A stretch of DNA of 64,000 nt, from positions 231,452 through 295,451 of the forward strand of contig CAWENF010000021.1 in the NCBI GenBank assembly GCA_963810275.1. The letters run 5' to 3'. Under the pieces are notes generated by a model. The model was not told the DNA's origin and searched no databases. It saw nothing but the letters and a program-made list of their open reading frames with translations. Source of the DNA: an uncultured archaeon. GTDB lineage: Archaea; Thermoproteota; Bathyarchaeia; Bathyarchaeales; Bathycorpusculaceae. Positions 1 through 64,000 of the stretch are shown in pieces. How positions within the stretch are numbered: the first letter of the stretch is position 1; each line of letters starts with the position of its first letter. The position numbers and the translations under genes are program-made.

Positions 1-621
1 ACCGAAGTTATATGAGCTTTCAAAGCCGAGATAACCTGGGGCACCGTTGCCTAGCCAGTTAGATGAGATCAAGTACCAGATGCTGTTCTCGCCATAAATT
101 GGGCGGCTCCAGTACTCGGTTGGCAGTGGATATGTGTCGGGTAAGCGACCGATTGATTCTTCTTGGACGGTGAAGGTTGTTGTTGCATTGCTACCTAGGA
201 AAACGTCATTGTTATTTTGGTTGGAGCGTGCTGTTTGGTTAATCCACATTTCTGGGAATTCGAAGTCAACGGTGTATGTACCAGCCATGTCCGGGGTATA
301 GAGATATGCTTGGTTAGAGGTTGTGTCGAAAACTGTTGACCACTCCTCTTGAACGGTGTGGTTGTCAGGTTTTGTGATAGTCAATTTGTAGTCGTGTACT
401 CTAAAATCATTATCCAAGTCTGCGCCAGGTGCAGTTCGGTCAATCCACATGTAGATGGTGATTTCGTCACCAACGCCAACGTGATTGGGAAGAGCTGCAA
501 CGTATGCGAAAGTCTTGTATTCTGTTGCTGCGCTAGCTGTAGGCGTAAGTACTGATATGCCCATTGAAACGACTAAGAGTGTTGCTAACAAAATAGTCGC
601 GGTTTTACTTTTGGTATTCAA
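1..621 (-). CDS. N-terminal part of a large secreted PQQ-like beta-propeller/surface protein (runs off the window start)
   Basis: Manual translation from TTG at 621 gives MNTKSKTATILLATLLVVSMGISVLTPTASA (signal peptide) ... YPLPTEYWSRPIYGENSIWYLISSNWLG, open to base 1. Shares the LPxEYWSRPI...WxxISxNW motif with the protein at 18519-21096. Absent from the ORF track. Confidence 0.85.
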   Translation of the reverse strand, partial: MNTKSKTATILLATLLVVSMGISVLTPTASAATEYKTFAYVAALPNHVGVGDEITIYMWIDRTAPGADLDNDFRVHDYKLTITKPDNHTVQEEWSTVFDTTSNQAYLYTPDMAGTYTVDFEFPEMWINQTARSNQNNNDVFLGSNATTTFTVQEESIGRLPDTYPLPTEYWSRPIYGENSIWYLISSNWLGNGAPGYLGFESSYNFG

Positions 622-887
622 GATTTTCCTTTTTCTCCTTAAATCTTTAAGGGAAAGAGACTAAACATTTACCTTAATAAGCATTTGTGGAGGAAGCAAG
701 TGAATGGTTCACGATGATGTTGAAGAAGAGGCTTTCAGAAGCCAGTTTAGCTCACTTAGAAGCGATTTTGATGTACATTTTACCGCTAAAAAGTTGTGCA
801 CCCTCCTCTTTTATAGCTCGATTTCTTTGTAGTTGAGGAGCAATAAGGCTTTTATCAAGTAAACCACCATGATTATATTGATAATTT

Positions 888-1298
888 ATGCCGTTAGTTA
901 AGGACATAATGACTAAAAACGTGGCAACTATCGAGTCCAGCAAAACCGTCTACGATGCAGCACAGCTTATGGCTGAAAAAAGTTTAGGCTCCTTAATCGT
1001 GGTCATAAAAGGATTCCCCGTAGGAATAATTACTGAAAAAGACATCGTGAACAGAATAGTGGCTAAACGGGCTGCCGTGGACACTAGACTCTCTGAAGCG
1101 ATGACTAAAACCTTAATTATAGTTGAACCTGAAACATCGATTAGAGAAGCAGCAAGAGTTATGTCGGCAAACAAAATCCACCGGTTACCCGTTCTCAAAG
1201 AAAACAAGCTCGTGGGGATAGTTGCTGCTTCAGATTTCGTACGCAATGCCGGCAAAAAAACAACTACAGAAGAAATTCTCGAAGCTCTCGGAGGGTAA
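888..1298 (+). CDS. CBS-domain pair protein
   Basis: VKDIMTKNV...AAQLMAEKSLGSLIV...VGIITEKD and a second copy ...IHRLPV...LVGIV. Confidence 0.93.
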   Translation: MPLVKDIMTKNVATIESSKTVYDAAQLMAEKSLGSLIVVIKGFPVGIITEKDIVNRIVAKRAAVDTRLSEAMTKTLIIVEPETSIREAARVMSANKIHRLPVLKENKLVGIVAASDFVRNAGKKTTTEEILEALGG

Positions 1299-1354
1299 CC
1301 ATCAGACCTGCAAATTAAAAAAACATTAAATCGCAATTTTGTTTAATATAGCTT

Positions 1355-2071
1355 TTATTGGGCGCTATAGTCTTTTTTAAAGCCGGGTTTAAGCGGGTTA
1401 AATTGCGCATCTTTTGGGGGCAAAGGCTGCATTTTTAGAGCTTTTTGGGCGCATTCTTTAGCTTCATCCATCAACCCCAGCTTCGCCAAAGCCACCCCTT
1501 TTCCCAGCATAGCGTTAGCATATTCAGGCTTCAATTGCAAAGCAGTCTCGAAATTTTGAAGCGCTTCTTGGTAATCACCGTTATTTCCGTGCGCTATCCC
1601 AATTAAATAGTAAATTTTAGGGTCATCTGGCTTGTTTTTTAAAGCTAAATTATAGCACACTACAGCTTGATCGTATTGGTGGAGTTTAGCAAGTGAAAAA
1701 GCCAAGGAAAGCTGGATTTCAGTGCTGCTTGGGTCTAGTTGGACGGCTTTTTTGTCGCAGTTCACGGCTTGCTGATGCTGGTTTATAGTGGCGTAGGTAG
1801 CGGCCTTGAGGTGCCAAGCGTTAACCGATAATGGATTGTGTTGGAGGATTTTGTCGTAGCACTTGAGGGATTCGTTGCTTTTGCCCAGCCGCCCCAGAAT
1901 CAATGCTTTAATGAGTAGGGCGTCTTGGTTGTTTTCTTGGAGTTTTAGGGCTTCGTCCAGGCAGAGAAGGGCGCTTTCAAATTTCTGGGAATCCTTAAAA
2001 GCGATGGCCCGTTTGAGCTGTGCCGATGCTTGTAAACTTCTATATGCTTCATTGATCCCGTCTTGTTCCAT
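1355..2071 (-). CDS. Tetratricopeptide-repeat protein
   Basis: About six 34-aa TPR units (e.g. AVNCDKKAVQLDP, ALQNFETALQLKPEY). Confidence 0.9.
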   Translation of the reverse strand: MEQDGINEAYRSLQASAQLKRAIAFKDSQKFESALLCLDEALKLQENNQDALLIKALILGRLGKSNESLKCYDKILQHNPLSVNAWHLKAATYATINQHQQAVNCDKKAVQLDPSSTEIQLSLAFSLAKLHQYDQAVVCYNLALKNKPDDPKIYYLIGIAHGNNGDYQEALQNFETALQLKPEYANAMLGKGVALAKLGLMDEAKECAQKALKMQPLPPKDAQFNPLKPGFKKDYSAQ

Positions 2072-2724
2072 GCCGTCAACTCCAGTTTACTTTAGCCTTG
2101 CATGTTACAGAATCGAGAAAGCTAATTTATAACTAATGGTTAAACCGAATACCAATAAACCGATTTTTGAAACATATAATGCTGAATATGAGTCAGGCTT
2201 CATTCCTTTCTTCATACAGCGAGTTTCTGTAGGTAAAAGTTGTTATTAAAATTCGTAGATTGAAAGCTAATATGCGAAGGAGAGGAATGTTTTGAGCGCT
2301 TTGGTTCTGGAACGGGAGCAAATCACTGGGCTCCGCCTTTTCCGAAGGCTAATTTTAATTAGTTCCTAAATTTGTGGAAAAGGTTCAAATCAGTTTATTT
2401 TTAACAAATAGCCTTTTTTTAAACGCCAAAATTTTTAATTTAAAAACAAGTAAAATTGACGTTGTAAGAGAATATAACAAAGTTTCCAACAGGTTATAGA
2501 GAGTATAAGAGCAATACAGGCGGGTACTTTTTCCCTCATATAGAAAAGACGCAGACAAACGTCATACATTAAGGTTAACGCTAGGTTATAAAAACTTGCG
2601 ACTAAATTAAGTTTTAAGTTTTACTATATATTTGTTTGTAGTAACACAATAACACCAACATTGCTTCATAACTTTTTGTAAGGTTATATTCTGAAAATAA
2701 ATCGTTAGCTAGTGATTGCTTCTA

Positions 2725-2874
2725 ATGACTAAGTGCCCTCAATGTGGTTGCGAGATCAGTGAACCAATAAAAGAACTGACAAATACTCATTTCACTATTA
2801 AACAATACAAATGTACAGAATGCAACTTCACTTTTAAAGTTACAAAAGAATGGACTTCTTTCAGCAACAATTGA
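2725..2874 (+). CDS. Small C4 zinc-ribbon protein (49 aa)
   Basis: Manual translation MTKCPQCGCEISEPIKELTNTHFTIKQYKCTECNFTFKVTKEWTSFSNN; CPxCG...CxxC; below the ORF-track size cutoff. Confidence 0.7.
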   Translation: MTKCPQCGCEISEPIKELTNTHFTIKQYKCTECNFTFKVTKEWTSFSNN

Positions 2875-3090
2875 CCCTAAACGACTTTACTAATAGCTGA
2901 CCTAAGTTTGTAAATTATAATTTTATCAGAAACATCCTTCCTTTAAAGGGTGTAGATATTCCAAAGTACAAGAAAGCTAAGGCTAAAAAGAATATAACTA
3001 GTGACAGCAGCACCATTAAACTAGAGCATACCAATGATTCTAACATTCAACTAGAAAAGGAAAAATTGAAGCTTAAATTAAGTTTTGAAG

Positions 3091-3165
3091 CGGGTCGTAA
3101 GGGATTTGAACCCTTGACTTCCAGCTTAGAAGGCTGGCGCTCTATCCGTGCTGAGCTAACAACCC
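3091..3165 (-). tRNA. tRNA-Arg(UCU), no intron, CCA not encoded
   Basis: Reverse complement folds as a cloverleaf: acceptor GGGTTGT/ACGACCC, anticodon arm CCAGC-CTTCTAA-GCTGG, T-loop GGTTCAAATCC. Confidence 0.95.
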
Positions 3166-3316
3166 AACAAAGGTGAAGATAAAAATGGGCTTTCATGCTT
3201 TAAGCCTTACTATGAAATGAAGCCACATATCGTGCCCAAATGGGCTATAGTCTTTTTGGTTAAAAGAATAAAAAGTGGAATTAACCCAAAACAAAGTGGA
3301 ACAGTTGAGGATAACG

Positions 3317-4423
3317 CTAAGTTTTCCAGTCAGGACCCGCTTTCTTCCCGAACAGCACCTGCACGTGTCCAATTAATATAATTATCATCCAAACTGACGA
3401 GTAAAAGAAGTAATACACAACCAATTCATGCAGCTTCATCTCGCGGAAACCCAGTTTACGCCCAAACCCATAGAACACACCTGCAGTTAAGCCAAAGCCC
3501 GAAAGCGAAATTAACATCACTTTTAAGACGTCTGCGGTTCCCAAGGAAATAAGGAAAATTGGCAGGGCAATATTGAATTTGACTGAGAGAAACAGCGAGA
3601 AAACCAGCAGAGAGTTGTACATCCACATGCTAGGGACAAGTGCGCTTAGGAAGAACACAGTAACTGAAGGATACAGGAAAAATAGGCTAGGCAGGAAAAC
3701 TTGCGGCTTCTTGATGAAACGCTTCATGAGTTGGCGATTCCAGTCTTTGAGCCAAAGCGCCTGCCCAATCGCCCAACGCCTGCGTTGGGTAAGCCACTTG
3801 TGCCAGTCACCATGAACGACGTTTTTAACTTCCACGTCATGAGAGTAGCTAAAACTTCTATCCTCAAGGAAAGCACGAGTGGCTATGTCAATGTCTTCGG
3901 CTACAACCTTTCTAAAACCATGCACCTTCTCAAACGTTTCCCGGTTGATGGCAAACGCTGCACCGTTGACTGCGGGGCATTTATGCATGAAACGGCTGGC
4001 AATCCACGAGCTAATGTTAAAGGTTAGGTACTCGTAGTAAGCCATTCTGGAGAGAAAGGAGTTATTTTTTGTAACTCGTTTTTTGATGTCTAACACGTCT
4101 GTGTGTTGCATTTCCATAACGATTTTCCTTAGATAATCGCGGTCATCTGGGATACCTACATCGGAGTCTAAAAAAAGCAGCACCTTACCTGTTGACAAAT
4201 CCACGGTGTTATTAAGAGCAGTGGATTTTCCAACGCGCTCTTGATTAACTATGATGCGTACATCATCGCGTTCAAGCCGCTGGATTTCTCGGATGAAGTC
4301 AGCGGTTGGGGCATCAACTGTTACAAATATTTCTTTATCTACATTCTGCTTGCCCAAAACATCCAGCATCCCCGCTAGCTGGTCAGACTCTTTATAAACG
4401 GGAACGAAGATGCTTATGTCCAC
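3317..4423 (-). CDS. Membrane-bound GT2 family glycosyltransferase (processive type)
   Basis: FVPVYKE, FLDSD, AEDID and QRRRW (D,D,D,QxxRW) motifs; C-terminal TM helices. Confidence 0.9.
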   Translation of the reverse strand: MDISIFVPVYKESDQLAGMLDVLGKQNVDKEIFVTVDAPTADFIREIQRLERDDVRIIVNQERVGKSTALNNTVDLSTGKVLLFLDSDVGIPDDRDYLRKIVMEMQHTDVLDIKKRVTKNNSFLSRMAYYEYLTFNISSWIASRFMHKCPAVNGAAFAINRETFEKVHGFRKVVAEDIDIATRAFLEDRSFSYSHDVEVKNVVHGDWHKWLTQRRRWAIGQALWLKDWNRQLMKRFIKKPQVFLPSLFFLYPSVTVFFLSALVPSMWMYNSLLVFSLFLSVKFNIALPIFLISLGTADVLKVMLISLSGFGLTAGVFYGFGRKLGFREMKLHELVVYYFFYSSVWMIIILIGHVQVLFGKKAGPDWKT

Positions 4424-4543
4424 TTTTTTCTCCTCTCAAGCAAGCAGTAACCATTGGAGTATTCACGTATGGCTTTTTAAATTCTTCTGCATTTTATTGC
4501 AAAAAAGTCTTCTCGCTAATCATCAAAACGCCAAAATGAAAGT

Positions 4544-5071
4544 TTAAAGCTCTTCACAGAGGTTTTGTAGTACATTTTTGGAGATTGGGCCTATACGGTA
4601 GAGCATTTCGGCTTCGTGTCCGTCACTTCCGAAATCCGCCTCGCTAAAAAGCATGCTGCGCTCAAGCGGGGCATGAAGCTGATTTGCGAGGGCAGTAAAG
4701 TTTCTTTTAGAAGCCTCGTTCGAGGGATTCACTGTGCCCTCAAAGAAAGTTGCGTTCGAAGAGCATAGCTGGTATAGCAGCAGTCGCCTCTGTAATCCGT
4801 TACCCCGGTAATTTTTATGGACGACGGTTTCCCAGTTGAAAAACGTGTCAGGTCTGCTAGGTGAGAGGTAACCTGAAGAGAAAGCTACAATTTCACCGTC
4901 CTTTTCTGCTACGACACAAGTATCGGAGAAGTCCCTTGCCAAGAGGAAGTAGGTATAGCGGCTGTTTAGCCCAACGTAGGGGCGGTTGGCTATGAGAAGC
5001 TTATAAACAGCGGCAATGTCTTCTATGACCACCTTTCTGATAGTAAAGTCTGCATTGGAGGTTTTTTGCAT
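4544..5071 (-). CDS. GNAT acetyltransferase, EctA (diaminobutyrate acetyltransferase)-like
   Basis: LNSRYTYFLL-ARDFSDTCVVAE, SGYLSPSRPDTFFNW, RGNGL, TVNPSNEAS, GHEAEMLYRIGP match the EctA pattern; abuts the aminomutase stop. Confidence 0.8.
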   Translation of the reverse strand: MQKTSNADFTIRKVVIEDIAAVYKLLIANRPYVGLNSRYTYFLLARDFSDTCVVAEKDGEIVAFSSGYLSPSRPDTFFNWETVVHKNYRGNGLQRRLLLYQLCSSNATFFEGTVNPSNEASKRNFTALANQLHAPLERSMLFSEADFGSDGHEAEMLYRIGPISKNVLQNLCEEL

Positions 5072-6415
5072 TTAAGGTTTCACGTTGGGTTTGCGGCGTT
5101 TGATTCGTTGGTTGCCTTCAGGTATGAGCGAGATTGTCTTGCCCGCATTCGCTAGCAGCTTTTCTACGCCGATGGGGGGTTTGTGGATTTCAAGTGTTAG
5201 TTGTAGATGGCATTTGTCGCAGTCTCGATCACATTTAGGGGGCTTGTAATTTTCAGGTTCCTGATAGGTAGTTATGACGCCTTCGTAGTTGCGTAGCACT
5301 GTCTTGTTAGTTGACCACGAGATTATGTGGTTGGGCATAACTGGAATTTTTCCTCCGCCGCCAGGAGCGTCAATTACAAAAGTGGGCACTGCAAAGCCGC
5401 TGGTGTGCCCCTGCAGACTTTCCAAAATTTCGATGCCTTTCCCTACGGAGGTGCGGAAGTGTGTGAGTCCTTCAGAGAGGTCACATTGGAACAGGTAGTA
5501 GGGGCGGACTCGGTTTTGGACTAGTTTCTGACAGAGTTTTTTCATGATTTGAGGGCAATCATTTACACCTGCAAGCAATACTGATTGGTTGCCTAAGGGG
5601 ATACCGGCATCGGCAAGTTTTCGCAGCGCTTCTCGTGCTGAGAGAGTGAGTTCACGGGGGTGGTTAAAGTGAGTGTTTAACCAAATCGGGTGATGTTTCT
5701 TTATTACAGCGACAAGTTCGGGAGTTATACGGTAAGGCAAAACCACGGGGGTTCGAGTACCGATTCGGATGACTTCAACGTGTGGGATAGCTCGAAGCTC
5801 GGTGAGTATCCAGTCAAGGAAACTGTCAGGCACCATCAGGGCATCGCCGCCGCTTAAGAGCACATCGCGGACTTCAGGGTGATTTTTTATGTAATCAATT
5901 CCAGCTCGTATTTGTTCTTTTGAGGGGATATAGTCGTTGTCGCCGACTTTGCGTTTGCGGGTGCAGTGGCGGCAGTACATAGCACATCGGTTGCTAATTA
6001 AGAACAGGACACGGTCGGGATACCGGTGAGTTAACCCTGGAACGGGGCTGTCTTTGTCTTCGTGCAAGGGGTCAGCCATGTCATGATGGGCTATTTCCAG
6101 CTCCATCGGGTTGGGGAACGCTTGTTTGAATATGGGGTCGTTGTGATAGTCTTCTCGGTCAATCAAGCTGGCATAATAGGGAGTTATATTTAGAGGAAAT
6201 TTTTCTATAGTTTTTTGAAGTTCCTTTCTTTCCTTTTTTGGGAAGGTTATCCCCATGAAGTCTTCGAAGGCTTCGATGGTTCTAATAGAGTTTTTCAGTT
6301 GCCAACGGTAATCCATCCATTCAATTACGGAGACAGGGTCTTTGAGCTGTGACGCATACGATTGGTAACTGAGAGGAAGTTCTGGTTTTTCAACAATCAG
6401 GACTGTCATCTCCAC
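5072..6415 (-). CDS. ablA: L-lysine 2,3-aminomutase (KamA/AblA)
   Basis: THRYPDRVL, radical-SAM [11 protein letters not shown]-lysine [17 protein letters not shown]-terminal CDRDCDKC. Confidence 0.93.
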
Positions 6416-6580
6416 AGTTAACGGTTTTTTGGTAAGCGTCGTTCTTATAAGTTTTGGACAAATACGGTTCAGTCACTTGGCAAAGTGGCATAGATGAATT
6501 TTTTCCATTTGTCTATTTTTAGAGTGCAGGTAGAGTTTGCAGGTACATTATTATTTGCCTCGACAGGCTATATCCAACAT

Positions 6581-7606
6581 ATGAGAAAAGCAAAAGCTAT
6601 CAGCCTATTCTCAGGTGGACTTGACAGCATACTTGCCACAGAACTTGTACGCCGACAAGGCATAGAAGTCATAGCTTTCAACATTAAAACCCCGTTTGGC
6701 ATACCCAAAAAAGACGGGCAAACAGAGGCACAACAAGCCGCAGAGATCCTCAAAGTACCCCTTGTTGTACAACGCGTTGACAAAGAATACATAAAAATGC
6801 TCCGCAACCCCCGGCATGGCTACGGAAAAAACATCAACCCTTGCATAGACTGCAAAATCTTAATCCTAAAACAAGCCAAAAAGTACGCTAAACAAGTCGG
6901 CGCAGACTTCATGTTTACGGGTGAAGTATTGGGTGAGCGTCCGATGTCGCAGCATGGTGCAGCATTAAGAACCATCGAGAAGGAGGCGAGGTTAAAGGGT
7001 AAGCTTCTGCGTCCGTTGTCGGCAAAGCTTATGGCTGAAACTGAAGCTGAAAAACAGTGTTTAATTGACCGCGAAAAGTTGTTGGCGATTGAAGGCAGAT
7101 CGCGCAAGCCCCAGATGGACCTCGCCAAACAGTTCGGCATAGAGGTTTATCCTTCGCCTGCAGGCGGATGCCTCCTGACCTGTGAAGAGTACGCTAAGAA
7201 GCTTCGTGACCTCTTCGACCACAAAAAACGAGTCAGCGTGGATGATGTGGCGTTGCTGAGAGTCGGAAGGCATTTCCGTGTGGACGATAACAAGGTTGTT
7301 GTGGGCAGAAACCAAGCTGAAAACATCTACCTGACGGGGCATAGGGGCATGGGAGACTTTCTGTTTGAGTTGCCATTTCCAATAATGGGTCCTACAACGC
7401 TGCTCCAAGGCCCCAAAAGAAAAACCTCCATAGAAGTTGCTGCTAAACTTACTGCGTTTTACTCTGACGCTAAAACTTCAGAGGCAACTGTGAAATATGG
7501 CAAAGAAGTCATGGACAAAACCATGACAGTTTGGGTTCCCAAGAGGGATTACGTGGATAGGCTAAGAGTAGGAGCCGCCGAAGTTAAGCTTGGCAGTAAA
7601 CCGTGA
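6581..7606 (+). CDS. PP-loop tRNA thiouridylase-like protein (ThiI/MnmA-like, no THUMP domain)
   Basis: SGGLDS PP-loop, NPCIDC, TGEVLGERPMSQ, PAGGCLLT; start moved to the ATG at 6581. Confidence 0.8.
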   Translation: MRKAKAISLFSGGLDSILATELVRRQGIEVIAFNIKTPFGIPKKDGQTEAQQAAEILKVPLVVQRVDKEYIKMLRNPRHGYGKNINPCIDCKILILKQAKKYAKQVGADFMFTGEVLGERPMSQHGAALRTIEKEARLKGKLLRPLSAKLMAETEAEKQCLIDREKLLAIEGRSRKPQMDLAKQFGIEVYPSPAGGCLLTCEEYAKKLRDLFDHKKRVSVDDVALLRVGRHFRVDDNKVVVGRNQAENIYLTGHRGMGDFLFELPFPIMGPTTLLQGPKRKTSIEVAAKLTAFYSDAKTSEATVKYGKEVMDKTMTVWVPKRDYVDRLRVGAAEVKLGSKP

Positions 7607-7672
7607 GCTCCATGTAACTGAACAAAAAACTTATCCCAAGAACGCCACATTTAGCTGTTGAGGCAGAAGCCC

Positions 7673-8516
7673 GTGACAATTGAAAGTAACAGAAAACTGG
7701 GCGCTATCGGCTCGCTTTTGACGATTATCGGAGCAGTTAGCACCGTACTAACCGTCATTCAATATTCCAGTTTGTTGACGCCGACTACTATCGATATGGT
7801 GCCGAACTTTGCACTTTTAGCCGCCAGCGGGGCAGTATCCATGGTTGCGTTTCGTCGGGTTCATCCTTTTTCTTATTGCGATGTATGGGTTCTCTAAAGA
7901 TTATCAGCAACCCAAAATCTTCAATTCCGTACTCTACGGAATCATAATAACGATAGTTGCAGCCGTAATTTTAGGCGTAATCTGGTTTGTCTTGACCATA
8001 GCTAACATCTTAAGTCTCATACCAACCATTGTTCCCCCAACGCCCACCCAGATTCCAACAAATCTGATCCAAGAATTGATGACGCCCTACGCAGCCATGT
8101 TGATGGCGGGGATGTCGCTGGTTATACTGGTTTGGATAGGCTACTTCTACAAAGCCTTCAACTTACTATCTGAAAAGTCTAAGGTGAAGTTTTTCAGTTC
8201 AGCTGCAAAAATCTTCGTACTGGGAGCGCTTATAACAGTAGCAGTAAGCTTCACCTTAGCAATGTTAAGCATCAACGAAACAGTAGATTACACCACAACA
8301 TTGCTGGCTTCGATTCCCGGAGCCGCCGTGCAGTATTTAGCCTGGGCACTCGCAGCTAAAGGCTTTTTTAGCATAAAAGTACCACCTCAGGAGGTTGCCC
8401 AAACCAATGCGTCTGTATGGGCTGCTAATCCTGATGTGCGGTACTGCACAAATTGTGGAACCCCAAACCAGGCGGACTCCACCTACTGCACCCGATGCGG
8501 AAAGAAACTTTCCTGA
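7673..8516 (+). pseudogene. DUF996-like membrane protein with C-terminal zinc ribbon, split by one frameshift near 7850
   Basis: ORF 7658-7897 (TIESNRKLGAIGSLL) joins ORF 7845-8516 (VGFILFLIAMYG...CTNCG...CTRCG) if one T is removed from GCGTTTCGTC. Confidence 0.75.
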
Positions 8517-8566
8517 TAACGGAAAAGTTGAAAATCTAATAGTTCTTTCTTCTTTAGAGATGGCTG

Positions 8567-9154
8567 ATGATTGACACCTACTATCTACATTTAGAGTTCA
8601 AAAACAAAAATGGTATTTGGGCAGTGAATCTGCCTTTTCTATGCACAAGATGCGGCGTATGCTGCAAGCTCGACGACTTCTTAGCGGCGGGCCCAATTAA
8701 AGCCACGTCAAAAGATCAGCCAAAAATCTATAGTGATCTCAAAGCACTCTATGACATGCTTGGCGAATTACTTGACAAAAAAGGGCAAGTCCAATACGAC
8801 GAATACCTCATGCATACTGCTTGTCCATTTCTAAAAGGCAAGCTATGCAGCATCTATAAAATTCGTCCTGAGGGTTGCCGCATGTTTCCCAACACAGTGT
8901 TTGCCATGTTAAGCGAAGACTGTAAGGCACTGGACAGGTTCAAGCGTCAACTCAGGAGCCTCAAACGGGGTAGAAGCTGCACCGAAGCGTTTTACTCTAC
9001 TCTGGAGCAGAACAAACCTGCTAAGTACTCCCAAAAGCAATACCAGAAATGCCTAAACCAGCTTAAACAGGCGGGAATAACAAAAGAAGAATTGGCGCTC
9101 TTTCAAGATTTAAACAGAAATAAAGAGAAAAATGAAGGAAAAACTAGTTGTTAA
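8567..9154 (+). CDS. YkgJ-family CxxCxxCC cysteine-cluster protein
   Basis: CTRCGVCC, CPFL...CSIY..RPEGCRMFP. Confidence 0.85.
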   Translation: MIDTYYLHLEFKNKNGIWAVNLPFLCTRCGVCCKLDDFLAAGPIKATSKDQPKIYSDLKALYDMLGELLDKKGQVQYDEYLMHTACPFLKGKLCSIYKIRPEGCRMFPNTVFAMLSEDCKALDRFKRQLRSLKRGRSCTEAFYSTLEQNKPAKYSQKQYQKCLNQLKQAGITKEELALFQDLNRNKEKNEGKTSC

Positions 9155-9554
9155 ATTTTCTTTGCAGCTTTTTGCATTTAGCGTTAAAACTGATTAGCTG
9201 CTTGTAGCTTTTGAGCTGTACAAAGGAGCAATGTCTCTGACCCCACGAAACTGCTTCTTCTGTAAACCCACTATTTGAGATCAGCAATCCTTGGTCAACT
9301 TCGCCTTTTTCTTTGGCTATGGCAACTTTGTTGCAGAAGGCTTCAACGTCGTGTGCGTCAAGTGGTTTTTCGTTGTAGTGTCCCTTGCATTCTACGTGCA
9401 GAATTAGTTTGCGTTTTGCTTGTAGAACCTCTACACGAAGGTGTGGAGTTCTGGTATGCAGGGTTGTGTGGGCTTTTGTGGTGTAACCCAACTGGTTTAG
9501 CATATCTTTAACTATATCTTCGAATGTCTTACCGCATTGAGGGCTATATGACAT
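9144..9554 (-). CDS. Stand-alone Mrr-cat-like restriction endonuclease-fold protein
   Basis: FEDIVKDML..LGY, VECK, GLLISNSGFTEEA. Confidence 0.75.
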   Translation of the reverse strand: MSYSPQCGKTFEDIVKDMLNQLGYTTKAHTTLHTRTPHLRVEVLQAKRKLILHVECKGHYNEKPLDAHDVEAFCNKVAIAKEKGEVDQGLLISNSGFTEEAVSWGQRHCSFVQLKSYKQLISFNAKCKKLQRKFNN

Positions 9555-10002
9555 TTAGGCACCGTTTCTATTTGAGAAATCTTTAACCTATAATAAGGTT
9601 TTGGCGTTTCCCGGAAAATTTTTCAAGAAAACGTAAAAAAAAGCTCAGTAAGCGCATATCTCCGCACAAAGGATACGGAAAAAAACACAGTTGTAAACGA
9701 AAAATGCAAAAACCCATTTTTTAGCGACCAAAAAGAGTTCAGGAACGAGCGATCCAAAATATCTAATGCCGATTCTACTTTTCAGCAAAAAAGTCAGGGC
9801 CATTGGTTTTTGGGTGTCACCTTGCGAAGTCTAAACGCAAACCCATCACACCGCCACATGCACAATCAAGCGGTTCCATGCAACATGTAGAAAAAACAGG
9901 TCTCCCACACCCACATAACGAATACACAGCAGCTTCAAAAATTTTTCCTATCCACCAGAGTTCCGAGTCGCTTCAGCAGCAAAGAATAAACAAAAACCAC
10001 AA

Positions 10003-10713
10003 CTACGGTTTCTTCATAACTTCCGCCCTAAGCTCTTTAGGCATCAACTCAATAGCATAACGCAAAGCCGTCCGAGGCATCACACTGCGGTTTTTAACCA
10101 CATAGTCAAAAACCTCTTTTTGATGCATACGACTTTCCTCTTTTAGCAGCCACCCATAACCCTTCTGAACCAAATCATCCCCATCCAGCAATAATACATT
10201 AGCAACATCAAAAGCTTCCGAAAGGAACAGACCGCGTTTTGCGGGCACAATAAATGACACCGCAGACGCACGTTTAAGCCACCTGTTACCGCTTTTGGCC
10301 CAACTTTTAACTTCAGCAACGACTTCAGAACACTTTACAATAAGGTCGCCCACTGCGTGATTACATAAGCCGTCGCACTCCGCCCAGTTGTTCACATAGG
10401 TTTCTATCCAGCGTTTGAAAGTGTGGATGTCTTCTGGGTTGAGGTTGTCAATATAATAAGGTAACCAAGTGTTGACAACAAAAGCTTCCTCCATATAGCC
10501 TGACTGGAAAAAAGCCTCACATAGGGCAAAAAGCTCCTGTTTCCTCATAGAGCGGATTTGTTTTAGGTATTTTTTGGCGATTTTCTCCACAACTGCTGTT
10601 TTGACGCCGTACACTTGGATTTGCTCTTTGAAGAAACGGTGTGCGGTCTGGGCGGTTTTAGGATCGGAGTTAACTTTGAGATCTAGGCGTATCTGCTCAA
10701 TAAGTAAGGACAT
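10003..10713 (-). CDS. DNA alkylation repair enzyme (AlkD-like)
   Basis: YGVKT, NNWAECD, DDLVQKGYGWLLKE, MPRTALRYAIE. Confidence 0.9.
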   Translation of the reverse strand: MSLLIEQIRLDLKVNSDPKTAQTAHRFFKEQIQVYGVKTAVVEKIAKKYLKQIRSMRKQELFALCEAFFQSGYMEEAFVVNTWLPYYIDNLNPEDIHTFKRWIETYVNNWAECDGLCNHAVGDLIVKCSEVVAEVKSWAKSGNRWLKRASAVSFIVPAKRGLFLSEAFDVANVLLLDGDDLVQKGYGWLLKEESRMHQKEVFDYVVKNRSVMPRTALRYAIELMPKELRAEVMKKP

Positions 10714-10784
10714 AACATCAGATTGGACGATATTCGGATATTAAGTTTTTTAAAAGCGGGTTCTATTAAAGGGGAAGGGAAGGT

Positions 10785-11057
10785 TTAGAATTCTTCCATT
10801 TGGTAGAGACCCAAATCGATGTTAAGACACTTTTCGGGTCCATGGCTGTCCTCTAAGTCGTAAAGGTTTGATGTAGCAGTTTCAAGTTTACTCTTTTTCG
10901 GTATCACTTTGGCTTTAACCATCCTTTTGGTTTTAGGTTTGCCCACCACAATTGAAGCGTCAAGGACAAGTTCGGTGTTATCGAACTGTTGCGGGGCGAC
11001 TTTGACGTCTTCAACGGTGAGGCTGCATTTGAGTTCGTCGTGAAGATGTTTAGTCAA
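10785..11057 (-). CDS. Hypothetical protein coupled to the RHH gene
   Basis: TTG at 11057 overlaps the end of the RHH ORF, with GGAGG upstream; no family recognised. Confidence 0.6.
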   Translation of the reverse strand: MTKHLHDELKCSLTVEDVKVAPQQFDNTELVLDASIVVGKPKTKRMVKAKVIPKKSKLETATSNLYDLEDSHGPEKCLNIDLGLYQMEEF

Positions 11058-11205
11058 CGCCTTTTCTCCTCCATACTTCGGCACTGATCAGATCTCGGAT
11101 GGCTACACGAATAGCTTCAGCTCGGTTAGGGTAGAAGCATTCATCCACTAACTGGTCTAAAGCTTTTATGTATGTTTCAGGTAGATATAGTGTGATTAGT
11201 TTCAA
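11050..11205 (-). CDS. Ribbon-helix-helix (CopG/CdrS-like) regulator, 51 aa
   Basis: Manual translation MKLITLYLPETYIKALDQLVDECFYPNRAEAIRVAIRDLISAEVWRRKGVD; (F/Y)PNR(S/A)EAIRxA(V/I)RD is the CdrS-type signature; absent from the ORF track. Confidence 0.85.
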   Translation of the reverse strand: MKLITLYLPETYIKALDQLVDECFYPNRAEAIRVAIRDLISAEVWRRKGVD

Positions 11206-11265
11206 GGTTAGGCTAGTCCCCCGGCTTTTGATGAATATACATCTCTAATACACCCTTATACTTCT

Positions 11266-11298
11266 ACATATTATGTTACATATATGTACATAATATGT
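11266..11298. promoter_or_regulatory. Three tandem 11-bp near-palindromic boxes, putative RHH operator
   Basis: ACATATTATGT-TACATATATGT-ACATAATATGT; the outer boxes are exact reverse complements; a minus-strand TTTATATA box lies just upstream at about 11310-11318. Confidence 0.6.
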
Positions 11299-11409
11299 TG
11301 GTTCCACCATATATAAATGAAGAATCACTAATGAACTAGCTATCTGTCAATAATCAACTAGCAAGGAACACGTTTTTATGTCAAGACAAGCAACTACCCA
11401 CGAACACAA

Positions 11410-12738
11410 ATGCGGCAAATACACATCAAAACCTACGGATGCTCTAGCAACACCGCAGACACCCAAACACTCGCAGGAACCCTAAAACAAGCAGGCTATA
11501 CGATAACCGACAAAGAAGCAGACGCAGATCTTATAATATACAATACCTGCGCAGTAAAAGGACCCACAGAGAATCGCATTATAGATGACATAAAACACAC
11601 CCCCAAGGGCAAAAAAGTCATAGTTGCAGGCTGCCTGCCCAAAATCAGCTTCCAACGTCTCCAAAGGGAAGTTCGCTTCGATGCAGTAGTCGGCCCTGCA
11701 GCAGGCGAAAAAATCGTTCAAATCGCAAAGCAAGTTATCAATGGAGCCCAAAACATCGTGGATTTAGAGGTTCTCGAAAGTTTACCGCCAATTACCCTGC
11801 CTAAAATACGCAAAAACCCGGCAGTCTCAGTAATCCCCATAAACATGGGGTGCTTGGGAAGCTGCGCTTACTGCTGTGTAGTACTAGCCCGCGGGAAATT
11901 ACGCAGTTATAGCATCGAGGATATTGTGAAAAGGGTTCAGGTGGACTATTCGGAGGGGGCAAAGGAGTTCTGGTTGACCTCGCAGGACACTGCAAGCTAC
12001 GGTAGAGACAGAAAAACTGACTTAGCGTCCTTGCTATGCGCCGTAGGCAGCGTGGAGGGTGACTTTCGCGTACGAGTGGGCATGATGACGCTTAACCTTG
12101 TCAAAGATATGGAGGAGCGATTGGTCGGGGCGTTTGAAAACCAGAAAATATTCAAATTCCTGCATTTGCCCGTGCAAAGCGGCGACAATGGCGTCTTAAA
12201 AGGCATGCGCAGATTCTATACTGCGGAGGAGTTTAAAGCGACTGTTAAGGCGTTCCGAGAAGCGTTCCCTGACTTGACTTTAGCCACGGACATCATCGTT
12301 GGCTATCCAGGAGAATCTGAGAAAGCCTTCAACAACACATTAAACCTACTAAAAGAGGTCGAGCCTGATGTGACCAATGTATCCAAGTTTTTCGCTCGCC
12401 CCAAAACAGCCGCACTAGACATAACTGATGGCTTAGTCGATAAAGAGGAAACTAAACGCCGAAGCACAGTCACAGCAGAATTAGCCAAACAGATTTCCGC
12501 TAAGCGAAACAAAATCTGGGAAGGCTGGGTCGGCAATGTACTATTCGATGAGACAGGTAAATTGTTGAATTCGTGGGTTGGGCGCAACTTTGCTTACAAA
12601 CCCATCGCAGTCAAATGCAGCGACAACTTATTAGGCAAAACCCTAAAGGTGAAAGTCACAGAAGCAGCAGGAACATATCTAAAAGGAAAAATTATAGAGC
12701 CTGAAGGCGACGGCGAACTGGGTTACTTGGCTATTTAA
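11410..12738 (+). CDS. tRNA t6A37 methylthiotransferase (archaeal e-MtaB/CDKAL1 type)
   Basis: TYGC, NTCAVK, GCLP, CLGSCAYC, SQDT..YG, HLPVQSG, TDIIVGYPGE, C-terminal TRAM. Confidence 0.9.
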   Translation: MRQIHIKTYGCSSNTADTQTLAGTLKQAGYTITDKEADADLIIYNTCAVKGPTENRIIDDIKHTPKGKKVIVAGCLPKISFQRLQREVRFDAVVGPAAGEKIVQIAKQVINGAQNIVDLEVLESLPPITLPKIRKNPAVSVIPINMGCLGSCAYCCVVLARGKLRSYSIEDIVKRVQVDYSEGAKEFWLTSQDTASYGRDRKTDLASLLCAVGSVEGDFRVRVGMMTLNLVKDMEERLVGAFENQKIFKFLHLPVQSGDNGVLKGMRRFYTAEEFKATVKAFREAFPDLTLATDIIVGYPGESEKAFNNTLNLLKEVEPDVTNVSKFFARPKTAALDITDGLVDKEETKRRSTVTAELAKQISAKRNKIWEGWVGNVLFDETGKLLNSWVGRNFAYKPIAVKCSDNLLGKTLKVKVTEAAGTYLKGKIIEPEGDGELGYLAI

Positions 12739-12746
12739 TGGTACAG

Positions 12747-13190
12747 CTATGATAGCGCATGGTTGAGTGCGAGGCGCCACTGCTGCCCAAACGCCCATAC
12801 TATGCTCCAGTAACATCCCTTGTCCACCACTGTGCTTGAGTTTATAAGGTTAAAACTTGTATGTACCATATCCTGACGGCGCATTTACAATTTGGTGGCC
12901 CAGGTCTAAGAGTTCAGCGAAGTCTTTGTATGAAGGGTCTGTGAACATGTAACGCCACTGCTGAGCGAAGTCAGAGTCGCAAATCATCAAGCCATCAAGT
13001 TGCATTCCGATTGACTCGTAGGGTCTATCATCAAAAGCGGTTTTTGCGAAGACACCGATTAGGGTTTGCGGGTTGAATATAACGCTGACAGTGCCGACGA
13101 GTTGTTTTTGGTTGCCAAGTAGATGTTGGCAGCTAAAGAAGCTACTAAAACAGCGGGTAGTATTATTGTTATTATTTTGGTTTTGCCCAT
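12747..13190 (-). pseudogene. Degraded secreted Cache-like domain protein (internal deletion plus frameshifts)
   Basis: Signal anchor MGKTKIITIILPAVLVASLAANIY, then in another frame LVGTVSVIFNP...QLDGLMICDSD...FTDPSYKDFAEL...SGYGTYKF, then in a further frame VVDKGCYWS..AFGQQWRL. Confidence 0.6.
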
Positions 13191-13561
13191 GTTTGTTTCT
13201 TCCACTAAAGACACGAGTTAACGATAGATCATTATAAGATTTTCTTGATACCAGGAACTTGGCGGATTTAGGACATTTGTTACCGGAATTTCTGTTTGTG
13301 TAAACTTTTCTATAAGGTTTAGATGAAGAGAACGGACGCTTTAATCTTCATTTTCTCAGAGTTGGTTGGCGGTTATATTTTCTTTCTGGGTTATTTGGTT
13401 GGTGGGCGGTTGAGGTTGAAGTAGTTTTTACACACAAGAAAAATGGCATTAGGCTTACAATTTTTTATAGATGGATTAGTTGTGAAATTCAGTTAGCCCA
13501 TTTTGATTGTGGAAGGCTTAAATAATTTCACTCGCTCTCAAACCTTATCTGAGCTGAGATT

Positions 13562-14983
13562 GTGACCTCCAATCAACCCATCGTGCTTTTCAACACCCTG
13601 ACACGGAAAAAGGAGCCATTTCATCCAATCGTAGAGGGTACAGTCAAACTCTATACCTGCGGACCAACCGTGTATGACTATGCGCACATTGGCAACTTCC
13701 GCGCTTTCATCTTTGAAGATTTGTTTAAACGCTGGCTCATATACCGTGGCTACAAGGTCACTCACATCATGAACTTAACCGACATAGACGACAAAACCAT
13801 TAGAGGCAGCCAAAAACAAGGCATCCCGTTACGAAAATTTACAGAATTTTATGTCAAAGCGTTCTTTGAAGACATAAAGGCGCTAAACATCTTGCCTGCA
13901 GATGTGTACCCTAAAGCCACTGACCACATCCCGGAAATGATAGAATTAATCAAGACCTTGATGGCTAAAGGCGTCGCGTACAGCGGCGAGGACGGCTCCA
14001 TATATTTCTCAGTAGCTAAGTTCCCAGATTACGGCAAACTCAGTCATCTAAAAGTTTGCGAACTCAAAGCAGGAGCACGGGTCTGCCAAGACGAATACGC
14101 CAAAGAAGAAGCACAAGACTTCGCACTTTGGAAGGCTTGGACTCCCGAGGACGGCGAGGTGTTTTGGGAGACAGAACTGGGAAAAGGTAGACCGGGCTGG
14201 CACATCGAATGCTCCGCCATGAGCACCAAGTACCTAGGTGAAACCTTTGACATCCACTGCGGCGGCGTAGACAACATGTTTCCTCATCATGAAAACGAAA
14301 TCGCCCAATCCGAAGCAGCCAGCGGCAAGCAGTTTGTCAACTACTGGATGCATAACGAACACTTGCAAGTCGAAGGCAAAAAAATGAGCAAACGTTTCGG
14401 CAACTTTTACACGCTCCGCGACTTGCTAACTAAGGGCTATGACCCAATCGCTATCCGTTACCTACTGATGAGTACGCATTATCGGCAGCAATTCAACTTC
14501 ACCTTTGAAGGTTTAGAATCAGCGAAAGCAGCATTGGAACGATTGCGGAACTTTGTGCGACGATTACATGAGGTTGAAGGCACAACAGCCACAGGAAAAG
14601 TCGAAGTTTTAACCGACAAACTGGAGGCGTGCTTCGGCGGCAGCATGGACAACGACCTAAATGTCGCAGTAGCCTTAGCCTCGCTCTTCGATTTCGTCAG
14701 AGAAATGAATGCACTACTAGATGCCAACTTGGTCAGCAAACAAGAAGCAGCCGACGTAGGCGGCTTAATGATGCGCCTGGACACCGTTTTAGGCGTGATT
14801 GGTAAAGTCGAAGTAGAAGAAGCCCTGCCTGAAGACATCGATGCTTTGGTGCAAAAACGGGAAACTGCACGCAAAGCCAAAAACTGGAAAGAAGCCGACG
14901 AAATCCGTACACAACTCAAAGCAATGGGCATTGTACTTGAAGACACCGCACAGGGCATAAGGTGGCATAAAGAGACTGCTTAA
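13562..14983 (+). CDS. cysS: Cysteine--tRNA ligase
   Basis: [33 protein letters not shown]. Confidence 0.98.
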
Positions 14984-15765
14984 GCAATTTTCCCATTTAG
15001 GTTCCAGTCTTCCTTTAAATATTTTTCGTTACACAATTTTTGTGCTATGGCTTTCTCTTTTTGTGTGAGTTCGCTTTCGAGTAGTTGGATTTTTAGGATT
15101 GCTTTGAAGCCTTGTGCAAGGGCGTTGGCGACTGTTTGGGGGCTGATTTTGTGTCCGAGTTCGGTTTGGATGCTGGTTATTTTGCGTTGCCCTATTGCTG
15201 TGGCTTCGATGCAGGAGACGCCCTTGAGTTGGAGCAACTGGAACATGCGGGGCAAATCCAGGTTGATAAGAACTGTGCCATGCTGCAACACGATACCTCG
15301 GCTGATGGTTTGGCTGCTGCCGCTGATTTTTTTGCCCACCACAGTTAGGTTTGGGCAGTTCTTGGCATCGCCAGTGCTGAAGTCTGCGGGAACTCCGAGG
15401 AGGCGCAAGGCGTCGGTTATGGCGCCGTAGATTTTCGTGTAAATGGTGGTTACATCCGCCGAGCCTAAATCGGAGACTTTAGCAACGACACTGTAGGTGA
15501 CTTCACCCTCAAAATCATGGTAGACTGCTCCGCCACCGCTGATACGCCGAACAACATCCACCCCAAACTTTTTGGAATTATCGAGATAGACGTCGTTTTG
15601 TGGGTTCTGATTCCTTCCTAGGCTCACAGCGGAGGGTTTCCAGCGATAAAACCGCAGTGTATTTGGTACTTCCCCGTTGATGCGGGCTTGGAGTATGGCT
15701 TCGTCGATTGCCATATTCATGGCTGCACTGCTAGTTGATAAAGGGAGATAACGCCAGATGTTCAT
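14980..15765 (-). CDS. Lipoate-protein ligase A family catalytic domain
   Basis: NMAIDEA, RRISGGGAVYHD, KKISGSSQ, LQHGT. Confidence 0.92.
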   Translation of the reverse strand: MNIWRYLPLSTSSAAMNMAIDEAILQARINGEVPNTLRFYRWKPSAVSLGRNQNPQNDVYLDNSKKFGVDVVRRISGGGAVYHDFEGEVTYSVVAKVSDLGSADVTTIYTKIYGAITDALRLLGVPADFSTGDAKNCPNLTVVGKKISGSSQTISRGIVLQHGTVLINLDLPRMFQLLQLKGVSCIEATAIGQRKITSIQTELGHKISPQTVANALAQGFKAILKIQLLESELTQKEKAIAQKLCNEKYLKEDWNLNGKIA

Positions 15766-16285
15766 AAACTGTCACTTTTCGTCTTCTTGTTGTTTTTATG
15801 TTGCCTCTCGGCTTCGCGGCGGATGGCGTCTATGTTTCCGTCAACCATTGATAGCCACTGCTTGTTCTGCTCAGTATTTAGGCCGTGTTTAACAAAGATT
15901 TCTTTTGCTCGCAAAAGCGCCTCTACCGCTGCGTCAAGACAGCGTAGAGTAGCAAGTGAGGTTCCTTGATTCGCCAGGGCCATGAGCCATCTGCCTACGT
16001 CGGCGGGATACTGGTCGCCACATTGGTCATAAAACGCTAAAGCTTTGTTTGCGGCGGCAAAGCACTCCATATGCTGGCCCAGTTTACCATGAGCAGCGGA
16101 CAAGCCCGAGTAGCAGTAAGCAGCAAAACGTCTGCGATCAAATGACAGTCGGAGGGAAGCGTGACGCATATTCGCAGCGCCTTGTTGAAGCACTCCACAG
16201 CGTCGGTATAGTTGCCTTCCACGATGAGGCGCTCTGCATTTCGGCTGGCTTGCTGCATGTCGCGGATTACGTGAGCAGTCTTCAT
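15762..16285 (-). pseudogene. TPR-like (DUF3856-like) protein split by a frameshift near 16145
   Basis: ORF 16037-16285 (AERLIVEGNYTDAVECFNKAL..CVTLP) continues in ORF 15762-16193 (FDRRRFAAYCYSGLSAA...ANKALAFY...GRW). Confidence 0.7.
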
Positions 16286-16395
16286 TTTTTACCCTGCATG
16301 TTTAGGTATACATCCATTTAATCAAGGTTTTTTAACCTTGAGAGATAATCCTTAAAACCTAAACCTGCATTCCTTAGCAAACAAGAGGAATAATA

Positions 16396-17277
16396 GTGAA
16401 AATTATTAGCGGTCCAGCGTCCAAAGCACTTGCCGAGGCAGTATCTGCCCAAACAGACATCAAAAACGTCCCAGTTATCAGCAAAATCTTCCCCGACGGC
16501 GAATCCTACGTCAGAATCGACGGAGACGTCGCAGGCGAAGAAGTCGCCATCATCCAAACCACCTGCCCCCCAATGCAGGACGGCAAACTATTCCAACTGG
16601 CTTTCCTTGCAGATTCAGCAAAGCGCGCATGCGCCACCAAAGTAATCGCAGTCGTACCTTACCTCGCCTATGCAAGGCAGGACAAAATGTTCCTCTCAGG
16701 GGAAGGCATAAGCATCGAAACCATCTCGCGCATGCTCAAAGCCGCCGGTGTAGATCAACTCTTGACAGTAAACATCCACTCCGAACACTCACTTGCTCAG
16801 TTTCCGTTCCCAGCCAAAACAGCCAGCGCTATCCCCCTAATCGCAGACTATTTCGTCCAAAAAGGCCACAAAGGAGCCTATGCACTTTCCCCCGACAAAG
16901 GCGCAATGTACATCGCCCAACAGGCACAACAGGTTTTGGGCGGCGACGCAGGGCACCTCAACAAAACCCGCGACCGCTACACGGGGCAAACAGTGCAGAC
17001 CGCCGAGGGCCTAAACGTCAAAGACCAAACCGTCATCATCCTTGACGACATCATCAGCACAGGCGGCACCATCGTCGGAGCAGCCAAAATCCTAAAAGAA
17101 AACGGTGCGACACACGTGTTCTGCGGCTGCGTACACGGCCTACTCATAGGCGACGCCGAGAAACGCATTCTCGACGCGGGTGTGGAGGAAATCGTGGGCA
17201 CCGACAGTGTCCCCGGAGCAGTTAGCAAGGTGTCGCTGGCTCCACTTATCAGTAAAGAACTAAAAGGCGCAAATTAG
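16396..17277 (+). CDS. prs: Ribose-phosphate pyrophosphokinase
   Basis: FPDGESYVRI, PYLAYARQDK, SPDKGA, ILDDIISTGGT. Confidence 0.97.
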   Translation: MKIISGPASKALAEAVSAQTDIKNVPVISKIFPDGESYVRIDGDVAGEEVAIIQTTCPPMQDGKLFQLAFLADSAKRACATKVIAVVPYLAYARQDKMFLSGEGISIETISRMLKAAGVDQLLTVNIHSEHSLAQFPFPAKTASAIPLIADYFVQKGHKGAYALSPDKGAMYIAQQAQQVLGGDAGHLNKTRDRYTGQTVQTAEGLNVKDQTVIILDDIISTGGTIVGAAKILKENGATHVFCGCVHGLLIGDAEKRILDAGVEEIVGTDSVPGAVSKVSLAPLISKELKGAN

Positions 17278-18356
17278 TGCCTAAACTCTTCTTTTTACTA
17301 TCAGGCGAGAACAAAACTCTGCCCAGCGCCGAAGTCAAAGCGATTCTTGAGGCAGAAAGCTACAGGTATTCTAATCCAAGCGAGTTTGATCAAATTCTAC
17401 GCCTCGAAGCAGAGGATGCAGAGTGTGTAAAGGCTGTGCAGTTGCGCTCCGCTTACACGCGGGTCTGTGCACAAGAACTGTTTGTGGCAAACGCAACCTA
17501 CGATGAAATTCTGGAAGCCGCCTCCAAATTAGACTTTTCGTCTGTGCTAAAAGAGGGCGAGTCCTTCGTAGTGCGCATAGACCGCATCAAAAACAACGCA
17601 GACGCAGAAATCAACACCATGACACTCGAAGTCAAGCTGGGCGGACAAATCCTGCGGCAAACTCCCGGCGCCAAAGTAAACCTGAAAAACCCAGACAGAA
17701 CTTTTCTTGGCGTGATCACAGACAATAAGCTCATTTTGGGCTTGAAACTGACCGAAATTACTTCAAAAACTTTCAGTGAACGCCGTCCACGCAAGAAACC
17801 CTTCTTTCACCCCTCGGCGATGCCGTCGAAGATGGCTCGTTGCATGGTGAACTTGGCGCATGCCAACGCTGAGTCAATTCTGCTGGACCCCTTCTGCGGC
17901 ACAGGCACAAGCCTAATCGAAGCCACGTTTATTGGTTGCAGGGCGGTAGGTGTGGATGCGCAGCTGCGGATGGTTTTGGGCACAAAGAAGAATTTGGAGT
18001 TTTTCGGCATCAAAGCTGAAGGCTTAATCCATGGTGATTCACGGAAAATTCCAATCATCAAAGTGGACACAATCGTCACCGACCCCCCATACGGGCGGAG
18101 CAGCAGTACCCTCAAATCCACAACCAAGCAGCTGGTTAAAGAGGTTTTAGCGGCTTCTTCAGCGCTTTTACGTGTAGGTCGTCGGATTTGCATCGCTATG
18201 CCAATTAGTCCCGACAGTGCAGGCAACGTGGCACGGATGGCTGAGGAAATATCGGTTTTTGTCGAAGGGTTAGGTTTTGAGTGCCTCCAGAACCACAGAG
18301 TCTACATACATACCACGTTGACTAGAGAAATTGTGGTTTACAAAAAAACTCGATAG
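17277..18356 (+). CDS. THUMP-domain tRNA (guanine-10-N2)-methyltransferase (Trm11/TrmG10)
   Basis: LSGE...AEVKA, KPFFHPSAM, LLDPFCGTG, TDPPYGRS. Confidence 0.9.
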   Translation: MPKLFFLLSGENKTLPSAEVKAILEAESYRYSNPSEFDQILRLEAEDAECVKAVQLRSAYTRVCAQELFVANATYDEILEAASKLDFSSVLKEGESFVVRIDRIKNNADAEINTMTLEVKLGGQILRQTPGAKVNLKNPDRTFLGVITDNKLILGLKLTEITSKTFSERRPRKKPFFHPSAMPSKMARCMVNLAHANAESILLDPFCGTGTSLIEATFIGCRAVGVDAQLRMVLGTKKNLEFFGIKAEGLIHGDSRKIPIIKVDTIVTDPPYGRSSSTLKSTTKQLVKEVLAASSALLRVGRRICIAMPISPDSAGNVARMAEEISVFVEGLGFECLQNHRVYIHTTLTREIVVYKKTR

Positions 18357-18518
18357 CTTGGCGATTTCTGGGTTTGCCGAGGTCTCTAAAGATTTAAGGA
18401 GAAAAAGGGTCGTAACCATATAGTTAGGCAACGGTAATTACCCTGAGACCTTTTCAGCCCCAAATTACACCAATGCAAAACTAAAAAAGGGAAGGGAAAT
18501 TTGTTTTGTTTTAGATTT

Positions 18519-21096
18519 TTATGGTCTTCTCAACAGCAAGATTGTAGCTGCAAAGCCTACGATGACGACTATGATTAAGCCGACTATTGCAGGTAAGAAG
18601 TACACATCTGCTACTGAGTCTACTGGTGTTGGATCTGGAGCCATTGTTGCGTGTGCTTCTTCAGCGACAAATGTTGTTGATGCAGATGAGCCATAGTATG
18701 CTGCGGTTCCTTCAAAGGTTACATACACTTGGTATGTGCCTGGAATGTCTGGAGTCCATGCTAAGCTATAGTGGCCTGTTGAATCGCTTGTTGTTGTTCC
18801 AATAGTTCGGTAGTTTCCGTTTGCATCGATTACTGCGACTGTCACTGGTACACCGGTTGCGCTAGTTGGATATTCAAATTGTTTCCAAACGTAGAGCATC
18901 CAGTTGCTCATGCTTTCGTCAGAGACTGCGGGGACACCATTGGGGAAGCGTGCGGTTATTGCGTAGTCAGAGAGGCCTGGTGAAATGTCGTTGACACTGC
19001 CTTGTATGATCATTTGGCTGCCGTCAGAAATTGATGTTGTTGGTTGAACGACTGTGGTTTGTGATGGGCCTTTGCCTATGCCGTAGACGCGTTGGTCATA
19101 TGTATCCATGGTTGCAATGATGCTGTCGCCGATAACGCCGTTACCACCCCAACGAGTGTCACGGAACATACCGTTGACTCTCCAGATTTCTGTGCCGTCT
19201 GATGCGTTGATGCAGATTTGTGGTGCGCCTCTTGGTAGAGGTTGCTCAGCTGAGTGCTCTACAGTGCCGACATAGATTTTTTCGTCAGCAATTAGAGTAA
19301 TCCAGCCCCACCAGTTCTGGCCTGTAACGGGTTCGTTGTATGGGTCGCTCATTGTGTATTCCCATGCGGTCTCACCTGTAGCTTGATCGTAGGCATAAAC
19401 TATGCCGCCTAGACCAACTGAGTAGAGTTTGCCGTATGCGAAGTACCATGTGTGCTCTGCGTTACCCCAACCATAAGCGTCGGAGTAGAATTCAGAGTCA
19501 GTTTGCCATAGATAGTTTCCAGTTTCAGTGCTGAAGCCGTAGTGTTGTCTTAGTTCTTTGTCCCAAACTGCAATGACGCCACCTTCGAGTTCGTTTGATG
19601 CGCCAGTGTAGTGGATTGTGTTTGAACCATCAAACCATTCTGCAGGTGCTTTCCATGTTTTGTCGAAGATCTTGCCTATTGTTTGTGTGTTTTCGTTTGT
19701 GTTAGTGAATTCAATTGTGTCGAGTGGAATTGCCCATGTGCGAACCATTGTTTGGTTGTACCATATACCGACGATTCTGTCGCCCTGGTAGATCTTAAAG
19801 GTAGGTACACCAAATGAGCTCATTAGCTGTAATCCTTCGGGTAGTGTGACGTTCCATGAGTAGGCTCTTGATACTGATCCGTCAAGTACGCGTCCGTGTG
19901 CAGAGTTGCCCCAGCTACCATATCCTGAAGCTGCTGGGTTTTGTAGTTGTAGACCGCAGTCGGTTGAATTCCAAAGTGCCATCCAATCTGTTATCCAGGT
20001 TGTATACGTAGATGAGGATTTCGCCGCTTGGACCAAATGTTCTATAAGCGGTTTGAGCGCCTGGACCATAGCCGCTGGTAGGTACGTTTATGAATTGCAT
20101 TTGTTGGTTGCCAGTGAATGGATCATATGCTGTATAGGTACTGCCTGATACTGACCAGATGTATGAGAATGTGCCGTCGTAGTTGTAGCTGTTGAAGTAA
20201 AGGATTTGACCGAATGAAAGTACTGTATTGTTCTTGTACACCCATTCCTCGCCAGTGTGCATGTCAACTGCGATGATTGCTGGTGCTTGCTCGCCTCTAG
20301 AGTCTGTTCTTTGGTAGTAGAGAATGCCGTTTAGTACGACTGAACCTGGGAATTTGCCTTCATATGCATCGCCTGTTTCTGCGCTAGCTGGAACACCGTC
20401 ACCCCAGAGACCGCCCATCATACCGCCTGTGGTCATTTCATTTGCCCATAGGACGTGAGCTGTTTCAGGAGCATCGTTGTTGTAGAGTGCTAACGAGTTG
20501 TCTGGTCTAGCTACCCAGTTGCCAGAAATAGAGAACCATTCTCTAAGTTGTGGATCAATTGGGCGACTCCAGTACTCGGAAGGTAGAGCGTGACCAGGAT
20601 AATCCGGTAAAGGATCTTCCTGAACAACTATCTCTATTACTTCACTGTCAGCTGCAAGCATGACATCGCCTTCATTTATTCTGTTGCCGCTTTCAGCGTC
20701 ATTCCAGCTGGAGGTAGCGTTTTGCTGTGGGAAGTGAGATTGTAGCAGGTATGTTCCTACTTGGTCTGGAACATAGCGGACAAATGAGACACCGGTTGAG
20801 TCTGTTCTGATTGGACCCAGCGTTTCTGTGTGGTTGTCTGGATGTGTGACTGTAACGGTGACACCTTCCCAACCTAAGAGCACACTGCCCAAAGGTCGTA
20901 GGATACCGGCTCTGATTAGCACGTCTTGGCCGACACCCACAGGGTCTGGGATTGCGTCGATCACTGCATAGTTTTTGTATTCTCTTGCGCTAGCGTTTGG
21001 TATTGATTGCAATGCTGCGAATGTTCCTACTACTAAAGCTAATAGAAGTAGGATTGCAAAAGATTTGTGCTGTATTTTTTTATTAAGAATATTCAT
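18519..21096 (-). pseudogene. Large secreted PQQ-like beta-propeller protein with Ig-like domain and C-terminal TM anchor; one frameshift near 19990
   Basis: ORF 19915-21096 (signal peptide, LPSEYWSRPI, APETAHVLW, ETGDAYEGK) joins ORF 18519-20069 at NLDN/DWMALWNST; repeated AYD..TG..W blades; ends in a TM helix plus LRRP. Confidence 0.8.
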
Positions 21097-21422
21097 TTTT
21101 TCTTTCTTTCCTTTTTTCTCCTTTTATTAGGCAAGCGCAGTTATTAAAACCGCTAATGCCTTAACCCGTATCATTCGTAACTTTTCCTTATAAGCCTTTA
21201 GTAAAATAAGGTAACCTCTTTACCATAATAAATTAGACGAAAATCGATTAATAAAATAAAAAAACCCCTAAAGTAACGAAAAACAGCCTAAATACGACCC
21301 AAAATCATGCATCAATAAACAAACCACAAAAAACCCCACAAACAAAAACTAATAAGAATTAGCAGATAAAATACAAAGAATTAAATAAAAAAAAATAATA
21401 ATTAACAAAAAAGTGCATAACA

Positions 21423-22343
21423 ATGAGCATACGTATTGCTTTCTTGGGAACAAGCGGCAGCGTTCCAACCCTCAAACGCGGATTACCCTCGATTATAATA
21501 CAGTCACTCCGAAGCCAGTGGATGTTTGACTGCGGCGAAGGCGTCCAGCGCCAAATGATGGGATCAAAAACTAGCTTCCACCGTAAAATGAAGATTTTCA
21601 TCACCCACCTACACGGCGACCATGTACTTGGCCTGCCAGGACTTTTGCAGACCATGGCTTTGATGGAACGCAAAGAACCAGTCGAAGTCTATGGCCCCAC
21701 AGGACTCATCACATTTATCCAATGCACCAAAAACACGCTAAACTTCGGCTTAAACTACCCTGTTAGCATCCACGAAATCGGCGGGGAAGGCGTAATCTGC
21801 GACGAGAAAGACTATCAGGTTTTGGCAGTGAATTCGAACCATGCGGTGGACGGCTACTGCTTCGCTTTAGTAGAGAAGCCTCGGGCAGGCAGGTTTTACC
21901 CTAAAAAAGCCGCTGCATTGGGCGTCCCAGAAGGCGAATTATGGTCAAAACTCCAAAACGGGCAAGAAGTCACCGCTCGAAATGGCAACACAATTAAACC
22001 CAGCGATGTCATGGGTCCACCTCGGATAGGCAGAAAAATCGTGTACACAGGGGATACAAAACCCTTCAAAGCCTTCGCAAAGTTTGCAGCAGATGCGGAT
22101 TTGGTGATTCACGACTGCACTTTTGATGACTCTATGATTGAGCGCGCCAACCGAGATGGACACTCAACACCCACTCAAGCAGCAGAGCAAACCAAGGCTG
22201 CAGATGCAAAAAAACTGGTGCTCTTCCACATAAGCGCCCGCTACCCTGACGCCTCAGCATTATTGGAAACAGCAAAGAAGGTGTTTCCAAACACCGTTCT
22301 GGCAGAAGACTACCTGGAAATCGAGTTGCCCCTAAACAAGTAA
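21423..22343 (+). CDS. rnz: Ribonuclease Z
   Basis: FLGTSGSVP, DCGEG.QRQ, THLHGDH, flexible arm, TGDT, HISARY. Confidence 0.96.
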   Translation: MSIRIAFLGTSGSVPTLKRGLPSIIIQSLRSQWMFDCGEGVQRQMMGSKTSFHRKMKIFITHLHGDHVLGLPGLLQTMALMERKEPVEVYGPTGLITFIQCTKNTLNFGLNYPVSIHEIGGEGVICDEKDYQVLAVNSNHAVDGYCFALVEKPRAGRFYPKKAAALGVPEGELWSKLQNGQEVTARNGNTIKPSDVMGPPRIGRKIVYTGDTKPFKAFAKFAADADLVIHDCTFDDSMIERANRDGHSTPTQAAEQTKAADAKKLVLFHISARYPDASALLETAKKVFPNTVLAEDYLEIELPLNK

Positions 22344-23114
22344 CCGCTTAAGAGCAGCAATGGATTCGGGCACTTTACGCATTGACTCTATCACTACTGT
22401 TCGGTCGTACCCGATTTTTCTGAGAGACTCCACGAACCATGGGTAATCTATGGTGCCGTCTTCGACACCGTTGTGCTCATCGTCAGCGCCGAAGTTGTTG
22501 CTGGCATGGATATGCACAATTTTGTCCGCCAACTGCTCAATAAACGGCTTAATTTGTCCTTCAAGATGTGCATGCCCCAAATCTAGTGTGATGCCTATGG
22601 GCAAATTTGTCTCTTTGTAAAGGCGCATATACTCGGCGGGGGTGCTCATCAAAAACCAGTATTTATGAGGTAAATTCTCCAAAGCAAGGTTTAGGCCGTA
22701 CTCTTCGCCAACCGCGTATAGTTCCTCGATACTGCGAAACATAGTTTTGTAGTCGGCGTCTGGGTAGAACTGGCCGATACCCGTGCGTTGGGCGGGATGG
22801 AACACCCACATTTTAGCATTTAAGTCGTTGGCGTTTGCCAGTGACTGCTTAAGTCGCTTCATCGACGCATTTAGCAAGGGTTTTGCAGGGGAACCGATGT
22901 TTATATCAGCAAATGGAGCGTGCACAGAGTATGTTAAGCCGAAAGATTTGGCGGTTTCTTTGAGCAAGGCGATGCGAGACTTGTTTAGGTCATGAGTGCC
23001 GTCGTCCAAAACTTCAATGTATTTTGTGTCCATATCGCTTAAGCGTTTGACCATGCGGTTGAAGGGTTCGCCGAGACAGTAGAGCATTGAAACGCCGACT
23101 TTAGCTTTAGCCAT
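22332..23114 (-). CDS. Sugar phosphate isomerase/epimerase (xylose-isomerase-like TIM barrel)
   Basis: VHAPFADIN, ALENL, TLDLGHA, HIHASNN..DDEH. Confidence 0.85.
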   Translation of the reverse strand: MAKAKVGVSMLYCLGEPFNRMVKRLSDMDTKYIEVLDDGTHDLNKSRIALLKETAKSFGLTYSVHAPFADINIGSPAKPLLNASMKRLKQSLANANDLNAKMWVFHPAQRTGIGQFYPDADYKTMFRSIEELYAVGEEYGLNLALENLPHKYWFLMSTPAEYMRLYKETNLPIGITLDLGHAHLEGQIKPFIEQLADKIVHIHASNNFGADDEHNGVEDGTIDYPWFVESLRKIGYDRTVVIESMRKVPESIAALKRLLV

Positions 23115-23194
23115 ACAAGTTCCGCAGTCCTAAATGTTGTGTTGTGTAAAGTTTCCGTGCACACCTAAATAGGTTCCCAAAAGAACCCAGCATT

Positions 23195-23704
23195 TTAATA
23201 AAAAAGTCTCCTGCCCCAAGGATTGTGCGGCGCCTCGGATCGCATGGTTTTGCACTGCACATCTCGCAGTCCAAGTGCGAGTTGTGAGAATTCTTTAATG
23301 GCGCCGTTTTTAAATTCCCATGTTGGCTCGCCGTAACGTACGCCACTGCACATGGTATCCACGTAAATGTAAAACGGTTGATCGCCTAAATGGTACTCTG
23401 CATGTTTGGCTTCGCCGTATTTGGGTTCAGCTAAAACTTTGAAGGACCAGATTTTGCAGGCGTCGGGTTTCATGTTTTGAAGGGCGCAGTTGCGATTGCT
23501 GTTGCACAAGAAAGCGCAGGCATCACCGTCGCTGTGGCGGCGTATGAAGAAGCGTCTGAATTCGGTTACGGTGGCTTGTTGCCCGTAGGTTTTGGTTAGG
23601 GCGAGGTATTCGGGATAATGTAGAACTACAGAGTAGAGTTTGCAGCAGTACCGGCAACCTCTGCAGTGCCAGTCAGCAACGTTTCGCCAAGGAACAAACT
23701 CCAC
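23195..23704 (-). CDS. YkgJ-family cysteine-cluster protein
   Basis: CRGCRYCC, CAFL, KPDACKIW. Confidence 0.8.
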   Translation of the reverse strand: MEFVPWRNVADWHCRGCRYCCKLYSVVLHYPEYLALTKTYGQQATVTEFRRFFIRRHSDGDACAFLCNSNRNCALQNMKPDACKIWSFKVLAEPKYGEAKHAEYHLGDQPFYIYVDTMCSGVRYGEPTWEFKNGAIKEFSQLALGLRDVQCKTMRSEAPHNPWGRRLFY

Positions 23705-23824
23705 GCTAAACTACGCCCACAGAGAAGCATGTGTGGGTTAAATTTTTTTCTAAAAAGTGGACCCAAGCGGGGATACGTCTAATAAAGCTTCGTTGCATTC
23801 TATTTTAATGAGGATCAAGCGAAA

Positions 23825-24514
23825 TTGTCATCTGTTCCAACTCCAGAGCGAAACACACTCTATTTCATGTGGATCAACGACTATAGCGGCTTAATCGTAA
23901 AAACACCCACAAAAACCCTGCTCATCGATCCAATCGATGTCAAACCCAAAGACTACCCAGAAATCGATGCAATCCTAATTACACACGAACACTACGACCA
24001 CTTCGACCCAACGCTTGTCGCTGGCATCCAAGCCGCCTCAGACTGCCCAGTCATCGCAGACGCCACATCAGCCAAAAAACTCCAGAACACCATCCCGCCA
24101 AACAAAATCCAGCAATCCCAACCTGGCTCAGAAATCAAAATCGGCTCCGTCACAATCAAAGCCCAAAAGAGCCAGCATCCAGCAGCAAAAACACCCATCA
24201 CCTACATCATCACAAGCGAAGATAACCTAAAAATCTACCACACCAGCGACAGCCATCCTTTTCCTGAATTGGCGCTCATGGCGCAGCGGGAACAGTTCGA
24301 CGTCGTCTTTTGCACTGTGGGCATAGCACCAAACGCATCGCCGCAGACCGGCTTTGAAATCGCTTGGCTTACCAAGCCCCCGCTAGCCGTTCCCTACCAC
24401 GGTTCAATCCAGAACCAAAAACGATTTGCCGAATTAATAAAACGCGACCTCAAAAAAACCCAATGCTTGATTCCAGAAAAAAATAAGATTTATCAAATTG
24501 CCAAAACAAAATGA
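23825..24514 (+). CDS. Metallo-beta-lactamase-fold hydrolase
   Basis: LIDP, THEHYDH, YHTSDS, VPYHG. Confidence 0.88.
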   Translation: MSSVPTPERNTLYFMWINDYSGLIVKTPTKTLLIDPIDVKPKDYPEIDAILITHEHYDHFDPTLVAGIQAASDCPVIADATSAKKLQNTIPPNKIQQSQPGSEIKIGSVTIKAQKSQHPAAKTPITYIITSEDNLKIYHTSDSHPFPELALMAQREQFDVVFCTVGIAPNASPQTGFEIAWLTKPPLAVPYHGSIQNQKRFAELIKRDLKKTQCLIPEKNKIYQIAKTK

Positions 24515-24524
24515 AGGTATAATT

Positions 24525-25154
24525 ATGAAAGCAGAAAAAGTCACCTTGACGCAAAAAGACAAGATGGCCAACATCCTCTTCAAATTTGATGTCATTAAAT
24601 TCGGCGTGTTCCAACTGTCCTCGGGCAAGCCCAGTCCTTATTACATCGATTTGCGTGTTATGCCAAGCTTTCCTGACGCTTACCGAGAAATCTGTGACTT
24701 CTACAGCCAAACCATCGCCAGCCAAATCGGCACCGAAAACTTCGGCCGCGTCGCTGGCATACCGCTTGCAGGCATCCCTTTTGCCAGTCAAGTAGCTTAT
24801 AACCTCAAAAAACCGTTTCTCTACGTGCGCAAAGATATGAAGCTTCATGGCAGAGAACGCCGCGTCGAAGGAATCCTAGTATCAGGCGACAAAGTGCTAC
24901 TCGTCGACGACCTCCTGACCACAGGGTTAACTCTTAAGGAAGCTGCGGAGTCGGTTCGAGCTGAAGGCGGAGTAGTCACCGACGCCGTGGTGTTTCTCGA
25001 CCGCGAAGAAGGCGGCAGGGAAATGCTTGAAAAGACTGGCATAAAACTTCATCCTTTACTTAAAATAAGCGAAATATCAAAAGCTCTCTATGATTTAGGC
25101 GCAATCGATGAAGAAAACCTAAAAACCATTCAAAAACAAGTCAAAAAACATTAA
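24525..25154 (+). CDS. pyrE: Orotate phosphoribosyltransferase
   Basis: FQLSSGKPSPYYIDLR, YVRK..K.HG, LLVDDLLTTG. Confidence 0.95.
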   Translation: MKAEKVTLTQKDKMANILFKFDVIKFGVFQLSSGKPSPYYIDLRVMPSFPDAYREICDFYSQTIASQIGTENFGRVAGIPLAGIPFASQVAYNLKKPFLYVRKDMKLHGRERRVEGILVSGDKVLLVDDLLTTGLTLKEAAESVRAEGGVVTDAVVFLDREEGGREMLEKTGIKLHPLLKISEISKALYDLGAIDEENLKTIQKQVKKH

Positions 25155-25159
25155 CCAGC

Positions 25160-25720
25160 TTACTCGTAGTAAATGAGGCTAGTTTCTTCAAGCGTCAAAT
25201 GCAGTTTATCCACCGCGTCAAAGACATCCTGCTCTTTTTTAGCGCCTGTGCATACAAGTTTGCCGCTGGCGAAAAGCAAAATCACAACCTTAGGAGTTTG
25301 CATGCGATAAATTAGGCCTGGAAATTGTTCAGGTTCATACATCGCGTGTCCTAATGTGTATGCAGCTTTTTCAAGGTCAATAAGACCGCCTAATCCTCCG
25401 GAGGCTACGATGTTTTGGATTTTGAGTTCTGGTTTGCTTATGATTATAATCCCGCCTTTCTTTAGTTCTTTGACCACTTTCATGACGGCTCGTTTGGCTT
25501 CTTTTTCGGATTTAGCGCCGGTACAAACCATTTTGCCTGAACTGAAAATTAACGTGGCCGTTTTGGGGCGTTTAAGGCGGAAAACCAGTCCTGGGAACTG
25601 TTCGGGGCGGTACTCGACGCCGGGGTATCCTTTTACAACGGAGTTTAGGTCGACTTTTTGGTTGAGCGTCGCTGAAGCTACCACGTTTTCTATGCTTATG
25701 GTAGCCTTTACTTGTGGCAC
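25160..25720 (-). CDS. tbp: TATA-box-binding protein
   Basis: Two repeats of NVVAS/NIVAS, Y.PEQFPGL..R, SGK.VCTGAK. Confidence 0.99.
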   Translation of the reverse strand: MPQVKATISIENVVASATLNQKVDLNSVVKGYPGVEYRPEQFPGLVFRLKRPKTATLIFSSGKMVCTGAKSEKEAKRAVMKVVKELKKGGIIIISKPELKIQNIVASGGLGGLIDLEKAAYTLGHAMYEPEQFPGLIYRMQTPKVVILLFASGKLVCTGAKKEQDVFDAVDKLHLTLEETSLIYYE

Positions 25721-25785
25721 TCAATTCCTCCCTTGTTAACCGCCCTTAAATATTCAATTAGTGAAGGAATTATTAATAAACCAAT

Positions 25786-26472
25786 CTATGGCAGCTTCTG
25801 ATCGGTTTTTTGTTTTTCAGAAAGTTTTTTGCCTTGCAGTTTTATTTTGGAAAAACTAATCTTTAGCACAACAACCAGCATGGCGAGCAATATTATTGCG
25901 GGTAGCACCCAGAGGTTGTTTTGTACAAAAACAGCGACTATACCCACATATGGAATGCGCATAACTACTCGGCCATTTACCAAATCCTGTGATACTCCTT
26001 CGCCGGTAGTCCAAAACGTATGCGAATCATACTCTGACTCTGAGGGCTTTGCTGGCCATTGGGTTCCCATTCCGTCGCTTTTAGTCTGAAAACGATACAC
26101 ACCATCACTATCACGAAATTCGGTTACGATACGGCTCACTATTGTGTCAAAGTTTGGGTTTATTTGGCTATCTGGTTTTTGGAAAACAATGATGTCGCTG
26201 TGAGGATAGTCGGCGTTATACTCTTGAGGGTTTAAAGTTTGAATAAAGATTAAGTCGCCCACATGCAAAGTGGACATGAAGTTACAGCTCCAACCATCGC
26301 ATCCATCTTGAGCGATACACATGCTTCCTGTAGTGACAACACTAACTGGCGCTTGATTTCCCAAAGCAAGAGTTAACCCGATGTATGAACCAAGCAATAT
26401 AGCCGCTATTAACCCTATGGCAACCGCTATTTTCACATAGTTGTTTTGCATGAAGGATTTTGAGACAGGCAC
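25786..26472 (-). CDS. Signal peptidase I (Sec11/S26B) homologue with an altered catalytic site
   Basis: N-terminal TM, VVTTGSM, GDLIF, IVSRIV (canonical IVHR), TKSDG (canonical TKGDN), GRVVMRIPYVG. Confidence 0.75.
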   Translation of the reverse strand: MPVSKSFMQNNYVKIAVAIGLIAAILLGSYIGLTLALGNQAPVSVVTTGSMCIAQDGCDGWSCNFMSTLHVGDLIFIQTLNPQEYNADYPHSDIIVFQKPDSQINPNFDTIVSRIVTEFRDSDGVYRFQTKSDGMGTQWPAKPSESEYDSHTFWTTGEGVSQDLVNGRVVMRIPYVGIVAVFVQNNLWVLPAIILLAMLVVVLKISFSKIKLQGKKLSEKQKTDQKLP

Positions 26473-26585
26473 TTGATGAGTTCACCAATCGCTATTGTCT
26501 GTTTTGGATGCCAGCGACTTTTAAAACTAACGCATAATTAAAGAGAAAAATAGAAAGTGCTCAAAGAAAGGCACTTAATTAGAGT

Positions 26586-26756
26586 TTAGATTTTGCACTT
26601 GCTTAAGACTTCGCGGAATACGTTTCCACATTTAGAGCATTCATAGAGGCCGATTTCTAGTTGCATGCGTTTTCCAGCTTTGTCTGGGCGGCCTGCCATT
26701 TTCCATGTCTTTTTTGGTTTTGCTACTTCTGTTCCGCATTTTGGACATTTTGCCAT
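26586..26756 (-). CDS. Small basic zinc-ribbon protein, Cren7-like chromatin protein (56 aa)
   Basis: Manual translation MAKCPKCGTEVAKPKKTWKMAGRPDKAGKRMQLEIGLYECSKCGNVFREVLSKCKI; PxKxW...IGL(F/Y)...GxxFR is the Cren7 pattern; GGAGG upstream; absent from the ORF track. Confidence 0.8.
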   Translation of the reverse strand: MAKCPKCGTEVAKPKKTWKMAGRPDKAGKRMQLEIGLYECSKCGNVFREVLSKCKI

Positions 26757-27061
26757 TTGTTGTTTTCCTCCGTATTATCGCTTTGATGCCATGTATCTAA
26801 TTGGATAAAAAAGTTTCCATACCTTTCTCATAGATATTTTACTGTTCAACATAGAGATTAGACATTTTCATGTCAAAGTTTAGGAGGTAGTATAAAAAAC
26901 TGAAGGCTACCGCTAAACACCCAAAAATTAACCTAAGAAACAACAATAAAACAGCTGAACACTAATGAGACTCCTTAAAACTCATACAGCGTTTATTGAG
27001 CCGCAACATTTTTTATACAAAGACCACCGCTATTTCACCATCACTACAGGATCTATTTGTA

Positions 27062-29938
27062 TTGCAAGATTCTTCTGAAAACGCTTTCGAGATACTTGTT
27101 AAGCCAGTGCGAAGGCTCATCGAGCAGAGAGGATTCGCTAAACCTACCGAACCCCAAGCAAAAGTGATACCCAAAATTCTAGAAGGCAAAAACGTCCTGT
27201 TAATCTCACCGACCGCAACAGGAAAAACCGAAGCCGCCTTTCTCCCAGTTCTAAGCATGCTGCTTCAACTACCAAAAAAACCGGGCATCAAAGTGCTCTA
27301 CATAACCCCTCTACGTGCACTAAACCGCGACATGCTTGAACGGATGCAGTGGTGGTGCAACAACCTCGACATCAAACTTGCAGTACGCCACGGCGACACC
27401 GAACAAAAAGAACGCACCCGACAAAGCCAATGCCCACCCGACATCCTAATCACAACCCCCGAAACGCTACAGGCAATTCTGTCAGGGTGGCTTCTGCGGC
27501 AACATCTGCAAGCCCTGCAATGGGTGGTTATCGATGAAGTACACGAACTCGCCGACAGCAAACGGGGCAGCCAGCTATCATTGGCGCTAGAACGCATCAG
27601 GGGGCTAATCGGCAGAGACTTCCAGATAATCGGCTTATCCGCCACAGTAGGTACACCCGAAAAAGTCGCCAAGTTCCTTGTCGGCAGTCACCGAGAAGTC
27701 GAAATCGTAAGGGTTTCCGTTGCCAAAAACGTGAAGCTGCAGGTAATTTACCCCAAACCCACAGAGGAAGACGTGCAGTTTGCCGCTAAAATCTACACGC
27801 ACCCCGAGGTCGCGGCTCGCCTTCACATTATTCGAGATTACATGACAAAACGCAAATCCGTACTCCTATTCACGAACACAAGATCGGTTTCGGAGGTTTT
27901 GGCGTCACGCTTCAAGGTCTGGGATATGGATTTTCCGATTTCGATTCACCATGGCTCACTGGCTAAGCCGTCTCGTATTGCCGCCGAAGCGGGTTTGAAG
28001 CGTGGCGATCTTAAGGGGCTCATCGCTACTAGCAGCTTAGAGTTGGGCATTGATGTGGGGCACATTGACTTTGTTATCCAATACATGAGTCCACGGCAAG
28101 TGTCACGGCTTATTCAACGCGTAGGAAGAGCGGGGCATACCTACGGGAATCTGTCTGAGGGGCTTATTATTGGCATGGATAGTGACGACACGTTGGAGGC
28201 GCTGGTGATTGCCCGCCGAGCCCTCAAGGAAGAGTTGGAACCAGTCACTTTGCCCGACAAGCCTTATGATGTGCTTACGCACCAGATCGCTGGATTGTTG
28301 CTTAAAAACCGACGTTTAGAGTTTCGAGAAATCCTTGAAATATGCCAGAAAGCCACTCCTTTCAAAAACCTAACCATTCAAGACATCGAGAAAATCATAA
28401 AATACATGCACAACCGTTTCCCACGCCTCGCCTGGGCATCCATCGAAGACCAAGTCGTCCTGAAACCACAGCGTACCAAAGCCTTGTTCGAGTACTACTT
28501 TGATAACCTCTCAATGATTCCCGTCGAGAAACAGTTCCTCGTCATCGACCAGACCCAGGACACCAGCATAGGCGTTTTAGATGAAGCGTTCATGGCAGAA
28601 TATGGAAAGCCCGGAACCAAATTCATTATCCGCGGCAGCCCGTGGCAAATCGTCCACGCCACCGAAGACAAAGTATACGTGCGCCCTGTAAAAGACCCCA
28701 CAGGCAGCATCCCGAGTTGGATTGGCGAGGAAATCCCCGTGCCTTACGAAATAGCTCAAGAACTCGCTGAGCTGCGGGGATTTGTGGAGACAGAAACACA
28801 GCGAGGCGCCTCACCTCAAATGATTAGCGAGGAGTTATCTGAACGTTACCCAGCCACACCAGAAAACATTCTCCACGCCATCGCCGAAACGACAGAGCAG
28901 GTATTAAGCGGCTTCCCTGTGCCTACGCCCGAGCGTATTGTGATTGAGGAATGGAGAGAATTTGTAATTGTCCACTCAAACTATGGCTCTTTAACTAACA
29001 GGGCTTTTGCGCAGCTCTTAGGTCAGGTACTCTCTGACAGGCTTGGACGGGGCATCGTAGTACAACATGACCCCTACCGCATATTCGTGCAAACCATGGG
29101 CGCTATGACCCCTGACCGACTAATCGAAGTAATAAAAGAAATCAAGGACTTACCCGAAGCTACAATACGAAGCACCCTAACACAATCCACCATCAAAACA
29201 GGCCTGTTCAAGCGCCGAGTTATCCAGGTTGCACGCCGCTTCGGAGCGCTCAAAAAATGGGCGGATTTTAGCAATGTAAGCATTCAGAAGCTGATTTCAA
29301 GCTTTGAAGCCACCCCGATCTATGAGGAGGGGCTTAAAGAGGTGTTTAGCAAAGATCTTGATGCTGACGGGTTGGTTATGGTTCTTGGCAGGCTGCGTGA
29401 GGCTAAAGTGCGGTTGCAGATGGTTGAGACCGGCGGCAACCCGACTCCTGTATCGCGAGTCGGCATTGAACGAGTTAGTATGAAAACTGATTTGATTCCG
29501 CCTGAACAAATGCGGCTTGTGCTGATTGAATCAGCCAAGGCACGGCTGCTAAACGAAACAGGCAACTTTGTCTGCACCCACTGTTGGGACTATATGGAGA
29601 TGATACGAATCAAAGACCTCCCCGACAAGCCTCAGTGTCCCCGCTGCGGCTCACACGCCATAGGGTTACTTAAGGTTGAGGAGGAAAAAGCCATTGGATT
29701 AATCGAGAAGCGTGGCGAGAACTTGGCGAAAGGCGAGGAGAAAATGCGTAATTACGCCACAAAAACTGCTGAGCTTATTGAACGGTTTGGGAAGCCTGCC
29801 GCTGTTGCTTTGAGTGCGCGCCGTATTTATGTTGCCGATGTTGCTGCTTTGCTCGAGAAGGAGTCCACATTGTCAGACCGATTTTACGAGCGGGTTTTGG
29901 AAGCGGAGCGTAAGGCATTGAGCAAACATTTTAGTTAG
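27062..29938 (+). CDS. lhr: Lhr-family SF2 helicase with C-terminal zinc ribbon
   Basis: SPTATGKT, DEVH, SAT, HHGSL, TSSLELGID, QRVGRAGH; start uncertain (26996 or 27062). Confidence 0.95.
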   Translation: MQDSSENAFEILVKPVRRLIEQRGFAKPTEPQAKVIPKILEGKNVLLISPTATGKTEAAFLPVLSMLLQLPKKPGIKVLYITPLRALNRDMLERMQWWCNNLDIKLAVRHGDTEQKERTRQSQCPPDILITTPETLQAILSGWLLRQHLQALQWVVIDEVHELADSKRGSQLSLALERIRGLIGRDFQIIGLSATVGTPEKVAKFLVGSHREVEIVRVSVAKNVKLQVIYPKPTEEDVQFAAKIYTHPEVAARLHIIRDYMTKRKSVLLFTNTRSVSEVLASRFKVWDMDFPISIHHGSLAKPSRIAAEAGLKRGDLKGLIATSSLELGIDVGHIDFVIQYMSPRQVSRLIQRVGRAGHTYGNLSEGLIIGMDSDDTLEALVIARRALKEELEPVTLPDKPYDVLTHQIAGLLLKNRRLEFREILEICQKATPFKNLTIQDIEKIIKYMHNRFPRLAWASIEDQVVLKPQRTKALFEYYFDNLSMIPVEKQFLVIDQTQDTSIGVLDEAFMAEYGKPGTKFIIRGSPWQIVHATEDKVYVRPVKDPTGSIPSWIGEEIPVPYEIAQELAELRGFVETETQRGASPQMISEELSERYPATPENILHAIAETTEQVLSGFPVPTPERIVIEEWREFVIVHSNYGSLTNRAFAQLLGQVLSDRLGRGIVVQHDPYRIFVQTMGAMTPDRLIEVIKEIKDLPEATIRSTLTQSTIKTGLFKRRVIQVARRFGALKKWADFSNVSIQKLISSFEATPIYEEGLKEVFSKDLDADGLVMVLGRLREAKVRLQMVETGGNPTPVSRVGIERVSMKTDLIPPEQMRLVLIESAKARLLNETGNFVCTHCWDYMEMIRIKDLPDKPQCPRCGSHAIGLLKVEEEKAIGLIEKRGENLAKGEEKMRNYATKTAELIERFGKPAAVALSARRIYVADVAALLEKESTLSDRFYERVLEAERKALSKHFS

Positions 29939-30043
29939 CTCCGTTTTTTGTATGCATTTAGGCATATACGATTTTTGTTTCAATCATCACCTTTTTAAGC
30001 TAAGAATTTGTTTTATTTTAGGTTGTTTGCTTGTTATGTCAAT

Positions 30044-30385
30044 ATGGAGACTGCTCAATTGGAAATAAGCAAAAAAAATTTACGTAATGAAGTTTTGGAG
30101 CGCATAAAGTTTGTGCGAACTTGTGCTTTGGCTAGGGAACTCTGCCTTTTAGTGCGAACTAACAGGGCGGTTCTAGAACCTGAAGATGTGCAGGAAGTTT
30201 GCCAATACATCTCTACGCTCTGCAAGGAAGAGGGATGTGGTGAACCAAGTGAGTTATGCGCCAAAGCTGCTACTGTCATCGGCTCAAATGATGAAGCAAA
30301 ATACTTAGAGTTATGTGCTCAAAGCTGCCAGAAATGTGGCGAAGCCAAGCGACCTCAAGTTAAGAAAGATGCATACGTTGCATAG
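30044..30385 (+). CDS. Cysteine-rich helical hypothetical protein
   Basis: Nine Cys in helical spacing, ending LELCAQSCQKC. Confidence 0.7.
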   Translation: METAQLEISKKNLRNEVLERIKFVRTCALARELCLLVRTNRAVLEPEDVQEVCQYISTLCKEEGCGEPSELCAKAATVIGSNDEAKYLELCAQSCQKCGEAKRPQVKKDAYVA

Positions 30386-30406
30386 AAATGCAAAATGTGA
30401 TTTAAA

Positions 30407-30892
30407 ATGACCCCTATGTTTATCGCCCCGTTTGTTCCCAGCCCCAACCGAGTGGTGGAGTATATGCTCAAGTTAGCTGAGCTGACGACAGGTGAAGTGC
30501 TGTTTGATATGGGAGCCGGCGACGGTAGAACCGTGATTATGGCTGCTCGAACATTTGGCGCCCGCGGGGTAGGCATAGAGTTACGTGAAGATTTAGCTAA
30601 GAAGGCTATGACTAACATTCACCAAAATGGGTTGGAGGACCGTGTGTCTATAGTTAACGATGACATGTTTAACGTGAATTTAACTGAGGCAGACGTGGTT
30701 TACCTTTACCTTACAACCAGCGCGAACGAGAAGGTTAAGCCAAAACTTGAACGTGACCTTAAAAAGGGGGCTCGCGTGGTGTCGCATGACTATGAGATTG
30801 TGGGTTGGCGTCCCGAAAAAATTGAGAACTTTTGTGAAAACCCTCCGTTGGGGTATCCGTCGCACACGATTTATTTGTACCGTAAACCCTGA
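30407..30892 (+). CDS. Protein-lysine methyltransferase (aKMT/FAM173 type)
   Basis: PFVPSP..VV..ML, DMGAGDGR, GIEL, NEKVKPKLERDLKKGARVVSHDYEI.GW, HTIYLY; same length and motifs as Sulfolobus aKMT. Confidence 0.85.
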   Translation: MTPMFIAPFVPSPNRVVEYMLKLAELTTGEVLFDMGAGDGRTVIMAARTFGARGVGIELREDLAKKAMTNIHQNGLEDRVSIVNDDMFNVNLTEADVVYLYLTTSANEKVKPKLERDLKKGARVVSHDYEIVGWRPEKIENFCENPPLGYPSHTIYLYRKP

Positions 30893-31209
30893 CTGTCCTC
30901 TCTTGTGACAGGCTTGTTTTTGTCTTTATGTAAGTGCGGTGGTTTCTACGGCACTTCAAGACTGTTGTTAATGGCGGCTGCTTTCTGGGTTGCAACGTTT
31001 TACTTTGACTGTTTAGGTGTGGTGAAACTAGTTTCTTTCAGATGCTTTATAAAAACCATCGATCAGACATGTGGCGTCATACATAGTTCACTAAAAACCA
31101 ATTGACGCAAAAAACCAAAATAACACGCCCACCTAAAATCTACAAAAAACCCATTTATTTGCCGACACAAACATCTAAAATAAGTCACACTTATCGGAGA
31201 ATGAAACAA

Positions 31210-31851
31210 ATGTCTAAGAAGCCTATTTCGGAACGCGCCAAAGACACCCTAAAGTGGATACAAAAAGAACAGCAACAAAATGGCTTGGGCATGGTAGAAT
31301 CCAGCAAAGTTTCAGACCAAGCAGCACTGCGTTGCCTTCTACGGATTGGTGACATATTTGAGCCCCAAGCAGGCATGGTGAAATCCACCGTGGAGCCCCA
31401 ACACGAAGACGACGTTGACTCCGATTTTCCCGATCACTCACCATGGGAATGGAGAACTCCCAAACCCAAACGCAAAGGCGACATACCCGAACCCTATGAG
31501 TTCCTCGCCTACCCAGAATGGAATGTCATGCCTTCGGTGGTGGCAGAGACGTTGCGTGGAATGGGCTTCTCAGGGCCACCTTTCCTGTATGAAGGTTACG
31601 GTTACCGAAAGATGATGGGCGGCGCATTGCGGCGTAAGATGATTGGGACGCATTCTAAGGTGGAGTTGCTGGCTGAGTTGAAGTTGACGTGCCAGTCGGA
31701 TGAGGAATACACTAAGCTGGAGCGCAAAATTGAGGCTGTTGTCAAGAAGTACGGGGGCAAAGGCAAAGAAGTCACAGAGGTTCCAGTTGACGAGAGCATT
31801 GTGTTTTTTCCCAAAGACGGCAGCTTCACCTTAAAAAAACAAGTTGAGTAA
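31210..31851 (+). CDS. Hypothetical protein with an N-terminal winged-helix-like segment
   Basis: Open frame of over 200 aa; LLRIGDIFEPQAGMVK resembles the archaeal MCM C-terminal WH end. Confidence 0.65.
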   Translation: MSKKPISERAKDTLKWIQKEQQQNGLGMVESSKVSDQAALRCLLRIGDIFEPQAGMVKSTVEPQHEDDVDSDFPDHSPWEWRTPKPKRKGDIPEPYEFLAYPEWNVMPSVVAETLRGMGFSGPPFLYEGYGYRKMMGGALRRKMIGTHSKVELLAELKLTCQSDEEYTKLERKIEAVVKKYGGKGKEVTEVPVDESIVFFPKDGSFTLKKQVE

Positions 31852-31957
31852 CTGGTTTACGGTTTGGGTCGATTTTTACCGAGACCCAAATATGGCATGC
31901 TTTGATAAGGCTTAATAGCTTCCTAGACCGTGTAACTTCCATACAACGTGATTTGTA

Positions 31958-33241
31958 ATGGTTGACGTTTGGCTTCCCTACGGAAGAACCGATGTATGTG
32001 TAAGAGTCCCAGCACGAAATCTCCTCGGCTCAATCGAACCAAAAGACACACCAGCGGCACCAGACCAGAAAGCTGAAATCGAACGCGCCCTCAGTGAACC
32101 CATAGCATCTAAACGCCTGGGCGAAATGGTCAAACCCGAATCCAAAGTCGCTATAGTAGTCGACGACCACACCCGCAAAGCACCAAGCGACCGCATGCTC
32201 ATTCCAGTACTCGCAGAATTAAATGCGGCGGGCGTGAAAGACGAAAATGTCACAGTCATCTTCGGTTGCGGAACCCACCGAGCAGTTAAACCAGAAGAAG
32301 CAAAAGAACTCATAGGCGAAGAAGCGCTCAACCGCGTCAAAACATGTAGCCACTGCTGCACCCAAGAAGATGCTGTGCTAATAGGCATAACCAAAACGTA
32401 TGGCAACAAAGTCTTCGTTAACCGTGTTTTCGCAGAAGCCGACGTTAAAGTCGTGCTGGGCGACGTAAACTACCATTACTACGCAGGGTACGGTGGCGGA
32501 AGAAAAAGCCTCCTGCCAGCGGTGTGCAGTCAAGAAACCATCAAACACAACCATGGCATGCTTCTAGCAGCAGCCGCCCGTACAGGCAACCTCGAAGGAA
32601 ACCCTGTGCACATCGACATGACAGAAGCAGCACGGCTAGCCAAAGTAGACTTTATCGTTAACGTGGTGGAGAACAAAAAAGGCGAAATCGTAAAAGCCTT
32701 CGCAGGGGACCTCGAAGCTGCATTTCTTGAAGCAACAAAACTCGTGGATGAAATGTACCAGGTCACGGTGGACCGCCGAGCCGACATCATAGTGGTAAGC
32801 GCAGGCGGATACCCAGCAGACATAAACCTCTACCAAGCTCACAAAGCACTTGATAACGCACTTGACGCAGTCAAACGCGGTGGTGTAATCATCCTCGTCG
32901 CTGAATGCCTTGAGGGACACGGCAACGAAGTATTCTACGACTGGATGACAAGGCTACCAGACCTTAAAAGCATGGAGAAAGAGGTTAAACGCAACTTTGT
33001 TATGGGCGGACACAAAGCTTACTACCTCCTCAAAGCATTGCAGTCACACCCGATAATCTTGGTCTCGTCAATGCCTGACTTCTATGCCACGAGCATCTTT
33101 AAGCTCAAGACCGCCCGAGCCGTAAACGACGCATTAGCAGATGCACTTAAAATCGCCGGGTCAGCCTCACGGGTTTGGGCGATGCCGCAGGGCAACTACA
33201 CACTCCCAGTGTATAAGTTGATTGAAGAGAATAAAACCTAA
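31958..33241 (+). CDS. larA: LarA-family nickel-pincer-dependent racemase/epimerase
   Basis: DDHTR, GCGTHR, HYYAGYGGGRKSLLP, HNH, GGYPADINLYQ.HKA. Confidence 0.92.
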   Translation: MVDVWLPYGRTDVCVRVPARNLLGSIEPKDTPAAPDQKAEIERALSEPIASKRLGEMVKPESKVAIVVDDHTRKAPSDRMLIPVLAELNAAGVKDENVTVIFGCGTHRAVKPEEAKELIGEEALNRVKTCSHCCTQEDAVLIGITKTYGNKVFVNRVFAEADVKVVLGDVNYHYYAGYGGGRKSLLPAVCSQETIKHNHGMLLAAAARTGNLEGNPVHIDMTEAARLAKVDFIVNVVENKKGEIVKAFAGDLEAAFLEATKLVDEMYQVTVDRRADIIVVSAGGYPADINLYQAHKALDNALDAVKRGGVIILVAECLEGHGNEVFYDWMTRLPDLKSMEKEVKRNFVMGGHKAYYLLKALQSHPIILVSSMPDFYATSIFKLKTARAVNDALADALKIAGSASRVWAMPQGNYTLPVYKLIEENKT

Positions 33242-33340
33242 AACTCAAATACATCTATTGTAGAGCGGTAGACAAAGGATTAGCTTAAGCGTAAACTTTA
33301 AGTCTAAATGCAGAAATCCTGTTAAGGCAAGGCGAAACAT

Positions 33341-33820
33341 GTGCAGCAATCGTACACCCTGCGAAAATTCAAACCCGACGACTTACAGACCGTTATGCAG
33401 ATAAACCGTGTATGCCTCCCTGAAAACTACACTGACTTCTTTTTTGTTGACTTGCACCAGCGGTTCCCAGAAACATTTATTGTGGCGGAGGACGGCGGCA
33501 AAATCGTAGGTTACATCATGTGCCGCATTGAAGTTGGCTTATCCAACTATGGTTTCGGCGGGTTAGTACGCAAAGGACACGTGGTTTCTATCGCTGTCAT
33601 GCCCCAAGCCAGACGAAAAGGAGTAGCCAAAGCCATTATCAACCGTTCTCTGCAAGGCATGGAATACTACAAAGCCAAACAGGGCTTCCTTGAAGTTCGC
33701 GTAACCAACGACGCAGCTATTACGCTGTATAAGAATCTGGGCTTTGAAGTCACCCGCACGATCTCCGGGTACTACAGCGATGGCGAAGACGCCTACGTCA
33801 TGACAAAAAAAATAATATAG
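33341..33820 (+). CDS. N-terminal acetyltransferase (Ard1/RimI)
   Basis: INRVCLPENY, GHVVSIAV, LEVRVTN, YYSDGEDAY. Confidence 0.93.
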   Translation: MQQSYTLRKFKPDDLQTVMQINRVCLPENYTDFFFVDLHQRFPETFIVAEDGGKIVGYIMCRIEVGLSNYGFGGLVRKGHVVSIAVMPQARRKGVAKAIINRSLQGMEYYKAKQGFLEVRVTNDAAITLYKNLGFEVTRTISGYYSDGEDAYVMTKKII

Positions 33821-34569
33821 CCCCTAACAAAATTTTTTAGTTCTTTTATTCTTTAGTGAACCCAGATTATGCTCTCAAAGACGCTTTTTTATTTGGGTTA
33901 GGTTAATTTACTGTTATTCCCAAACCCTTCCTTGTCGTTGTGGTTATATTTAGAACAGCTTATGCAAATGGGTTTGCTTAAACGCAAAAAAATCGCACTC
34001 ATTGCACATGGAGAAATTGATTTTTCTATTTTCTTTTGGGACCCCGCTGGAGATGATGCCGCATGACCCCGACGTTAAAGCGCTGCTTAGAGTGGCGGTT
34101 GTATGGAATATACTAATCGCAATGAACAGATCTTCAGAGGATTTCTTGATTTCGTCACATCTCATGTGTGAAGAATACTGCCGTAAACTTCCTGACTTTG
34201 AAACCTACCACCACCGATTAGATATCCGTAATTGGGAAAACAAAAAAAGTTTCTTTTTCGGTAAAGAACAAATGGTAAAAAGCAGTTTTAATATTCTGCT
34301 ATACGCATACCGTGTAAAATATGACATGACGCTATATTGGCATGTTCAGGGAAAGTCCACTCCCACAACGCATCAGACAAAGAGAAAAAACTTGAATATA
34401 AAAAGAAGCATCAGCCAGTTTCAGTCTTGGTGCCATAAAAACCACCATACCGCATAAAGAGAAAAAACAAGTTAACACCTAAAAAAACGACTTTTGCTTA
34501 AATTAGAAAAAGAGTTACCACTAAACATAAATTATAAATAAAAATTTTAAAAAATAGAAAAGATTTGGG

Positions 34570-35427
34570 TTAAGCCGATTTCGGCTTGACTTTCTCATTG
34601 ATACAGGCTGCTTCTGAGTTGGCTTTTCGGATGAGGTCTGCGATGGTTTCTTTGGTTGGAATAGAGGCGCCAAGAGAAAGAGATATTGCTTTTTGGTGCG
34701 CCTGTTGCAGTAGTGGCTTAATGGTGTCTTTGCTTGGGTAACCGATGCTCAGAGCCAATGCGAATGCTTCTCGGTGGTTGGTTTCAACGGTCTTCTTGGT
34801 TGCTTCAACGTCAACGTTTAGTTGGTCGCCTGTGATTAGCATGCCGTTATCGAAAACCACACGCATGGCGATGCCGAGTTCGACTGATTTGATGTTGAGT
34901 TTGGATAAGACACCGGCAAGGCGCTCGTTTATGGGTTCACCTTTTCGAACGACAAGTGTGTCTTTGCTTATGCAAACGCTGCCGTTCTCGATTCTAGTGG
35001 GTAAACCGACTGCGTTTAGTTGGCTTATGACTGGTCCAGGTGGCTGTCCAGTGTTACTTGCAGGTATGACTACGTCGAAAGCTGCAATGTCGTTTGCTTT
35101 AGCGGTGGTTTTAATTTTGCCTTTCTCCAGCATCAACGCCAGCTTGAAGGGGTTTAGGTCGGTGAAAAGGAAAAGGTTTGATCCCTCCAAGTATGACTCG
35201 AGCTTCTTAAGTTCTTCCTTGTTCATTTCGTCAATGGCGATTTTGATAAGTGTATTCTTGAGCACGCGCAGGTAAACTTTGCCTTTCATGTTTTTCTTAA
35301 GTTCTTGCAGCTGAGTAGCGCGAACCTTCCTGAGACTGGCTATGCCGACAGATTTGTACTCTTTGAATATGTCCTTTATTTCTTCAATTTCAACAGATTT
35401 TTCTTGTAGTACTTGTTGGGATGGCAT
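34570..35427 (-). CDS. rpl10: 50S ribosomal protein L10 (aP0)
   Basis: KNTL, NPFKL, NTGQPPGP, LSKLNIK; no acidic C-terminal tail. Confidence 0.95.
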   Translation of the reverse strand: MPSQQVLQEKSVEIEEIKDIFKEYKSVGIASLRKVRATQLQELKKNMKGKVYLRVLKNTLIKIAIDEMNKEELKKLESYLEGSNLFLFTDLNPFKLALMLEKGKIKTTAKANDIAAFDVVIPASNTGQPPGPVISQLNAVGLPTRIENGSVCISKDTLVVRKGEPINERLAGVLSKLNIKSVELGIAMRVVFDNGMLITGDQLNVDVEATKKTVETNHREAFALALSIGYPSKDTIKPLLQQAHQKAISLSLGASIPTKETIADLIRKANSEAACINEKVKPKSA

Positions 35428-35441
35428 GATAGTTCAAACTC

Positions 35442-36092
35442 TTATGGTTTAATTTTCACGGGTTCGCCCATGCTGGTTTTGATGAAAGCGAACTTTACGT
35501 TCTTGAGGCCACGTTTAAGTCTGCCATCAAGAACACGAAGAACCGCCATAGCGTTCTCAGCGATATCCTCATCTTTCATCTGCTGGGAACCCACTCTAAC
35601 TTGGATGATGGGTTGGTTGCGCATACGCACACCAACAGTTTTACGATGCTTCACAATCAAAGCAGCTATGTCAGCGTTGGGCGGAACTGGAATGGGCATT
35701 TTGCCGCGTGGACCCAGAACTGGACCCAGAATTCTACCGACAGTCGCCATCAAAGGTGCCTCGGCGATAAAGACATCATAGGTGGTTGCAAGTTTACGCA
35801 ACTCTTTCTTTTTACCATTAAGCGCTTCTAAATCAGCGCGGTCAAGAACAAAGTTAGCATTGCCATTTTTCGCTTTAACAGCGAATTCACCTTGAGCAAC
35901 AACGCAAACCTTGTTAGGCTTAAGCGTGTCATGTGGAAGCTCAACGACCTCCTGAATTTTGCCTTCAGGAGCTTTCATGTCAATTTCTTGAATGTCCAGA
36001 ATCAAATCTACGGACTGGTTGAACTTTCTGTCTCCAGCGTTAGACTTTGCCTGTTTTACTGCTTCAGATATGGTCTTGTTGTCTAGGGGCAT
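35442..36092 (-). CDS. rpl1: 50S ribosomal protein L1
   Basis: RKFNQSVDL, LGPVLGPRGKMP, KTSMG. Confidence 0.98.
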   Translation of the reverse strand: MPLDNKTISEAVKQAKSNAGDRKFNQSVDLILDIQEIDMKAPEGKIQEVVELPHDTLKPNKVCVVAQGEFAVKAKNGNANFVLDRADLEALNGKKKELRKLATTYDVFIAEAPLMATVGRILGPVLGPRGKMPIPVPPNADIAALIVKHRKTVGVRMRNQPIIQVRVGSQQMKDEDIAENAMAVLRVLDGRLKRGLKNVKFAFIKTSMGEPVKIKP

Positions 36093-36150
36093 TTTTAAGC
36101 CTCGTGCGAATAGGGGATAAGAAACCCGTTATAAAAATATTCGCTTTGCG

Positions 36151-36633
36151 TTAAGCGAATAAGTTATCGTAGTTTCCAGAGTCTATTTCTTTCTGGACTT
36201 CTCGTGGATCCTTGCCTTCTACCGTAACGCCTATGCTCACGCATGTGCCAAGCAACTCTTTAGAGGCCTGCTTAGTGTCAGGGGCCAGAAGCTGTGGGGC
36301 TTTAATTTTCGCAATTTTAACCACTTGCTCCATAGTCAAGTCGCCTGCTTTAACAGAGTTAGGGGTACCGGAACCTTTCTCAATCTTTAACTCCGCAACA
36401 ACCAACGCGGATGCCGTGGGAGTGCCAACTGATACTTCGAAGGTTTTATCTTCAGGGTCAACACTCACCTTAACTGGAACTTTCATGCCAGCATAGTCTT
36501 TGGTGACTTCGTTGATTTTATTGACCACTTGAACAATGTTGACGCCTAACGGGCCAAGAGCTGGGCCCAATGGTGGACCTGCGTTAGCTTGACCGCCGCT
36601 GACGATTAATTCAACAATTTTTTTGTCTGCCAT
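36151..36633 (-). CDS. rpl11: 50S ribosomal protein L11
   Basis: [25 protein letters not shown]. Confidence 0.98.
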
Positions 36634-36644
36634 AGGTTTTCACT

Positions 36645-37118
36645 TTATGCTTTTGCTTTTTCAACTAGTTTTACATAGTCTGAATGTACTGTGATAGGCA
36701 AAGTAAACGTTGCTTCGAGCAATTCGAGGGTGACTTCGCCTTTGGACTTGTCGAGTCGTGTGATTTTAGCGCGCATGCCCTTGAAAGGTCCGCCGGTGAT
36801 TTCCACGACGTCGTCTTCATTTAGGTCTTCCATAACGGGTTTGCGCACAATATATCGTTCAATTTCGCTAAAGCTTATGAGGCCAGGAATACGGTTTCGG
36901 ACGTGTCGAACGCCAGAGATGGCTTCTTCGACTAGGTGTGGGCCGTCCGCTTCTATGAAGACGTAGCCTTTGAGTGTGTCGGGAACGAGAAGAGACTTTA
37001 TTGGGATATGAGCCATTTCCACTTTTGAAGCGATTAATCTAGCAACATTGCGTTCTTGCCCAGTGGTTGTTTTAACTGCGAAAATTTTTACTTGATAAGT
37101 CCCTTCGTTTTTGTCCAT
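36645..37118 (-). CDS. spt5: Transcription elongation factor Spt5
   Basis: AVKTTTGQE, KGYVFIEA, KOW GGPFKG. Confidence 0.97.
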   Translation of the reverse strand: MDKNEGTYQVKIFAVKTTTGQERNVARLIASKVEMAHIPIKSLLVPDTLKGYVFIEADGPHLVEEAISGVRHVRNRIPGLISFSEIERYIVRKPVMEDLNEDDVVEITGGPFKGMRAKITRLDKSKGEVTLELLEATFTLPITVHSDYVKLVEKAKA

Positions 37119-37134
37119 GAATCGTTCTATCCTT

Positions 37135-37302
37135 TTAACCTGTAATGGTTACGGCTACAAGTTTAATTACATAACCGATTAAACCGATTGCACCGACGCC
37201 TAAGAGGCTGATTTTGACTGAAAGCCAAAGCTCTTCACGGTCTGGTTTAATGGCTAGTTTAAGTGTTCTTCCTGCTTGCTGAAGCCAAGATTTAATTCCC
37301 AT
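37135..37302 (-). CDS. secE: Protein translocase SecE/Sec61 gamma
   Basis: Manual translation MGIKSWLQQAGRTLKLAIKPDREELWLSVKISLLGVGAIGLIGYVIKLVAVTITG; usual position before spt5. Confidence 0.93.
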   Translation of the reverse strand: MGIKSWLQQAGRTLKLAIKPDREELWLSVKISLLGVGAIGLIGYVIKLVAVTITG

Positions 37303-37425
37303 TTTTTACCGCACCCTTCAAGATTTCATTCAGATATAATAAACGTTACTGTAAGTTTTAGGTTTAAAAAACTACTGTATATAGGCTAATAAGCGTTCCC
37401 CGATGGACATGTGCGCAGGTTGTAA

Positions 37426-38250
37426 CTATACTTTTTGGTAAGGTAACCCAGCTGATTCCAATGCTGCTAGCAAAGCAGGCTTGTCTTCACTTCGGATTCC
37501 TTTCCAATCCAGTAGCGCCAGCGGCACCTGCTCCAAAGTCCGCTCCACACACTGCTTAACCACCTCTGAATCCACATTGGCTACAGCATATTTGGGAATC
37601 ATATGTCCAAACGTGGCGGCTCCGACCAAAGCCATAGTAGTGAACCTCTGGTTGTAGTGTGTTCCGCCTACGCCCAAAACAGCAGATGACTGATGCTCAC
37701 TGAAGGTGGCGACAGCTGTCATGACGCTATGAGCGACAGCCTCCGCCGCCTTAGGATCAGCCCACTGCTCCTCGCAACTACCTAACTCAGCAAACATTGT
37801 GGGAACTTTGAGGCTGGGACCATGATGGGTGCATTCGTAACTGACTTCATAGTGGAATATGTCAAGCTGCTCCTTGTAATGAGTGAGGGCACGTAACGCG
37901 GTTTGCATGGCGACTGCGGGAGCAACCGAGATTGATTTGGGTTCCCCACCGAGTTCTGCTTCAGCAAAGTTTCCTGGAGTATGGACAGTAAGGGTTGGTT
38001 TCCCGCTTTGGCTGCTGTGCCTTGAGATAAATGTGATAAGTTTGGCTTCTGGAAATTTTTCTGGCAAATCCTGTGCAGTGACAGATTCACGACTAAGCGT
38101 GATAAGAGTGACTTTTTTGCCGTTTACGTCGGCAGTATAGAAAGGGTTGCCTTCGAAGGTGGAATTTTCTGTGAAGACATAGTTTTTAAGGATTTGTTGC
38201 TTGATGTTTTGACTTGCTGGGTCTTGGGTGGAGGATACGAGTAGGATCAT
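37426..38250 (-). CDS. dtdA: Archaeal D-aminoacyl-tRNA deacylase
   Basis: SRHSS, LTVHTPGN, ECTHHGP, ELGS.E.QW, GGTHY. Confidence 0.93.
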   Translation of the reverse strand: MILLVSSTQDPASQNIKQQILKNYVFTENSTFEGNPFYTADVNGKKVTLITLSRESVTAQDLPEKFPEAKLITFISRHSSQSGKPTLTVHTPGNFAEAELGGEPKSISVAPAVAMQTALRALTHYKEQLDIFHYEVSYECTHHGPSLKVPTMFAELGSCEEQWADPKAAEAVAHSVMTAVATFSEHQSSAVLGVGGTHYNQRFTTMALVGAATFGHMIPKYAVANVDSEVVKQCVERTLEQVPLALLDWKGIRSEDKPALLAALESAGLPYQKV

Positions 38251-38351
38251 GAAGTTTACTCCGCATAGTTGGTTGGGTGTTTGTGCGGAAAAAGCTTTTG
38301 CATAAAGCTTATTATGGCATGGTTGAATTGGCTATTGACGGCGCATTAAAG

Positions 38352-39266
38352 ATGCATTTGCTCAACTTCAAGGATTTATCTGGCTGTCAGCTTGAAGAAA
38401 TGGTTGATTTAGCCCTAAAAGTCAAATCTGACCCCAAAAAATACCTTAAAAGCCTTGAAGGTAAATCAGCCGCATTGATTTTCCAGAAAACTAGCACTCG
38501 CACCCGCGTCAGCTTTGAGGTTGCTATGACCCAGCTTGGCGGACACGCTTTATACATTGATTGGAGAAGCGCCAACTTCGCTTTGGCCGATGTTGGAGAC
38601 GAAATCGAGTATCTTTCGCGAAACGTGGACTGCATAATGGCACGCCTTCTTTACAATGCAGATTTGCAGAAGATGACGGCTTCTTCCCGGGTGCCAGTGG
38701 TGAACGGTTGTGACGACAAATACCACCCCAGCCAGGCAATAGCTGACTTAATAACAATTAAAGAGCGAAGGGGCAAACTTGCCGGTGCCAAACTGGTTTA
38801 CTTTGGTGTGCATAATAACGTGACAAACAGCCTCATTGAAGCATGTACCAAGACAGGCATCAAAGTTACCACTGTTACGCCCCTATTTAACGAGGCTGCT
38901 AGAGACGAAGAAATCCTTGCCGAGGGGAAGAAAAGCGGGTTATGGGAAGTTACGTTGGACGGCAAAGCAGCTGTTGCCAACGCTGATTTTGTGTATACGG
39001 ACACTTGGATTGACATGGAGTTCTTTACTGACCCCAAGTTTGCAGAGGAAAAAGAGAATCGAATTAAGCTTATGATGCCTTACCAAATCAACACTGAGTT
39101 GCTTAAGGGCAGTGAGGCATATATTATGCATGATATGCCTATTCATCGGGGATATGAAATCAGCTCGGAGGTCATTCAAAGTCCGAAATCAGTGATTTAT
39201 GAGCAGGCAGAAAACCGTCTATACTCAGCTAAAGCTATCTATCTCAAACTTTTAGAGGTAGTTTAG
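38352..39266 (+). CDS. argF: Ornithine carbamoyltransferase-family protein
   Basis: KTSTRTRVSFE, HPSQAIAD, QAENR; variant HDMP and WIDME loops. Confidence 0.85.
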   Translation: MHLLNFKDLSGCQLEEMVDLALKVKSDPKKYLKSLEGKSAALIFQKTSTRTRVSFEVAMTQLGGHALYIDWRSANFALADVGDEIEYLSRNVDCIMARLLYNADLQKMTASSRVPVVNGCDDKYHPSQAIADLITIKERRGKLAGAKLVYFGVHNNVTNSLIEACTKTGIKVTTVTPLFNEAARDEEILAEGKKSGLWEVTLDGKAAVANADFVYTDTWIDMEFFTDPKFAEEKENRIKLMMPYQINTELLKGSEAYIMHDMPIHRGYEISSEVIQSPKSVIYEQAENRLYSAKAIYLKLLEVV

Positions 39267-39972
39267 CACTTAAGATGGTCCACGCTGTACTCCACGCCGT
39301 TAACTAACACTCGTATGGGTACGTAAGTAGCGCAGTTAAAATGGAAACCGGAGAGTACGAGGCAGGCGCGATTGAGATGGATAGGTATGTTTTGATTTCA
39401 AGCAGATATCCATAACGTTTGAGTGAAAAGTGAATTGCAAGAGATAATATGATATGCAAGTCGGTTACTTTGGGAACTACTTTATTCAAAATGAAAGCCC
39501 TTTACTAGCCAAAAAAAGGAGGGTTATGCAATATAATAGTATGAGGTATCACCTTATACTACTACTAAAGCGTATAAGTGGTTTATTTTTTTTACAGATT
39601 AGAAAATGGGAGGATTATTTAATTCTTCATTTTCTTAGAAAATGAACAAAATATAACTGTTTTAAGTCAAGGGCACACTAACTCGTTGCATGCCATTAAA
39701 TAAGAAATGAATATGCCCGTGTGATTGATTTCTCCAGGGAGTAGACGATTCAAAGATCATCCCCAAAATATTTGAGGAAGGCAAAGTACAACTAATTATT
39801 CTTGTTTTGGGTTTCTTTATTAATAGTTGACTGATGGCTAGTGATACGGGGTTATCGAACGCGCAAAAAATACGATTAGGATTCATATAATTCATCGATT
39901 ACCAAATGTTTACAGCAAAGTTTGGAAAGAATTAAATTTCTTAATATAATTGAATATATTCGGTTGTTATTG

Positions 39973-40272
39973 ATGTCTGAAAGAAATAGTCTCGCAGGCC
40001 TTTTTATTCCCGGTTGCTTATTTTTGGGCTTAGCAATGGGCTTTCTTCTTGGTAATCTCGTAGCCGGCGTATTTTTAGGCTTAGGAATCGGTTTTCTACT
40101 ATTCGGGCTTGCCATGCATTCAAGCAGCATGAAAGGTGTACTTATTCCCTCGGGATTATTCTTGGGTCTGGGGCTTGGCTTTGTTTTCGATAATGTAGTG
40201 GCTGGAGTTTTTTTGGGTTTGGGAACCGGTTTTCTCCTTTATGCCATTGCTAGGATAATACGAAATAACTAG
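39973..40272 (+). CDS. Small Gly-rich membrane protein with an internal duplication
   Basis: Two copies of (F/L)IPxxLFLGLxxGFxxxNxVAGVFLGLGxGFLL. Confidence 0.75.
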   Translation: MSERNSLAGLFIPGCLFLGLAMGFLLGNLVAGVFLGLGIGFLLFGLAMHSSSMKGVLIPSGLFLGLGLGFVFDNVVAGVFLGLGTGFLLYAIARIIRNN

Positions 40273-40379
40273 TGCCTACTATGTAAAAATCGAAAAAATT
40301 ATGATTTAGCAGCTTCAACGAACAGCAAGTGCGCTCCATCTCACAGTCTATTTTGTTTTACCAACTATTCGAAGATGGG

Positions 40380-40829
40380 CTATTTAGTGCTTCCTTGAAA
40401 GAGCTTTCGTCCTTTTTCTGTGTATTGCACAAGCCCCAACTGCATAAAAAATGCCAAATCTGGAGTCGGCACTCGTTTGCCCCAAACAATTTTGTCATCT
40501 TTTATTCGGTACATATCAACAACTAAAGATGTCACCTGCTTACCCGTAGGCGCAAGCCCCATAAATGCTCCCTTATTTGTCCCACTGTAGCGGAGTAAAA
40601 TCCAGATTTTATCACCCTCTGAGATAATGTCTTCAATTGTCTCATTATAGTCAGGAAATGCCATAAACGCCATAGTCATCATTTGCTTGAGTCCATCTAA
40701 TCCCTTCATTTCAGGATATTCGGGGTCAACATAGTCTACAGAAATTAAATTGTCGAGTAAATCAAGGTTATGCTTATTGTAAGCCTCTATAAACTTTTCA
40801 AAGATAGCTCTATTTTTTTGTGCTGACAT
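40380..40829 (-). CDS. SnoaL-like ester cyclase (NTF2 fold)
   Basis: AFPD...IEDIISEGDK, GTNKGAFMGLAPTGK, YRIKDDKI. Confidence 0.88.
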   Translation of the reverse strand: MSAQKNRAIFEKFIEAYNKHNLDLLDNLISVDYVDPEYPEMKGLDGLKQMMTMAFMAFPDYNETIEDIISEGDKIWILLRYSGTNKGAFMGLAPTGKQVTSLVVDMYRIKDDKIVWGKRVPTPDLAFFMQLGLVQYTEKGRKLFQGSTK

Positions 40830-41044
40830 CAAAAATTACCTTTTTTGTTACTAACGGGATGCTTAATATCTGTTTTGCGAGGCCACATTGTTATAACCCA
40901 TATTTGCGATTTGGATATATAATTTAATTTAGTTTTGACTAACAACTGTGAGAATTTTGATAAAATCTTCAGTATGTAGAAAATTTACCTTCGAAAAAAT
41001 CGATTAACTTTTAAATTCTTAAACTAATTAAATAGTGGTAAACT

Positions 41045-41842
41045 ATGACTTCTTTTTTTAAGAAAGCAAACGGGACGCTTGCGTTTGACGACAGCGGCGG
41101 AAAGGGCGAGACGGTTCTTATGCTGCCTGGCATGGGTGCGTTAAGAAGCGAATACCGCTATTTGGTGCCTGCTCTGGCACAAAACGGTTATCGAACAGTA
41201 ACAATGGATTTGCGTGGTCAAGGTGAATCCAGTGTGCCTTGGGAAGAATACACAATCAGCGCCGTAGGAGAGGATATACTTGATTTGCTCAATCACTTAG
41301 GCGTATCCTCCGCCCATATCGTGGCAACTTCTTTTTCTCCTGCACCTGCAGTTTGGACGGCAATTCAAAAGCCAGAAGTGGTAAAATCGCTTGTCTTAAT
41401 CAGTCCGTTTCTACACGACGAAAAACTAAGCTTAGCAAAAACACTTTCGATGGATGTGCTGCTTCATGGTCCTTGGAAGGTTTCAGCTTGGGTATCATAC
41501 TACAAAACGCTTTACCCCATACATAAGCCTGATGATTTTGACGAGTACTTATCACAACTAAGTGACAACTTGAAGGAGAAGGGGCGTTTTGAAGCTGCCA
41601 TGGCATTGGGTTCCCAGTCGAAGAGTGAGATAGAATCCCGTTTATCTATGGTTAAGCAGCCTACCTTGGTTATTTTCGGCACTTGCGACCCTGATTGGTC
41701 AGACCCCATAAGAGAAGCTCATTTAGTAGCGGATAAGTTGTCGGGTGAGTTGCTGCTTGTTGAGGGAGCAGGTCACTATCCGCAGACAGAAATGCCTCAT
41801 AAGGTTAATTCCAAGATTGTAGAGTTTATCAAAAAAGTTTGA
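41045..41842 (+). CDS. Alpha/beta-fold hydrolase
   Basis: DLRGQGES, ATSFS nucleophile elbow, GAGHYP. Confidence 0.88.
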   Translation: MTSFFKKANGTLAFDDSGGKGETVLMLPGMGALRSEYRYLVPALAQNGYRTVTMDLRGQGESSVPWEEYTISAVGEDILDLLNHLGVSSAHIVATSFSPAPAVWTAIQKPEVVKSLVLISPFLHDEKLSLAKTLSMDVLLHGPWKVSAWVSYYKTLYPIHKPDDFDEYLSQLSDNLKEKGRFEAAMALGSQSKSEIESRLSMVKQPTLVIFGTCDPDWSDPIREAHLVADKLSGELLLVEGAGHYPQTEMPHKVNSKIVEFIKKV

Positions 41843-42324
41843 CAGAAGAGATTTTTCAAATTCTATCAGTCACATACTATAACTCTTTTTTATCATCAAG
41901 TTGTCTTCAATTATTTCAATATGGACACTCAGAAATTTTTAAAATAACCCAGCAGTAACTATAACTTTTAGCTATTTTTCCATCAGCTTCTTAGCCATCG
42001 TGAAAATGCTGAAAAAAATGGTTGTTATTTGCTTTAGCAGTTTTAGTATTTCAGGTATTGCAATATGCTTGCAAAATAAAAATACTGGCTTTGACTAGAC
42101 AGACGAATTAGAAGGTAGACTTTAGTATAATTATATCGTGAGAATAAACTAGAAATTCAATAAGAACTTTGATAAACATATTTTACACTGCAATGTGTTT
42201 GAGAAAAGCAAGAAAACTCGAAAAAACGAGCTTTGGTGCAATGGACTAAGTATTAATCGAAACTTATCAGCCCTTTATTGCGCACTTTCAAAAAAGCCAA
42301 AGAAGTTGCATAAATTCGTGAGAA

Positions 42325-43158
42325 TTAGGGTTTTCGTAGGATTTTTTTGAGTACTTCTTTGCCTTCTCTAACGGTCAAAGGCATTGTCTCAATAAGTCCC
42401 TGTGCTTTTAGTTCTCCAAATAAGTCCACAATTGTGGGCGGCTCTAACCCCGACGCCTCCAGCATCAGTTTGTTCTGCAATATCTCGCTTGTTTTGCCTT
42501 CGCATAGTTTCTCGCCGTGGCTGATAACTACTATGCGATCGGCGAGTTCAGGTATGGCCTCAGCGTCGTGGGTGGACACGATGATGGTGGCGCCTTCCTT
42601 GCTGAGCTCGTTCAAGGTATCAATTAAACCTCTACGGCTGACTAAGTCCAAGTTGGCTGTGGGCTCGTCCAAAATCAAAAGTTCTGGCTTTAGCACAAGC
42701 GCAGTCGCCAAGGAAACCTTTTTTTTCTCGCCGAAACTCAGCCTGTGTGGCGGGCGGTCTTTAAGGTGAGTTATGCCCATCTTTTCAAGCACATGGCTAC
42801 TTCGTTTTTTAATGTCTTCCTCGGGTAGCTTGAGGTTTTTTGGTCCGTACTCGACGTCTTCGATAACGCTTGGCGTGAACAATTGGTCGTCTGGGTCTTG
42901 GAAAACCAATCCGATTCGACTGCGCAGTTTCTGGAAATCTTTGTTAGTTGTTTTTTCGCCGAAAACCCTTATTTCCCCAGTTTTCGGTGTCAGCAAACCC
43001 GCTATAAGGAGAATAAGAGTGGATTTTCCAGAGCCATTAGGCCCCAATAGTGCGATACGTTCACCCTGCCTAATCTTCATTGAAACACCTTTTAGCGCAG
43101 CTACCCCTGCGGGGTAATTGAAAACTACGTCTTGAACCGCTACTATGGAGTCCGCCAT
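42325..43158 (-). CDS. ECF transporter ATPase (CbiO/NikO)
   Basis: GPNGSGKST, VFQDPDDQLF, LSFGEKK, LDEPT. Confidence 0.93.
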   Translation of the reverse strand: MADSIVAVQDVVFNYPAGVAALKGVSMKIRQGERIALLGPNGSGKSTLILLIAGLLTPKTGEIRVFGEKTTNKDFQKLRSRIGLVFQDPDDQLFTPSVIEDVEYGPKNLKLPEEDIKKRSSHVLEKMGITHLKDRPPHRLSFGEKKKVSLATALVLKPELLILDEPTANLDLVSRRGLIDTLNELSKEGATIIVSTHDAEAIPELADRIVVISHGEKLCEGKTSEILQNKLMLEASGLEPPTIVDLFGELKAQGLIETMPLTVREGKEVLKKILRKP

Positions 43159-43170
43159 TTAGCTGTCCTC

Positions 43171-43983
43171 TTAAAGACATGCAAGATACGCAAACCCGAC
43201 TATTAATATTGATGCGAACGCCACGTCAAAGATTCGAAGCTTAGGCATTACAAGTTTTGATTCGTTGGTTATTTCGAAGCCGCGGGCTTTCATGGCCAAG
43301 TAAACCCGTTCAGATCGTTCATAGGTGCGTATGAACAAAGATGAGAAAACAGCACCAAGGTCTCTAAGGGATTGGAAGTTGAAGCTGTGTTTATGCAGAT
43401 ACGTTCGGGCTTCTTTTGCCATAAGCACGCTCTGCGCCTCGTGGACGGAGACAAAGAAGTAGCGGTAGGTTAAGCTGAAAAGCTGAATGATTACAGCTGG
43501 GACTTTGAGGGTGGCAAGAAGTTTGAGTGTCTTTTCAAAGCCTGTGGATAGCACTAGCATAACTAGGGAAGCTACGCAGAACCAGACGCGCACTGTAAAC
43601 ATAGCTGCGCTTGTTAAGCCTTCTGCGGTTATGGCGATTGTGAAGCCGCTTATGTTGGATACCAAGACAGGGTTGCCTGAGGTTGTGAAAATCACCGGCA
43701 AAGTGATGAACGCAGAGAACACAGTTATCATGGCGGTTCGCTGGAAGAAGTGTTTAAGCGGAATACGAGAAGTTACTGATAAAACCAAGGGAACAAGGCA
43801 GATTGCGAGAAGGTAGCTTAGGTTAGTTATGAAGATGGCTGCGACGATTATGCCGACTGTTGCTATGAGTTTCGCAACTGGATTTACGGCTTGCATGACG
43901 CCCTTTTTCCCGCTTAAGTCCTCCACGTAGACAAGTGATTCTGCACCTTCCATTAAATCTCTCATAGAGTTGGGGACTTTCAC
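43171..43983 (-). CDS. ECF transporter T component (CbiQ/NikQ)
   Basis: YRY...EAR, LFIRTYERSERVYLAMKARGF. Confidence 0.92.
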   Translation of the reverse strand: MKVPNSMRDLMEGAESLVYVEDLSGKKGVMQAVNPVAKLIATVGIIVAAIFITNLSYLLAICLVPLVLSVTSRIPLKHFFQRTAMITVFSAFITLPVIFTTSGNPVLVSNISGFTIAITAEGLTSAAMFTVRVWFCVASLVMLVLSTGFEKTLKLLATLKVPAVIIQLFSLTYRYFFVSVHEAQSVLMAKEARTYLHKHSFNFQSLRDLGAVFSSLFIRTYERSERVYLAMKARGFEITNESKLVMPKLRIFDVAFASILIVGFAYLACL

Positions 43984-44282
43984 GGCTGCTTCACCCTCTT
44001 TTTACTTAACGCTTTTGCCACACCAAATGCCACTGCAAACAGCAGCAAAGTAGCCAACACGCCGACGACTAAAGCAATCCACTGGTTGTCTGAACCTTTG
44101 AGGGTGTAATCAGAAAAGGGGGCTTCCCAAACTGGCTGCTCCGAAGCACCAAGCTCTTGTGCTTTCCAATCCAAAGTTTCCATAGCATACGAAAACACAA
44201 AAACGCCCAGAACCACAAAGGCTACGGCGACTGCTAAGCCGACAATAATGGTTTTCTGGTTACGTTTCTTATTTGTTGCCAT
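43980..44282 (-). CDS. ECF accessory membrane subunit (NikN/PDGLE-like)
   Basis: Two TM helices flanking ETLD..A.ELG...APFSDY. Confidence 0.75.
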   Translation of the reverse strand: MATNKKRNQKTIIVGLAVAVAFVVLGVFVFSYAMETLDWKAQELGASEQPVWEAPFSDYTLKGSDNQWIALVVGVLATLLLFAVAFGVAKALSKKRVKQP

Positions 44283-44969
44283 TTATTCTTCATCTCTTTT
44301 GTTTTTAAACATGGCAAGTTTACCAAGGATTGGGCTTTTCTCCAGCACATCTGGACGAAGTTTGAGTAGAGTACCTATTATGATGACTGTGACGACACCT
44401 TCAGCCACTCCAATGATGGAGTGATTTAGCGCCATAGCGGGAACAGCCACGCTGATGCCATACTGGAAGACCGGCTGAGATATCCCAAGTTCAAAACCTG
44501 CAGAGATTGCTGCGAGGAGGTCACTCACGAAGGCCGAAATAAAGACGGCTGCCAGGATACTGGTTTTTGCTTTTAACTTAAGCAATTTGTTCATTGATAT
44601 GAAGAGAGCACATGGGATAAAGACACCGATGACGCCCATGTTGAGGACGTTTGCGCCTAAAGCAGTTATCCCGCCGTCGCCGAACAGCAGTGTCTGCAAG
44701 ACAATGATTATGGTCATAGAGATGTAACCTGCGAAGGGGCCTAAGATTAAGCCGATGGTGGCTCCTCCTAGTAGGTGGGCGGTTGTGCCGAAGAGTACAG
44801 GGTAGTTGGCAAACATTGCAGCGAAGAACAGTGCGGTAAGCAGGCCCATCATGGGGATTTGGTTTTCGGAGAGTTTTATTTTTTTGAATGATATTACCCA
44901 GAATATGGCTGTGATTATGAATGTGGCTATGGAAACTGTTATTGTTAGGTATCCGTCTGGTATGTGCGT
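44283..44969 (-). CDS. ECF S component (CbiM/NikM), apparent ACG start codon
   Basis: Frame extends 39 codons upstream of the tracked ORF to ACG-CAC-ATA-CCA-GAC-GGA-TAC-CTA = (M)HIPDGYL; GTTAHLLG, QTLLFGDGGITALGAN. Confidence 0.88.
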   Translation of the reverse strand, partial: THIPDGYLTITVSIATFIITAIFWVISFKKIKLSENQIPMMGLLTALFFAAMFANYPVLFGTTAHLLGGATIGLILGPFAGYISMTIIIVLQTLLFGDGGITALGANVLNMGVIGVFIPCALFISMNKLLKLKAKTSILAAVFISAFVSDLLAAISAGFELGISQPVFQYGISVAVPAMALNHSIIGVAEGVVTVIIIGTLLKLRPDVLEKSPILGKLAMFKNKRDEE

Positions 44970-45026
44970 GTTTTCCTACCCTCCTGCAGTAGCACGTTTA
45001 TTTAAAATAGTATTACGACGATATAA

Positions 45027-45054
45027 GTATTATCCATAAGCACAATAGTAATAA
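45027..45054. promoter_or_regulatory. Putative NikR operator
   Basis: GTATTA-N16-TAATAA, matching the NikR GTAT(G/T)A-N16-T(C/A)ATAC geometry, adjacent to the minus-strand TTATAT box (45021-45026) of the nikM/cbiM gene. Confidence 0.6.
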
Positions 45055-45084
45055 CACGTTAAAACGGAACTAAACTAAAAACAG

Positions 45085-45864
45085 TTAACTACGAAATTTA
45101 GCTGCCCGATTCGCGACCAAAGTCGCGACTGCCCCCGCTGCAACGCCGCCATCAATGTTAACCACAGCCAACCCAAGCGAACATGACTGCAGCATAGCTG
45201 TCAAGGTACCCACACCGCCGGCGCCAAAACCGTAACTATTTGAAGTTGGAACCGCAATCACAGGCACATCCACTAAACCCGCAACAACCGACGCCAAAGC
45301 ACCTTCCCTGCCGGCGACAACAACCACCACATCTACGTCTTCAGCAATAACCTGTTTGATGGGTTCTAAGAGGCGGTGGATGCCTGCGACACCCACGTCA
45401 TAAAAAGCGGTTACTGTGCAGCCCATTTCATCTGCGACTATTTTAGCTTCCTCGGCTACTGGGATATCGCTTGTTCCAGCGGTTAAAACTGCGATTTTGC
45501 CACCACTTGATGTTACTGTGAAATCTTTCTTTTTAAGAACTGCCATACGAGCTTTCTGGTTGATTTGAACTTTTAAGCCGTCAGTTGGGATTGCGTGGAT
45601 CGCCGCCAGATGCTCTTTGTTGCATCGACTAACTATGACTCTGCCAACTCTGGATAGCATTGTTCGGCAGATTTCTGTCACGTCAAGGGGTGTTTTGCCT
45701 TCTGCCAGAATAACTTCGGGGATGCCTTTGCGTAGGTCGCGGTTGCCATCCAGTTTTGCCAAGCAGCCCAGCTCGTCTACTGCCAGAAGTTTTAGCATCT
45801 TTTCTGCTTGCGAGGGTGTTAGTTCATTGTGAGAAACCTTATCCAAAATTTCCCTAAGCAACAT
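45085..45864 (-). CDS. larB: Nickel pincer cofactor biosynthesis protein LarB
   Basis: PEVILAEGKT, AGTSDIPVAEEA, DVGVAGIHRL, PVIAVPTS..YG, VVNIDGG. Confidence 0.95.
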   Translation of the reverse strand: MLLREILDKVSHNELTPSQAEKMLKLLAVDELGCLAKLDGNRDLRKGIPEVILAEGKTPLDVTEICRTMLSRVGRVIVSRCNKEHLAAIHAIPTDGLKVQINQKARMAVLKKKDFTVTSSGGKIAVLTAGTSDIPVAEEAKIVADEMGCTVTAFYDVGVAGIHRLLEPIKQVIAEDVDVVVVVAGREGALASVVAGLVDVPVIAVPTSNSYGFGAGGVGTLTAMLQSCSLGLAVVNIDGGVAAGAVATLVANRAAKFRS

Positions 45865-45943
45865 AAACAGACACACTTAAAAAACCAGTGTGTCCATATA
45901 TTTATTATGCTTGCTTGTTAAACCCAAATTTTGTGTGATGGTT

Positions 45944-47197
45944 ATGACTGAAACTAACAGAATTCTCTTTGTGGATTGCAACGCCAGCGGCATAGCCGGC
46001 GATATGTTGCTTGGTGCACTTCTGGATCTAGGGGCTAATGTTGAGCGGGTTATTTCTGCCATCAAGTTTTTGGAGGCACCTGAATTTGGCTACGAACATA
46101 TCGATATCATTATCGACCCGGAAGTGATCCGGGGAGAGTTTCGGGGCACCAAAATCGAAGTAACCTCCTCAGCTGTAAATAAACGACACGGTAATGACCT
46201 CATAGAAATCGTAGAAAAAGCCTCAGCAGGTATCTACATGACCCAAAAAGCCCGAGTCTTCGCATCCAAAGTTATACACACACTTATTCAAGCTGAGGTA
46301 GATTTACATAAAACCAGCTTCGAAGATGCACACCTTCATGAAGTCGCTTTGGTGGATACCGCCGCAGAAATCATTGGATGCGCAGTTGCACTAGACGATT
46401 TGCACCTTTTTGATGAAGGTGCCAAAATCTACTCGACTCCAGTAGCTGTCGGCGGCGGAGTCGTCAAGTTCTCACATGGCATTCTTCCTGTACCTGCACC
46501 CGCGACATTATCGATTTTGCAATCTAAACAATTCCGCTTTCACGGTGGACCCATCGAGCGTGAGTTGGCGACGCCCACAGGTGTGGCGCTTCTGACAAAC
46601 TTGGCAGATGAAGTCACGCCGTTTTACCCTAACATGGAGCCGCTTAAAGTTGGGTTCGGGGCTGGAACCAAAGACTTTCCCGAAATGCCAGCTGTTCTAC
46701 GCGCCACATTGGGGAAAGCCGTCGGCGTTGAGTCAGTGCAGGACGAAATTGCAGTGCTCGAAACTAACCTTGACGACGCCACAGGCGAAACCTTAGGCTA
46801 CGCAATTGACAAACTACTCAAAGAAGGCGCAAAAGATGTCAGCATCATCCCTTGCAGCACAAAAAAAAATCGCCCAGCACACATCATTAAAGTCATAGCC
46901 GACCAAAAAGACGCGGCACACATCTCAGACGTGCTAATCGCCGAGACGGGAACGTTGGGAGTGAGGGTGTACCGCTGTCAACGGCACATAATAAACCGTG
47001 AAGTCGTCAGCGTAGAGTTAGATGTCATGGGCAGCAAGACGGCTGTGAAGGTGAAAATCTCCAAAAACTCAGCGGGTGAGGTTATTCGTGTTAAACCCGA
47101 ATTTGATGACCTCAAAGCGCTGGCGGAGAAATCGGGGAAGCCACTACGGGAACTGATGGATTTAGCTGTCTCCAAAGTGCTTCAGACCAGCCTCTAA
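45944..47197 (+). CDS. larC: Nickel pincer cofactor nickel insertase LarC
   Basis: SGIAGDMLLGAL, HLHEV, HG..PVPAPAT, ELATPTG, ETNLDD, KKNRP, ETGTLGVR, KPEFDD. Confidence 0.95.
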   Translation: MTETNRILFVDCNASGIAGDMLLGALLDLGANVERVISAIKFLEAPEFGYEHIDIIIDPEVIRGEFRGTKIEVTSSAVNKRHGNDLIEIVEKASAGIYMTQKARVFASKVIHTLIQAEVDLHKTSFEDAHLHEVALVDTAAEIIGCAVALDDLHLFDEGAKIYSTPVAVGGGVVKFSHGILPVPAPATLSILQSKQFRFHGGPIERELATPTGVALLTNLADEVTPFYPNMEPLKVGFGAGTKDFPEMPAVLRATLGKAVGVESVQDEIAVLETNLDDATGETLGYAIDKLLKEGAKDVSIIPCSTKKNRPAHIIKVIADQKDAAHISDVLIAETGTLGVRVYRCQRHIINREVVSVELDVMGSKTAVKVKISKNSAGEVIRVKPEFDDLKALAEKSGKPLRELMDLAVSKVLQTSL

Positions 47198-47204
47198 GTT
47201 TGAG

Positions 47205-48029
47205 GTGTCTTTTTTGGACCACTTGAGCGAGAAAATTGAGGACCTGAAAAGATACATAGCCGAGAAGGGCAAAGGAGGTGTAGTTGTTGCTTTTTCTGGC
47301 GGCGTGGACAGCGCCACTTTAGCCGCTTTGAGCAGGCAAGTTTTAGGTGACCGAGCGGTGGCTGTGACAGCCGAATCTGCCACTTTCACTGAAGGCGAGT
47401 TACGCAACGCTAAAACAACTGCACAGGACATAGGCATTAAGCAGTACATCACCAGAACCCATGAGTTGGAACACGAAGCCTTCGCAGCTAATCCTTCTGA
47501 TCGCTGTTACCACTGCAAAAAGGAATTGCTAAAAAAACTCAAACATTTCGCTCACCAGCATGGCTTTGCCGCAGTTTTTGATGGCACTAATCTTTCTGAC
47601 TTGGAGGGACACAGACCAGGGTTTAAAGCTGTGCAGGAAACAAAAGGCGTCTATAGTCCTCTGTTGGAGCTGGGGTTTAGTAAGGAGGATGTTCGGGAAG
47701 TAGCTAAGGCTTTGGGGCTCACGATCCATGATAGACCTGCGCAGGCATGTTTGGCTTCTAGAATTCCTTATCATGAACGCATCACTGCAGAGCGTCTCAA
47801 ACGGGTAGCTGACGCGGAGGAAGCCATACGTAAAATCGTAGCAATAAAACAGCTTCGGGTGCGAGACCACAACGGTTTAGCCCGAATTGAAGTAGGACCA
47901 CTTGAACGGGCGCTGTTTAATGTGGATGTAATGGAGATGGTGGCGGTGCATCTTAAACGATTAGGTTTTAAGTATGTGGCGCTGGATTTGGAGGGTTACC
48001 GGAGCGGGAGCATGCTCCAACATGTCTAA
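47205..48029 (+). CDS. larE: ATP-dependent sulfur transferase LarE
   Basis: AFSGGVDS, NP.DRCYHCK, DGTN..D...RPG, ACLASRIP, RVRDH, GYRSGS. Confidence 0.95.
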   Translation: MSFLDHLSEKIEDLKRYIAEKGKGGVVVAFSGGVDSATLAALSRQVLGDRAVAVTAESATFTEGELRNAKTTAQDIGIKQYITRTHELEHEAFAANPSDRCYHCKKELLKKLKHFAHQHGFAAVFDGTNLSDLEGHRPGFKAVQETKGVYSPLLELGFSKEDVREVAKALGLTIHDRPAQACLASRIPYHERITAERLKRVADAEEAIRKIVAIKQLRVRDHNGLARIEVGPLERALFNVDVMEMVAVHLKRLGFKYVALDLEGYRSGSMLQHV

Positions 48030-48089
48030 CATAATGAGATTTTAAAAAGGAAATTTGGGTCTGTCCATGCATACCCACACCGAGAGAGG

Positions 48090-48260
48090 CTATATGAAAC
48101 TACGCTGGTAGCAGTCCTCATGTCGAATCGCAGTGGCTTTCCGCGTCGCTACACGCTGCCCCTCCAAAATCGGTTTATGACAAATCATACATGTCAGTTG
48201 CCCTTTTTTCTCCACCCGCAGTAAGTGGCGGTGGGTAATCACGTAGTGGTTTACTGCCAT
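48090..48260 (-). CDS. Small zinc-finger protein (CxxC...HxxC)
   Basis: CMICHKPILEG...RHEDC. Confidence 0.65.
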   Translation of the reverse strand: MAVNHYVITHRHLLRVEKKGQLTCMICHKPILEGQRVATRKATAIRHEDCYQRSFI

Positions 48261-48648
48261 ATTTTTCTCACTGAACAAAACTTTTTTTATTAGGTTAAAA
48301 CCGTTTTTGTCAAGAAACTTTGACTAAAGCTTAGTCAAGGTTTCTGGACTAATTTTTTAAGAGGTAAAATCATGTTTTTCGGAGAAATTTTGCCGTGAAT
48401 CGTGACTCGGCAAGTCAAGATAATATTTTAACGAATTAAGAAAAGAAAATGGGTGAACATGCTATTAAAAAGGTAGCTTATTTATGAACTAAGCTGCGCT
48501 GATCTTGCAACATCTTATGCATTTTTAGTAAATTAGGTGGAAATCCCAATAGCTGCCCATCAGTATATGCGTTTAACCTAAACACTTAGAATCGTAAAAA
48601 GTCTATAAAACAAACCAGAAAATTATCGCAGCAAAAAATGCATTACCT

Positions 48649-49475
48649 TCATTTTGAAATGCTTCCAACACTTCCAGAAACTCGGTTTCTTCTATGCAGA
48701 AAAACCGTGAATGCAACCGTCGTAAAGAAAAGTGCGCAAGCAACCACCAAGTACAGCAATTTGGACTTTGAGTTGACACTGGAGGATTTGTTGCTGACGT
48801 ATTAGGCTGAGTAACATTTGTTGGAATCGGCGTTGTCTCTGTTAAACTTGAAGAGGAGTTTTCAATGGGGAAGGGGTTTAGTTGAATGGGGCTTTCTTGC
48901 TGGGTAGGCGAAGGTTTGGAAGGAGATTCAGGTTGTGTTGGCACTACATTTTGTCCTTTGATGTGGCCAACGCTTATGGCTTGAGGGTAAGGAGCGCCAT
49001 ATATGCTCATTGTTATGGCTGTTATCTTTGCAATCCAAGAAGCCCCGTTAGCATCCGGGACAACTAGTCTAAGTCCTTCAGCGAGTGGTTGACCGTTGAG
49101 TTCATAAGCGATGATTATTTGGGGTTTGATAGCCAAATCGAATGGGATAGCAACTTGATATCCATCTGAAGCGATAAATTGTATTGATTGGACACCCGTG
49201 TTGAGCTTTGTTTGATTAAGAAGATAGTTAAGAGATACTCCGCCCCAATCGCCGTAGGTTACTAAGGCGCCGTCGCAGTATAGGTCTGCGGTCACTTCGG
49301 TTTTTGGCATATCTAAAAATTGAGAATATGTGAAAGTGTAGGTGTCGCCAGTTAAATCTGTGAGTTTTAATATTGCTTGATCGCCAACTGTAGAGGACCC
49401 AATTGGGGTGGCTATTGATAAGGCAAGTATTGTTGCGGTTGTGATGCTGAGTAGGTATTTATTATACATAGGCAT
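48649..49475 (-). pseudogene. Secreted sulfite-oxidase-like molybdopterin-binding domain with P/T/S linker; C-terminal TM anchor out of frame
   Basis: DLYCDG..WGGVSL, F.ASDGY, IAYELNG.PL...LRLVVP..NG..W; the shifted frame near 48765 gives LLYLVVACALFFTTVAFTVFLHRRNR to a stop at 48649. Confidence 0.65.
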
Positions 49476-49663
49476 CTCTTAACGATTTATGACAAGCGTC
49501 ATACTTTTAAACCCTTCCAAAAAAAACATACTTAAACTTCGAAAACAAAAAAGCTAAATCTTAAAAATCCAAACATACTCGATCCAACAAATTTTTGCTT
49601 AAAAAAATCAAAATTTAAAAGAAATAAAAACACTTCACCTTCCATAAAAGCAGTGTCTCAAAA

Positions 49664-49909
49664 ATGGTCCACAGAAGAGTACGAGGCGGTAAATTCAAAA
49701 AAAACTACGCGGGACAGCCCGCACCCGTAGAAGTCGGTGAGGAATTGGAAGTCAACATCATAGACAGACACCCCAGCGGAGCGGGAAGAACAAACCTAAG
49801 GGGCTACACTATAGTGGTTCCTAAAGCTAAACCCCAAGAATGCGTAAAAATTAGGGTTCTCCAAGTGGATGAGAGCAACAAAAACGTGACTGGTGAAATA
49901 ATCCAGTAA
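49664..49909 (+). CDS. Single-TRAM-domain RNA-binding protein
   Basis: PAPVEVGEELEV.I......G.G....GYTIVVP. Confidence 0.85.
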   Translation: MVHRRVRGGKFKKNYAGQPAPVEVGEELEVNIIDRHPSGAGRTNLRGYTIVVPKAKPQECVKIRVLQVDESNKNVTGEIIQ

Positions 49910-49937
49910 CCAAGCACACGCCATTCCGCACTAACTT

Positions 49938-51219
49938 TTAGGATTTATCAGCTGAATCCATAAACACTTGTCGCCGAGGAGATGCCAAGTCAATTCCGTT
50001 TGCATCAAATGCCTGCTTAATAATATACAGCAAATCTTTTGACATCTGGAAGTTAGTGGACTGGTCTTTTGCACGGCTAAGCAGTCTAAGCGACACCCCC
50101 GACGCCGAGTTAGGTTCTTTGGCAACGCCGTTTGCACCGCCCAAATCCATTACATGAACTATAGGTAAGTCGCCTTGGGGCAGAAAATCAGGATGTTTAC
50201 GGGCGGCGTCTTTTAGGATTTCGATTGCTTTGTCAAGATCAGATTCAAAAGTTATAGAAACGTAGACTATACATAATTTAGTGGAGTCCGCTTCGTCGTA
50301 GTTTATCATGGTTGAATTCAGAAACATCTGGTTAGGCACTACTAGGCGCCGGTTGTCCCACGTTTTAAGTATGGTAAAGGTGAGTTTGATGTCTTCTACC
50401 CATGCCCACTCGCCAGCGTATGAGAGAGCGTCGCCGATTTTAAACGGTTGCGAAGTTGATATCACCACTCCAGCGATGATGTTTGACAAACTCGTCTGTG
50501 CAGCTAAACCGACAACTATTGACACGAAGCCTGCTGCGACAAATATGGAAGCGATGGCAGCACCTAAGCTGGGAAAGTTAACAAAAGTTGCTATCGAAAC
50601 GCCCACAATAGCGACTATAGAAAGCGCGATACGCCTTAGGAACTGGATGGTAGTTTTGAAGCTTCCCCCTTTTAGCTCGATGGTCGCGGTGTAACGTTTG
50701 AATGCAACATTAACTACGTAAACTGCCAGGTAGGTTAGGAATACCCCTGTTAAGAAGTTAATCACTGACCACACATCGGTCGCTATGCGCGGACCCAATG
50801 GAGAAGCCAGCAGTATATAACCAAAAATTATAATCCCCAAAACGTAAACTGAGTAAACTAAAACTTGGTCAGCCTCGCTTGTGTGGATAAGGTACGGAGT
50901 TACTTTCTTGATGATTACCCCTGTGGCATAAATTGTTAGCCACCAAAATTGCAAGATCCACAACCAACTCTAAAGTGGTAGCATCAAAAAATAAGGGAGT
51001 AGAAATTGTTGTGGCTTCGAGAAATAGCTGCCAGCTTTGTAGCAACCCAAACCCTGCGACTGCTACTACGACTGGTTTATTGATGATGTTTCGTAGAGTT
51101 ACGCGTACCGCTGAGTGGAGACGCAAGTTAGGCACTATTTTTTTAGCTACAGCAATCAGCACTATACAAACTATTAAGGTGCCGACTAGAGTAAAAACTG
51201 CAGGGGCATAAGTAACCAA
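49938..51219 (-). pseudogene. mscS: Small-conductance mechanosensitive channel (MscS), frameshift near 50937
   Basis: GLAAQTSLSNIIAG...QPFKIGD, TWDNRRLVVPN; the N-terminal TM helices lie in the frame of ORF 50869-51561. Confidence 0.8.
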
Positions 51220-51550
51220 TTTGGCGTTCAGCTCAGCGATGTAACGTCTCTCAGAATATCTAAATAAATCTTGCCACCAAAAAACACAACCAAATTTCAA
51301 AATGCTGACTTGGGAATAAACCCCATTATGCAAAATCCGATAGAGTCGTGTCGCAACGCGTATGCACACAACAATATAACTTAAGCTAGCCACAATATAG
51401 GATACAGGAAAATAAAGGGCGTCTATAAGCCGTTTCCGCAACCCTTCCATATGTGCGTGCCAACCCCATAGCAAGGTTCCCCAACCCCTTTTCTCCTTAA
51501 CGGAGTCGGCTCGCCCCCAGTCTTCTCTTTGCTCTAAAAACATAAAAACC

Positions 51551-52846
51551 GTGAAAACCATTTCACATGAGGTGACTAAACTGGAAGTTCAAAGACCTAG
51601 CCGTTTTCTAGGTTGCCAAATAGCAACAAGTAAATCCGTTAAGCAGCACAAACTCAAAAAACGCATTGCCTACCTTTCCGCTAAAGAGGCACCCCAGAAA
51701 ACATTTGTTTCTATCTACGTGCCCTTTGACGGTACAGCTGACCAAGCGGTTGATAGATTAAAAAATGAGTTGAAAACAAACGACGAGCTGGAGAGGGAGG
51801 CGGAGTCGGTCATAAAACGGCTTATCCAGCACCTGAAACAGGTACCCGCAATAGAAGAAAATGGACTTGCGATCTTCGCAGGGGTCTACTCAGCCAACGA
51901 GTTGGAGCAGCCCAGATTCGGCATCGAAGAAGTTGTTCCTCCTGAACCCGTTGGCTCATTCCTGTATGAAGTCGGCAATCTGTTTCAACTAAAACCACTA
52001 CGGGAGATGCTGCGTGACCCCAAAGTCGTCGGAGTCCTCGTTTTAGATGCCAAAGACGCCACATTAGGAGTAGCCAGCGGCGAGCTTACCGAAACGGTAG
52101 ATCATATCTCCTCAGGGGTTCCAGGTAAAACACATAAAGGTGGACAGAGCCAACGCCGTTATGAACGTGAGCGAAATATGGAGGTCACAGCGTTTTTCCG
52201 CAGAATCGCGGACCATGCCGCTGAAGAGTTTTTGCAGAAGCACCCGATCACGGTTCTGCTGGTTGGTGGACCAGGACAAACTAAAAGCGACTTTGTCAAA
52301 GGCAAATATCTCCATTATGAACTTGACAACATGCTGCTGCAGACTTATGATACGCAGTCCGCTGACGAAGCTGCCGTAAAAGACGTATTGTGCAAGGCAG
52401 AGGAGCTGTTAAAAAGCATGTGTGGTCCTGAAGAGAAGAAACTTTTTGAACGCTTTCAGACGGAGCTTAGAAAGCAGGCTGGTTTAGCAACTTACGGCTT
52501 AGACCAAGTTACAGATGCACTCAGAAAAGGCCAGGTTGAGGTGGTGTTGGTCAATGATGATTCAGGCTACGCTGAAGTGGGCACGGTTTGCGGGAAATGT
52601 GGTAACACAGTTCAGCGGGTTGTGCATAAAGAGAAGACTGAGGCGATGCGGGATTTGATTTCTCATCCTTGTTCTAAATGCGGCGGCGCAGACTTTGACT
52701 TGACGGAACAAGACATAGTGGATGTATTGGAAGATTTAGCTTCTCAAACTGACGCCCGTGTTGAAGTTATTACTTCTGCGTCTGGGGAGAAGGCACAGCT
52801 TAGAGCTTTGGGTGGCGTTGCAGCAATTTTGCGCTATAAAAGCTGA
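51551..52846 (+). CDS. aRF1 (peptide chain release factor) paralogue with GGQ but no NIKS
   Basis: SGVPGKTHKGGQSQRRYER, GGPG.TK.DF, ATYG..QV..AL..G.V, CGKC..CSKC, LGGVAAILRY; start codon uncertain. Confidence 0.85.
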   Translation: MKTISHEVTKLEVQRPSRFLGCQIATSKSVKQHKLKKRIAYLSAKEAPQKTFVSIYVPFDGTADQAVDRLKNELKTNDELEREAESVIKRLIQHLKQVPAIEENGLAIFAGVYSANELEQPRFGIEEVVPPEPVGSFLYEVGNLFQLKPLREMLRDPKVVGVLVLDAKDATLGVASGELTETVDHISSGVPGKTHKGGQSQRRYERERNMEVTAFFRRIADHAAEEFLQKHPITVLLVGGPGQTKSDFVKGKYLHYELDNMLLQTYDTQSADEAAVKDVLCKAEELLKSMCGPEEKKLFERFQTELRKQAGLATYGLDQVTDALRKGQVEVVLVNDDSGYAEVGTVCGKCGNTVQRVVHKEKTEAMRDLISHPCSKCGGADFDLTEQDIVDVLEDLASQTDARVEVITSASGEKAQLRALGGVAAILRYKS

Positions 52847-52976
52847 GCTTCAGCGACATTTACTGCTAAAAACGCTGCAATCGGCCTCTTTTCCTTTTTA
52901 GAACGATAATTTTTGATTGCAAAGATTTTTTTAGAAATGGGTTCGAATTTATTGTTAAATCCTTGGTGAGACTTGT

Positions 52977-52988
52977 TTGAACAGTAAA
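52977..52988 (+). repeat. 12-bp sequence TTGAACAGTAAA, left arm of an inverted pair
   Basis: Exact reverse complement at 54955-54966; a third copy on the minus strand at 26838-26849. Confidence 0.8.
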
Positions 52989-54218
52989 GACTCAGCGTTA
53001 TCTTTGGATGCACATGTTTACCTTCACGCCATAGAAAAAGCCGACATACTCATCGGCATCCCGTCATTTAACAACGTCTTAACCGCAAGCTACGTCTTGT
53101 CTCAAGCAACAAAAGGCTTGGAAAAATACTTCCCCGATCACCGCTCCGTGATTTTCGTCTCAGACGGCAATTCCAAAGACGACACTCTAAACTCCGTGAA
53201 AAGAATCAACTTGCCATCGGAAGTCAAACTTATTCCTGCTATTTACATGGGTATCTCTGGTAAAGGACGCGCAGTTCAAGCCATCTTTGAAGCTGCCCAA
53301 AAGCTCGATGTCCAAAGCGTTGCGTTGGTCGACTCTGACCTGCGCAGCATAACGCCTGAATGGATAAAAATGTTGGTTGAGCCAACCCTTAAGGGTAACA
53401 CTGGATTTGTCGCTCCTTACTACAACCGCCGAAAATACGATGGAACCATCACTAACTTCCTCTGCTACCCAGTCATGACAAGCATCTTTGGCAAAGACAT
53501 CAGGCAACCTATCGGCGGCGACTTTGGTATCTCCCGGAAACTCGTTGACGACCTCCTTGCTTCGCCCATGTTAGAGTTCCCCGATGTGTGTCGCTTTGGA
53601 ATTGACATATTTGAAACCGCCACTGCTTTGGCTAAGGGTTATGAAGTTAAGCAGGCGTATTTGGGTGTAAAAATGCATGACGCCAAGGACCCCTCCAGTC
53701 AGCTGGCAGGCATGTTCCGCCAAGTAATGAACACTATGTTTACCGCCATCGAAATCTACGAACCCCAATGGCGAAACATAACAGGGTTATCCGAAACTGA
53801 AATGGTAGGTGAAGCCACAAACAAGACAATCCCGGAACCCATCCCAGTCTCACTTGAAGAAACTATGACGGCTTTTAAGGCCAGCTACCACCTCTTTGAT
53901 GCCTGCTACAATACGTTTCTTGAACCAGAAATAATAGCTACTTTTAGGCATTTAAAAGATTCAGAGATGTCAGATGAATTTGATGTTCCTATGGAAGTTT
54001 GGGCAAAAACCGTTTACTCTTTCATCGCGAAGTTCCACAAAACCCCGTTGGATGGTCGTGAAAACCTGATTAACGCTATGAGGGTTCTGTGGATTGGCAG
54101 AGTCGGCGCTTTCATAAAGCAAACTATAGCTGAAACCCGAGAGGAAACCGAAGCTAGAGTAAAAGAAGAAGCAAGAGTATTTAGGCAGCAAAAGCCGTAC
54201 CTGCTCAGTAAGTACTAG
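52977..54218 (+). CDS. Glycosyltransferase, single-step glucosyl/mannosylglycerate synthase (Ggs/Mgs)-like
   Basis: GIPSFNN, SDGNSKD, GKG, VDSDLRSI.PEW, Y.RRKYDGTITN, RQPIGGDF, FGIDI, K.HD.KDP. Confidence 0.75.
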   Translation: MNSKDSALSLDAHVYLHAIEKADILIGIPSFNNVLTASYVLSQATKGLEKYFPDHRSVIFVSDGNSKDDTLNSVKRINLPSEVKLIPAIYMGISGKGRAVQAIFEAAQKLDVQSVALVDSDLRSITPEWIKMLVEPTLKGNTGFVAPYYNRRKYDGTITNFLCYPVMTSIFGKDIRQPIGGDFGISRKLVDDLLASPMLEFPDVCRFGIDIFETATALAKGYEVKQAYLGVKMHDAKDPSSQLAGMFRQVMNTMFTAIEIYEPQWRNITGLSETEMVGEATNKTIPEPIPVSLEETMTAFKASYHLFDACYNTFLEPEIIATFRHLKDSEMSDEFDVPMEVWAKTVYSFIAKFHKTPLDGRENLINAMRVLWIGRVGAFIKQTIAETREETEARVKEEARVFRQQKPYLLSKY

Positions 54219-54966
54219 CCTTTTGGGCAATTAGTAGAACATGTTTCCACACGGTTTCCCTTGGGTTTTTTTGGTCCACCCAAAATGGTTTATCCACAAC
54301 TTTTAGTAGTGGTAAATCGTTTGCGCTGTCTCCCACAGCAACGGTTAAAACTGTGCAGTTTTCTTCGAGATACATTTTTTTCAAAGCTAAGGCTGAGCGT
54401 CCTTTGTCTGAATTGCCCATAGCATGCAGGTATTTGCCCCCACGGGTCACACATAACCCCATTTCTTTCAACGCTCGCAGAACTGCTTTTTTGTCGCCGC
54501 CCAGAACTTTGAAAGGTTCACTGTACTGCCGCTGCTTAGCCAACTCCGCTAACTCAAGCGGTAAACCGCTATCCTCAGCCAACTGCTTCGAATCATAATC
54601 TCCAAAGCCCCTGATTTTTGCGTGTGTTTGGGTTTTAGCAACTACAAGTTTTTCTCGTATAACGCTGTAGGGCAACCCGAACTCTACTAAATAGTAGTCT
54701 GCGGTTTGCTTGGCGTTTTTGGGGGTTTTGTGGAAATATTTTTTCGGGATAAATATGGCTCCGCCATTCTCAACAATAAACGGGTCCGTTATCTTCCATT
54801 TTTTTCGGTAATGCTCAATTTCAGCGGCGGTTTTGCTGCTGTTAAAGACCACTGCAACGTCTAGCTTTAATAGCTGCTTAAGTATTGGCTCGATTTCTGG
54901 GGCTTCGTATGCCGGGTTTAGGAGGCTGCCGTCAATATCTGCGAAAACCACGGTTTTACTGTTCAA
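54205..54966 (-). CDS. Glucosyl/mannosyl-3-phosphoglycerate phosphatase (GpgP/MpgP, HAD IIB)
   Basis: FADIDGSLL, NSSKT.AE, PFIVENG, RQYSEPF, RGGKY.H, GDSANDLP; probable TTG start overlapping the gpgS stop. Confidence 0.9.
   Translation of the reverse strand: MNSKTVVFADIDGSLLNPAYEAPEIEPILKQLLKLDVAVVFNSSKTAAEIEHYRKKWKITDPFIVENGGAIFIPKKYFHKTPKNAKQTADYYLVEFGLPYSVIREKLVVAKTQTHAKIRGFGDYDSKQLAEDSGLPLELAELAKQRQYSEPFKVLGGDKKAVLRALKEMGLCVTRGGKYLHAMGNSDKGRSALALKKMYLEENCTVLTVAVGDSANDLPLLKVVDKPFWVDQKNPRETVWKHVLLIAQKASTY
54955..54966 (-). repeat. 12-bp sequence TTGAACAGTAAA, right arm; contains the gpgS stop and the probable gpgP start
   Basis: + strand reads TTTACTGTTCAA. Confidence 0.8.
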
Positions 54967-56149
54967 TTGCTTTGTCCCTGAGTCGCTCTCTAATATCATG
55001 AATGGCCGCTGTTGCTCGCAGCCAGTCAGGCAACTGCGCCCGAATTGGGTTCTCTAGGTATTTGTTGCCCCCAGTTTTTATGACTGCACAGAGTTGGTCA
55101 ACGTTTGTTTCTTCTTCATGGCGGTCAAAGGCGAGCCTGTTGCATGTAGCATCGGCGTGGAACTGGCTGATCTTGTCTTGCGCCAGCCGCCTATAAGACA
55201 CCTGCAAACTGGTTAAGAAAGCTTCAGAGATATCGATGTTTTCGGTTTCTGTGAGTGTGCGCAGAAGCGTTACGAAACTGTCTTCTGCTGTTTTAAGCAG
55301 TCCGTCGGGACATAGTGATTTATGGCGGTGATCATAGATTCCCAAGTCTACCTGACAGATGCGACCATAGGCGACGTTGCGGTAGACTTCGGACAGTAAA
55401 CCAAGCTCAAGACCCCAATCCGCGGGTACCCGTAGGTGTGTTGCTAAGTCGCTGTAGACGGCTATCTCCCCGGCTAAGGGGTAACTAAACGACTGTAAGT
55501 AAGTTAGGAACTGGGAGTAAGGCAGCTTTTCTTGGAGAACCTCTAGAATGGGGTTAATGAAGAGGCGATGTATACGTCCGTAGAGGCGGCGTTTTTCTTG
55601 GCTTATTCTTGCGTAGTAGCCCTTAGAGAAGAAGAAATCTAGTTTTGGTTCAATCAGGGGGTACAGCATTTTAGTCGGCAGCATCTTGGTGTAGGAAACT
55701 ATGTCGGCGTCGTGGACTGCGAATGCATCAAGTTCCAATGATGCAATACCCATAGCCAGCCAAACGTCTTTGCCTTTCCCCGACATGCCAGTCACGTCTA
55801 TGCCTTTGCTTTTAAGTTCCAAAAACACTTGCTGCACTTCGGGTTTGTTGCACCATACCACATCGCAGGTAACCTTGAATTTTCGGCATAACCGCATTGC
55901 TGCTTCGTAGTCGCGGGGGTCTTGTGCAGAGAGGGCTATGAATATTTTGCTTAGATAGCTGCATTGGTTTATTTCGCTGACAATGTTGTTTATTCCAGGG
56001 TTGGATATGTCGTTGCCGTATATGGGGATTATGAGTCCAGAGTCAAATCTGCCTTTGTAACTCATCAACTCCGTGGATAGGGTATCGAAATCAAGGAAGA
56101 AATCGTGAATGTTAGCGATTTTTCTTTGATCCGTATTCACTATTCGCAC
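54956..56149 (-). CDS. gpgS: Glucosyl-3-phosphoglycerate synthase (GpgS, long type)
   Basis: GKGKDVW..G, HDADI, FSKGYYAR, LYGRI.RLF..P, FSYPLAGE, DWGLE.G.L.EV, YDHRHK, LPDW. Confidence 0.85.
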   Translation of the reverse strand: MRIVNTDQRKIANIHDFFLDFDTLSTELMSYKGRFDSGLIIPIYGNDISNPGINNIVSEINQCSYLSKIFIALSAQDPRDYEAAMRLCRKFKVTCDVVWCNKPEVQQVFLELKSKGIDVTGMSGKGKDVWLAMGIASLELDAFAVHDADIVSYTKMLPTKMLYPLIEPKLDFFFSKGYYARISQEKRRLYGRIHRLFINPILEVLQEKLPYSQFLTYLQSFSYPLAGEIAVYSDLATHLRVPADWGLELGLLSEVYRNVAYGRICQVDLGIYDHRHKSLCPDGLLKTAEDSFVTLLRTLTETENIDISEAFLTSLQVSYRRLAQDKISQFHADATCNRLAFDRHEEETNVDQLCAVIKTGGNKYLENPIRAQLPDWLRATAAIHDIRERLRDKAIEQ

Positions 56150-56431
56150 CTAAAATGTATTATTAAATTGTGCGTAAAATGTTTTTCAGTACTTGCACCA
56201 GCGTTTGCTTTAGTGTTTTGTTTTCAAGAGTTTTTTGCCTCACATGTTCTTTTTCCGTCAATATTTAGCTGTATAAGTATAAGGTTACCGTTCAAAGCGG
56301 AACCTTAATCACTCCTCTACTTGAATATTAGATGGCGCGAGCGGGTTTGCTATTTATTGCGATTGTTTTTGTGTTTATCGAAAAATAAGCGGAAGCGCCC
56401 CAGGAATAGCGGAAGCATTCAATAGTAAGCG

Positions 56432-57763
56432 ATGACTTGGATATATGTGAGCAGAATGATAAGCGTTAAAGTGGCAACCGCCATTGGTCTTGGCGCAATC
56501 ATCGGAGCAGGCATTTTTGTTTTAAGCGGAACTGCCATCGCTTTGGCTGGTTCAGCGGCTTTAATATCGTTTGTAATCGTCGGCGTGATAGCACTAATTG
56601 TGGCTTTGGAGCTAGGCGAGTTAGGATCCATTATGCCCCAGGCAGAAGGCGGTTCCTACTCGTTTGCTTACGAAGCGTTTGGCAGTGAACTCGGCTTTAT
56701 AACAGGCATAATGCTGTACTTTGCCTACGCTTCCGCCATAGCGCCTATATCTTTGGGTTTTGGCTCTTATCTCGCAAGCCTTCTGGGGGTAACTTCAAGC
56801 ATTGCTCCAACCGTGTTTGCTATTGTGTTGATTTTGGTTTTAACGGTAGTCAATATTTTGGGCATAAGCAAAGCTGCAAAAGTGGACTTTGGCTTGGTGA
56901 TAGTAAAAATTGCCATACTCCTAGTTTTCATAGCCTTCGCCTTGTTTTTTGTCTTCGGCAATAGTGCCAACATGGAAACCAACTTCACGACTGGTCTTGA
57001 GTCAGCAAGCATTAGCTCAATTTTTGCGGCTTCAGTGGTGATTTTCTTTGCTTACTCGGGGTTCCAAGCGATTTCCACCGTAACCAAAGACGTTAAAGGT
57101 GGCGGTTCCGGGGCAGCTAAAGCCATCATCAGCGCAGTTCTTGTGAGTATAGCTCTTTACAGTCTTGTTGTTGTTGCATTGCTGTTTTTGATGCCTGCAA
57201 GCCAGTTTACGGTGTCTTCTGACCCGCTTTCTTCTGCTTTAATATATGCGGGTGCACCAGCATGGCTTTTCACTTTGATTTCCATAGGTGCGCTAATAGC
57301 TACTACGTCTGCTGCTCTCGCTATGATTTTGAGTTCCTCCCGAGTGCTATACCAAATAGGTTATGACAAGTTATTGCCAAAGTTCGTACGTAAGTATAAC
57401 CAAAAACGTGACGTAGCGGTTAATGGTGTTCTAATTTCCGCAGTAATCGGCATAATAATGCTTTTCTCAGGTAACATCTACGTGATGGCTTCAATCAGCA
57501 ACTTTGGCATACTCTTCTGCTACCTTATTGCAAGCTTTGCTTTGATACATTTTAGACGTAGAAAGAAAAGTGGAAGCTTCAAGATGCCGCTCTACCCAGC
57601 CCTTGCAGTAGCGGGCATAATAGGTTTAATTGCCCTGTTAATCGGTATGCCCCGAGAAGCACTAATAGTAGGCGCAGCAATGATTCTGACTCTAATCGTT
57701 ATCTACTATACCCTGATTGAGGCAGAGGATAGGGAAGTTGAAAAAATTGAAATCTTCAACTAA
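56432..57763 (+). CDS. APC-superfamily amino acid permease
   Basis: GAIIGAGIFVL.G, EL.S..P..GGSY, FFAYSGF; about 12 TM helices. Confidence 0.92.
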   Translation: MTWIYVSRMISVKVATAIGLGAIIGAGIFVLSGTAIALAGSAALISFVIVGVIALIVALELGELGSIMPQAEGGSYSFAYEAFGSELGFITGIMLYFAYASAIAPISLGFGSYLASLLGVTSSIAPTVFAIVLILVLTVVNILGISKAAKVDFGLVIVKIAILLVFIAFALFFVFGNSANMETNFTTGLESASISSIFAASVVIFFAYSGFQAISTVTKDVKGGGSGAAKAIISAVLVSIALYSLVVVALLFLMPASQFTVSSDPLSSALIYAGAPAWLFTLISIGALIATTSAALAMILSSSRVLYQIGYDKLLPKFVRKYNQKRDVAVNGVLISAVIGIIMLFSGNIYVMASISNFGILFCYLIASFALIHFRRRKKSGSFKMPLYPALAVAGIIGLIALLIGMPREALIVGAAMILTLIVIYYTLIEAEDREVEKIEIFN

Positions 57764-57920
57764 TAAAGAGAGTTAGGGAGCAGATTTTAGTTCGATTTTA
57801 CCGCAGTAGGGGCAAAAATATGCGAAGAAATCAAGAACCTTGGCGTGGGCGTCTTCTATGAGGGTTAGTTCAGCTTTTAGTAGTGGGTGTTATGCTGTTA
57901 AAGTTCTATCGAAATAAAAA

Positions 57921-58127
57921 TTAGCTGTCTTGAACAATAAAAGCGATTTTGACTATTGCATGGTACTCTGCAATTTGGTTGTTTTGTATGGTTGCCTTGC
58001 AGCTTTTCACGTAGAGGGATTTGATGTTTTTCACGGTTTTTGCGGCTTGCGCTAAAGCGTTTTTGGCGGCGTCTTCCCAGCTGTCTGGTGATGCCCCTAT
58101 CAACTCGATTACTTTTACAACGGTCAT
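57921..58127 (-). CDS. Dodecin-family protein
   Basis: VVKVIELIGASPDSWEDAA..A...A.KT...EY....KIAF. Confidence 0.9.
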   Translation of the reverse strand: MTVVKVIELIGASPDSWEDAAKNALAQAAKTVKNIKSLYVKSCKATIQNNQIAEYHAIVKIAFIVQDS

Positions 58128-59077
58128 CTTTAATCACAGGTTGATTATGCTAAACTTCTCATATGAATGTCTGTGACTACAAACTAGACACAACAGTTCA
58201 ATAGAGGAAAATGGAATCATCGGAGTTATGGTTTTTTTGTCTCTTTGTGTGGGTGTGTTGCCTTTTGCTCTCCACACCACACTCTGGGTTGTGTGTTTGG
58301 TTGCTTTTTTGTTTTGGGCTGTTATCCTGTTGCGGTTTTAGTGTGGGAAGTTGTCTTTGCCCACACTGCCTATGTTGGAAGTATGTTGAGATGTGTGGAA
58401 AAGAGTGTGGGAGTATGTTGGACTTTGGGTTTCTTTTTCGATTCTGATATCAATTGCATATGATGGTGTAGTGTGTGGGTGGGATTTGATGCTTAAAGGG
58501 TGGCGGCAGGCGTTTGGAGATTAATTATTTTTCTCTCTAACGGTTCTGATGGTTTGATGTACATATTCTTCTTTCGTAAAAAAGCGAAACCCCAAGAACT
58601 AATAGAATAGGATAGAAAACCAGCAGAAGAGAGGCGTAGTGGTGGACTAAACTTTTGGCTCGCATTGCTTCTTGTTGGAAGCGCTATGTTTGGTATCGCT
58701 CAGATTCTTGGCATACGTCTTTTCTTTTTTCTAGAGGAGCAGTTTTTCAGGTTTGATTCTTCTTTTGATTTCCATCTCTGGTCAATGCCGCTATTTCGAG
58801 TTTTTTCAGTAGGTAGTGTGTGTTCAGTTATGGCACTTTTTATGTGGCGAAAAATAATATGCCTTTTTGCGGTAGCCTGATTGATAATAGTCTGGCAGGT
58901 GGTGTTCTGACTTTAGTGTTATAATTAATTGTGTTCCGGTGGGTATCCTCGGTATATTGTTGAGTACCGAATGGTAGCTTATTTTGAAATTAAATGCTCT
59001 TAAAAGAGTAGTTTAGACTTTAATGTCTCTGAAAAGTACTTTTATTTACGTTTCCACGTACTTAGGTATCTCGCATA

Positions 59078-59956
59078 TTGGTGGCTGCTGGTCAGTTGGA
59101 AGAAGCGATTGTAACCCGCAATTTAACAAAGATGTACAAAGATGTTTGTGCAGTAAAAAACCTAAACATAAGTGTACACTCAGGTGAAGTTTTTGGTTTT
59201 CTTGGTCCTAACGGAGCAGGCAAAACAACAACCATTCGTGCTCTTACAGGATTAACGCAGCCCTCGTCTGGGTCCATCTTTGTCTCTGGGTTTGATATAG
59301 CAAAAGATCCAGTCAAAGTCAAAAGGGTAATCGGGGTAGTACAGCAGCATCTAACGTTTGATTTGGATTTGAATTTGTGGGAAAATATGGAGTTACATGC
59401 CCGACTTCATCATATTAGCGTAGATGAACGCAGGCAACGCATCAGGGAGCTTCTTGAGTTTGTTGGTTTAACCAGACAGAGTGAGAAAATGATTGAAGAC
59501 TTATCGGGCGGGATGAAGAAAGCAGCAATGATTGCCCGAGCTTTGATTCATAGACCACAAGTGCTCTTTTTGGATGAACCCACTGTAGGCTTAGATGTTC
59601 AGGTACGGCGCAGAATGTGGGACTTGATCCGCAGTTTAAGTTGCGGCGGTACCTCTATTTTTCTGACTACTCACTACATTGAGGAAGCTGAAGCACTTTG
59701 TCGACGAGTAGGTATTGTTCATCAGGGTAATTTGATTGCTTTAGGGTCACCTTCAGAGCTTCGGCAGGCTGTGGGGTTGGTGACTGTTGAGGTTTTGGTT
59801 GATGGCGAATTTACACGTTACGAGCATTTTGCCGATCGAGAAACAGCCATCGATTATGTGCAGGGACTTTCGTCTAGTGTTAAGACTGTTATTCGTGATT
59901 CTAGTCTTGAAGATGTCTTTGTTAAGTTAACAGGTAAAACAGTGAGTGATGAATAA
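59078..59956 (+). CDS. ABC exporter ATP-binding protein (DrrA/NodI type)
   Basis: GPNGAGKTT, LSGGM, LDEPT.GLD, TTHY.EEA, LEDVF..LTG. Confidence 0.93.
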   Translation: MVAAGQLEEAIVTRNLTKMYKDVCAVKNLNISVHSGEVFGFLGPNGAGKTTTIRALTGLTQPSSGSIFVSGFDIAKDPVKVKRVIGVVQQHLTFDLDLNLWENMELHARLHHISVDERRQRIRELLEFVGLTRQSEKMIEDLSGGMKKAAMIARALIHRPQVLFLDEPTVGLDVQVRRRMWDLIRSLSCGGTSIFLTTHYIEEAEALCRRVGIVHQGNLIALGSPSELRQAVGLVTVEVLVDGEFTRYEHFADRETAIDYVQGLSSSVKTVIRDSSLEDVFVKLTGKTVSDE

Positions 59957-60701
59957 TATGGAGACGCTTCGTGATATTGGCACTGTTGTTTGGGTTGATT
60001 TGCGATTTCTGCGCCGAAACTTGGGCAAGACGATGGCTCTTACCCTTATCGCTCCTGTACTGTATCTGTTGGCGTTTGGTTACGGGTTAGGCAGAGGCAC
60101 AATTATCGAGGGCTACACCTACCTTGACTTTGTAGTTCCTGGAATTATAGCGTTAACTGCGATGACAACTGCTTTTAACACTTCAGGCCTCAAACTGCAT
60201 GTGGACCGCTTGTTCTACAAATGTTTCGACGAGACCTTGATGGCGCCAGTAAGTGCTTTTTCGATAATTGTAGGCAAAGCCATAATCGGCGTTGTACGGG
60301 GATTACTCAGTTCAGCCGCACTGCTTGCTGTTGCCTTGCTTTTTTCGCCCCTACCCGCTATGAATATGCTTTTTCCGTTAAGTCTCGTTTTAACCTGTTT
60401 TGTTTTCTCCTTCTTAGGTGTCACTGTTGCTTTTTTAGCTAAAACCCATCAGGACATGACTCTTTTTATGAGTTTAGTGATTTTGCCTATGTCTTTTCTA
60501 AGCGGTACATTCTTTTCTTTAAACCAGATTCCAGCAGCATTAAGTATCGCCTTATACTTGTCACCTCTAACGCATGCGTGCATGTGTCTGCGGGCCTCTG
60601 CGCTTGGGCAAGGTTTCCCATGGTTTTCTCTTTTGGTTCTGTTGGCATTTGGGGCGGTATTTTTTGCTCCTTTGTTTTGTTGCTCTAAAAAAAGCGCGTA
60701 A
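59946..60701 (+). CDS. ABC-2 type permease (possible frameshift in the last codons)
   Basis: YLDFVVPGI, PMSFLSGTFF, PLTH; the alternative frame ends FVALKKARK at 60705. Confidence 0.88.
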   Translation: MMNNMETLRDIGTVVWVDLRFLRRNLGKTMALTLIAPVLYLLAFGYGLGRGTIIEGYTYLDFVVPGIIALTAMTTAFNTSGLKLHVDRLFYKCFDETLMAPVSAFSIIVGKAIIGVVRGLLSSAALLAVALLFSPLPAMNMLFPLSLVLTCFVFSFLGVTVAFLAKTHQDMTLFMSLVILPMSFLSGTFFSLNQIPAALSIALYLSPLTHACMCLRASALGQGFPWFSLLVLLAFGAVFFAPLFCCSKKSA

Positions 60702-60971
60702 ATAGGTTAAGGCAGTGTGCGGTAATGGACTTGACCCCTCGGCCTCTTGGAGTAAGTCAGCGTTAAGTTTGAAAAGCTCTCTACCGAACCTTCCCTTCAA
60801 CGATGGTTTGGTCACTTTAAAAAGTCGTCACTATAGTTTTCTGCGGTTTTCTTTTCTCTTTGTGTCGTTTATGTTGGCGTGTGGCAACTCGGTTTTGTTG
60901 TATTGTTGTACTGTTTTTTGGTTTTTATTGAAAAATGATAGTTTTATAAGCCCACTGGTTGAGCAAACAAA

Positions 60972-61448
60972 TTGGTTGTAGAATTGACTGACCGTAAGAG
61001 GTGGAGCAGCGATGAGGAAACAGAGCTTAAGGCGCTCTTGGAATCTGACGTTAAGGTCGAGGAGATAGCTAATAGGTTACACAAGACGGTCAGCGCCGTT
61101 ATAGTTAAGTGCCAGCGTCTTGGGTTGCAGTTACCCACTGAAGGTTATTTGTGCAATGCAATTCCTTTGCCCAGGGATTTGCCCAGCATAGAGGAGGCGG
61201 GAAGGTTGCTCGCGGGTGCTATGAAAGCCTCTGCTAAAGCTGGATTGAACCGGCTTGAAGTTCAACGCTTAACGGCTGTGGCTACCATTACTAAAACCTA
61301 CAAAGAACTCATCGTTGATTACGCTGGCTATCGTGAGTTAGAGCGCAAAGTAGAGAAGGTTGAGAGAGAAAATGTGCAGATGCGAGAGGAACTCAAGAAG
61401 ATTGAGCAAAGAAGCTCGAGCGCTCCGTCCGAACCTGCTAAAAGCTAA
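60972..61448 (+). CDS. Myb/GcrA-like HTH protein with C-terminal coiled coil; putative terminase small subunit
   Basis: WSSDEETELKALL...EEIANRLHKTVSAVIVKCQRLGL, helical core, coiled-coil tail; overlaps the terminase gene. Confidence 0.7.
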   Translation: MVVELTDRKRWSSDEETELKALLESDVKVEEIANRLHKTVSAVIVKCQRLGLQLPTEGYLCNAIPLPRDLPSIEEAGRLLAGAMKASAKAGLNRLEVQRLTAVATITKTYKELIVDYAGYRELERKVEKVERENVQMREELKKIEQRSSSAPSEPAKS

Positions 61449-62844
61449 GTGGCGTGAGGTCGAGCGGGAAAACAATGAGCTTAAGGCTGAGATTGCTCAG
61501 CGGATGCAGCATTTAACTCTGGACACAGGGTTATTTTTTGAGCAAGTCCTAGGTTTTAAGCCTCACAATTACCAAAAAGACTTCATAGATCTATTTGAGA
61601 ATAACCAGTTCACTGCGGCGCGTTGGTGTCGGCAGAGCGGTAAGACGTATATGATTTCTGCTTTGCTGCTAAAGTATGCGATCACTAATCCTAACATCTC
61701 AATCGGCGTGGTTGGACCGTCTTGGCGGCAGACCAAACGGATCATAGCGCGAATCGCAACCTTCACATATAACCTTCCAGCCGGCATGGTGTTTAAGCCC
61801 CAGAAGACGGCGATTCACTTTGCCAACGGAAGCAGCATCGAGGCGTTTCCCAACAACCCCGACACTATCCGTGGCCCTTCGCTCCATGTGGTATATGCGG
61901 ATGAGCTGAACTTCGTTGCTAACGACCAGGAACTCTATGATGCCATCCTCTATACGTTGGGCACCACCGATGGCAAATTCGTCTGCAGCAGCACACCTTG
62001 GCATACTGATAGTCTCTTTTACAAGATCTTTAACCACAAGAACTATCGTAACTTCAAAACTTCTCATGTCACATACCATCAGGCTCTGTATCCTAATGGA
62101 CCGCTAAAATCCAACATAATCGAGCAGATAAAAATCCAGATGGGTGATGACCCCTCGCGTTGGCAGCGGGAAATGATGGCGGATTGGGCTGAGGATGAAG
62201 ACGTTTGGTTACCACAGAGCCTAATCGCCTCCTGCATTGGCACTAGTAAAAACTGCGGCCAAGACCTGAAACTGTTTAATTCCAATGAAAAATATAATGG
62301 TGACTTCTACGTCGGTTTAGACCCTGCGCAAACAAGGGATTATAATGTGTTATCAGTTCTTGAGTTGGTTGATGATAAGCTTTTTTTGAGGCATTTGAAT
62401 ATTTTTCAACATCCCACCTATGACGCCTTTGTTTTGGCTTACATCAAAGTTTTGCAGGACCGTTGGGGTGGTTTCCAAAAAATTCGAGTGGACATAACTC
62501 GAGAAGGCCCAAGCTTTATTGCAGACATGGAGAAAGCTGGGATAGAGAATGCGGAAGGAGTTAACTTTAGTGTACCCCGCAAAAACGAAATGGCTAGTTT
62601 GCTAAAGAAGCGTATGCAGGATCAGCGGTTTTTTTACCCAATGATGACTTGGGAAAAGCCCTATAGGAGCGATATCTGCAACGAGCTAAACGTAGAACGG
62701 TTTGCACTACGTGCAGACAGCAACTACTCATTCAATCATCCCTCAGGGACACATGACGACGTTTTCTGGAGCATAGCATTAGCAGTATACGCAACAGCTG
62801 ACATGGAACCAGAACCCTACCTAACACTGGTTCCTATGAACTGA
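61360..62844 (+). CDS. Terminase large subunit (ATPase plus RNase H-like nuclease)
   Basis: PHNYQ, Walker A RQSGKT, IRGPSL.VVYADE Walker B, SSTP, nuclease VGLDPAQTRD and HDDVFWSIALA; start uncertain (61360-61402). Confidence 0.92.
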   Translation: MREKMCRCERNSRRLSKEARALRPNLLKAKWREVERENNELKAEIAQRMQHLTLDTGLFFEQVLGFKPHNYQKDFIDLFENNQFTAARWCRQSGKTYMISALLLKYAITNPNISIGVVGPSWRQTKRIIARIATFTYNLPAGMVFKPQKTAIHFANGSSIEAFPNNPDTIRGPSLHVVYADELNFVANDQELYDAILYTLGTTDGKFVCSSTPWHTDSLFYKIFNHKNYRNFKTSHVTYHQALYPNGPLKSNIIEQIKIQMGDDPSRWQREMMADWAEDEDVWLPQSLIASCIGTSKNCGQDLKLFNSNEKYNGDFYVGLDPAQTRDYNVLSVLELVDDKLFLRHLNIFQHPTYDAFVLAYIKVLQDRWGGFQKIRVDITREGPSFIADMEKAGIENAEGVNFSVPRKNEMASLLKKRMQDQRFFYPMMTWEKPYRSDICNELNVERFALRADSNYSFNHPSGTHDDVFWSIALAVYATADMEPEPYLTLVPMN

Positions 62845-62936
62845 CGGAAGTTTCAGGTAGTGTCCTCCAAAGGATTTATCAATATAATCTCTTTTTGTGA
62901 AAGCGTTTAATACAATCCAAAACGAAATAGTCGTTT

Positions 62937-63122
62937 ATGTCCGAATCGAAAACTTGCCCTAAATGCAACGGTTCAATGAAAAAGTCTAATGATCTATCCG
63001 CAATAGTTACAGTTACCAAAGGAATCAAAGGGTACAGCTTAAACACGAGAAGGTTTATTCCAGCCAGAACATTCACTTGCCAGGAATGCGGATACATAGA
63101 ATTATACTACGACACAGGCTAA
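62937..63122 (+). CDS. Small zinc-ribbon protein
   Basis: CPKCNG...CQECGYIELY. Confidence 0.75.
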   Translation: MSESKTCPKCNGSMKKSNDLSAIVTVTKGIKGYSLNTRRFIPARTFTCQECGYIELYYDTG

Positions 63123-63232
63123 AGCCTTCAATTTTTTATTTGATTTCTCATAATTCCTATACCTATCACTTCGCGGCAGACCTTTGAATACTTTTAAGTT
63201 TATTATTTTAGTTATTTGTGTTTGGGATATTT

Positions 63233-63766
63233 ATGGATTTTAAGGATGTTATATCGGCAAGGAAAAGCGTCCGAGAATACGCGGATAAGCCAGTTGAAGA
63301 AGATAAACTCTCGAAAGTTCTGGATGCAGCTAGGTTAGCGCCTTCATGGGCGAACAAACAATGTTGCAGGTACATCGTTGTGAAAGATAAAGCAAAAATT
63401 CAAGAACTGGCGGGAAGATTCGGCTGGCTCAAGCAAGCGCCAGTCATAATAGTTGCATGCGCTGACCCTAAAGATTCAGGCGACCGAAACGGGATGAACT
63501 ATTACCTTGTGGACGTGGGCATATCAATGCAACAACTGGTTTTGGCAGCCACAGCTTTGGAATTGAGTTCTTGCTGGATCGGCGCCTTCGATGAAGCAAC
63601 GGTCAAAAAGGTTCTGGGTGTTCCCGAAAACATCAAGGTCGTGGCAATGACTCCTTTGGGTTACCCTGCTAAGAAAGAGGGCATCGGCAGCAAAATCATA
63701 AAGACCGCAATCGGATCTGGCAAACGAAAACCTCTTGAAGAAATCATTCACCACGAAAAATGGTGA
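63233..63766 (+). CDS. Nitroreductase-family protein
   Basis: RKSVREY, AARLAPSWANKQ, SCWIGAF, PLGYP, RKPLEE. Confidence 0.93.
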   Translation: MDFKDVISARKSVREYADKPVEEDKLSKVLDAARLAPSWANKQCCRYIVVKDKAKIQELAGRFGWLKQAPVIIVACADPKDSGDRNGMNYYLVDVGISMQQLVLAATALELSSCWIGAFDEATVKKVLGVPENIKVVAMTPLGYPAKKEGIGSKIIKTAIGSGKRKPLEEIIHHEKW

Positions 63767-64000
63767 AGCTAACGGTGACCAGCAATTTTCGGTTTGTCTC
63801 AGGCATTGCGATTAGTTGGGCATTTGCAAGTATACTCCTTTCTACCTTCGCGTACTTGGTATGTGTGCAAATCAGCTTTCGTATCTTTTCTGGGCTTTTG
63901 ATTACTCCAAGACGGCTGAGCTGCCTACCATTCTTATTATAGCTGAAAGCAGTAGGCTGTCTCACAAACTCTTTTAACCAAGTCTCAAAAGGTACGGGGT

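Follow-up and report, generated by a model that had tools for sequence, protein, structure and literature searches.

A stand-alone terminase gene pair in Bathyarchaeia as a candidate domesticated viral module

An intact pair of genes, encoding a small terS-like protein and a terminase large subunit (TerL), was found near the right end of a 64,000-nt stretch of Bathyarchaeia DNA (the window, meaning the whole stretch that was analysed). We put the probability at roughly 55% that this pair is a domesticated, virus-derived terminase module kept by selection, and not a decaying provirus, with packaging in trans as its favoured role. A sequence-only reading had proposed a self-standing or domesticated module, and the core of that proposal was supported by a monophyletic clade, fixed genomic sites, co-divergence with the host, dN/dS values, and a shared, putative private promoter.

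Results

Structure of the cassette and its upstream block

The cassette is made up of the following features (window coordinates).

60890-60971, + strand: upstream block, aligned with the upstream regions of syntenic relatives L027, L033, L035, and L037
60903-60911, + strand: conserved TTGTTGTAC, from the upstream-block alignment
60942-60950, + strand: TATA-like TTTTATAAG, from the upstream-block alignment
60961-60970, + strand: GAGCAAACAA, from the upstream-block alignment
60972-61448, + strand: terS-like small gene, an ORF of 158 aa from the longest TTG start
61360-62844, + strand: TerL, an intact ORF of 494 aa with an ATPase and a putative RNase H-like nuclease, with Pfam and PHROG matches
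62845-62886, no strand: right cassette boundary; similarity to other cassettes stops at the TerL stop codon

Alignment with relatives pointed to TTG 60984 as the likely true start of the small gene (giving 154 aa), and ATG 61372 is an alternative start for TerL. The two genes overlap by 89 nt. The earlier description of an HTH/coiled-coil gene overlapping an intact TerL was confirmed by the ORFs, Pfam, PHROG, and motif comparisons alike. On the left, similarity among cassettes stops approximately 110 bp before the start codon, and on the right a separately conserved Zn-ribbon unit starts at about 62887-62894.

Judging by archaeal TATA-to-start spacing, the upstream block would act as a promoter. 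The 12-mer TGTTGTAC[AT][GT]TT had three matches in the window's genome and showed promoter geometry only at the cassette. A regulon was considered and rejected, given that the upstream motif did not recur at other promoters of this genome. No RNA run was listed as containing the stretch, which counts neither for nor against expression.

Flanking genes and assembly

The pair is preceded by genes for an ABC ATPase and an ABC-2 permease and followed by the Zn-ribbon gene and a nitroreductase gene. Orthologs of the ABC pair (77-87% identical) were present in 12 relatives, wider flanks were rearranged in eight relatives, and none of the 29 orthologous loci fetched carried the cassette, the Zn-ribbon, or the nitroreductase within 1.5 kb after the ABC pair. 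The Zn-ribbon and nitroreductase matched separate places in relatives, never together. Given that the ABC pair, Zn-ribbon, and nitroreductase each occupy different neighbourhoods in relatives, the end of this contig (C21) is a patchwork region; the earlier label of ordinary host genes for the flanks is therefore roughly right, with the qualification that these neighbours are drawn from such a region. For the same reasons (rearranged flanks and neighbours that never co-occur), the window site has no clean filled/empty pair among relatives.

The absence of virion genes, an integrase, and flanking repeats from the window, as first read from the sequence, was borne out by searches. No homologs of the relatives' virion proteins were detected in the window by tblastn, and no PF00589 integrase was detected there, the nearest lying outside it at C21:227315-227782. 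No direct or inverted repeats above chance size bracket the cassette; the best inverted arms were 12-21 nt at 76-93% complementarity, with none at the cassette ends. Flank alignments of the cassettes revealed no target-site duplications or shared ends beyond the promoter block. The sole tRNA in the window (3090-3165) does not adjoin the cassette.

The junctions were compared with short contigs from four independent public DNA runs, one of them possibly from the sample that yielded the assembly. The left junction was bridged by contigs from X2 (60699-61027) and X3 (60617-60863), and the right junction by contigs from X1 (62695-62989) and X2 (62709-62917). Because both junctions were bridged by contigs from independent runs, a mis-join at the cassette, raised beforehand as a possible refutation, is unlikely.

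The terminase large subunit

TerL matched the Pfam family Terminase_6N (PF03237; E 9.6e-17, 61.8 bits, cut-off 22) and eight TerL PHROGs, the best being phrog_2 “terminase large subunit” (E 2.6e-38, residues 60-477). The score for Terminase_6C (PF17289) was 19.2 bits, just below the cut-off of 22.6, and some homologs do carry PF17289. Homologs are named “phage FluMu gp28-like protein” by their sources. The motifs RQSGKT, VVYADE, SSTPW, GLD, and HDDVFW are all intact in the window TerL. The first three, which we take to be Walker A, Walker B, and the coupling motif, aligned with those of viral copies and were conserved, and D321, D378, and D466/D467 were invariant in 38 sequences. At 93 columns invariant across 25 sequences, the window TerL had three private changes, compared to 0-4 in other rows and 14 in one row.

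A C-terminal tail, MxPEP[FY]LxV[IV]PR, is common to viral TerLs and to those of the lone-pair clade described below (the S clade). The window TerL keeps M-x-P-E-P and ends in PMN instead of PR. In other phages, the terminase C-terminal tail binds the portal. The window TerL shares an above-cut-off Terminase_6N domain with Terminase_6 (T4/Mu gp28-like) large terminases and differs from them in its non-viral genomic context: co-encoding with portal and capsid, the usual context of a tailed-virus TerL and a trait of gene neighbourhood, not of the fold, is absent at the window pair and present in sister lineages.

The small terS-like protein

The small protein is predicted to combine a GcrA/Myb-like HTH at its N-terminus with a long helix at its C-terminus. 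In its AlphaFold model (pLDDT 77), helices are predicted at residues 9-46, 69-83, and 90-145, with the HTH at 9-46, and the model resembles the GcrA DNA-binding domain 5yiu (probability 0.99, TM 0.82; profile E 2.3e-5). Pfam searches returned only GcrA/Myb-like HTH families, below their cut-offs, and no TerS family at E ≤ 0.1. Foldseek returned no PDB match at E ≤ 0.001 and no TerS-like fold, and a profile search again returned only GcrA/Myb HTH. Because no TerS family matched, the label terS-like refers to the position of the gene and the architecture of the protein and implies no homology. In all 24 loci first examined, and in the IMG/VR viral contigs, a homolog of the small gene directly precedes TerL, with the two genes overlapping. 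The predicted complex of the small protein with TerL reached an ipSAE of 0.36 (0.00 for the best of three controls), which lends weak support to an interaction.

A clade of lone pairs at conserved sites

Seven family matches were recovered from the window's genome, three of them full length without stops; the copy on contig C6 is probably a strain variant of the copy on contig C2. Apart from TerL and its small partner gene, the loci have no genes in common. The copy count and TerL phylogeny proposed in the earlier reading placed the window pair in a well-supported clade of lone pairs: the S clade held 11 rows in the first tree (support 100/98) and, after 15 loci were added, grew to 23 rows, drawn from 17 genomes of the genus (SH-aLRT 99). 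No virion homologs were found in the flanks of these 23 loci (up to 10 kb fetched, shorter at contig ends). All but three of the 23 copies are full length, the exceptions being L112 and L118 (each with a stop) and L037 (a C-terminal frameshift). In the trees, the S lineage branches inside a TerL radiation whose other members lie in structural operons of head-tail viruses. Close homologs are labelled Bathyarchaeota or Bathyarchaeia by their sources.

Three sites are shared between species. Class I, beside a GHMP kinase and/or a UbiD decarboxylase (Pfam), occurs in eight species and is monophyletic (support 88), class II occurs in four species (support 97), and class III in two (support 99). The class I TerL tree and the UbiD tree were concordant where resolved. 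The empty-site comparison succeeded for class I, where G000 is empty at C14:81549-82356 and the corresponding region of G014 spans 4247 bp, and gave no such pair for the window site. Neighbours of S pairs include transposases, PIN, TIR, STAND-like ATPase, PQQ propellers, and metabolic genes. In L033 an 18-nt tRNA-like fragment comes after TerL (by eye, L037 looks alike), and in L032 a tRNA-Gly precedes terS by approximately 190 bp; neither feature is general among loci.

The window copy lacks a syntenic partner, and its sister L108 (G049:C112) has different flanks. Together these two copies are a paralogous branch of the lone-pair lineage, the window copy now occupying its own site. The terminal branch of the window copy was the longest in the first tree (0.37). 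Excluding the C6 variant, the best identity between copies within its genome was 69% aa, and the best match among 5.8 billion proteins was 76-79% identical.

Selection and inheritance

The dN/dS check was carried out on class I copies and gave 0.05-0.11 for TerL and 0.12-0.20 for terS, values that are rough because dS is near saturation. In matched class I species pairs, dS was 1.06-2.7 for TerL and 1.16-1.70 for the flanking UbiD. Between G010 and G022, dS was 1.18 for TerL versus 0.31 for terS and 0.38 for a host gene; given this far greater divergence of TerL, inheritance is not purely vertical, and TerL has at times been replaced by recombination. For the window copy (no syntenic partner, a long branch, and the PMN tail), selection is read from the clade. 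S pairs are present in G054, G010, G021, and G053 (99, 92, 95, and 92% complete), four genomes in which searches for the viral capsid protein, PF05065, and PF18906 gave no matches; the control genome G014 did give matches.

Viral relatives and a decaying head-tail cluster

In sister lineages, a head-tail structural operon has terS-TerL at its 3' end, and in all viral relatives the structural genes precede terS. The order tail gene, 137-aa gene, 80-aa gene, terS, TerL, ABC-like ATPase was found in five of the 24 loci first examined and in all eight IMG/VR contigs. Annotations at viral-type loci included tail tube (PF18906, 1.9e-16), Neck1 (phrog_5), and HK97 capsid (PF05065/phrog_267); the viral-type proteins of 411-414 aa and 462 aa had no Pfam or PHROG match. 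The portal family PF04860 had no match and PF06074 gave none in any control genome, which makes the Pfam search uninformative about the portal. These Caudoviricetes of Bathyarchaeia resemble the window pair in their TerL (51-65% identical), small gene, motifs, and tail. They differ in that capsid and tail genes and an ABC-like ATPase downstream of TerL share a single operon with it; the window pair is accompanied by no such genes and is preceded by a putative promoter of its own. The comparison rests on the viral-type loci and the eight IMG/VR contigs; a 46.8 kb provirus said to be “common in Bathyarchaeia” (PMC11697101) and the head-tail viruses Fuxivirus and Kunpengvirus of Bathyarchaeia (10.1101/2023.08.24.554615) enter it through their published descriptions.

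The genome-wide virion search proposed earlier found an HK97 capsid and tail cluster, the only capsid cluster of the window's genome, on another contig (C2), and it is frameshifted (at least seven uncompensated 1-nt insertions in 7.5 kb) and without a terminase. From this cluster terS-TerL is cleanly absent, with ATGA at both joints, and approximately 50 kb away lies a viral-type copy with no more than about 65-100 bp of the upstream flank it once had. One viral-type pair, at C2:91960-93894, is split, and contig C27 ends in a fragment. The intactness of the window pair amid frameshifted genes, stressed in the earlier reading, carries some weight, lessened by single-base insertions that also occur in housekeeping genes of the assembly.

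Discussion

Proposed role of the cassette

As a domesticated module, the cassette would comprise its private promoter, the terS-like gene, and TerL, would belong to an old stand-alone lineage in the genus, and would be kept because it still works as an ATP-driven translocase and nuclease of DNA, with the HTH subunit as its guide. It could act in trans on procapsids from an infecting or resident related virus. The small subunit would recognise a chromosomal site, at which TerL would cut before docking on foreign portals and filling heads with host DNA, so that virus yield would fall and host DNA would spread. The cassette would then be a packaging decoy, or a hijacker with an output like that of lateral transduction. 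Such a role is favoured because all packaging motifs and the virus-shared C-terminal tail are retained, and we tentatively infer that it is the likeliest one, a possibility well short of an expectation; nothing in the data ties the cassette to a pac site or a helper virus. More speculative, and in our view doubtful, is the wider proposal that Bathyarchaeia keep captured terminases as host genes for infection-triggered decoy and on-demand gene transfer, a system that would require no capsid genes of its own.

Alternative explanations

The pair could instead encode a cellular enzyme with a new function that needs no capsid, e.g., a defence nuclease or a motor for DNA repair or segregation. Pairs do persist in the four genomes without a capsid or tail-tube match, TIR, PIN, and STAND-like neighbours occur in variable islands, and vertical inheritance proceeds at housekeeping-like rates. 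We regard this explanation as unlikely, since the clade showed no motif loss or gain of its own, the tail in common with viral TerLs is retained, and no new partner gene is conserved.

It is quite improbable that the pair is a neutral relic, the last piece of a decayed head-tail provirus that is intact by chance. Proviruses of the same family do decay here, as seen in the C2 insertions, the split C2 pair, and the C27 fragment, lone viral-type pairs are nested among viral copies (L029, L044, L040/L041, and L045), and the window copy is on a long branch. However, relics would not be expected to form a 23-copy clade with 20 intact members, to share a site in up to eight species with host co-divergence, low dN/dS (0.05-0.11), and a common promoter, or to escape damage: at the C2 indel density of approximately one per kb, simple arithmetic predicts about two frameshifts in a 1.9 kb cassette. 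The single published case found does lean towards a relic. In NitKor-E1 of Ca. Nitrosopumilus koreensis AR1, TerS directly upstream of TerL are the only tailed-virus genes (Krupovic et al. 2019, PMC6563490). The authors of this Thaumarchaeota survey state that a terminase had not previously been seen outside viruses or in non-viral elements, call its role enigmatic, and read this single element, with its tyrosine integrase, VapBC, and restriction enzyme, as a likely relic (PMC6563490). NitKor-E1 resembles the window pair as an archaeal lone TerS-TerL in an integrated region; going by that description, the present case differs in having no integrase and in comprising a whole clade with conserved sites, host co-divergence, and purifying selection.

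We give little credence to an autonomous minimal mobile unit, suggested in the sequence-only reading, in which the two genes would move themselves by a cut-and-paste or homing-like route. Consistent with it are the sharp boundaries, several sites per genome, the clean absence from the C2 viral cluster with a short-flanked viral-type copy some 50 kb away, and the different sites of the window copy and L108. In contrast to a DNA transposon or IS, the cassette has no terminal inverted repeats or target-site duplications; moreover, copies are old, none being near-identical (69% aa within the genome and 76-79% for the best database match), and inheritance is mostly vertical. No joint skipping the cassette, as a cassette-less population variant would have, was found in four metagenomes, a weak argument given that contigs were short and uncovered parts uninformative.

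It is highly improbable that the rest of a complete provirus or other element lies beyond the contig end: the last base of the window is indeed the end of C21, only 1.1 kb downstream of TerL, with the right-hand neighbourhood beyond it unseen, and the Zn-ribbon and nitroreductase are non-syntenic with anything in relatives, but virion genes would be expected upstream of terS, where the ABC transporter sits, the 22 other S-clade loci have no virion genes on either side in the flanks fetched, and the contig end is not a repeat within the assembly.

Comparison with known systems

SaPI and PICI satellites, capsid-forming PICIs among them, carry packaging genes such as a small terminase. Such satellites are mobile and bring with them an integrase, att sites, and replication or regulatory modules. 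The window cassette is like them in placing on the chromosome terminase subunits that could redirect a helper's capsids, and unlike them in having neither an integrase nor bracketing repeats. Gene transfer agents, e.g., RcGTA, are built from packaging genes of viral origin that are passed on vertically and kept under purifying selection, according to a review (PMC8987985). Class I copies, as distinct from the window copy, share vertical inheritance and purifying selection with them. As described there, gene transfer agents keep the whole head-tail set in the host; here the terminase stands alone. A resident, dispersed gene-transfer-agent packaging arm, as once suggested for this pair, is disfavoured, given four carriers without a capsid or tail-tube match and at least seven frameshifts in the genome's own cluster.

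To our knowledge, terminase is treated as a hallmark confined to tailed viruses and their direct derivatives. The main texts of the literature searched described no orphan, standalone, domesticated, or solitary terminase, and a review of recruited mobile-element genes has no mention of terminase (PMC8987985). Because a lineage of inherited lone terminase pairs exists, TerL alone is an unsafe provirus marker in archaeal genomes. As a domesticated module, the terminase would be a further addition to the viral parts kept by cells, and it offers a testable candidate for a route to DNA exchange, or to weaker infection by tailed viruses, in uncultured sediment archaea. An infection-triggered decoy or gene-transfer terminase would, if real, be a virus-derived host system of an undescribed kind. 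Two of the changes recorded here also serve as natural experiments on terminase specificity, namely a viral operon that has lost terS-TerL precisely and a TerL allele swapped beside an unchanged terS.

The terminase pair in the window and its two proteins

Contig C21 of the archaeon's own genome (G000) is 295,451 nt long; the window covers C21:231452-295451, and its last base is also the end of the contig. The pair close to this end consists of:

60972-61448, terS-like small ORF, 158 aa
61360-62844, TerL (large terminase), 494 aa, overlapping the small ORF by 89 nt

Alignment with the copies of relatives placed the start of the small gene at TTG 60984. The sequence-only reading had described a lone, intact pair lacking portal, capsid and integrase, and this was borne out for the window, in which no homologs of relatives' virion proteins, no PF00589 integrase and no repeats bracketing the pair were found, the downstream view being limited to 1.1 kb by the contig end; nor did the window tRNA search place a tRNA near the pair. 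Its flanks were confirmed by Pfam (ABC ATPase and ABC-2 permease upstream, Zn-ribbon and nitroreductase downstream). A contig mis-join is disfavoured, as both cassette junctions were spanned by short contigs from sequencing runs of different studies.

Window TerL scored 61.8 bits against Pfam Terminase_6N (cut-off 22) and 19.2 bits against Terminase_6C, slightly under the cut-off of 22.6. Eight TerL PHROGs matched it, the best being phrog_2 (E 2.6e-38, residues 60-477). At 93 invariant columns it carries three private changes only (K347N, G360A, G454S), and it ends in PMN, where the lone and viral TerLs share the C-terminal tail MxPEP[FY]LxV[IV]PR. Some TerL homologs of 573-645 aa (P0066, P0083, P0084) contain inteins or Hint domains.

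The small protein gave HTH/coiled-coil matches in Pfam (GcrA, IF2_N, bZIP), all below threshold, and matched phrog_323, 'transcriptional regulator'. Its predicted structure (pLDDT 77) has an N-terminal three-helix HTH followed by a C-terminal helix of 55 residues, with the HTH resembling the GcrA DNA-binding domain (Foldseek probability 0.99, TM 0.82; profile E 2.3e-5). Neither Foldseek nor the profile search matched a solved TerS structure. The predicted TerL-small protein complex scored 0.36 (weak on the tool's own scale); of three controls, the highest reached 0.00.

Copies, relatives and the viral form of the pair

Seven TerL matches were found in G000, including:

C2:130711-132153, TerL copy, 69% aa identity to the window copy
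C6 (13.2 kb contig), TerL copy, 98% identical to the C2:130711-132153 copy
C2:91978-93430, TerL copy, split
C27:87234-87574, TerL C-terminal fragment, at the very end of contig C27

C6 and C2:128765-136742 have about 8 kb in common at 95% nt identity, including a pair at 96-98% aa identity, and the C6 pair probably comes from a strain variant that was assembled alongside, as opposed to being a second copy. What the window locus has in common with the other loci of the genome is limited to the small gene and TerL. TerL matches occurred in 30 of 41 related genomes (up to 9 per genome) and, at E<=1e-40, in 44 of 60 further genomes of the genus. At E<=1e-10, 1417 relatives were present in the protein database, of which even the closest were just 76-79% identical; their sources name them 'phage FluMu gp28-like' or 'terminase family protein [Candidatus Bathyarchaeota archaeon]'.

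Flanks of up to 10 kb on each side were fetched for 20 copies, in addition to the genome's own loci. The small gene lay directly 5' of TerL and overlapped it in all 24 loci. Five loci (L028 and L030 in G014, L038 and L046 in G005, L043 in G040) shared a conserved upstream operon, hereafter the viral type, which is headed by an HK97 capsid protein and a scaffold/cement-like protein and continues with a tail tube (PF18906, 1.9e-16), a Neck1/HK97-gp10-like protein and tail proteins, with an ABC/SMC-like ATPase (phrog_293) immediately 3' of TerL. All eight IMG/VR viral contigs found by window TerL (51-57% identity) had the same gene order. The P-loop ATPase (470-517 aa; phrog_293, phrog_11143) always follows TerL in L028, L030, L043, L046 and L085-L091, where a portal might be expected; as to the portal of this group, proteins of 411-414 aa and 462 aa gave no Pfam or PHROG match.

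A clade of lone pairs

In a 35-row TerL tree, 11 rows formed a clade solely of operon-less copies (support 100/98). After 15 loci were added, this S clade comprised 23 rows from 17 genomes (SH-aLRT 99), the window copy among them, and 20 of the 23 copies were full length. Neighbouring genes included DDE transposases, PQQ propellers, a TIR-domain membrane protein, a STAND-like ATPase, PIN toxins, and peroxidase, chemotaxis and GNAT genes. L029, L044, L040/L041 and L045 are lone pairs too, but fall among the viral copies, apart from the S clade, and look like more recent leftovers. The cassette lineage is a virus-derived pair of genes that stands alone, is old, has descended mostly vertically, comes with a putative promoter and is held under purifying selection.

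The TIR-domain membrane protein (PF13676, 2e-10) is convergent to the C2 TerL copy (G000:C2:129949-130674; L002 739-1464), PIN/VapC genes follow TerL in L108 (G049:C112) and the class II loci described below, and L034 has a STAND-like AAA_16 ATPase nearby. Such surroundings may represent defence islands.

Capsids and the proposed role of the pair

G000 does contain a capsid gene, on a contig other than that of the window; its sole PF05065 match lies in the following cluster:

C2:~142900-155963, locus L105, viral-type head-tail cluster, proteins 80-90% identical to those of L028 and L030

L105 encodes a scaffold/cement-like protein, HK97 capsid, tail tube, Neck1-like protein, tail proteins and the ABC-like ATPase, and is without terS-TerL. 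The 1869 bp segment cleanly missing begins with the terS ATG (in ATGA overlap with the stop of an 80 aa gene) and ends right before the ATGA at which the ATPase starts. The loss therefore follows gene borders precisely, each joint having an ATGA, and in G000 the 80 aa gene has come to overlap the ATPase gene, stop on start. About 50 kb away, a split viral-type pair (C2:91960-93894; 78-81% nt identity to L028 and L030) keeps just ~65-100 bp of its old upstream gene. The cluster looks to be decaying, because relative to G014 a 7.5 kb stretch contains 7 or more 1 nt insertions that are not compensated, compared with roughly 3, counted by eye, in the well-aligned parts of a 17 kb host flank.

S-clade pairs were also present in G054, G010, G021 and G053 (99, 92, 95 and 92% complete), where searches for the viral capsid protein, PF05065 and tail-tube PF18906 returned no matches; the control genome G014 matched in all three. 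A resident, dispersed gene-transfer agent, of which the pair had been proposed as the packaging arm, is therefore unlikely as a general explanation.

We infer that the cassette is still functional as a terminase. Our first-ranked role, held tentatively (probability about 0.3), is that it acts in trans on capsids of related viruses: the resident terminase would start packaging at its chromosomal site and fill these capsids, whereby the virus would be hindered and host DNA moved. A capsid-independent cellular role appears less probable.

Fixed sites, descent and selection

Eight clade members from eight species (class I, monophyletic with support 88) adjoin a GHMP kinase and/or a UbiD-family decarboxylase. 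Both genes flank the G014 copy inside 4.2 kb, 90 bp separate the TerL stop from the kinase in G049, and terS lies 340-420 bp from UbiD in G054, G021 and G053. Class II (4 species, exosortase and PIN flanks, support 97) and class III (2 species, support 99) occupy further shared sites. The class I TerL and UbiD trees were concordant wherever both were resolved, and TerL divergence (dN 0.10-0.15, dS 1.06-2.7) is similar to that of the host gene in the same species pairs (UbiD dN 0.07-0.12, dS 1.16-1.70). Among class I copies dN/dS was 0.05-0.11 for TerL and 0.12-0.20 for terS, ratios that are rough because dS is near saturation; the TerL values are far from the ratio near 1 named by the sequence-only reading as the mark of a decaying provirus. 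A neutral relic is unlikely on this footing. The L037 TerL has a frameshift in its C-terminal tail. At one site shared by G010 (L035) and G022 (L037), dS was 0.38 for the host gene, 0.31 for terS and 1.18 for TerL, which suggests that TerL was replaced by recombination beside an unchanged terS.

On the UbiD tree G000 is the sister of G014; its class I site is occupied by an unrelated spacer of 808 bp in which no trace of the cassette is left. The sister of the window copy is G049:C112 (79% aa, support 100), and the two are sister to class I (98); since their flanks differ, this branch has relocated at least once. Upstream of the window copy and of four class I copies lies a common block, composed of TTGTTGTAC (60903-60911), ~30 nt and TTTTATAAG (60942-60950), after which comes the start codon. 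Similarity ends ~110 bp before the start and, downstream, exactly at the TerL stop, so the cassette appears as a unit with its own putative promoter and sharp edges. Between these edges and the relocation on one side and the fixed sites on the other, a self-mobile unit is judged slightly less likely than a relic. Virion genes hidden past the contig end are very improbable; no virion homologs were found in the fetched flanks of S-clade members.

In L033, 18 nt located 50-90 bp past the TerL stop match the T-arm/acceptor region of tRNA-Arg perfectly, with a similar stretch, judged by eye, at the same distance in L037; L032 has a whole tRNA-Gly ~190 bp 5' of terS. All of these may be scars of former attachment sites.

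Published precedents

In the accessible text of a Thaumarchaeota survey (PMC6563490), TerS and TerL are the only viral genes of the element NitKor-E1, as in the window pair; terminase is described there as not previously seen in non-viral elements, and a relic is suggested. Terminase is nowhere mentioned in the accessible text of a review of recruited mobile-element genes (PMC8987985). The accessible Bathyarchaeia virus and MAG literature describes complete tailed viruses and a 46.8 kb provirus, and yielded no lone terminases; a phrase search of main texts for orphan, stand-alone, domesticated or solitary terminase was without result. Because this literature offers NitKor-E1 only and otherwise no lone terminases, we rate the lineage as virus-gene domestication, known in kind, in a variant new to the literature searched, its function being a conjecture.

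Other observations

Single-base indels disrupt housekeeping genes of otherwise 90%+ conservation (G000:C14:84334, 78190, 76003) and reflect either errors of assembly or genuine pseudogenes, so that any frameshift in this genome needs cautious reading. Between a small gene and the ABC operon, window 58200-59000 (~0.8 kb) holds short overlapping ORFs only and shows strong strand asymmetry (GC skew 0.23, AT skew -0.29). Near the window start, a tRNA-Arg (3090-3165) and a tyrosine integrase (C21:227315-227782, just outside the window) lie ~7 kb apart and may mark an integrated element; the cassette, 57 kb off, would have no connection with it.
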